Source of the DNA: Dendrobates tinctorius
Lineage: Eukaryota
Length of the DNA: 64,000 nucleotides
Assembly (NCBI RefSeq): GCF_039654945.1
Contig: NW_027361671.1
Coordinates: 98,766,001 to 98,830,000 of the forward strand
Direction of reading: 5' to 3'
Position numbers and translations under genes: made by a program. Below are positions 1 through 64,000 of the stretch, one piece after another (position 1 is the stretch's first letter; each line of letters starts with the position of its first letter). The notes under the pieces were generated by a model that saw nothing but the letters and a program-made list of their open reading frames with translations, ran no database searches and was not told where the DNA came from.

Positions 1-304
1 AACATATACCTGACATATGCCAAAATATAGTTAATACGCAGGCCATGGACTCCTCTTTAAAAAAGATGTACACTATCCAGTATATTTTATTCTTACTGTA
101 TGCCTCTAGTTTTTTTTTTACCTAGCAGACCACTCTTTCCTATGCCTGGCTCCCATATGAAGAGTACATGGGGCTATGGAGATGTCTGTCATGTACAGTG
201 GGATGTACAATGAACATGAAGTAACAGGATAGCTCTATAGGTTCAAGTATTTCAACTTGCCAGTGTAAACACATTAGGATAAGGAGGTGTAAAGGATGAA
301 GACA

Positions 305-985
305 TTGTTGCCATCCTGAATGCGGCAGCAAGTATATCTGTCCAGCCAATACACTGATGCTTGCACCTTGTGCCAGTCATTGCACTGGTTACCCATTCGC
401 CACATTGGTTCTCACCCACAAAGCTCTCCCCAGTTCTGCACCACCATATTTCTCCTCCCTAATCTGTCTATCAACCTATCCTTTCTCTTCAATCAGCAAC
501 TGATCTAAGCCATAATCCCAATCTCCCACTTTCATCTCCAAGACTTTTCTCATGCTGCTCCAGTCTTGTGGAATGATCCAATTAATATCTAGCCCCCACA
601 TTTTTAAGCATGCTTTAAAAACACATCTCTTTAGACAGGCCTATCACCTCACTAATCTAGCTCTCCCTGGTTCCCCCTTCCAGTTTTTCCTCAGAATCTA
701 TTTCAACTGTCTTCACATGCTCTGTACACAGATACTGGCTGATAGTCGGCTCGTGCAGCTTTATATCATAACCCTTATTTATTAGAATGATGTATGGACC
801 ATACATAAACATGTTCTACCTATTGTGTCCCCCTTACAGATTGTAAGGTTGCGAGCAGGCCCCTCACTCTACCTGTAACTGTTGAACTGTATTACTTTAT
901 ATAGTCTATATTGTCTGTAAATGTCCCAGCTCAATTGGAAAGCGCTGCAGAACATGTTAACGCTATATAAATAAAATTATTTATT
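305..985 (+). mobile_element. L2-clade LINE 3' fragment
   Basis: Degenerate RT C-terminus (ILNAAA..., QSLHWLPI) followed by a typical tail (aagcgctgcagaacatgttaacgctatataaataaaattattatt). Resembles the longer copy at 31578-33672. Confidence 0.7.
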
Positions 986-3900
986 TGGTATTTTTGACCA
1001 GAATGGGGCAATCAAAATCACTCTTGCCTGCTCCCTTCTGACTTTCCCCACTACTGCTGGAATCAGAGTCACTGGAGGGAATGCGCAGGCAATCTTGATA
1101 TCCTAAGGAATATGCAGGGAATCTACCGCATATTGTCTTTCCCTTGGGTTTAACGATCAAAATTTCTTTACTTGCCTGTTGCTCTTGTTGGCAAACAAAT
1201 CTATTTCTGGTTTTCCCTACAGGTGTACTATCTGCTGAAAGGTTCTGCGGTTTAAGGCCCATTCCCCATGTTTTAGTTTGTTGCGACTCAGGGAATCTGC
1301 CCCTTTTATGTGTAGTGCCGTCAGGGACAGAAAATGTTGTTCGGCTGTGAGAAAAAAACTGTTGGTTGCTTCCATCAGGGGCTACAATCTCGTCCCCCCC
1401 TGGTGGTTGATGTATGCTACTGTGGCCCCATTGTCTGACATAATACGGACATTGTGGCCTCAGAGGAGTGGAATAAATTGTTCCAGGGACTTGCTCACTG
1501 CCCAAAGTTCTTTTAAGCTGGATGATGAACCTTGCTCCTGAAGAGTCCAGTACCCCTGGATTGCCTGGCCTCTTAGGCGCGCCCCCCAACCCGAGGAACT
1601 TTCATCTGTCAGGATCACATCGTGGCTAAGGCCTGTTTCACACTTCCGTTTTTTGACGTCTGTCAAAATCCGCCAATTTTTGAAAAAAAAGGATCCGCCA
1701 AAAAAAGGGGTGGATCCATTTTTTTCCCTCATAGACTTACATTAGCGGCGGATCTTAACTGACGGTCGTCCGTCCCATCCGTTTTTTTACGGATCCGTCA
1801 AAATTTTAGCGGCTCCCGGGCAGATGGGATGGACTCTGCAACGTTTTTTTTTTACTGACAGTCCGCTGTTTTGAAGTGCGCATGCCCGGAAGCTTTGCTC
1901 CGGGAACATTTTAACTATGAAATGCCGTCCCGGGATCGGCGAAAATTCTCTCTATCGTTCCTTTAAAATTTCAACTTCGGCGGATCCGTCAAAACAACGG
2001 TCCGGTGGCACACGGTGTCACAACGGAAACGGATCCGTTTTTCGCCTTTTTCACAGATTGCAACTGACGTCAAAAAACGGAGGTGTGAAACAGGCCTTAC
2101 CGGTGTTTCCCAAGGTATTCCCGATATTAAGTTTGTCCTGTTTAACCACCAACTGAGGGAGTTTCTGACCCGTTAGGAAAGTTCCATCTTTCCTTCGAAA
2201 CGCCCTCTTAGCCATTTTTGCGCTGATAGGATCTCCCACTGCAGATGTCGTGTGTGGAATTGGGCCCATCTGACTGCTGGGATACAGGACGTCAGGGTCC
2301 CCAACAGGGACATTGCATTTCTCAGGGTCTAAATGAGGTTGTGCTATAGCTGCTGAGGTCAGGTTTACTACTTCTGTCTTGTCCTCGGGAAGAAGACAGG
2401 CCTGTAATTCGGAGTCCAGGATAAACCCTAGGAAGCCCTGTCTCCTCAGGGGTTGCAATCTTGTTATTTTTGTATTTATCATCCACCCCAATTCTTGCAG
2501 GGTTTTGGTAACCTGTCCCAGCTGCATAGTACAATGGTTCTCCAAGTCTCCCACTATTAGGAAGTCGTCCAGCTAGGGCACTATAATGGTGTTCTGGATA
2601 CGGAAGAAGGCTGTCATTTTGTGAGCAAAAGATGACAGCTTGCCCCCCACCGGGATTCTGGTGTCATTGCGGGGATTTTTTGGATGTAGAAGCGGACCCT
2701 TCGAACATAAATCCAGAGTCCTTCTTTTTCCTATCCTCCCATTTCCTTTTCTCCCCTGGGGGACGGCCTCTGCTGAATTTCTTGCTCCGAAAGGGCGGTC
2801 TTCTCTGATCCGCTGGAAACCAGGGAAAGCCTTTCTTCCTATCACTCGCCTTTTCTAGGATATCACCCAGATTCTTCCCGAACAGGAAGTGACCATCACA
2901 CGGCAAGGAACACAACTTGACCTTGGACTGTATATCAGCTGAGCAACCCTTAAGCCATAAGGCGCGTCTCGCGGCGTTCGATAATCCAGCTGCTCTAGCT
3001 GTTAGTCTCATGGAGTCAGCCGACGTGTCTGCCAAAAAGGCTGCCGCTCCAAAAATAAAAGATATAAATCCGACAAGATCTCATCCCTTGGTACCTTGGA
3101 AGCCAGTTGCTCCTTGAGCTGCTGGAGCCAGATCATTAAAGATCTTGCCGTGCAAGTTCCAGCTATTGCATGTTTTAATCCCCCTGCTGCAGCTTCCCAT
3201 GTATGTCTAAGGAAAGAATCCGTCTTTTTATCTAACGGGTCTCTGAGAACCCCTGAGTCCACCAAGGGCAACGTCGTTTTTTTGGACGACCTGGACACTG
3301 CCGCATCGATTTTGGGACCTTGTTCCATATCTCCGTATCTTTTTCCTCAAAAGGATACCTCCTTTTAGAGAAGGAGGGCAGGGCCCCTGACTTTTCCGTT
3401 TTTTTTCCACTCTCTATTGATGAGTGCTCGGACTTTGTCATTAACTGGGAAGGTTTGCTTCTTCCTTTCTTGTAATCCCCCAAACATCACATCTTCCAGG
3501 GACTTAGCTATCCTTTCTTCCTTCACACCCTTTGTAACCCTAATGGCTTTAAGGAGACTGTCTGTGTCTTCTATAGGAAAACATGTTTACCTCCCGTGTC
3601 ACTGTCTGAGGAAGAGGAAAAAGGGGATTCAGCCTGTACTCGACCCACAGACAAGACCGAGGAAGAGTCCGAATTAAATGGAGAATCTTAAACTTCTTTT
3701 TCCCCTTTTTTAGTAGGGTTTTAAAGGAGCCCTCTACTTCCGACTTAATAGCCGACCTAAGGGTAGCTGCAAAATTTGGGGTTTCCTCTGCGATAGTTCT
3801 CTGGATGCAGTTGGAACACAGGTCCTTCTGCCAATCCCTTGCTAGGGGAATTTTACACAGGGCAGAGACTCTGTTATTCTTCTTTGCTAGCTAACATTCA

Positions 3901-4712
3901 CGAAGATCACTCACCACCCGCTGATAGCCAAGGGTACCGGACTCAGAGGCTGTGGAGCAACGCGTAACGCATCATCCCTGGACACCGAGGAGTCCCTTGA
4001 TCTGTGGCTGCTTCTGGCACTTGAACGACCATCACCTTTGCGGTCCTGTCAATGCGCCGTAGACTGAGCTGGAGGTAGTGGCGGTGGCGACAGCAACTGC
4101 CGCTGCTTTAACTCCATGATGCTAGCAGCCTTCTCCTCATGCATCCGCCTTAAAATAGGCCACCGTAACCAGGTGAGATAGTCCCATCCCCCTGCGACCA
4201 CCGGCCAGACCGCGTCCAAAAAGAAAAAAAAAACGGCCGGCATCGCACTGGGCGCCATTATTTCGCCGCCTCTCTGACGTCAGCAGGGCGTGTCCACAAT
4301 ACATTGTGGGCCCGTGATGTCAGAGGGACCGGAAGTCGTCCCGGCCGCTCCACCACGCTGAATCCCAGGGAGCCGGCTCGGGAGGCGCAGGGGGAGGGCG
4401 GCGCGGTGGATGTTCTCCAGGCCTTCCTGCAGCTGCCGCCCGCACAAACACAGAGCCCTAGGGGGACCTGTGGACTGTGCTTCAGGACGCCTGATGGCTG
4501 GCGCTACAGGTATGAAAACCTGTTCATCCCGCGCCGGAACGGGTCCGGGACCCTTCATTCATGACCGGCAACGCCGCCTTACAGAATTCCCATCCAGGAC
4601 AGGAACCCAACAAAAGAGGGGTAGAGGTACCGCCCCTTATATTTCAGCAGGTTCCTGTCCTGGCGGAGCGGATCCCTCTCTCAGGTGTGATGTCATGGGT
4701 GAAGGGAAAAAA
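986..4712 (-). mobile_element. DIRS1-like retrotransposon, degenerate and 3'-truncated
   Basis: Minus strand carries a gag-like region (Cys motif LCKIPLARDWQKDLCSNC; LAP2alpha-like ...ARRALWLKGCSADIQSKVKLCSLPCDGHFLFG), an RT core remnant (IIVP*LDDFLIVG, QGFLGFILDS), RNase H (VILTDESSSGWGA...SLKELWAV) and an MT-like DLFANK motif. T-rich 5' terminus near 4712. No recombinase ORF is present in the window. Confidence 0.85.
1630..2096. mobile_element. Harbinger-type MITE inserted in the DIRS pol region
   Basis: Perfect TIR ggcctgtttcacac/gtgtgaaacaggcc with TAA/TTA flanks. Removing it plus 3 bp restores the frame GIPWETPV-SHDVILTD. Confidence 0.85.
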
Positions 4713-5850
4713 GGGCTAATTGCCATATGAAACACTAAGTTTATAAAGCCTTTTTTAAACATGGGTCTAGGGGTTAAACACTATAAAGGCTTAATTAGGC
4801 AGGGTGTTTAGTAACAAATATTCTGATTCTGGTGGGTTGGAGGACATGGGGGACCGGTCAGGTTCCCTTTAATCACATAAGAGGTAAGCTCAACTTTGAT
4901 GTAATCATGTAGGGTAAACACTAGCAAGCCACCATAGTTGTAAGAACTTTGGGGTCATGTTCATACACTAAGACACTTCCCACTGCAAGAATCTTAAATG
5001 CAAATTTCAACGAAGATCTTTTGTAACATGCGTCATATATGAATGTCCAGAAGAAGTACATGTAGATAGGGATATGCGGTGACTTTAAAATTTCATGGCA
5101 TGTAATGTAATTTTTCAAGAAATGTCAGCACTGATCTCACACATTCTTCACCTGCATATGCACAGACTAATTAAAACGTCTGTGATGGTGGGCTGGTTGG
5201 GATTGTGATCAATGACTTGTACCTGAAATGTTTAGATTTTGTGTAGGCGGTATATGAGGATAATGTATGTGGTGAAAATTGCCGTCACTAGATTGTATAA
5301 CATTTCTACTGAATAATCACAGGGAGCCCAAAGTCCTTACAGTGGATCATACAGACCAAGGAGGCCCAACATATTCTCACCTGGGGGCCACCTTATCCTA
5401 TTATACCACTCCCAAAAGCCACAATAAAATATAGATGTAGTCCAGAATGAACATTTATGGCGTGTAGACAAAATAAGTCATAGTCCCTCTTCACGGCCTG
5501 GCAATTTTTTGTTTTTGATTTTTTTCCCTCCCCATCTTCAACGAGACATAACTTTTAATTTTCCATCAATGTTCATGAGGGCTTGTTTTTGCACGATGGG
5601 TTATAGTTTTTAATAACACTATTCTTTCTCCCTGAATACTGAAAATACAGAGAAAAAAATCCAAGTGCGAAGAAATAGTAAATAAAAAAAAAACTGCAAT
5701 TTCAGGTACAAAATTGTAATTCTGCCATTTTTTTGGTTTGTTTTTATGGCGTTCAGTGTGTGGTACCAACAACAACAAACATTTGCAGTCTGTTGTGACA
5801 AAAGCCCAAAGTAAAAAAATTTGTTTGCAAATCGCAACATCATTATTTAA

Positions 5851-7068
5851 CCCCTTAATGACTGGAGCTTTTTTCAGTTTTCGCTTTTCGCTCCCCTCCT
5901 TCCCAGAGCCATAACTTTTTTATTTCTCCGTCAATATGGCCATGTGAGGGCTTATTTTTTGCGGGACAAGTTGTACTATTGAACAATACAATTGGTTTTA
6001 CCATGTCGTGTACCTGAAAAGGGAAAAAAAATTCCAAGTGCGGTGAAATTGCAAAAAAGTGCAATCCCACACTTGCTTTTTTGCTAGGTTCACTAAATGC
6101 TAAAACTGACCTGCCATTATGATTATCCAGGTTATTATGAGTTCATAGACATCAAACATGTCTAGGTTATTTTTTATCTAAGTGGTGAAAAAAAAAAAAT
6201 TGCACCATTTTCCCAGACCCGTAGGGTCTACATTTTTCGTGATCTGGGGTCAGGTGAGGGCTTATTTTTCGCGTGCCGAGCTGACATTTTTAATAATACC
6301 ATTTTTCTGCAGATACAATCTTTTGATAGCTCGTTATTGCATTTTAATGCAATGTTGCAGCGACCAAAAAAAGGTAGTTCTGGCGTTTTGATTTTTTTTT
6401 CCCCGCTATGCCGTTTAGTGATCGAGTTAATCCTTTTTTTTTTATTGATAGATTGGGCAATTCTGAATGCGGCGATACCAAATATGTCCATGTTTGATTT
6501 CATTTTTATTATTTTATTTTGCATGGGGCGAAAGGGGAGTGATTTAAACTTGTTTCTTTTATTTTTTTCATATTTTTAAAAACATTTTTCTTTAACTTTT
6601 GACTTGCTTGAATAGTCTCCATAGGACACTAGAAGCTGCCATAGCCTGATCGGCTCTGCTACAGATCGCCTCTGTGTAGCAGAATTACAGCATTTCTATG
6701 AGCGCCGACCACAGGGTGTCGCTCATAGTAATCCGGTATCAACAACCATAGAGGTCTCAAGGAGACCTCTAGTTGTTACACCGACGAACCGATGACCTCC
6801 GATCACGTGACAGGGGTCAGCGTTGCGCGTATTTCCGGCCCGAGGGCTGTAAGCGCGCATTAAATGCTGCTGTCAGTTTGACAGCGACATTTAACTAGTT
6901 AATAGCTGCGGGCGGATCGTGATTCCACCAGCGCCTATTGCGGGCATATGTCAGCGGATTAAAACAGCTGACATGTCCCGGGTTTGATACGGGCTCACCG
7001 CCGGAGCCCACATCAAAGCGGGGGATACTGCCATCGGCCGTGCTATTCCGTCCGATGGCAGTAAGGGG
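5851..7068 (-). mobile_element. Non-autonomous TTAA element (piggyBac-like), nested in an older related copy (~5480-7500)
   Basis: TTAA|cccctta...taagggg|TTAA termini. Internal sequence is the reverse complement of parts of the element starting at 61185. Confidence 0.75.
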
Positions 7069-7540
7069 TTAAGTGATGGCAAACTTATATAGGGGTTTTT
7101 TTTTTCATATTTTACTGGTTAAAACAGTTAGAACTTTGCAAAAAGACAAAAAAAAATATTGTTTATGTTGTCATTTATTGAAACACACAAGTTTTTTTCT
7201 TCTGGACTTGGGTGAGGGCTAATATCTTGTGAGCCAAGCTGTAGTTTATCGGTATTAGTTTAGGGTAAATAAGATTTTGTAATCACATTTTATTGGCGGG
7301 GCGGGGAGAGGGGATGACTGAAAAACAGCAATTCTGGGGGTATGATACTGTATTGGCTTGAATAATTTTATAATTGATCAATCAGACTTTTGCAGATAGG
7401 TGTATTTTTCCATTTATTTATTTTTTTTATTAGGAAAAGTGGGGCTATTGAAAAACTAATATAATTTAATAAATGTCTGTTATCATCATAAAAATATCAT
7501 AAATTCCCCTAGGGAACCTGAGCCAGTGATTGTTTGATTG

Positions 7541-8085
7541 TGCCATGATCCAGACCGGGTTTTGAGTCCTGTCTTTCCGTGCTCCCGGTCTGGTTATTTG
7601 AGGGTTAACTTTTCACAGCCTCCAGTCTGGTCTCAGATTTGCTATTTAGCTCTGCTGCATCCTGCAGGCAGTGTCAGCTACAGTTCTGCCTTCGGCATGT
7701 GTATCTGACTCTGTATATCCTGATTTGCCCTGCTGTGATCCTTGACTTGCCCCATGTCTGTTTATTCCCTCTGCTTGTCCTGACTCAGTGTTTCCCTGTA
7801 AGTTTGTTGACTCCCTGGTTTTGACTCGGCTTGCATTTGCACCTGCTTGTCTTTTGTCTTATCCGCTTCTGACAGTTGCTGACCCCCTGGCTTGTTTCTG
7901 ACCAGGTGTACTGCTGTGACCTCTGGTACTTCTGCTCCTGACTGTTGCTGACTCGGCTTGTCTCACCACTCTTTCACCAGAGTGTTGCTGCTGCTCAGTG
8001 TTGCTACACTGTGTGTGCAACCTCTCTTCCCTCACCAGTACCCCCTGGTGGAAGATGCGCTATACTGCACTGCAGTAGCATGACA
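7541..8085. mobile_element. Solo LTR
   Basis: TG(c)catg...catgaCA termini flanked by a perfect 5 bp direct repeat GATTG (7536-7540 and 8086-8090). Confidence 0.75.
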
Positions 8086-8487
8086 GATTGCTTGTGCTAT
8101 ATACTGTAATTCTCCAGTACTGCTGCTGCTACAGACAGGCAAAGGCTGTATAACGCAGCTTGCACCCGCCGTGTATGATGAAGCTCAGCTGTACATTTAG
8201 GTCAGATATTGACAAAAGGCTTGGGGGGGCATCAACTCTTCTAAAAATTCTGTTAGTAAATATTTATATTCCCCATGAAATAACTATTTAGTCCTATCGG
8301 AAAATTCATGGTATCCATTCTCTGTAGCAACATCCTTGCGTGGCGGCACCGAGGGGCCATTTATTACAGAGAATGTTAGATGGTTGCCACAATCTCTGGA
8401 GCTTGCACCCAACTGTATTTCAACTTTATTAGATGAATTTTTGGAAGAGCAATGTCTCCTATTAAACAATGTTCTTCCGTTTCTTCA

Positions 8488-28125
<19,638 letters not shown>

Positions 28126-28199
28126 TGTACCAGCTCAGCTGCAGGCTCTCCTGGCTGCTGGGATCGGAGCCCCGGGGCTTCCACACAGCGGCGCTACTC

Positions 28200-28660
28200 C
28201 CAGCGTAGAGCTAGTAACCGGGCGAAGATCAGATACAGGCCTCCAGCAGCAGCTCCACCACCCGGGCGGCCACCAATGACGTCATCAGACCGCGCCACCA
28301 CACACTGCCCTCCGGTAACTTTGCTCAGAATGACAGAAGTAGCAGAACGCGCCGGGCAATGCTATGTGCTGCGTCTCCGTACTGGGACGGCCATGGAGAA
28401 ACTAGTGGAAACAGTCAGTTTGGATGAAAACCGCAACCTCTGGCCTCCGTGTACACGTCTCTCCCGGAATACGCATCAGACTTGAGTCCGGCCGGATCAT
28501 TTACAAAAACATCGCCCGAATGAACTAATTCCTCCTGCAACGTCGCGGTAACGTGACGTCAAAGGAGGGCGGCAAGAGAGAGAACTACATCCCCCAGAAC
28601 CCTGTGCGGCGGAAGTGACGTAGCGGCGGGTTCTTATACTGCCATTTCCCGGATGTTAAC
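28200..28660. promoter_or_regulatory. Bidirectional CpG-rich promoter shared by PTPN11 and RPL6
   Basis: CRE palindromes TGACGTCA (~28277 and 28554), ZNF143/SBS-like ACTACAtcCCCCAG (28584), ETS/GABP CGGAAGTG (28610) and YY1-like GCCATTT (28641). Confidence 0.75.
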
Positions 28661-28680
28661 CCTTTTTCCTTTCAGCCAAG
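28661..28680 (+). other. RPL6: RPL6 non-coding exon 1 with 5' TOP pyrimidine tract
   Basis: cctttttcctttcagccaag|gtagga. The next exon starts directly with ATG after ...tacag. Confidence 0.75.
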
Positions 28681-29184
28681 GTAGGAATGGCGGATGTTCT
28701 GTAGTGAGAGCGGGGCCCTGGTAGTGGAATCGGATGTAATCCTGCTCTGGGTGCTCGCCTGCGCCCTCCCGGACTACCCGGGGCTGTCGGCGGATAGTGG
28801 AGCTGCCCTGCGGGGCCGATATCGCCCGTTATGGGGGTGTAGTGCGGAGTGTGTCCCGGCCTGGTGCTGTGTACATGCCGGGGCCGAGCTGTGCGCGTCT
28901 CCCGGGGCTGTTGTCTCGTTATGTCCGGTTACACGTGTGTCCGCGGAGATCACTAGTGACCTGGTCAGGTGTAGCAGAGCCGAGTGTGTGTGTCTGCAGT
29001 GGGGTGTAGTGCCTGTCTAGAGACTGTCCCATCTGTCGGGCACATCACTGATACAGGGAGCCACACTGACGGGCACTCAGAGGGTCGCTAGGCTTACACC
29101 AGGTTATTGTGTAGCTGTGGTGTTAGAGGGCCTGACCAGAAGAAACGCGTTATCCCCGTCTGCAGGATATGGAATAACGTGCTG

Positions 29185-30056
29185 CTGTGTGCGCGTGGGG
29201 GGGGGGGGGTCGCTCGCTGCGTGTGTGTGTGGGGTGGGGGGGTNNNNNNNNNNNNNNNNNNNNNNNNNNNNNNNNNNNNNNNNNNNNNNNNNNNNNNNNN
29301 NNNNNNNNNNNNNNNNNNNNNNNNNNNNNNNNNNNNNNNNNNNNNNNNNNNNNNNNNNNNNNNNNNNNNNNNGTTGGGGGGGGGGGGGGGTCTCTCGCTG
29401 CCGGTGTGTGTTGTGTTGGGGGGGGGGGGNNNNNNNNNNNNNNNNNNNNNNNNNNNNNNNNNNNNNNNNNNNNNNNNNNNNNNNNNNNNNNNNNNNNNNN
29501 NNNNNNNNNNNNNNNNNNNNNNNNNNNNNNNNNNNNNNNNNNNNNNNNNNNNNNNNNNNNNNNNNNNNNNNNNNNNNNNNNNNNNNNNNNNNNNNNNNNN
29601 NNNNNNNNNNNNNNNNNNNNNNNNNNNNNNNNNNNNNNNNNNNNNNNNNNNNNNNNNNNNNNNNNNNNNNNNNNNNNNNNNNNNNNNNNNNNNNNNNNNN
29701 NNNNNNNNNNNNNNNNNNNNNNNNNNNNNNNNNNNNNNNNNNNNNNNNNNNNNNNNNNNNNNNNNNNNNNNNNNNNNNNNNNNNNNNNNNNNNNNNNNNN
29801 NNNNNNNNNNNNNNNNNNNNNNNNNNNNNNNNNNNNNNNNNNNNNNNNNNNNNNNNNTGTGTGTGTTGGGGGGGGTCTCTCGCTGCCGGTGTGTGTGTTG
29901 GGGGGGGGGGGGGTCTCTCGCTGCCGGTGTGTGTTGGGGGGGGGGGGGGGTCTCTCGCTGCCTGTGTGTTGGGGGGGGGGGGGTCTCTCGCTGCCGGTGT
30001 GTGTTGGGGGGGGGGGGGGTCTCGCTGCTGGTGTGTGTGTGGGGGGGGGGGTCTCG
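29185..30056. repeat. Poly-G/(GT) minisatellite with assembly gaps in RPL6 intron 1
   Basis: Units gtgtgtt(g)n tctctcgctgccg flank two N runs. Confidence 0.85.
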
Positions 30057-30450
30057 TAGCTAGGCCCTAACTTGTCTTCACAGGATAAAACTTTTAAGAA
30101 ATTTACTTCAAACTGACACAAAAAAAATTGTCTAGTAAATTATCTTTAGAAAGTTGGTGCTTCTGATGACCAGTCCTAAGCATTGCTCACCAATATCAGA
30201 TGGGTGAGGATGTGGACCCCCATGTCCCCTGCTGATCAGTGGCTGGAGATAAACATCGGCCATTACACATTGCACGGAGCTCAGTCACATGTTTGTCGGA
30301 CCCCCACCTGATGTGACTTTGATTCTGTAGTAAAACTAGGTCTTCGATATCGCATGCCCGGAGAACTATAAATCTCTCCACCTTCGTGATTTTGAGTTAT
30401 CCGCTTTAGGTTTGGAGTCTAATACTTTCTAACCAGCTTATTCATTACAG

Positions 30451-30600
30451 ATGGCAGAAGAACAGGCTGTGAAGAAGGTCAGGAAGCATCATGGCAGCCG
30501 CAACCCAGTACTGGTCCGCGGAATTGGGAAGTATTCCCGGTCAGCAATGATTGCAAGGAAAGCGCTGTACAAGCGCAAGTACAAGGCCCCTGAGACTAAG
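30451..30600 (+). CDS. RPL6: RPL6 coding exon 1
   Basis: tacag|ATGGCA...ACTAAG|gtaagc. Confidence 0.95.
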
Positions 30601-33600
30601 GTAAGCAGCGCTGCTTGTTACACAGATTAATACAATTTGATTTCTTTCTTGCCAAATAATATTGATTTTGACTTGTTTAGATTGAGAAGAAGCAGCGGGA
30701 GAGGCCCCGTGCTACTGTGAGTAAGACAGTTGGTGGAGATAAGAATGGTGGAACACGTGTGGTTAAACTGCGCAAAATGGTAAGTGTTGTGGTTCTCTGC
30801 TTATGTCTGCCTCCATATTGGGGGGCCCAGGTACAACAAGAGGCCTTTGCTAATGACTTGGCTTTACATTGCTTGGTTTTCCTACTTTCAGCCCCGTTAC
30901 TATCCTACTGAAGATGTTCCACGTAAGCTTCTGAACCACGGCAAGAAACCCTTCAGCGAGCACAAGCGCAATCTGCGCTCCAGCATCACACCTGGGACTG
31001 TGCTGATTCTTCTTCAAGGACGTCACAGGGGAAAGGCGAGTAACTTCTCGGACATGAACGGGGAAACTAGCGTAGAGCGATGGCATCGGTAACCAGGAGA
31101 AGGCACAGTGAAATGTCACTGTGCATTCATAACTGCTCTGTAGAAAACGTCAGCTGAACCTGCTGGTATTGACTGTTGCAGCTGACTGTGTAATGTGTAT
31201 AGTGGTGTCGGCCGACTGATTCTTGGGAGAGATGTCGCTCATGCAAGTCTGCTTTCACACTGCCAATCCCATTGTTAATCCTGAAATATGTCAGCTTCTG
31301 CCTTTCTCATGGAGAACACGAGCGCTCTGCTAAGTGAGCACTTGTGTGAATGGGAGACCCTGATGGGAGATCCTTAGCTAGATTTAAAGCTGTTCTTCCA
31401 GCAGTGATGGCATACGATGCTTGGTAATGGACTCTGCATGTGTAGATGGATCTTTTTACGGAGGGCCACATGCGGCATATTTAGTATGCATTTTTCTGCA
31501 GCAAAATCAATGTATTTGGCTTTTTTTTTTAATAACTTTCCATTGCATAGGATTGTATCGCCTGAATTTGCGCACAGTAATAATAATAATCTTATATAGC
31601 GCCAACATATTCCGCAGCGCTTTACAGTTTAACAGTTTCAAAACACAAGTCATAAGTAACAACGTTAACAATACAATAATTAAAACGAAATAAGACGACC
31701 CTGCTCGTGAGAGCTTACAATCTACAATGAGGTGAGGGAGATACAAAGTACAGGTGTGTATTTACAATTGTGTATTTACAATGAAGGTCCAGCCATCTTG
31801 AGGGAGTGAAGGATGGCTGGAGATAGTGAATGGGCTACACACGCACACTTACACAGAGAATGACCTGGATTAGTGAACCTGATAGGCTGCTCTGAACAAG
31901 TGTGTTTTGAGGGAGCACCTAAAACTATGCAAATTGTGGATAGTCCTGATTTCTTGGGTAGAGCATTCCAGAGGATAGGAGCAGCACGGGAGAAGTCTTG
32001 GAGTCGGGAGTGGGAGGTACGGATTGGTGCAGAGGTTAGTCGAAAGTCGTTTGCAGAGCGCAGCGATCGGCTAGGCCGATAGACAGAAATGAGAGAAGAG
32101 ATGTAAGGGGGTGCCGCACTGTGGAGAGCTTTGTGGGTGAGAACAAGTACTTTGAATTGGATCCTATAATGAATGGGCAGCCAATGTAAGGACTGGCGAA
32201 GAGCGGACGCGTCCGAGTACCAATTAGCCAGATGGACGATCCTGGCCGCTGCATTAAGTATGGACTGGAGAGGGGATAGTTGAGTGACGGGGAGGCCAAT
32301 TAATAGAGCGTTGCAGTAATCCAGGCAGGAGTGGATCAATGCAACAGTGAGGGGTTTTGTTTCCATAGTGAGAAAAGGGCAGATTCTAAAGATGTTCTTT
32401 AGGTGTAAGCGGCAAGAGATTGTATATGGGATGTGAAGGAGAGATTGGTGTCAAACATAACACCCAGACAGTGCGCCTGCTGCCGGGGTGTTCTTGTGGT
32501 ACCACCCATGGAGAGGGAAATGTCAGATTTAGGGAGGTTAGTAGACAGCGGGAGCAGAAGAAGTTCAGTTTTAGAGAGGTTGAGTTTCAGATAGAGAGTG
32601 GACATGATATTGGAGACTGCGGACACAGTCACTGGCGTTCTGTAGTACAGCGGGGGTAAGGTCGGGGGAAGACGTGTATAGTTGTGTGTCATCAGCATAA
32701 AGATGGTACTGAAAGCCAAATCTGCTGATGGTCTGTCCAATTGGGGCCGTGTAGAGAGAAAATGGGGCCAAGGACTGAGCCCTGAGGTACCCCGACAGCA
32801 AGAGGAAGAGGAGATGACGTGGAGCCAGAGAACAAAACACTGAAGGAGCGGTCAGAGATAGGAAGAGAACCAGGAGAGTGCAGTGTCCTTAATGCCTAGT
32901 GACTGGAGCCTAGAGAGTAGGAGATGGTGGTCAACAGTATCAAAAGCTGCAGATAGGTCAAGAAGAATGAGCAGAGAGTGGTCACCGTTACGTTTTGCTG
33001 TCAGAAGGTCATTGGTCACTTTGAGTGCAGTTTCAGTCGAATGTAGGGGGCGGAAGCCAGACTGAATGGTCTAGAAGGGAGTGAGTGGAGAGGTAACGGG
33101 TAAGGCCGGGAGTAAGCTAGGCGTTCCAAAAGTTTAGAGATGAATGGGAGACTGGTCTGTAGTTGTTTGTGCAGGATGGGTCGAGAGCAGGTTTCTTTAG
33201 TAATGGAGTAACAATGGCATGTTTGAAGGATGATGGGAAAATGCCCGAGGAGAGGGAGAGATTAAAGATTGTAGTTAGATGGGTTGTGACGACTGGAGAG
33301 AGAGACTGGAGATGTGAGGGCATGGGGTCGGTAGTGCATGTAGTTGGACGAGAAGGAGTCTGGATACTTCTTCTGTGATGGGATCAAATGTGGAAAGTGA
33401 GCCAGGGGAGATGCAGGAAGGGATGGGAGTCACAGCACTTGGTGGTTGGGAGCAGATTTCTTGATGGATATTATCTATTTTTTCTGTGAAGTGGGAGGCC
33501 AGGTCATCAGCACAAATGTCTGTGATAGGGGCTTGTGCTTTTGGCCTGAGGAGGGAGTGAAGTGTCAAAAAGTTTCTTGGGGTTGTTGGCTAGTGAGGAT

Positions 33601-36600
33601 ATCAGGGTGGTGAAGTAGGTCTGTTTGGCGAGGTGAAGGGCAGCGTTATAGGTTCTTAACATAAATTTGAAGTATTGGCATGTTACAAACTTAAAGGGGT
33701 TGTCCATACTTGGGCCAGAATTCTGCAGTCATTGTAACTGCGTATTTGAGTTTACACTATTTTGTGATTTCCCAGTATCGCCCTTGTGAGCAGGTGATTG
33801 TAACTCCTTTTAAAATCCACACCACAGGTTTATCTACAGACTACTGTAACGTAGATAAATTTGTTGGTCTCCTATAGTTAGCTGGTACAATCATGGAAAG
33901 TTCACATCAAATATTTAAGGTGTGAACCTGGCCTAAAAGTACCTGAAATACTTTGTGCTTTGGCCATTTTTCGACCTCATTTTTGCCATACAGTTCAAGT
34001 TTGTTTGTTTTTTTTGGTTTTTTTTGCATACTCCAAAAAAGAAAACGGCTACAGCAAAATGCAGCTATAAATACAAAACTGCACCAGTTTTCCACTGATT
34101 TCTATTAGGAATTATATATTTGGGTGCTAGCAGCAATATTCTGTCTTTTGAAGATATAAAAAAAAATATTCAGATATACAGTGGTGGAATTGAGTTTCCA
34201 GATACAACTGTGTACACAGTTGTCTGGTTTCAAATACAAATGAGAAGTTTCAGCAGCACTGCTCATCTTCATCCACACTTGGCCGCAATTGATGTATACA
34301 CGGGGATCACAGGCTGCATGTGCTCAGCAGCAGCATGTAGCACTTAGGTTGTTTTATCAAAAGAGAACCTTTCTTTAGTGCACTTTATTCTATGCAGACA
34401 TCCAGGAAGAGCCGTTCTCCTTCAGGCCAAAGTGGTTTTGCGTGCACGGTCATTTCCTCAAGACTAGTGATGAGTGTAAGTGCTCGTTACTAGGGTGCTT
34501 GGGTGTACACACAGTATCGCGGGTGCCCGAGTGAGATGTTTGAGGCTGTTTTGTGGCTATCGAACAGCCGCAGGGACTCTAACTTCGCACTTGAGCGCCC
34601 GCAGTACTCTGCGCATACCCAAGCACTCTAGGCAAACTGGAGTAATGAACACTTGAGCTCATCACTACTCGAGACCTGTGCGTGCATGCTAAATGGTGTT
34701 TGCTCGAGATTGGGAAAAAGCTCGTTGATGGGTTACTTGGTGAGTGCCAGAAGCAATTTTCATATAATGTTGGTATTGTTGCAAGTCGTGATGTTGGCAG
34801 CACTGTCGTTCAGTGTTTACCATTGTTTTAGTGCAGCGCTGAGGTCCTAGGTTTAGTTTGGACCCCAGACAACCTCTCCTTGGAAGATTGGTCACCTGGT
34901 GTTTGTGCAGTTTCTCACTCCAAAAGGGAATTTGGATCATAGGCCCCAATTCGGTCAGTGACTGTACAGCACTGCAGACTGTTGTTGCTATAGAAGCATT
35001 CATAATTTGATGTAGTTAGAGGTTGGGTAGCAGCTCCATTTCCAGTAGATCCAGTATGCTTGGGTCTATGCAATATATTTTGTGAAATTGGACTGATTAT
35101 GCCTGCAGGACCATTAGTCACATTATCAAATTGTGTGACTGCTGTCTGCTACGTCCATTACTTTATAAGGTTATGTGTTAGGCGGTGTATATTTCATGGC
35201 TAACAATACTAATTCATAGGAGACTCCTGCTGGATTAGAGAAACAAAGTCTAACTATTTTTTTTTCTTCTTGCAGCGTGTTGTCTTCCTGAAGCAACTTC
35301 AGACTGGTCTTCTGTTGGTATCAGGTAAGTGTCACACTGCACTTCTCCCTACAAGGCTGTAATATATTATCTAATCAAATCATCTAGAATTCAGTTTCTG
35401 CAATCAAATCCTGAATTGCTTATGCTGATAGGCCATACGTTGCTTCATCTAGTATGCACTCGTGCACACTGGCTATCGCTTCACTGAACAGCATGAGTTG
35501 TAGGAGAGTGACACTTTGCCTATACACTTGGTGGGACAAACCCAAAGTAGTATTATACACTTGTAATAGATGCATATATTTTAATTTTTTTAACTTGTAT
35601 ATATTCCTTTGTCTTAAATTAGGACCCTTGACCATCAATAGAGTTCCTCTCAGAAGAGCTCACCAGAAATTTGTCATTGCCACATCCACTAAAATTGATA
35701 TCTCCAAAGTCAAGGTCCCAAAACACCTAACTGACTCCTACTTCAAGAAGAAGAAGCTGAGAAAACCCAAGCACCAGGAGGGAGAGATCTTTGACACAGA
35801 GAAGGAAGTAAGTAACTGCTTATAAAGGATCAAAGCAAAAGTTTTCTTTGCACAGTCCAGTGTGAACCTGCAGGTACATAGGGGAAAAAAAAATAAACTA
35901 TTTACAACTTTAAGTTTGTGGTAGAAGTTTAGAGTATCCATCATTTTAACTTTCATTTTATAAATCCATGCTACACATGAAAATAAGCAAATTAATGATA
36001 TATATGATGAGAAAATGCTGCCTAAATTGATCAGTCATTATGAAAATTCTCAGCTCAGGTGAAATCTGAGATTGAATTGTATCTCCTATGTAGATTTAGG
36101 AAGGAGCTAGAGGCAGAGCTCCTCCCTTCTATCTATACAGAATCTTCTCAGTAGCAGCCGCCATTTACCATCTCAGTAATGTGAATGTGTCTTCACTGAA
36201 TACAGATTTTACCTGAATTGAGAATTTTCATAATGAACAATTTAGGCAGAGAAAGAAGCAGATTTTGAGATCAGATATATTAAACAATTTTCATGTGTAC
36301 TATTGATTTATGAAATGCAAGATTAAGCAATGGTTATGCTTAAGTCTTTTTATTATTCTTGTTTCACATGACCACAGTGCGATTGGTTTTCTGATTCAAT
36401 TTAGCTCAGTCAGTGGAGACCAAAAGATTAGACCACCATCAATTAGGCCGGTTTCACATTTGCGCTTCAGGGCGCAGCGACGGCCTGCACAAGGCTGCCG
36501 CTAAGCCCCGCCCCTGCCGCGCCTCCGCCGGTAGCTCCGCCTCCGGGCACATGACGCTGCATGCGTCATGCGTCCCCTATCTTTATCACTGAGGACGCAG

Positions 36601-37262
36601 GCCGTGCACAGTATGTGTTTTTGCGGCGCCTGCGTCCTTTTGACAGTGTGCCGACCAGCGCCAAACGCAACCTGTTGCAATTTGGTTGTGCTCGGCACAC
36701 CGTCAAAAGGACGCCGGCGCCGCCAAACGCATACTGCGCATGGCCTGCGTCCTCAGTGATAAAGCTAGGGGACGCATGCAGCGCCATGCGCACGGAGGCG
36801 GAGCTACCGCCTGAGGCGGGGCTTAGCGGCGGCCTTGCGCAGGCCGCCGCCGCTGCGCCCTGAAGTGCAAATGTGAAACCGGCCTTACCAGAACAAGAGG
36901 GCTCCACTTAGATTTCCATTACTGGAACTATAACACTAACAAAGTGCCATTGATTTACAAAACCCTTCACTGGGAATTCTGTAAGATTTCCATTAACCTA
37001 AGTTTTTATTTTTTTTGGAGGGTGGTTATAAGGGGAAGGCGTTTCAGTTGAGCAAACTACATAAATGTTTTGAGCATTGTATGTGACCCTTGTTTCATCT
37101 GCTCCTTAGAAATATGCAGTTACACAACAACGCAAAGCAGACCAGAAGTTTGTTGACTCTCAGCTCCTTTCAGTCATCAAGAAAGAGCCCCAGCTTCGTG
37201 GATACCTGCGCTCCATGTTTTATCTGTCAAACGGAATGTACCCACACAAACTGGTCTTCTAA
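30451..37262 (+). CDS. RPL6: 60S ribosomal protein L6 (eL6), 259 aa
   Basis: Exons 30451-30600, 30681-30779, 30892-31035, 35276-35324, 35623-35807 and 37110-37262 give 780 nt: [33 protein letters not shown]...[13 protein letters not shown]...[14 protein letters not shown]...[12 protein letters not shown]...[10 protein letters not shown]. Confidence 0.98.
30681..30779 (+). CDS. RPL6: RPL6 coding exon 2
   Basis: tttag|ATTGAG...AAAATG|gtaagt; encodes [17 protein letters not shown]. Confidence 0.95.
30892..31035 (+). CDS. RPL6: RPL6 coding exon 3 (GC donor)
   Basis: ttcag|CCCCGT...GGAAAG|gcgagt. Confidence 0.93.
31578..33672 (-). mobile_element. L2-clade LINE, 5'-truncated and frameshifted, antisense within an RPL6 intron
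   Basis: RT motifs [39 protein letters not shown] and LDYCNALL, plus a (TTA)n tail. Confidence 0.92.
34465..34667. mobile_element. hAT-type MITE
   Basis: TIR tagtgatgag/ctcatcacta with 8 bp TSD ctcaagac/ctcgagac. Confidence 0.75.
35276..35324 (+). CDS. RPL6: RPL6 coding exon 4
   Basis: tgcag|CGTGTT...TCAG|gtaagt; encodes [16 protein letters not shown]. Confidence 0.95.
35623..35807 (+). CDS. RPL6: RPL6 coding exon 5
   Basis: attag|GACCC...AAGGAA|gtaagt. Confidence 0.95.
36446..36884. mobile_element. Harbinger-type palindromic MITE
   Basis: TTA|ggccggtttcacatttgc...gcaaatgtgaaaccggcc|TTA; almost the whole element folds back on itself. Confidence 0.92.
37110..37262 (+). CDS. RPL6: RPL6 last coding exon
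   Basis: cttag|AAATAT...TTC TAA. Confidence 0.95.
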
Positions 37263-37274
37263 AACTTCAGAGTT

Positions 37275-37280
37275 AATAAA
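37275..37280 (+). terminator. RPL6 polyadenylation signal
   Basis: AATAAA 13 nt after the stop codon, followed by a GT-rich downstream element. Confidence 0.8.
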
Positions 37281-40200
37281 AGACTTACATCTTCTACTTG
37301 GGTTTTGTGTTTTCTGAAAATCCCCTGTCGCATCATGGAATCTTTATTCTATCCTTGTGCTGCTGTAAGTTGGTAAAAGCTAATATTATATTGTTCTAAA
37401 AGACAGTGGTGCCATAATGGCAAAAATGAATCAATTTCTGGCTCTTATCAGGAGAATAAAAGATCAGGTGAGTAAAAATACAATGCACACAGCAGAGGCT
37501 TCTGGCATCTCTCAAGTTATGTAACATGTTGGCATGTTCAAGGTACCTTGCAGGTTGTTCTCAGACTGTTTTGGACGGACCACACTAACATGTTCTGTGC
37601 TGGGTATGACTGTACAGTTTGACTATCACTGTAGATAATGGAGTTGGGAAAACAATATAGTAGGGTGGGAGTTTTGTAGATGCATTTTAGACCTATCTAA
37701 CTTTACAATAAGCGTTTAGCTGTTATCAGTCCCTACTGCAAAAGAAAACTCCATATGAAGCAGATGCTGGCAATGTTATATAGTCTGTGTCTATTTCTGC
37801 TTTTAACCATTTAAAAGGGTTATCTGCTACTTTAGGCTACCTCTTCATTGCTGTAGCAATCTCTCCTCAGGATTCAGGCAATTCCCTTGCTTCCTACATA
37901 GTCACATTGACAGAGCAGACTGGAAGAAAGGGCTGCTGTCGATGGGCCTCCTTTTGAAAGAGGTGGGGATTTCGGACCAGGGACCCAACCATTGCAGTAT
38001 AGTATATAAATGTCATAAATACAAAAAGATACTTTTGTACATAATAAAATTTTTATTAATGCAACTCTTGACAAGCAATATATTAATGCATAAAACTAAG
38101 TAAAAGGTTTAAACTGCAGAGACTAATATCAGGTAAGTATGAATTATGTAAGTCTTAACGAATATAGTAGCGAACAATTTGAATATACATAAATCTGAAA
38201 ACAAAGGACCCACATGGGCCTTAACCCCTTAATGTCCAATGACAGACAGTCCGTCACTGGACTTCTCCCCTGCTTTGAGGGCTCCGGCGCTGAGCCCGTA
38301 TCAAAGCCGGGACATGTCAGCTGTTTTGAACAGCTGACGTGCCTGCAATAGGCGCAGGTGGAATCGCGATCCACCTGCACCTATTAACCTGTTAAACGCC
38401 GCTGACCCCAGTGACGTGATCGGGGGTCAGTGATGCGTTTGCATAACAACCCAGAGGTCTCTTGGAGACCTCTGATTGTTGCCGCTTTGCTATGAGCGCC
38501 ACCCGGTGGTCAGCGCTCAAGTACGAATGAGATTAAAGGGGTGATCCTATCCCAATATGTAGGAGATGTAGTAATATTAGCAAATGCCTCCAATTAGAAA
38601 TGTAGTTTTTCTGATTTTGCTATGTCTTTCCTTATGTGCCTGCACTGTAGGACCTTGGGGTATCCTTGGTTACAACCACTAGTTAGCTAACTCACTGTAT
38701 CAGTGATTGTAACCATGGATACCTAAGGTCCTGCATAAGAGGAAAGAGACCTGGCAAATCAGAAAACTATACTACATTTATAATTGGCAGGATTTGCTAA
38801 TATTACACCACCTACGTATTGAGTCAGACATATTATATGGGGACAGCGAACGAATGTTCACTTAAAAAAAAAAAAAACTTGTACTCCATGTCAATATATG
38901 GGAATGTCGTCCACAAAGGAATTAAGAGCAGAAAAAAAGCTAGTGAAATTAGAAACACAGTAATAGATATAAAATATAAAGTGTTTTTAGTGAGGAAAGC
39001 TAAATGGTGCAAGTATTTACTTAAATCTCAATAGGTGTGCATATTAATACGCTTTATATGCAAATTATATTGAACTAGATATAATAATGTAAAGAAACAA
39101 AATGAAGATGAATCATTGTGTAAATGCCATTTGTTATAAATGCTCACATAATTGCACACAAACCATCTGACCCTAAATATGCAAGCACAAACACGCTGTC
39201 ATAATGTGAAAAAATGCATTATAAAAATTCTAAGCTTACAGTGTAGTGTGATAACATGAAAAAGCAAGAAGGATCCTAAAGGAAAATGTGTGTGAATATG
39301 AAAAAAGTAAATGTGACAAAAAGAGAAGAATTAAAACCACATATCATAAATAGAATTTTATTGTGAATAATCATGCCAGTAAAGGAATAACATCAATAAT
39401 TGTGTGTGTATATATACAATATATACACACACGTGAAACCACAGTGCATTGCAAAAGTGTATTAACAAAAACCAATAAATGGTGTATATACTCGCATTCG
39501 CAGTCCCTGATTCTTTAATGTAACTCCTGCTTTCTTAAATCCTGTACCAGGAATAAGGCATTATCCCAAATGTACGGGAAGAAAAGGACAACAAAACACA
39601 AATATGAAAAAGTAGGAAAGGATGCTTAAACATTTCTCAGTAGGAGTAATATAGCCACCGCTGCATAACTAGTGCTGTTTGCTGTAGCAAAGCCAGGTAA
39701 GCTACGGTTAAATCCTAGCGCCACAGGTTCTGATTACCGTATATACTCGTGTATAAGTCGAGTTTTTCAGCCCAAAAAACGGGCTGAAAAAGACCCCCCT
39801 CGACTTATACACAAGTCAAGCAAGTTTTTAAGTCAAGCTTACTGTTCGGGAGGTTTTGCGGGGACGCGGCAGTCCGGCCAGCACACGGCGATGTCCTCCG
39901 CGTTGCTCCGGTGCCATGTCTTCTTTATGAGTAGCCGCGGTTTGGCCCGCCTCCCCTGCCGGCTCTGTATCACTTGGCTAGCCCTGAGTATATCTAGGCT
40001 AGGTGTTGTCAGTCATCTGGAGGGGAAGCTGACCAGAATGGATTTGTGTTGGAGATGCAGACAGACAAGCCATAATTTCTGAGACGAGACTGCGCAGGTC
40101 GTCTGCACCAAACTACAAGTATCAGTGGCTGCTATGGACGACTGCTCTTTAGTGGAATCGAATTGATACTAGCTCAGCAGTGTCTGAAGTAGCCAGGGTC

Positions 40201-40949
40201 TGTATTTAGTTAGCACCTGGACAATGTGGAAAATAAAATAAACGTCACATTGCTTTGATACAAGAATCCAATGCCTGTGTATGCTACTTACTGCCTACCA
40301 AAGAGTCCTAAAGAGGTCTCAATATTAACCACCCTTCCCAATATTATAAATATCCAAAAAGAAAGAGGAAGAATAAGGCGCATCACAAAGCAACTTAATA
40401 TAAATAGATTTTATTGGTGCCCATATAGCATGAGATACAGGAGAAGAAGACATACAGGTGTGAACACCACCCAGTAGGTATGCACAAATCCACAAAAGGA
40501 CTGCATGGTAACAAAATGCATGTATACAGAATGCAGCAGTAATATAAAATTAAGCGCATGTGCGCCACTGAAAAGAGAATATATCTAACAAACACGTCCA
40601 AAATAAGGACAATGATAGATAAACACTGATATGGATCCAATACTACAATGATCATGTACCGCAGACAACAATAAGATAAAGTGCTGTGTGCATGCCTAAG
40701 TGCAAATGTGCATAACGCATTCAGTTTAAATATGACTAAGGCAACAAAATATGCTAGCCAAAAGAAAACTATGTATCATATACTTGAAGATTGTGAGCCC
40801 TCGCGGGCAGGGTCCTCTCTCCTCCTGTACCAGTTATGACTTGTGTTGTTTAAGATTATTGTACTTGTTTTTATGTATACCCCTCCTCACATGTAAAGCG
40901 CCATGGAATAAATGGCGCTATAACAATAAATAATAATAATATAGCTATC

Positions 40950-42398
40950 GGTGTGCCCAGTACTATAAATAGGTGTATAATGTGATATAAATCACAGCAA
41001 CCTCCACTGGGGTAAATACCAAAAACACATTATACACATAGTAATAAGGGCATACAGAGTGAAAACAGGTATATAAATATCTTATACTGGCACATAATAG
41101 ATTCTAAGCACATAGTGATTGCACAATGCCCGCTTGCATAACAGACCTTAATCAGGTGGACAAACTTTATAGCACAGTGCTGTATGCATACCTGGGGGTG
41201 AAAGAACAAACCACAACGCACGTTTTGCGTCAGCTTCCTCCGGGGGTTATGTGAAAATAGGAGAGATGTGGCTATTAAATAGTTCTCACGGAGGCCGGGT
41301 CTCAATGCAGTATAGCGGCACTTCCGGCGCTGGTACCGAGAACCAGAAGCCATGGAGTCGGCGTCCTACGTCACAGGAACCGGCCAGACAGCGACGCGTC
41401 ATCTGAGAGGCAGGGACCGCGGCGCAAGAAGGACGCGTGTCCATGACCACTAGTAATCGGCCGAGCTCCCGGGAGCACTCACTGCAGGGGGTGATCTCAT
41501 AACAGATAGCACACAGCAGCTTGAGTTGCACAAAATGACACAGAATATGTGTCATAATTGGATCCATGGGGAAATATAATAAAGTATACCCATAATAAAG
41601 TATACCCATCTGATACAGAAGTTATGACACTATATCCACAAGCAATTTAAAACTTATCCATATATTATATGCATACATTAAACTGGATATATCTAGGTGT
41701 ATACCCTAAAAATTCTTATGTTGGTATAATCCCCACTTTCTGTCCCCCTAGTGGACAAAGATATAAAAAAACAAACCCCAAGAAATGGGGGGAAGGGGGC
41801 TATCACAACATAGCCAGTTTGATAAAAATGGAGGTACATATATGATGAAATCCACAACAAAGTTGAAAGATAATATAACAATATATCAAAAACACATCAA
41901 AACAGTTTAAGTATAGAGAAGGTTGGGTATACACATGTCACACGATGATATATAGGGATAGTCCCTATGTTATGTCCCTCAAAATTGGGAAATCTCGCAC
42001 CAATCCAAACACCAAAAGGGGAACAAACATGGATTATATGACACAATAGATGGTAGTTGTTATTCATTCTTTTCATCATAGGAAAAATTTCTTCAATGCT
42101 GTGTTATATATATGATATGGTAGATCATTTCACCCAAAGATCAGAAGGACCCGGAAAAAGAAGACACTGCAGTAAAGGACCTAGAAAAACCTGGATAAGA
42201 CGAAAAAGAAAACATCGAATTAATAATCAGACAATTAATAAACTATAAAAACGGAGCAAAGCTCAGAACCTCGTTGAGGCCTTTGGGACGTACACAATCC
42301 ACCCTCATAATCCACTTGGCTTCCAATTGGGAAAGATTTTTCTTCCAATTTCCCCCTCGACCGTCCATAAATACTTTATCAATCCCCTTGATTCTCAG
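40950..42398 (-). mobile_element. Penelope-like element 3' fragment (may extend left to ~38.9 kb)
   Basis: Minus 42398-42245 encodes LRIKGIDKVFMDGRGGNWKKNLSQLEAKWIMRVDCVRPKGLNEVLSFAPF, a GIY-YIG endonuclease C-terminus. Degenerate hammerhead-like motif at 41211-41246. Confidence 0.75.
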
Positions 42399-43671
42399 GA
42401 TCAGCACCTAGGAGAGAGAGGAATCAATGAGGTTCTCTGTCACCTCCTTACATGCACACTATCATACAGTACAAACATACACTAAAAGGTATGTAGCGTT
42501 AACTTGCCTTAAGGGTATGTCACACTAAGCGAGATCGCTCGCGATATCGCTAAAGCGACATCGATTTTATGACGCAGCAGCGACATCGCTGACGATGTCG
42601 CTGCGTGTGACGTAGTGGCGACGTGGCCCCCGCTGCGATGTCGCTGATCGCGCACGAACGTTCAGGACCGTATTTTGATCATTGGCGTCTCGCTGGTGAG
42701 TCTGAATCGTAGTGTTTGACCCCTTTTATGAACGACGAGTGATCTCGTTGGCGACTCATATGTCAGCGGCGCAGGCGGGACTAGGTTTCATTTGTAATAA
42801 TGCCCCTCAGCACCGATTGGTGGCCCAGCAATAAATGAAAACGTCACAGTGCGTCCCCATCTATTGTTCCAGCGCGCTTGGATTACACCTACATTCTGGT
42901 CCTTTGTGCGTGCTGAGGATAGTATCGTGTGAGGCTGGTTTTGGATTCTGTCGGAGTCACAACTGCGATTCATCTTTGGCATTTCTACCATCTGGATTTG
43001 TGGATTTCCTTAGCAAGGTACATATTTGTTTTTTCCCTTTTTTACACTATTTTAACCCCTTAACGACCGCCGATACGCCTTTTAACGGCGGTAATTAAGG
43101 GTACTTAAACCACAGCGCCGTTAATTCACGGCGCTGTGATTTAAGTGAATAGCGCCCCCCAGTGTCGGATTTTCTCCGGGGTCTCGGCTGCCAGGGGTAG
43201 CTGAGACCCCAGAGAACATGAATCGGTCGGTTTTTACCGACCCCCGCTTTTGCGATCGCCGTTATTAACCCTATAACGGCGACCGCAAAAAAAAAAAAGC
43301 CGCGATTTTACATTTAATCTCTCTTTCCTCTGATGTGATCGCACATCAGAGGATAGAGAAATAGGGTCCCCGATCCCCCCGGTCCCCTCCCGGTACCTCT
43401 CCCTTGTCCTCCGTCCCCTCCCGGTGGTCCCGCGCCCGCCGGCGTCATCCGATGGGCGCCGCCATCTTGAAAATGGCGGGCGCATGCATAGTGCGCCCGC
43501 CGGGAATCTGCTGGCTCCGGCTGGCAGATTCCATTCATTATTTTGATCACTATGATAAACGATCATAGTGATCAAAATAATAAAAATAGTACATAACCCC
43601 CCCGTTTATCACCCCCTTATATAGGCACACATAATGAAATAAAAAAAATATTTTTTTTTTCAGTTTTCCAT

Positions 43672-43978
43672 AAGGGTTAGGGTTAGGCTAGGGTTAGGGT
43701 TAGGTTAGGGATAGGCTAGGGTTAGGGTTAGGCTAGGGTTAGGCTAGGGTTAGGGATAGGCTAGGGTTAGGGTTAGGCTAGGGTTAGGATAGGGTTAGGG
43801 TTAGGCTAGGGTTAGGGTTGGGCTAGGGTTAGGGTTGGGCTAGGGTTAAGGGTTAGGGTTGGGCTAGGGTTAAGGGTTATGGTTGGGCTAGGGTTAGGGC
43901 TAGGGTTGGGCTAGGGTTAGGGCGAACTAGGATTAGGGTTAGAATTAGGGATTAGGGGTGTGTTGAGGTTAGGGTTGG
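43672..43978 (+). repeat. Degenerate telomere-like array (TTAGGG/CTAGGG/TTAGG)
   Basis: Read directly from the sequence. Confidence 0.9.
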
Positions 43979-44069
43979 AGCAAGAATTGAGGGGTTTCCA
44001 CTATTTACCAACTTTGGGGGTCTAAAAATTGGGGTCTAAAAAAATCACTTTTGTGGAAATAAAAAAGAC

Positions 44070-45135
44070 TTTATTTTCACGGCTCTGCGTTTATAAACTT
44101 CTGTGACGCGCTTGGGGGTTCAAAGTGCTCACCACACATCTAGATAAGTTCCTTAGGGGGTCTAATTTCCAAAATGGGGTCACTTGTGGGGGGTTTCCAC
44201 TGTTTAGGCCCATCAGGGGCTCTGCAAACGCAACATGAATTCCGCAGACCATTCCATCAAAGTCTGCATTCCAAAATGGCACTCCTTCCCTTCCGAGCTC
44301 TCCCATGCGCCCAAACAGTGGTTCCTCCCCACATATGGGGTATCAGCGTACTCAGGACAAATCTCATAATGACTGTGGGGGTATGATTTCTCCTGTTACC
44401 CTTGTAAAAATAAAAATTTGGGCGCGAAAAGATAATTTTTGTGGAAAAAAAATGGATTTCTTATTTTCACGGCTCTACGTTATAAACTTCTGTGAAGCAC
44501 TTGAAGGTTCAAAGTGCTCACCACACATCTAGATAAGTTCCTTAGGGGGTCTAGTTTCCAAAATGGAGTCACTTGTTGGGGGTTTCCACTGTTTAGGCCC
44601 ATCAGGGGCTCTGCAAATGCAACATGATGCCCGCAGACCATTCCATCAAAGTCTGCATTCCAAAATGGCACTCCTTCCCTTCCAAGCTCTCCCATGCACC
44701 CAAACAGTGGTTCCTCCCCACATATGGGGTATCAGCGTACTCAGGACAAATCGCATAATAACTGTGGGGGTATGATTTCTCCTGTTACCCTTGTAGAAAT
44801 AAAAATTTGGGGGCGAAAAGATCATTTTTGTGGAAAAAAAATGGATTTCTTATTTTCACGGCTCTACGTTATAAACTTCTGTGAAGCACTTGAAGGTTCA
44901 AAGTGCTCACCACACATCTAGATAAGTTCCTTAATGGGTCTAGTTTCCAAAATGGGGTCACTTGTTGGAGTTTTCCACTGTTTAGGTACATTAAGGGCTC
45001 TCCGAACGCAACATGGTATCCGATCTTAATTCCAGCCAATTCTGCGTTGAAAAAGTCAAACGGTGCTCCATCCCTTGCGAGCTCTGCCGTGTGCTGAAAA
45101 AGGGGTTTACCCCCACATATGGGGTATCGGCGTAT
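44070..45135. repeat. ~390 bp tandem repeat, about 2.7 copies
   Basis: ttttcacggctct...tataaacttctgtga recurs at 44074, 44464 and 44853. Confidence 0.88.
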
Positions 45136-46030
45136 TCAGGAGAAATTGTACAACAAATTTTGTGGTTGATTTTCTCTTTTAACACTTGTGAAAATAAAAA
45201 AAATTGGTTCTGAAGTAATTTTTTTCCAAAAAAAAGTTAAATGTTAATTTTTTCCATCCACATTGCTTTCGTTCCTGTGAAGCACTTAAAGGGTTAATAA
45301 ACTTCTTGAATGTGGTTTTGAGCACCTTGAGGGGTATAGTTTTTAGAATGGTGCCACTTTTGGGTATTTTCTGTCATGTACACCCCTCAAAATAACTTTA
45401 AATATGATGTGGTCCCTAAAAAAAATGGCTTTGTAAATTTTGTTGTAAAAATGAGAAATCGCTGGTCAACTTTTAACCCTTATAACTTCCTAACAAAAAA
45501 ATATTTTGCTTCCAAAATTGTGCTGATGTAAAGTAGACATGTGGGAAATGTTATTTATTAAGAAATTTATGTGACACATCTCTCTGATTTAAGGGCATAA
45601 AAATTTAAAATTTTAAAATTGCAAAATTTTAAAATTTTTTGCCATATTTCTGTTTTTTTCATAAACACAAGACTTATCGAAGAAATTTTACCACTAACAT
45701 GAAGTACAATATGTCACGAAAAAACAATCTCAGAATCAGCAGGATCCATTAAAGCGTTCCAGAGTTATAACCTCATAAAGGGACAGTGGTCAGAATTGTA
45801 AAAATTGGCCTGGTCATTAAGCTGCAAACTGGCTCTGTCGCTAAGGGGTTAATCTTATTACACTTTGTTATATCTACTGTATTTTCTTTTAGCAGTGCAC
45901 ACCGCATCTATTTTTTGATTTTTGTTGCTTTGTGAGTAAATCTTTTTGTAATATTTGATCCTCTATAACATTTTTTTTTAAAACTTTCTAAATAACTTTT
46001 CTATTCCTTTTACCGGGCAGGTTGCACATA

Positions 46031-47671
46031 ATGTACATGTCCACCGCGGAGCATGTGATTGTGGCAGCAGCTTTACTGATGGAGGGAGATCGACAAGAAG
46101 AGGCGTGGGCGGAACAGAGGCGCTCCAAACGAAAGCGTCGCATGTGGACCAGAGAATGGCTTGAGCAGCGGTCCAAATTCACCCACATGCATCTAGTGAG
46201 GGAGTTACAGGAGAAGAATCCGCAGGATTTCCGCAATTATCTACGGATGTCGGAGGATTCATTTAGGCTGAGTGCAGACGGAGTTTTGAGCCCTGCGGAT
46301 TTTTCCGTGCAGAATGGAAGAAAACCGCAGGTCAAATGACCTGCATTTTTCCTGCGGATTTCTTCCATTTTTCACGCGGTTTTCATGCGGTTTTTGTGCG
46401 GTTTTCCATTGCGGTCTTCCCCCTGCGGATTTGGTAACAGGGGAGATAGAAAACCGCACAAAAGAAGTAACATGCTGCGGATTTTGTACCGCAGGAAAAC
46501 CGCGCGGAAAAATCTGCAGCGTCTGCACAGCGTTTTTTTTTTTTTCATTCATTTTAAAGGTACTGTACATCACAATGCGGATATGCAACGTTTCTGCGCA
46601 GTAAAATCCGCTGCGGAAACGCTGCAAATCTGCATCGTGTGCACATGGCCTTAAGCTCCTACTGGAATGTGTGAGGCCACTCATTGAACGGCAGGATACA
46701 CGGATGCGTGCAGCTGTTTCGGCAGAGGAACGTTTGGCTGTCACGCTCCGATTCCTGGCAACCGGACGTTCAATGAAAGACTTGCAATTTTCAGCAGCTG
46801 TTTCCCGATCACTCCTCAGCGTGTTAATCCCAGAGACATGCAACGCCATCGTCCAGAGTATACGGAGCTACATGCCTTTTCCTAAATCCGCGGCGGAATG
46901 GAAAAAAATTGCATGTGATTTTGAACGTATTTGGCAGTTCCCTAACTGTGGTGGTGCCTTGGATGGCAAACATGTGCGCATCACGCAACCAGCCAACAGC
47001 GGAAGTTATTTCTATAACTACAAGGGCTACTTCAGCGTGATCCTCATGGCCCTTGTGAACTCCAATTATGAATTTATAAACGTTGATGTTGGCATGAACG
47101 GCAGGGTTTCGGACGGAGGCGTTTTGGAGCACACAATTTTTGGTGAACGCTTGAATAACTCTGAACTGCACTTGCCAACCAACATGGACACCACCGCCAA
47201 TCTTAACTTTGTGTTTGTGGGCGATGAAGCATTCCCCCTTCATGCACATCTTGTGAAGCCGTACCCACAAAAGACTTTGACTGAGGAAAGGCGTATTTTT
47301 AATTACAGACAGTCAAGGGCACGCCGCGTTGTTGAGAATGCGTTCGGCATCATTGCCAACCGCTTCAGGGTTTTCCACACTCCAATAAACATGAAGCTGG
47401 AATCCATAGACTCCGTGGTGTTGGCCTGTTGCGTGCTGCACAATTTTTTACGACAACGCGATGCTGCAGCATACAGTCCGCCAGGCTTCATGGACTCAGA
47501 CAGCAATGGTGACGTGGTGCTCGGAGAATGGCGTGAGAATGATCCCGCTATTGCAGGACTTCGACCTGTCAATCAAGGCAGGCCCAAGGACGATGCAAAG
47601 GCCAGCCGAGATAAGTACTGCCAATACTTGGCAACGGGCCTGGTGCTGTGAGTTGGCAGCATCGGATATAG
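46031..47671 (+). pseudogene. Harbinger DDE transposase of the outer element, interrupted by a MITE
   Basis: 46031-46265 joined to 46654 onward reads ...FRNYLRMSEDSF-KLLLECVRPLIERQDTRMR..., with GALDGKH, VGDEAF and RRVVENAFG. A probable frameshift near 47630 hides the terminus NGPGAVSWQHRI*. Confidence 0.9.
46266..46650. mobile_element. Harbinger-type MITE inside the transposase CDS
   Basis: TTA|ggctgagtgcagacg...cgtgtgcacatggcc|TTA; removal restores the reading frame. Confidence 0.9.
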
Positions 47672-48086
47672 TTATGTAAAGATTGCTTGGTTATCCTGTT
47701 TAAAAGTTTGTGTTAATAAAAAAAAAAAAAACTTTCCAATTTTGTGTTGTGTTTATTCGTAGGTGTGATGGGGAGGGGGTATTAATATCGAGAAGGCAAA
47801 AAACAAGAGGGTTGAGATGGGGAGGGGCAGTACTGGGGATAACTCCAAATGAGGAGTGTGATGGTGAGGGGGGAGTTATGGGGGGAGGGCAAAAGAAGTG
47901 GTGTGATTGTAGCGGTGTGAGCAATGGGCAGAAGGAAAAATGAGGTTAAGCCCACACATATGCATCTCTGGTGCGTTCTCAAAGAGGCTGCGGGACAACG
48001 ACGCATCTGCGTACCCGTGCGCCGTGACGTCATGACGCATGTGTGGGCGGCGTTAATGCGGCCTAGAGAAAAATATTCAAAACAAT

Positions 48087-51000
48087 ATGGCTTCCAGGCG
48101 TTCTGTACCCTGGGGAGAGCCTGAGGTTCGATTCTTGATACAGGAAGTCGACGCGAGGGACTATGATTGCACCACACACGTCCGGCCCATGCTTCATAAG
48201 AAGAGGGTGTTGAAAAAAATTAAAAGAGGCCTCATGCGCAGGTTTGGTGTCGAGCGCAGTACGACGCAGATCCAGAAAAAACTCGCAGATCTGCGCTACC
48301 GCTCCAGCCAGCGCATAGCAAACATCCGGTCCGACAACCAAATTGAAGAGGGTGAGCGTTTTTGACAGGACATGAGAAAAATTTCTTTTAAGTTGTATGT
48401 TGTCTATTAACGTGTGCGTTACCGCTTCATATCTCAGATTGCACGTTCAGCATTTGGTAACTGTTCAATTGTTAACAGTTTGCAAAATGCCATGTGGTTA
48501 TGCTGGGACATAGCAATGTGTTGAAGTGAAAGTGAAAGTTAAATGAAGTTTGAATATTATTTTCCTTTTTTTTGTTGTTGTTACTTCAAAATAAACATGA
48601 GCTTGCACTGTGGAGAATAACATAAATTATTGTTATTATTGAAGTGTTCTTATTCAAATACCGGTGACGATGTAACATCTCGCAGAACAATATTCTTTTT
48701 TTTTCTTTTTTTGTTTCAATTAAAGACAGCATTTAAGGCTAATTTCACACTTGCTTTTTTCTCCAGCGCGTTTTTAGCGCAAAAAAACGCATAGAAAAAA
48801 CGCATACAAATGCATACAAACGCTGCGTTTTTTTCAAGCATTTTTATGCGCATGCAGGAAAAAAACGCAGCGTTTTTGTGCGTTTGTATGCGTTTTTTGT
48901 GCGTTTGCGTTTTTTTACAGATTTTGGAAAAAAAACCCAAAAAAGAAAAACAAACCATTCAACAACACACAAGACCAATGGGACTTCATTGTGGGTGTGG
49001 TATGTTAATATATAGACCCTGTCTACAGTATTCTTCACATTTGCTTGATTCTTCTTGTGACCATGGATCTGCGCTGGAAGAGTTTTCACTTCAACTTGGA
49101 TTTGGACATCGCGATGGCTCAGGCGTATGCAGTTGCTTGCCATGAACAAAGGAAGAGAGAGAGGCAGCGAAGACGGCAGCGGCGGCGTATGTGGATACAT
49201 CCGATTGTTGAACTCCGGGAGAGCCGTGGGGCATACCACACCCTCTACAGCGAGCTCCAGGCAAACCCGGAGAAATTTACAGATTATATCCGGATGTCCC
49301 AAGAAAGTTTCAGGGATTTGCTTGCTCGTCTCCAACAATCCATCCGGAGACAGGACACACAGCTCCGTCGTGCGATTCCTCCTGAGGAACGGCTACTGGT
49401 GACATTACGGTACGTAATATTTAAAAACCAAGGGGTGCGGTCTGATTACTTTTTTTTAAAATTTAATATTCAAAACCTTGGGTAATTAGTTTTCGTGAAT
49501 GTACTAATATTTTATTTTATAGTGTTTTAAAATAATATACATAAATATTAATTTAACTTCTTTCTCTGTTCACAGATTCCTGGCAACTGGAGAAACCCTA
49601 TCTTCACTACACTTCCAGTTCCGTATTGGAATCTCTACCTTGTCTGGAATTGTTGCGGAGACCTGCCGGGCTCTCTGGAATGTTCTTTGTCCAGAATTTA
49701 TGCCCCTGCCCACCGCTGAAAAGTGGATGGAAATTGCTGACAAATTCTGGACAGTATGCAATTTCCCCAACTGTTTGGGAGCTGTTGATGGTAAACACAT
49801 ACGGATCATCAAACCCAAAAGAACGGGATCTGAGTACTATAATTACAAAAAGTACTTTTCAATAGTACTCATGGCCATTGCGGATGCCGGATGTATGTTT
49901 GTAGCAGTGGACATTGGAGCATTTGGCCGTGGTAATGACTCACAGGCTTTTAAAAACTCAGACATGGGCCGGAGGTTGTATGGCAACCAATTTAATTTCC
50001 CTATGCCACGGCCTCTTCCTCACACCGAAGCTCCACCACTGCCCTTTGTAATGGTTGGCGATGAGGCTTTTCAAATGTGCGGAAACTTACTGAAACCCTA
50101 CTCCAGCCGGGACTTGGACCACACCAAAAAAATATTTAATTACAGGCTGACCAGGGCCAGAAGAACTGTCGAGTGTGCTTTTGGGATTCTTGTCTCCAGA
50201 TGGCGAATTCTGGGCACGGCCATTAATCTTAAACTTGAAACAGTCGATGAGGTGGTGAAGGCCTGTGTGGTTCTACATAACTTTGTGATGGCTAAAGAGC
50301 ACCCGACCTTTGAACTGGACGATGATGCTCCTAACCCATTGCCTGAATTCACTCAGCACCCTCTCAGGTCATCCGTTGAAGTTGGCCAAATGAGGGACCA
50401 ATTTGCGGCCTACTTTATTTCTGATGTAGGACGGGTGCACTGGCAAGATGAAATGGTGTAAGAATGTTTTTGTTTGTTTATGGTAATAAAAAACCTTATT
50501 TGATACCATTACTGAGTGCACTATATTTTTTAAATTCCAATTAAATAAAAAAACTTCCCATGTATAACTGAAGTTTTTGATGTTCACACACCTGGGCAGG
50601 TAAATACACATATGAGTTAAAATGCAGCATTGCTTGTCTGCGTGAAATATATTGGAACGAGCAAAGCTGCAGGCCATGAATCAGGAAACCAATTTTTTTC
50701 AAGAGAAAATTGTCGAACTAGTTGAAAAAAAAGTACGTGATTTTTTCAAAACCCAACCCCAATGAAAGTCAATGGGGAATACAAATCAGCATTGAGTGGA
50801 TGAATGTAATCAGCTCAATTCCAACTTTTATTTAAAATTGTGGTAGTGTAGAAATAGACAAGTTTCAACAGTTTGTTTTTCATGAAACCAGATTCTAGTT
50901 GGTAAAACTAGAGTTATTACACTAGGCCTTGGTATGACTATACTAGTCCGTGTTATTTCACATATGACTATACTAGGCCTTGGGTCCAGATTCTAGTTGG

Positions 51001-54000
51001 TAAAACTAGAGTTATTACACTAGGCCTTGGTATGACCATACTAGTCCATGTTATTTCACATATGACTATACTAGGCCTTGGGTCCAGATTCTAGTTGGTA
51101 AAACTAGAGTTATTACACTAGGCCTTGGTATGACTATACTAGTCCGTGTTATTTCACATATGACTATACTAGGCCTTGGGTTGGTTTTTAACATGTATTT
51201 ACCCATCAGTGTGTGTGAGCGGCGCAAACAACATTAATGAAACTTTGTAATGGTGAACCACAAATGTAAATTTATTTTTAATCACAAAAATAAACAAAAA
51301 AATTATTTTTTCCGGCGTTTGGGGGCAGATGGTTTCAATTTGGGGGTGTGCAGGGAATATGCAACACTTGCAGTTGAAGACGGTGTTTGAGGGGAAGGGG
51401 CAACAAAACTTGTGGGGGAAGGTAGTCCAGTTAAGGGAATTAAACTAGGAACACTTGGAGGAGAGGAAATCTGTTCAGGTACATTTGTTGTAATGGCATG
51501 TCGCCGTAGGCTTGTGTGCCTGGACCGACTTTGGCCCAATGCCCGCCTTGATTGATTTCGCCTTGAACTTGGGGCAAATATTGAGTGTAGGTCCCCCGTC
51601 TGCTGGGGTGGCTGCTGCTGCTGAGGTGGCTGCTGCTGCTGAGGTGGCGGCTGCTGCTGCTGAGGTGGCGGCTGCTGAGGTGGCGGCTGCTGCTGCTGAG
51701 GTGGCGGCTGCTGCTGCTGAGGTGGCTGCTGCTGCTGCTGAGGTGGCTGCTGCTGCTGCTGAGGTGGCTGCTGCTGCTGAGGTGGCTGCTGCTGCTGCTG
51801 AGGTGGCTGCTGCTGCTGCTCTTGGTTGGCAGTGCTCGTCCTTGCAGGAGGACTGGTGGCGGCAGTGATGGTCCAGGTTTGCGGAGTGGTGGTGGCAGGG
51901 CTACTACATGTTGTTGTAGCGGCAGGGCTGTTCCATGTTTGCCTAGTGGTGGCTGAGCTCCACGCATGCATGGGAGTGGCGGTGGTGCTCCAGACAGGAG
52001 CAGCGCTTGCCATGGTGGTGTCGGTGAAGTGACCAGCTGCACTCAGACTTGTGGTGGTGTAACGGTGGGTGTCCTGGCTTTGAATAGAGGTGTCCGTGCA
52101 GTGGTATGCAGCACAAGTCAGTAGTGAGGTGAAGCGAGTCAATGGTGGCACAGGTGGAAATGACACCACTGACTGCTGACCGTACCGATTATGCTGCATA
52201 GCCTGCAAGAAAGCATTGTTGCAGGCCTGCAGCACATTCAGCTGTTGCTCAGGACTAAGGTGTTCCGCCATGCCCTTTTCAATCTTACTAAAAAAATGGT
52301 GTGCTGGTCTGTTGAGGTCAGCCTCCAGACGGTCAAGGCGCTGTTCTACAGAATTGAAGCGGTGTTCAAAGTGGTTAAAACCACGTTCCATGAGTGCAAA
52401 ACCGCTTTCAACTCTGTCGGACAGCGACTTTAGGCTGGAATTAAAGGCCTCGCTCAAATGCATAAACTCGGGCAAGACATTCCTGTCCAAGGCCCTCTGC
52501 CGCTGGCGGGTAGTGCCCGCATAACCAGTGGCAGAGACCTGGGACAGGGGAACACCTGATGGCCCAGCTTCCTGGTCACCAGCTGTGTGTGTGGCTGACC
52601 TGCAAGGTGCTTCCTGGCTGTCGGATGGCTGGGACGGGTCAGAGGACGTCCGAGGAAGGACCGCTCCAGGGCCAGGTTGCAGGGTGCTGCTCCAGGTGCT
52701 GTGGAAGAAAGGAAAATCATTACTACCATGCCTTTACAAGAAGCATCAGCTGTGGATTAGAAAAACACAGATTAATAAAAATAAAAACCCAAAATTTATA
52801 ATACTTACGATCTCGTGGCAAGGACCGGTCTTAGGAACTGCAACGCATGATAGTGACGGTATCTAGTTCTGGTCCTTGACGCAGATCCACTGCGAACCTG
52901 GCCCTCAGCACGAACATCACTGTTGAAGCGGTCCTTGATCGAACGCCAACGTGTTCGGACTTTGTCCACTGTTGGGAAAAAAAAAACAGTGCCGTCAAGG
53001 ACAAGAGTCACTGCGGCACAATATAGCAATACAATACTCAAAGCAGTCACTGTAGAGCCCGATGACACTGTTGGGTTTCCTGCTAGAATATATCTAGCAC
53101 GAAACCCAACAGTGCCGTCAAGGACAACAGTCACTGCGGCACAATATAGCAATACAATACTCAAAGCAGTCACTGTAGAGCCCGATGACACTGTTGGGTT
53201 TCCTGCTAGAATATACCTAGCACGAAACCCAACAGTGCCGTCAAGGACAACAGTCACTGCGGCACAATATAGCAATACAATACTCAAAGCAGTCACTGTA
53301 GAGCCCGATGACACTGTTGGGTTTACTGCTAGAATATACCTAGCACGAAACCCAACAGTGCCGTCAAGGACAACAGTCACTGCGGCACAATATAGCAATA
53401 CAATACTCAAAGCAGTCACTGTAGAGCCCGATGACACTGTTGGGTTTCCTGCTAGAATATACCTAGCACGAAACCAAACAGTGCCGTCAAGGACAACAGT
53501 CACTGCGGCACAATACAGAGCAGGGAAATACTCACTAAACGCCTTTTTGGAGGATGCTGTGGCGCTGTCCCAGCCATCCATCAACGCTGCGGCCACCTCA
53601 TTCCATAGCCGCCGGGTCACCACATTGTCCTTGTACAGCCGGTCACGGCTGTCCCACAACGGCGCACGCTCCTGGACCAGGCTGATGAGCTGCTCATTAT
53701 CCAGGTAGACGTCTTCATCCCGTTGTGGAACCTAGACAAAACACATTCATTAGAATAATCAAATTTAAATTGAATAAAAAGTTACAAAAAAAAGAAACAT
53801 AAAAAAGAGTAAAAATAGAAGATAAAAAATAAAGAACATTACAAATCATTTGATACATACATTCCGTATCACCACCGGGACTTGGCTTCGCTGCTCCTGC
53901 TCTTCGCCCTCAGTAGTCCCGTCCGCAGAAGATGATGATGATGATGTCTTAAAAAAGTTGAAAAAAACGTAAGAGATTTGGAGTAGCAGCAGATATACTT

Positions 54001-55623
54001 ACCAGATGCACGAAAATAATCACCGCACGGTCTGCTTGCGCCAATTCCTGCCGCGATGGGGAATATTCGGATTCTGAAGACATACTGCATGTAAAAATAA
54101 TAAAAATCATTAGTACATACATAATTTAAAAGGACAGGCATATAATGTAATATACTCACATTCTTGACGCTGATAGAAGATGGGTTCCTTGGTGACTGTC
54201 TGCTCTCCAATCTGTCAGTGTAGTAGTGGCAGAGTTTTGGCAGGCACCTCCTTTATATAGACTTTTTTTTTTGACTTTAGAAGTTTATAACTAGTACAAC
54301 AAGTGGACACCACCAAAAAGAAGTAACTAGTACAACAAGTGGACACCACCAAAAAGAAGTTTATAACTAGTACAACAAGTGGAGGCTGGTTTCACATTCG
54401 CGTTAAAACAACGCTGCGCCCTGCGTCGTTAAGCCCCGCCCTGAGCCGGCTCCCTGCCCGCCCCATCCGGGATCACCGCCTACTTTCGCATTTGCACGCA
54501 TGCGATCGGCGCACCCTATCTTTAGCATAGGGTGCACAGATCATGCGCTGCCAGTGTGAAAGTAGTGTGCTGCGCACTTTTAACGATGCGCCGTGCGCGC
54601 CGAAATGCAGCATGTTGCATTTCGGCGCGCACGGCGCACCGTCAAAAGTGCGCAGCGTTGTTTTAACGCGAATGTGAAACCAGCCCACCAAAAAAACGCA
54701 GCGCTAAAAAAACGCATACATAAGCATGCCAATGCGCACATATGCGCACCCATAGACTTATAATGGGTGTCTTGCTGTAAAAAAACGCATTGCGTGCGCA
54801 TGCGTTTTTTTGAGGCAAGTCGGACGCTCAAAAAATGCAACAGGATGCATTTTGTGCGCCCGAGCGCATACCGCAAAAAAACGCATGCGCGGAAAAACGC
54901 ATACAAACGCATGTGTATGCGCACATAAGCGCATCCCATGCAAAGTATAGGGAAAAAAATCGCATGCGTTTTTTAGCGCTAAAATCCCGCAAAAAAAAAC
55001 GCAAGTGTGAAACCAGCCTAACATGCAGATTTCTATGGATTGTTTTCCCTATCTGTAGAACCACCATTACCATCAAGCCCGCCATCACAGTATGATCAAG
55101 CAGCCCCAGCATCTACGGTGGATCAAGAAGGGTCACCACCTACCCCTTTGCCCGCTTCAAGCCCATCTCCAGCATCACTCCAGGATATTGATGTGGCCTC
55201 TCCATCCGGTAAGTAAAGACATTTATTTTTAAAAATAAAATAACAAAAAAAAGGGGTTCTTAAACTTTTGTCTTTGGAAAGGATGAAGGGTTGCCATGAA
55301 AAATTTTCCTTTTTTTTTTTCTCATAGCCGTTGGTGCCAGTGCTTCGGGGTGGGCTATTAGCCCCTCCCCAGAAAGATCTGTTCCGACCCAATACCGTAA
55401 GGATAAAAACAAAAGCCATGTACCTTTTGTTTCTACTGTCTCTATAGTTGCCAGGTTTACATTTGCCTTTTCATCCACAGAAATACCCACAGCACAGGCA
55501 CTGCTGGCATCTCACCGGCGGATGAGAGCAGCTATGGCTGTCACTCTGGCAGCCATGGACGTACACGGAGTGATGCTGGAGAGGTTCTTGGCGGGTGTAC
55601 AAGAGGGTGGCAGTAGCCAGTAA
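48087..55623 (+). CDS. Third gene of the outer Harbinger: Myb/SANT-like domain protein, predicted 208 aa, 4 exons
   Basis: Exons 48087-48351, 55059-55208, 55328-55396 and 55481-55623, all GT-AG and phase 1, with no stops. N-terminus W.E.EVRFLI...RSTTQIQKKLADLRYR, then a Pro/Ser linker and a predicted helical C-terminus. Confidence 0.7.
49063..50461 (+). CDS. Harbinger DDE transposase (HARBI1/ALP1-like family), 410 aa, one intron
   Basis: Exons 49063-49409 and 49576-50461 (CG|gtacgt...cacag|A). Motifs EERLLVTLRFLATG, GAVDGKH, VGDEAF and RRTVECAFG. AATAAA at 50485. Confidence 0.92.
50888..51181. repeat. 98 bp tandem repeat x3 between the convergent inner genes
   Basis: ccagattctagttgg recurs at 50888, 50986 and 51084. 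Confidence 0.92.
51303..54083 (-). CDS. MADF/Myb-like partner protein of the inner Harbinger, predicted 639 aa
   Basis: Exons 54083-54003, 53947-53861, 53731-53536, 52968-52809 and 52698-51303. LISLVQERAPLWDSRDRLYKD...LWNEVA...VRTRWRSIKDRF...LQFL; polyQ/P tract; C-terminal PKRRKK; TATA-like tatataaa near 54255. Confidence 0.82.
52985..53515. repeat. 120 bp tandem repeat x~4.4, each unit containing a long palindrome
   Basis: Each unit contains cactgttgggtttc-c-tgctag-aatatat/c-ctagca-c-gaaacccaacagtg. Confidence 0.92.
54384..54685. mobile_element. Harbinger-type MITE in the right subterminal region of the inner element
   Basis: Long TIR ggctggtttcacattcgcgttaaaacaacgctgcgc and its inverse; related to 36446-36884. 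Confidence 0.85.
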
Positions 55624-55947
55624 ATTTTTTTATTTTTTTTTTAGGTTTATTTATGTTTTTTTGTTAAACCCCCTTGTTTCTGATGTTGTTAAAGATGTAA
55701 AAAAACATATTTTCAAAATATATAAGAAATTAAATTTTTTATATTTTCTGATGATATATGTGGCTGGATATTATTTTTAGTAAAAGATGTTCATGTGCAC
55801 AGCCATCTTTTAAGTGTTGTTAACCACAATGTTCTAATAACAAACAAAGGCAAGAAAACGACACCACAATTCATGTAAAATATAACATTTTTATTGAAAT
55901 AAACTTTAACAATTTTAAAAATTAAAAATATATACAAAACAAAATTT

Positions 55948-57174
55948 TTATAAAAAAAAATTTGCACAACTACAATTGTAAAAATATGGATCTTTTTCAT
56001 TTACACGGTGCCTAGGCGGAGTTAAATAAAAAGGTGCAGGAACATGGCCTTGGTTCGGCGGATGCTCCCTCCACATTGTAGGCTCTGGAGTCTCAGGATT
56101 CTGCGGCCAAGCGTTTTGGGGGTACTGACGTCTGTCCATGAACGCTGTTGTGTCTGTAAGTTTCCCCATTGCGGCTTCAATCAAAACTTGTAGCATAAGC
56201 CTTTCTGCATGGAGACTCTGAACTGGGTCTAGTGTTGGCAGTTTTTCATTTGCATAGAACGCAAAGCCGGTCAGGTTCTGAGGTGTAGTTAAAACTTTTT
56301 TTGCCAGTTCAATAAATTGTGGTGTCTCCGAGGTGGGGGCCTTCCTTTTGCGCCCGGAAAATGTCAGTTGCCTCGGCACAGAGGCGGATGGTGCAGATGG
56401 GGATGGTGTCTCTGTTTCCTCCTCTTGCGCCGTAGTTGCGAAGCTGTGTTGCTCTGGCGTGATTATGGGTGTAGAAATGCCAGCCTCTTCTGTGTCCTAT
56501 GGGAACAGAAAATACATGTTACATCACAAGCAAAAGAAATATACCTTCACAGTGTAACAGCCAAATACAGCTACAAGTTTGATAAAGGGGGTTGTATCAA
56601 TGGTTATTATATGTCCTTCAACGGTATGTCAAATAGGTAGGCATCTAACGTAAAGCTAGATCAATTATCAATAGGTTAAGGGATAACGTCTGCTATTGTG
56701 TCAATGTTTCCTTAATTATTCACAAATTCTATTCCTAATGGCCACGTACATTACTATGAGTTGTACAATTAAGGTACTTACATCACCGACAGGGGAGTCA
56801 TGCTGGATCAATGGGTCTGGGGCCAAGATAGATGCCATTTTTCTTGGTACTTCTTGGTCCCTTGTGAAACAGAGAAGTTCGAAGTACCAAAGTTGCGGCA
56901 CATAAACATCCTCCGACCCCGCTCCTGACTTGCTTGAATTCTCGACTTTGTTCACTTCTTTTCGGTACACTGTGCGTATGGCCTGAATCCTTTTTTTAAC
57001 CGATGCTTCATCCGCTGGCTCATTGGGGTAATGTTGTTTTGAAAGGTCGACGAGTTTTTGGTAGGCCTCCTTTTTAAGTCGGTTACTATAATCAGCCGAC
57101 TTTATTCTCCATAAGCATGGCATCGTGCGGTACATCTCTATGAAGTCCCGCAGGAATTCGTGCTTATCAGCCAT
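55948..57174 (-). CDS. MADF-domain protein of the outer Harbinger, predicted 313 aa
   Basis: Exons 57174-56782 and 56496-55948 (phase 0, GT-AG). FIEMYRTMPCLWRIKSADYSNR..KEAYQKL...VKKRIQAIRTVYRKE...KSGAGSEDVYVPQLWYFELLCF; RKRK basic motif; BESS-like helical segment. Confidence 0.85.
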
Positions 57175-59067
57175 CTGTAATAATGAAAGGATAATGTTAA
57201 AATGGCACAATACTACTAGAAACATTTGTTTTATTAAAAATTATGATAAATTAAAATGCGTACATTACCAACAACTTATAACACAGCTAGGATCATAAAA
57301 TGGCGGAGGTGGGCACGGCTGAAACTAAAATGGCTGCCTGCCATTAACATGGCCCAACAACACAGTAATGGTGGGCGCGGCAGAAAAAAAAAGGTCCAAG
57401 ATAGATGTGATAGCGGAGGGCGGTGGAAGGAAAACTACCAAGGCTGCTGTTTATTAAACAGATATAAATATAAATATTAAACATAACATGTAATTCAAAA
57501 ATTTTAATGACACGAAAAAATGTTAAAATAATAAAAATAAGTGCCTACCTTACAAGACTGTATGGAGATCCTGATGGAATCAATGAATCGAGGGCAAACG
57601 CAGCAGCGCCACACAATGGATCTCAGGTCATGAATCGCAGAAGGCTGGCAGGACGCAATAAAGTAACCACAGCGCTCAAGAACAATGAAAGGGAGCGCTA
57701 TTGCGTCGTCCTTTATTACTCAATCGTCCAATCACAAAGCGAGAGCTGTGACATCAACAGTCATGCCATACCGTGCCATATAGTGATGACCAATCTGGGT
57801 TGAGGGGAGTGGAAAATGATGCGCTCAATCATGCCTATCTAGGTCGGGGTCTTTAACAATACATGCTGTGTGACAGGTCCCAACGACCCCAGAGGTCGTT
57901 ATACAGATCGCTGATGTGTCGTTTATGAGATCTTCCTGTTTGGAAGCTAACTAACGATCATATAGCGATGTTCTAACGATCTCTCCCAGGTCGTGTCGTT
58001 GTCGTGATCGCTGGTGTGATCGTTTAGTGTGACAGTACCTTTAGTATGTCCTGAAGAAGGATAGTACAGCTGCCATGGATTCCCTGCAGGTTTCCTCCAC
58101 TGGGGTTTTTTCCTGCCCTGAGCGTCGCTGTATCCTCGTGAGTGATGCGAGGTAACAAACATAAACATATAACACATACACACAAATATAATAAATTTCA
58201 TTTAGTTTGTCATTCCTTTCTTTATCTGAGTCTTCTCTTGTGTAGAAGCAATGTTCTGAGAGCTGTGTCATGGTTTTGCAATAATATCATCCTTTCTGAC
58301 TATCACTGGAGAACATACTGATACTTTGTATGAGGTGGGTCTATGCTCCATAGACGTTGGGAGAGGCAACAGCAAAACTGAAGAGAAAACAAAGGAAAGT
58401 ACATACTAATAATATATTTTCTTGTATTTATATAGCACCAACATATTCCTCAGCACTTCATAATTCAACCGGTATATTAAAAGCATTTATTGCTTGTAGA
58501 ACCTCTCTGTTATGCCCAAACTACGGGCAGCAGGAAATACAGACCGCCTCCCTCATTACAGAAAGTTGTGTTAGGCCGGGATCACACTACCGTGTGTCAT
58601 GCGAGAAACTCGCACAAGTCTCTCGCATCAACACCCAGCGCAGCCGACGGCACTCAGGACCGGATCTGCGGCTGCATGTATTTCTATGCAGTCGCAGCTC
58701 TGGTCCTGGGTGCCGGTGCGCCAGGTGTTGTTGCGAGAGACTCGTGCCTTACTCTGATATCCTGTGGCGCAGAGAGAGGGGTCTGCTAGAAGGCTCCTTC
58801 GGTTTCTTCTATCCCTTTATGTAAATATGAAGAAAGCATTCCCATAGAATCATATAATGTGTAACATTAACGCCGGCGCCCCTGCATGACTCCCCTTCCA
58901 TGCAGGGACGCCGACATACCGCCCCGGCCGTGAGGCGTATTCTCCGGTGTGCTCTTTTTGTTTGTTTCCGTGTCCTGGCAACGTGCGCGCACTCCCTTGT
59001 TCTTAAAGGGGCAGCGTGCACTTGCTAAAGATGCCCCGAGCCAACAGCTGGAAGGCATCTAGTAGAA

Positions 59068-60428
59068 TGTAACGGGCTAGGTGGTGGAACCACTGTGCCA
59101 AAGCCCAAAGAAGAGCCTCACCCAATCTGACCACGGACACGCAGCAGCTAACGACACCGCAGTCCGTGGAGAGACAAGGGAGGTGATCCAGGTGCTTCTC
59201 CAGGACTGACCTTGGGGAGATGGCTGCTGACCCCTAGGAGCGGATAGCTGGAAGGCCCAGGGGAATGTCAAACAGATGCAGGCAAGTACAGAAGATGACA
59301 GGGACCGCAGGTGTATACGGAACAGTCTGACCGGGAGATGAGCACTGGTGGGTGCAGCTGGCTCTGCTACAATTGAGGTGAGCACTAGCGGGTGCAGCTG
59401 GCTCTACTGCCATTGAAGTGAGCACTGGCGGGGCAGCTGACTCGGATGACGTTGAAGTGAGCAGCTAGCTGAGATGCTAGTACAGTGACCTGAGAACTGA
59501 CAAGCTTGTTAGCAACAAACTCACAACATTGCACAGGCCCTCCATGTTGGAGGAGGCGGTTTAAATAGTAAGAGACCTCCAGCTATTGGTTGGGGACACT
59601 TTAGAGGAACGCGTGCAGCCCCATTAAGAAAGAGGAAGTGTGCGCCTGCTCTAAGCACAGTGCCTGGAGACCTGCTAGGAGTGCGTGCACCCCGGGCAGC
59701 AGCATACCCGGAAGGAGCAGGACGGGAGCCTTAGCAGTGAGTACGCTGATGTCTCTGCAGGGAGAAAGGGACTGCAGACAGAGATGTGGGCGCTACATAG
59801 AAGAGGCACCCTCCACAGTAGTTATCTAAGCAAAATTCAGTAATTAGTGAGTGAAGTGTGCTACTACTGAGTTGTTAGGACCCCTGTCCTTGTGTGGCTA
59901 GGTCCTGAACCCAAACTCTTGGTCCATGTGTCGCCAAGTGCCCGAACCTGCTCCCCTGGTCAGTGTGTGGCCAGTTACTGAACCTTGATGACTGGTCCAT
60001 GTGTGGACAGGGCCTGAACCTTGTCCCCTGGTCCGAGTGTGGTCAGCGGCTGAACCTCATCCCCTGGTCTGTGTGTAGCCAGTGCCTGAACCTTGTCCCG
60101 TGGTCCATGTGTAGCAAGAGGCTGAACATGTACTCCGAATGTCCGGACTGCTAAAACCAGTCTGTGACTCTTTGTTGGTATCTGTCCTGCCTGAGGGACT
60201 AGTCTCTACGGAGCTCATGTCCATGTGTGTGAACCTGACCCCTCAGCATCTTCATTACCGAGTACTGCCTAGGAGTGGTATCCAGCGGCTACTGCATCTA
60301 AAGCCTGACTCAACCTTCAGAAGCTGCAGTGAACACCAGGTAGCCAGTTAGCTACACCCCTCCTAGGTATGCTCGACCCCGTGTCACAGTGGGTCCATGA
60401 ACCACGTGCGCCACCAACGTGCGTGACA
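59068..60428. mobile_element. LTR-like remnant with internal ~39 bp repeats
   Basis: tgtaacg...cgtgaca termini with related inverted segments; no matching TSD found. Confidence 0.4.
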
Positions 60429-61184
60429 TACTGTAGAGTTTACTGTATAAATTTTCAACAAAATACAATTATATAGCTACTCTGTTTCATATGTTTTATA
60501 TCAAAGTAGTCTTTTGATATTACAGATGTTTACGTTGTGCACTTACACTGTGAATGTCTTGTACCATGCATAATACTATGTACTTTAGATGTGTTGTATG
60601 CCTTGTACTGAGTACTTTCATTTTTGCTATAGTTTTACACTGATCCTATCAATAAAAGTTGTAAAGGACACCCTGCGTCTACCTCAATGCATCGATAGGA
60701 AAGAGTTTAGCTGTCTGTCAACTCGCTTTTCTTAAGCACAAAGTTGAGGGTGCCAGAACAAAAAGGGTTGATTCAAATTGTAATATTTTATTTTTTCATA
60801 TTTTTAAAAACATATATTTTTTACTTTATTTTCTTAGCCCCTTTAGGGGACTTCAAACAAACTTGAGATTATTCTACAATGGAGGCCCTGCACTCTCCCT
60901 GTGCATCCCGACGCATTTCCTCAACATTCGACTTTTCAGGGGACCTATAGCACACATGGGCAAATTCATATCAATGTAGATAGGTAGGACAACTCCTAGG
61001 CTATTCCTGTACAAGCTGACACATGGGCAGACACTGTTGGGTCAAGCCCTACCATCCCAATACTCTAAAATAATTCCAAATGAGTTTATTAACTAGAGAA
61101 ATACAGCTACTACAGCAGCAGTCAGAGACCCAGGGGAAACTTTGTTTAAACAAGTGACATAACACAAGCTGTGCAAGAGTTTAA

Positions 61185-64000
61185 CCCCTTTCTGCGATAT
61201 GACGTACTATCCCGTCCATGTGCCCTGGGACTTAATTCCCAGGGACGGGATAGTACGTCATAGCAATCAGCGGCGCTCACGTGGTGAGCGCCGCTGATCG
61301 TGGCCGGGTGTCAGCTGATTATCACAGCTGACACCCGGCACTATGTGTCAGGGGCGGTCACGGACCGCCCCCGACAAGTTAACCCATGGCACACTGCGAT
61401 CAAACACGATTGCAGTGTACCGGGGGTTTAGGGAAGCATCGGGAGGGAGGGGGGCTCCCTCTGTGCTTCCCTGCGACCCCCGCAGCAGCGCAATGTGCAG
61501 CGCCTCTGCGGGGGTCTCCTTCCCTGCAGGTCCCCGGATCCAAAATGGCGGCGGGGGCCAGCTGGGAGCCGGCTTCCTCAGTGCCTGCAAAGCGCAGGCA
61601 CAAGGAAGCCTTCTGTACTGCCTGTGATGACAGTTATGTCCCCCCTGGGACATTGTAATAAAGTGAAAAAAAAAAAGTGTAAAAATAATTTCTAAAAAAT
61701 CGCTAAATAAATTTAAAAAAAAATATTCCCTAATAAATTCATTTTTTGGAAATAAAAAAAAAACAAAAGTACACACATTTGGTATCGCTGCGTCTGTAAC
61801 GACCCGCCCTATAAAACTGTCCAATTAGTTAACCCCCTTAGCGAACCCCTTAAAAAATAAAAAATAAAGCAAAAAATAAAGCTTTATCATCAAACCGCCG
61901 AACAAAAAGTGCAATAACGCGCGATCAAAAAGACGCATATAAATATGCATGGTACCGCTGAAAATGTCATCTTGTCCTGCAAAAAACGAGACACCACACA
62001 GCATCATCAGCGAAAAAATAAAAAAGTTATAGCTTGCAGAATAAAGCGATGCAAAAAGAATTATTTTTTATATAAAATTGTTTTCATTGCATAAAAGCGC
62101 CAAAACATAAAAAGTGACATAAAAGAGGTATCGCTGTAACCGTACTGACCCAAATAAAACCGCCTTATCAATTTTACCGCACGCGGAACGGTGTAAACGC
62201 ACCCCCCAAAAGAAATTCTTGAAATGCTGGTTTTTGTTCATTCTGCATCCAAAAAATCGGAATAAAAAGCGATCAAAAAATGTCACGTGCCCGAAAATGG
62301 TACCAATAAAAACGTCAACTCGTCCCGCAAAAAATAAGACCTCACATGACTCGGTGGGTCAATATATGGAAAAATTATAGCTCTCAAAATGTGGTGATGC
62401 AAAAACTTTTTACAATAAAAAGCGTCTTTCAGCGTGACAGCTGCCAAAAATAAAAACCCGCCATAAATAGTAAATCAAACCCCCCTTTACCACCCCCTTA
62501 GTTAGGGAAAAATAATAAAATTTAAAAAATGTATTTATTTCCATTTTCACATTAGGGTTAGGACTAGGGTTAGAGTTAGGGCTAGGGGTAAGGGTTAGGG
62601 CTAGGGTTAGGGCTGAGATTAGGGTTAGGGGTGTTGGGGTTAGGGTTGGAGTTAGAATTGGGGGGTTTCCACTGTTTGGGCACAATAGGTGCTCTCCAAA
62701 CGCAACATGGCGTCTGATCTCAATTCCTGTCAATTCTGCGTTGAAAAAGTCAAATGGTGCTCCTTCCGTTCCAAGCTCTGCCATGTGCCCAAACAGTGTT
62801 TTACCCCCACATATGGGAAGATAAAAAAATTGGGAACTGAAAGATCATGTTTGAGGAAAAAAATATGATTTTTTTATTTTCACGCCCGGGTGTTATAAAC
62901 GTCTGTGAAGCCTTTGAGGGTTCAAAGTGCTCACCACACATCTAGATAAGTTCCTTTGGGGGTCTAGTTTCCAAAATGGGGTCACTTGTGGGGGGTTTCC
63001 ACTGTTTAGGTACATCAGGGGCTCTTCAAAGGCAACATGACACCCGCAGACCATTCCATCAAAGTCTGCATTCCAAAACGTCACTACTTCCCTTCCGAGC
63101 CATGACGTGTGCCTATACAGTAGTTTTCTCCCACATATATTGTATAAGCGTACTCAGGACAAATTGGACAACAACTTTTTGGGTCCAACTTCTCCTGTTA
63201 CCATTGGGAAAATAAAAAAATTGGGGACTAAAAGATGTTTGTGGAAAAAATATGATTTTTTTTATTTTCACGCCCGGGCGTTATAAACTTCTGTGACGCC
63301 CTTGGGGGTTCAAAGTGCTCACCACACATCTAGATAAGTTCCTTGGGGGGTCTAGTTTCCAAAATGGTGTCATTTCTGGGGGGTTTCCACTGTTTAGGCA
63401 CATCAGGGGCTTTCCAAACGCGGCATGGCGTCCAATCCCAATTCCAGCCAAAAAAGTCAAATTGCGCTGCTTCCCTTCCGAGCTCTGCCATGCGCCCAAA
63501 TAGGGGTTTACCCCCACATATGGGGTATCAGCGTACTCAGGACAAATTGCACAATAGCTTTTGGGGGCCTGTTACCCTTGAAAAAATAAAAATTGAGGGT
63601 GAAAAGATCATTTTTGTGGAAAAAATATGATTTTTTAATTGTACGGCTGTACGTTATAAACTTTTGTGAAGCCCTTGTGGGTTCAAAGTACTCACCACAT
63701 ATCTAGATAAGTTCCTTGGGGGGTATAGCTTCCAAAATGGGGTTACTTGTGGGGGGTTTCCACTGTTTAGGCACATCAGGGGCTCTCCAAACGTGACATG
63801 GCGTCCGATCTGAATTCCAGCCAATTTTGCATTGAAAAAGTCAAACGGCGCTCCTTCCCTTCTGAGCTCTGCCATGCGCCGAAACAATGGTTCCCCCCCA
63901 CCCCACATATCAGGTATCAGCGTACTCAGGAGAAATTGCACAATAACTTTTGCTGTCTAATTTCTCCTGCTACCCTTGGTAAAATAAAAAAAATTGGACC
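61185..64000 (+). mobile_element. Non-autonomous TTAA (piggyBac-like) element running off the window
   Basis: TTAA|cccctt start, telomere-like tract at 62552-62655, and ~390 bp repeats homologous to 44070-45135. Confidence 0.78.

What the first reader, a model, noticed from the sequence alone, without database searches (positions are those of the whole stretch)
42512..58040. Reconstructable three-gene Harbinger transposon with two different DNA-binding partner genes
Seen: matching aggNNNtgtcacactaa termini with direct TTA flanks enclose 15.5 kb. Removing three nested inserts (43056-45848, 46266-46650, 48737-55018, each with its TSD) leaves ~6.06 kb. That core holds a DDE transposase (+), a 4-exon Myb/SANT-like gene (+) and a 2-exon MADF gene (-) converging on it. 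Established: canonical PIF/Harbinger elements encode two proteins, a transposase and one Myb/SANT/MADF protein; extra ORFs are the exception. Inference: this is a three-component system in which the extra protein could be a regulator, a targeting factor or an anti-silencing factor. Both partner ORFs remain open although the transposase is disrupted.
Basis: partly seen in the sequence, partly recalled or inferred. Interest (0 to 1): 0.85.

Follow-up and report, generated by a model that had tools for sequence, protein, structure and literature searches.

The report
Three-gene Harbinger transposon of frogs
This is a decayed copy of a frog Harbinger "jumping gene" that, like its relatives in at least five frog lineages, carries a third conserved gene for a small DNA-binding protein besides the two genes these transposons are described as having.

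Summary
Matching termini (AGGnnnTGTCACACTAA) with TTA duplications enclose 42512-58040. Removing three nested inserts leaves a 6,059-bp core. The core holds a DDE_Tnp_4 transposase (+), a four-exon 208-aa Myb/SANT-like gene ("MybL", +) and a two-exon 313-aa MADF gene (-).

Related Harbingers in Ranitomeya imitator (three families), Anomaloglossus, Xenopus laevis, Lithobates pipiens and Hyperolius carry MybL next to the transposase. Except for the Anomaloglossus locus, where no MADF was found in the DNA fetched, all three genes are present. In four families they lie inside mapped ends or the block shared by copies. MybL's position and strand differ between families.

All three genes show far fewer nonsynonymous than synonymous differences between families. 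MybL has no inverted repeats of its own and is not a recent duplicate of MADF. Its close homologues were found only in frogs. A beetle relative and the nested Harbinger in this window carry only transposase plus MADF.

The window copy is not fully restorable by excision. Its transposase and MADF genes each carry a frameshift at the extreme C-terminus.

I found no published description of a three-gene Harbinger; Repbase and Dfam could not be checked. The function of the third protein is inferred, not shown. Another first-stage note reports the same third gene elsewhere in this genome.

The parts
42509..42511 (.). left target-site duplication TTA
42512..42528 (+). left terminal inverted repeat AGGGTATGTCACACTAA
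   Evidence: only 2 matches in the window, 0.03 expected by chance
42529..42650 (+). left subterminal repeats. AGCGACATCG occurs 4 times, in both orientations, as part of AGCGAnnTCGCT-type palindromes. Candidate protein-binding sites.
   Evidence: no copies in the interior of the core
43056..45848 (.). nested insert 1. A non-coding element with CCCCTTA... inverted ends and a TTAA duplication. It contains an (AGGGTT)n array and a 389-bp x2.5 repeat.
46031..46265 (+). transposase, N-terminal part, upstream of the MITE
46266..46650 (.). nested insert 2. A 385-bp Harbinger-type MITE with a TTA duplication that splits the transposase ORF.
46654..47651 (+). transposase, main part (DDE_Tnp_4). A frameshift near 47627-47633 replaces the conserved C-terminal tail.
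48087..48351 (+). MybL exon 1, the trihelix Myb/SANT-like DNA-binding domain
48737..55018 (.). nested insert 3, in MybL intron 1. A separate two-gene Harbinger with a TAA duplication. It has its own transposase (about 49045-50461, +) and MADF gene (53659-51303, -).
55059..55208 (+). MybL exon 2 (Pro/Ser-rich linker)
55328..55396 (+). MybL exon 3 (GW-IS-S motif)
55481..55623 (+). MybL exon 4 (long C-terminal helix, then stop)
55948..56496 (-). MADF exon 2. It holds a conserved RKRK basic patch and a BESS-like helix. A 1-nt indel lies in the last codons, about 55968-55975.
56782..57174 (-). MADF exon 1 (MADF domain). The ATG sits directly after an AG acceptor, which suggests an upstream non-coding exon.
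58024..58040 (-). right terminal inverted repeat AGGTACTGTCACACTAA
58041..58043 (.). right target-site duplication TTA

Best explanation
The region 42512-58040 is an aged, no longer autonomous copy of a PIF/Harbinger DNA transposon. It belongs to a frog lineage of Harbingers that carry three genes instead of two:
- a DDE_Tnp_4 transposase;
- a MADF protein with a basic patch and a BESS-like helix;
- a small protein (MybL) made of a trihelix Myb/SANT-like DNA-binding domain, a disordered linker and one long C-terminal helix.

Shown here. The three genes lie inside one pair of inverted repeats. MybL recurs next to the transposase in related elements of six other frog species or families, and the full three-gene set recurs in five of them. 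All three genes were under purifying selection while these families diverged. MybL is confined to frogs as far as the searched databases show.

Inferred.
- MADF is the ancestral, canonical partner. By analogy with zebrafish Harbinger3_DR and insect PIF elements, it would bind subterminal repeats and recruit or import the transposase.
- MybL was added later, and is kept because the element needs it.
- Most likely (about 45%), MybL is a second sequence-specific DNA-binding subunit. It would pair through its C-terminal helix and recognise a second class of subterminal motif, or bridge the two ends.
- Less likely, it is a dose regulator or repressor of transposition (about 25%), a targeting or anti-silencing factor (about 15%), or a passenger with no role for the element (about 15%).
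For: Termini and duplications.

Core and gene models.

The window's four-exon model aligns end to end with independently annotated MybL proteins of Anomaloglossus (P0121, P0123) and Ranitomeya variabilis.

The gene set in related elements:
- L001/L002: same gene order as the window, 7.26 kb, TAA duplication.
- L003-5: two MybL DNA-binding exons head to head, plus MADF.
- L006: 47-bp inverted repeats 98% alike enclose MybL (upstream, divergent), the transposase and MADF.
- L007: transposase plus MybL. No MADF was found in the DNA fetched.
- X. laevis L009/L010: all three genes lie in a block that is 96-99.6% identical between two chromosomes.
- L. pipiens, four copies.
- Hyperolius.

Selection:
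- MybL exon 1: pN 0.23-0.30 against pS 0.76-0.83, Fisher p 1e-10 to 3e-17.
- MADF exon 1: 0.24 against 0.83.
- Transposase: 0.135 against 0.61.

All three gene trees show the same deep split, dendrobatoid elements against Xenopus plus Lithobates.

MybL is not a recent copy of MADF: hhalign probability 0.2%.

Fold: four-helix domain, pLDDT 79. Best matches are the Zeste DNA-binding domain (Z 8.0) and the GT-1 trihelix (Z 6.3-6.8). The full-length relative has one long C-terminal helix at pLDDT about 90.

Distribution. There are 165 clusters at E<=1e-3 among 1.84 billion representatives. Of 30 clusters looked up, 26 carried an organism name. The 23 that were not among the weakest matches were all anurans.

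Relatives without MybL: the beetle locus and the nested Harbinger have only transposase plus MADF.
Against: - No transcript, protein or transposition data exist for any of these genes.
- Synonymous sites are saturated between families. Omega can therefore only be bounded, and no close between-family pair was available.
- Only one arthropod locus was examined, and it is degenerate, so 'MybL was added in frogs' rests on thin outgroup sampling.
- MADF and MybL are both more diverged at synonymous sites than the transposase. For L001 against L007, MybL exon 1 has pS 0.75 against 0.43 for the transposase; for the window against L001, MADF exon 1 has 0.83 against 0.61. This could mean accessory genes are exchanged between families rather than strictly co-inherited.
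- MybL misses Pfam's cut-off (24.1 against 27 bits).
- The window copy itself is defective, so it says nothing about present activity.
- Repbase and Dfam entries could not be consulted. They may already list these ORFs.
Confidence: 0.85

Rival explanations
1. MybL is a captured host gene or gene fragment, a passenger like those in Pack-MULE-type transduplications. It travels with the element but does nothing for it.
For: MybL's position and strand differ between families. A solitary MybL copy sits in an intron of an unrelated X. tropicalis gene, with no transposase or MADF within 10 kb.
Against: The gene is kept in every frog element examined that still has its partner genes. That covers seven families besides the window's. 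Synonymous sites are saturated while pN stays at 0.23-0.30. Exon structure and the C-terminal helix are conserved. No non-frog or single-copy host orthologue turned up among strong hits. Captured fragments normally decay quickly.
Confidence: 0.1
2. The MybL gene is an independent insertion: another small transposon, or the partner gene of a different Harbinger that landed between transposase and MADF in this copy.
For: This copy has suffered three other nested insertions, one of them inside MybL's own intron.
Against: No inverted repeats or duplications flank the gene; only A/T runs match. The same order, transposase then MybL then MADF, is present in R. imitator L001/L002. Anomaloglossus L007 has the transposase followed by MybL on the same strand.
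Confidence: 0.02
3. MybL is a real element-encoded protein, but it acts as a brake. It would be a DNA-binding competitor that limits transposition, comparable to truncated repressors of other DNA transposons, rather than a subunit needed for the reaction.
For: The protein is essentially a DNA-binding domain plus a helix, with no catalytic part. One family has two divergent DNA-binding exons. Self-limiting regulators can be selected in long-lived families.
Against: Nothing distinguishes this from the cofactor model with the data available. A pure brake is easier to lose than a required subunit, yet no loss was seen in the frog families sampled.
Confidence: 0.25

Closest known systems
Zebrafish Harbinger3_DR (transposase plus one Myb-like protein), as summarised in PMC9710019 and PMC9179366
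   Same: DDE transposase of the same superfamily, 3-bp TTA/TAA duplications and short inverted repeats. It also has a separately encoded trihelix/Myb-like DNA-binding protein. That protein binds subterminal repeats and is needed to bring the transposase into the nucleus.
   Different: Harbinger3_DR has two genes. The frog elements have two different DNA-binding partner genes (MADF and MybL), with no detectable profile similarity to each other.
Insect PIF elements with a MADF partner gene (PMC9710019)
   Same: Transposase 50-55% identical. The beetle locus has a MADF partner. In the beetle, Xenopus and Lithobates loci the transposase is split by an intron, and in the beetle and Xenopus loci MADF exon 2 lies inside it.
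   Different: No MybL was found in the beetle locus, even with a profile search at E<=1.
HARBI1/NAIF1 and the MSANTD genes (domesticated Harbinger genes of vertebrates, PMC9392472)
   Same: MybL belongs to the same broad Myb/SANT-like trihelix class. Five of 13 members give sub-threshold matches to Myb_DNA-bind_5. One bullfrog cluster is named NAIF1 by UniRef.
   Different: MybL sits inside mobile elements with inverted repeats and many copies. It is frog-restricted, and only its DNA-binding domain resembles those host genes.
Multi-gene plant DNA transposons: En/Spm (TnpA plus TnpD) and VANDAL21 (VANA, VANB and the anti-silencing protein VANC). From general knowledge; not tested here.
   Same: Cut-and-paste elements that encode extra DNA-binding proteins besides the transposase.
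   Different: These belong to different superfamilies (CACTA, Mutator) and have unrelated proteins. They are a functional analogy only.

Membership tests
PIF/Harbinger superfamily | DDE transposase of the DDE_Tnp_4 / Plant_tran type | tested here: met
   Pfam DDE_Tnp_4 1.2e-32 over 158/158 profile positions; Plant_tran 9.5e-13. 77% identity to frog HARBI1-like transposases.
PIF/Harbinger superfamily | 3-bp TTA/TAA target-site duplication and short terminal inverted repeats | tested here: met
   TTA on both sides of 17-bp repeats. Relatives L001 and L006 have TAA next to AGG..CGTCACAC ends.
PIF/Harbinger superfamily | a second gene for a Myb/SANT/MADF DNA-binding protein | tested here: met
   MADF gene, Pfam 3.5e-13, conserved in relatives.
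PIF/Harbinger superfamily (canonical form) | exactly two protein-coding genes | tested here: not met
   A third conserved gene, MybL, lies inside the inverted repeats here and beside the transposase in seven related families. The literature describes two genes.
Pfam Myb_DNA-bind_4 (PF13837), for MybL | score at or above the family's gathering cut-off (27 bits) | tested here: inconclusive
   24.1 bits for the window protein. Ten of 13 family members match below the cut-off, best 2.8e-5. The predicted fold is closest to the Zeste DNA-binding domain (Z 8.0) and GT-1 (Z 6.3-6.8). These are middling values for a small helical domain.
Pfam MADF_DNA_bdg (PF10545), for the minus-strand gene | score above the gathering cut-off (22 bits) | tested here: met
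   50.1 bits over profile positions 1-83 of 84.
Autonomous (self-mobilising) element | all genes intact and ends matched | tested here: not met
   A MITE sits in the transposase. The transposase and MADF each have a terminal frameshift. The 17-bp inverted repeats differ at 3 positions.

The most novel reading that the evidence does not exclude
Frog Harbingers of this lineage use a three-protein machinery. MybL would be an obligatory second DNA-binding subunit, or an element-encoded targeting or anti-silencing factor. If so, the accepted two-protein model of PIF/Harbinger transposition would not hold for a whole clade spread across frogs. It might also help explain the unusually long activity of Harbinger-type MITEs in frog genomes.
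Probability: 0.35. Interest if true: 0.75.

Novelty: new variant of a known kind. Interest (0 to 1): 0.62.

Why it matters
PIF/Harbinger elements are defined in the literature by two genes. That two-protein model underlies the reconstructed vertebrate Harbinger system, the rice mPing/Ping/Pong system, and the explanation of paired domestications such as HARBI1/NAIF1 and ALP1/ALP2.

A lineage found in at least five frog lineages keeps a third, selected DNA-binding gene. It offers a natural experiment on how partner proteins divide the tasks of end recognition, nuclear import, regulation and targeting. It also suggests that automated annotation is missing a recurrent transposon gene. In frog genomes this gene is labelled 'uncharacterized protein', or given misleading names such as 'serine/arginine repetitive matrix protein 2-like'.

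Tried and rejected
- **Exact terminus in relatives.** I searched for TGTCACACTAA in the Ranitomeya loci and found none. Their termini read CGTCACAC, so I found the ends by aligning copies to each other instead.
- **Inverted-repeat finder on L006 and L009.** TA microsatellites swamped the output. A targeted BLAST replaced it.
- **MybL as a duplicate of MADF.** Rejected: hhalign probability 0.2%.
- **Sequence search of solved structures with the MybL profile.** Only chance-level hits.
- **Foldseek against the PDB.** No match at E<=0.001, although the top hits were GT-1 and Zeste.
- **Pairwise dS.** Saturated for most pairs, so I report pN against pS with Fisher tests rather than omega.
- **Dendropsophus locus L008.** It has only a transposase, so it says nothing about partner genes.
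- **Outgroup DNA.** The shrimp locus was withheld and the Pleurodeles protein could not be located. Outgroup sampling stayed at one beetle locus.
- **Literature.** Searches for a third Harbinger gene found nothing. One search failed on syntax.
- **Spliced proteins.** The spliced 208-aa and 313-aa proteins of the window could not be passed to the large searches by reference. I used exon-level references and annotated orthologues instead.
Full report

Yes. The left end reads TTA|AGGGTATGTCACACTAA. The right end, reverse-complemented, reads TTA|AGGTACTGTCACACTAA. The pattern AGGNNNTGTCACACTAA, allowing one mismatch, occurs only at these two places in the 64-kb window. Shuffles give 0.03 matches on average.

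- 43056-45848 has CCCCTTA... inverted ends and a TTAA duplication. This looks piggyBac-like, not the Harbinger-type 3-bp duplication.
- 46266-46650 is a 385-bp MITE with a TTA duplication.
- 48737-55018 has GGCTrrTTTCACACTTGC ends and a TAA duplication.

Removing each insert with one copy of its duplication leaves 6,059 bp.

**2. The genes**

*Transposase.* After the MITE is removed, the transposase is a single 410-aa ORF. It matches DDE_Tnp_4 at 1.2e-32 over the whole profile.

*MybL.* The plus-strand Myb/SANT-like gene has four exons with GT-AG borders, 627 nt in all, giving 208 aa. Exon 1 scores 24 bits on Myb_DNA-bind_4, below Pfam's cut-off of 27. The 6.3-kb nested Harbinger lies in its first intron.

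*MADF.* The minus-strand MADF gene has two coding exons and 313 aa. It matches MADF at 3.5e-13. Its second exon carries a conserved RKRK patch and a BESS-like helix.

*The nested element.* The 6.3-kb insert is a different Harbinger. Its transposase is only 42-45% identical, and its partner gene is a MADF gene. No MybL was detected in it, even with a profile search.

**3. This copy is damaged beyond the inserts**

Aligned with relatives, the transposase loses the conserved tail (FNGPGAV-WQ...). That tail is still readable in another frame, so there is a frameshift near 47627-47633.

The MADF gene of relatives ends Y-x-N/E-L-stop. This copy reads YFYN and then eight extra residues, which points to a 1-nt indel in the last codons.

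MybL aligns end to end with annotated orthologues and shows no lesion. With only 627 nt, that may be chance.

**4. Is the third gene part of the element?**

The closest transposases are from dendrobatoid frogs, up to 80% identity. I fetched DNA around several of them and around more distant ones.

| Species and loci | Arrangement |
|---|---|
| R. imitator L001/L002 | Two copies 98.3% alike over 7.26 kb, ends AGGCCCCGTCACAC, TAA duplication. Same order and strands as the window: transposase (+), MybL (+), MADF (-). |
| R. imitator L003-5 | Transposase, then two MybL DNA-binding exons head to head (43% identical to each other), then MADF. Only the minus-strand exon has recognisable downstream exons. 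|
| R. imitator L006 | 47-bp inverted repeats, 98% alike, enclose MybL (upstream of the transposase and divergent from it), the transposase and MADF. |
| Anomaloglossus L007 | Transposase followed by MybL. Its MybL corresponds to the annotated protein P0121. No MADF was found in the DNA fetched. |
| X. laevis L009/L010 | A block 96-99.6% identical on two chromosomes holds the transposase (two exons), MADF and MybL. MADF exon 2 lies inside the transposase intron. MybL lies downstream of MADF and is annotated as a 350-379-aa protein with no Pfam domain. |
| L. pipiens L012-15 (four copies) and Hyperolius L017 | Same order as in Xenopus. |

Within the window's core, nothing but A/T runs pairs the two flanks of MybL. 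A polyadenylation signal follows the transposase, and a TGACGTCA site precedes the MybL start codon.

**5. Selection and history**

Between families, exon 1 of MybL has pN 0.23-0.30 against pS 0.76-0.83 (Fisher p from 1e-10 to 3e-17). Its last exon has 0.34 against 0.72 (p 2e-4). MADF exon 1 shows 0.24 against 0.83. The transposase shows 0.135 against 0.61.

Synonymous sites are at or near saturation, so omega can only be said to be well below 1.

Trees of all three proteins share the deep split between the dendrobatoid elements and the Xenopus plus Lithobates elements. In the transposase tree the beetle element groups with Xenopus and Lithobates (99% SH-aLRT). Like them, its transposase is split by an intron, and in the beetle and Xenopus loci MADF exon 2 lies inside it. 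The beetle locus has no MybL.

Two observations make MybL the added gene and MADF the ancestral partner: the two-gene nested Harbinger in this window, and the beetle locus. This is an inference resting on one outgroup locus.

MADF and MybL are more diverged at synonymous sites than the transposase. I cannot explain this. Exchange of accessory genes between families is one possibility.

**6. What MybL is**

Its profile has no detectable similarity to the element's MADF domain (hhalign probability 0.2%). Ten of 13 members match Myb_DNA-bind_4 and five match Myb_DNA-bind_5, all below the cut-offs.

The AlphaFold model of the domain (pLDDT 79) has four helices. Its best structural matches are the Zeste DNA-binding domain (Z 8.0, 70 residues, 2.5 Å) and the Arabidopsis GT-1 trihelix (Z 6.3-6.8). 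These values are middling for a small helical domain, but the matches are of the expected class.

A full-length orthologue folds as this domain, about 90 disordered Pro/Ser-rich residues, and one long C-terminal helix at pLDDT about 90.

A profile search of 1.84 billion cluster representatives found only 165 clusters at E<=0.001. Of 30 clusters looked up, 26 carried an organism name. The 23 that were not among the weakest matches were all frogs: Xenopus, Ranitomeya, Phyllobates, Lithobates, Rana, Leptobrachium, Hyperolius, Hyla, Engystomops and Mixophyes. Only the weak tail reached a salamander and a pike protein.

**7. How it probably works**

*Shown.* There are three co-located, co-retained, selected genes. 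Two are unrelated DNA-binding domains, and one carries a long helix.

*From established knowledge.* In Harbinger3_DR and rice Ping/Pong, the Myb-like partner binds subterminal repeats, binds the transposase, and is needed for its nuclear localisation (as summarised in PMC9710019).

*Inferred.* MADF plays that canonical role. MybL is a second end-binding or bridging subunit.

The ends contain at least two repeat classes. AGCGAnnTCGCT-type palindromes occur four times in the first 140 bp on the left. ACGACAACGA-type repeats lie near the right end, and at both ends of L006. This fits two DNA-binding proteins, but it is only suggestive.

A regulator or repressor, a targeting or anti-silencing factor, or a passenger remain possible.

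**8. Novelty**

Every paper I could search describes PIF/Harbinger elements as two-gene elements. None mentions a third gene in frogs. Repbase and Dfam could not be consulted.

I therefore rate this a new variant of a known kind. It is of real interest to transposon biologists and moderate interest beyond that.

Two earlier first-stage notes cover parts of this same stretch. A third reports a 'hidden third gene' in a Harbinger on another piece of the same genome. I did not test that one.

Noticed in passing
window 48737-55018 (MADF gene at 53659-51303, minus strand): The nested Harbinger was noted earlier as 'apparently intact'. Its MADF gene is interrupted by an in-frame tandem repeat of 123 bp x4.3 at 52985-53515. 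The second exon also carries a long Gln/Pro-rich microsatellite stretch (51610-51820). The ORF stays open, but the MADF domain is split.
   Followed up: partly
window 43673-43976: A telomere-like (AGGGTT)n array of about 50 units lies inside nested insert 1. It is followed by a 389-bp unit repeated 2.5 times (44049-45015).
   Followed up: no
L009 8064-10519, L012 7092-9541, L011 8070-10568: In X. laevis and the beetle, the transposase and MADF genes are interleaved on opposite strands. MADF exon 2 lies inside the transposase intron, and transposase exon 2 lies inside the MADF intron. L. pipiens has the same layout (split transposase, MADF exon 1 downstream), but its MADF exon 2 was not located. 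The dendrobatoid relatives have separate, convergent genes.
   Followed up: partly
L003 11175-11432 (-) and 11716-11982 (+); same in L004 and L005: One R. imitator family has two MybL DNA-binding exons head to head, 43% identical. In R. variabilis, annotated proteins of the two types (P0122, P0127) share nearly the same C-terminal half. This looks like diversification of the DNA-binding part on a common tail.
   Followed up: partly
L001 12729-13429 and L003 about 12548-14951: Long tandem arrays (units of about 62 bp and about 220 bp) fill the MybL intron or the spacer in the Ranitomeya elements. Their lengths differ between copies.
   Followed up: no
L016 9992-10279 (X. tropicalis): A solitary MybL gene (P0135, 178 aa) lies in an intron of an FCH/SH3-domain gene. 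No transposase or MADF lies within 10 kb. It may be a remnant or a domesticated copy.
   Followed up: no
   Followed up: no
(window, L001, L006, L007): Synonymous divergence of MADF and MybL is higher than that of the transposase. For L001 against L007, MybL pS is 0.75 against 0.43. For the window against L001, MADF pS is 0.83 against 0.61. Unexplained. It may reflect exchange of accessory genes between families or constraint on silent sites of the transposase.
   Followed up: no
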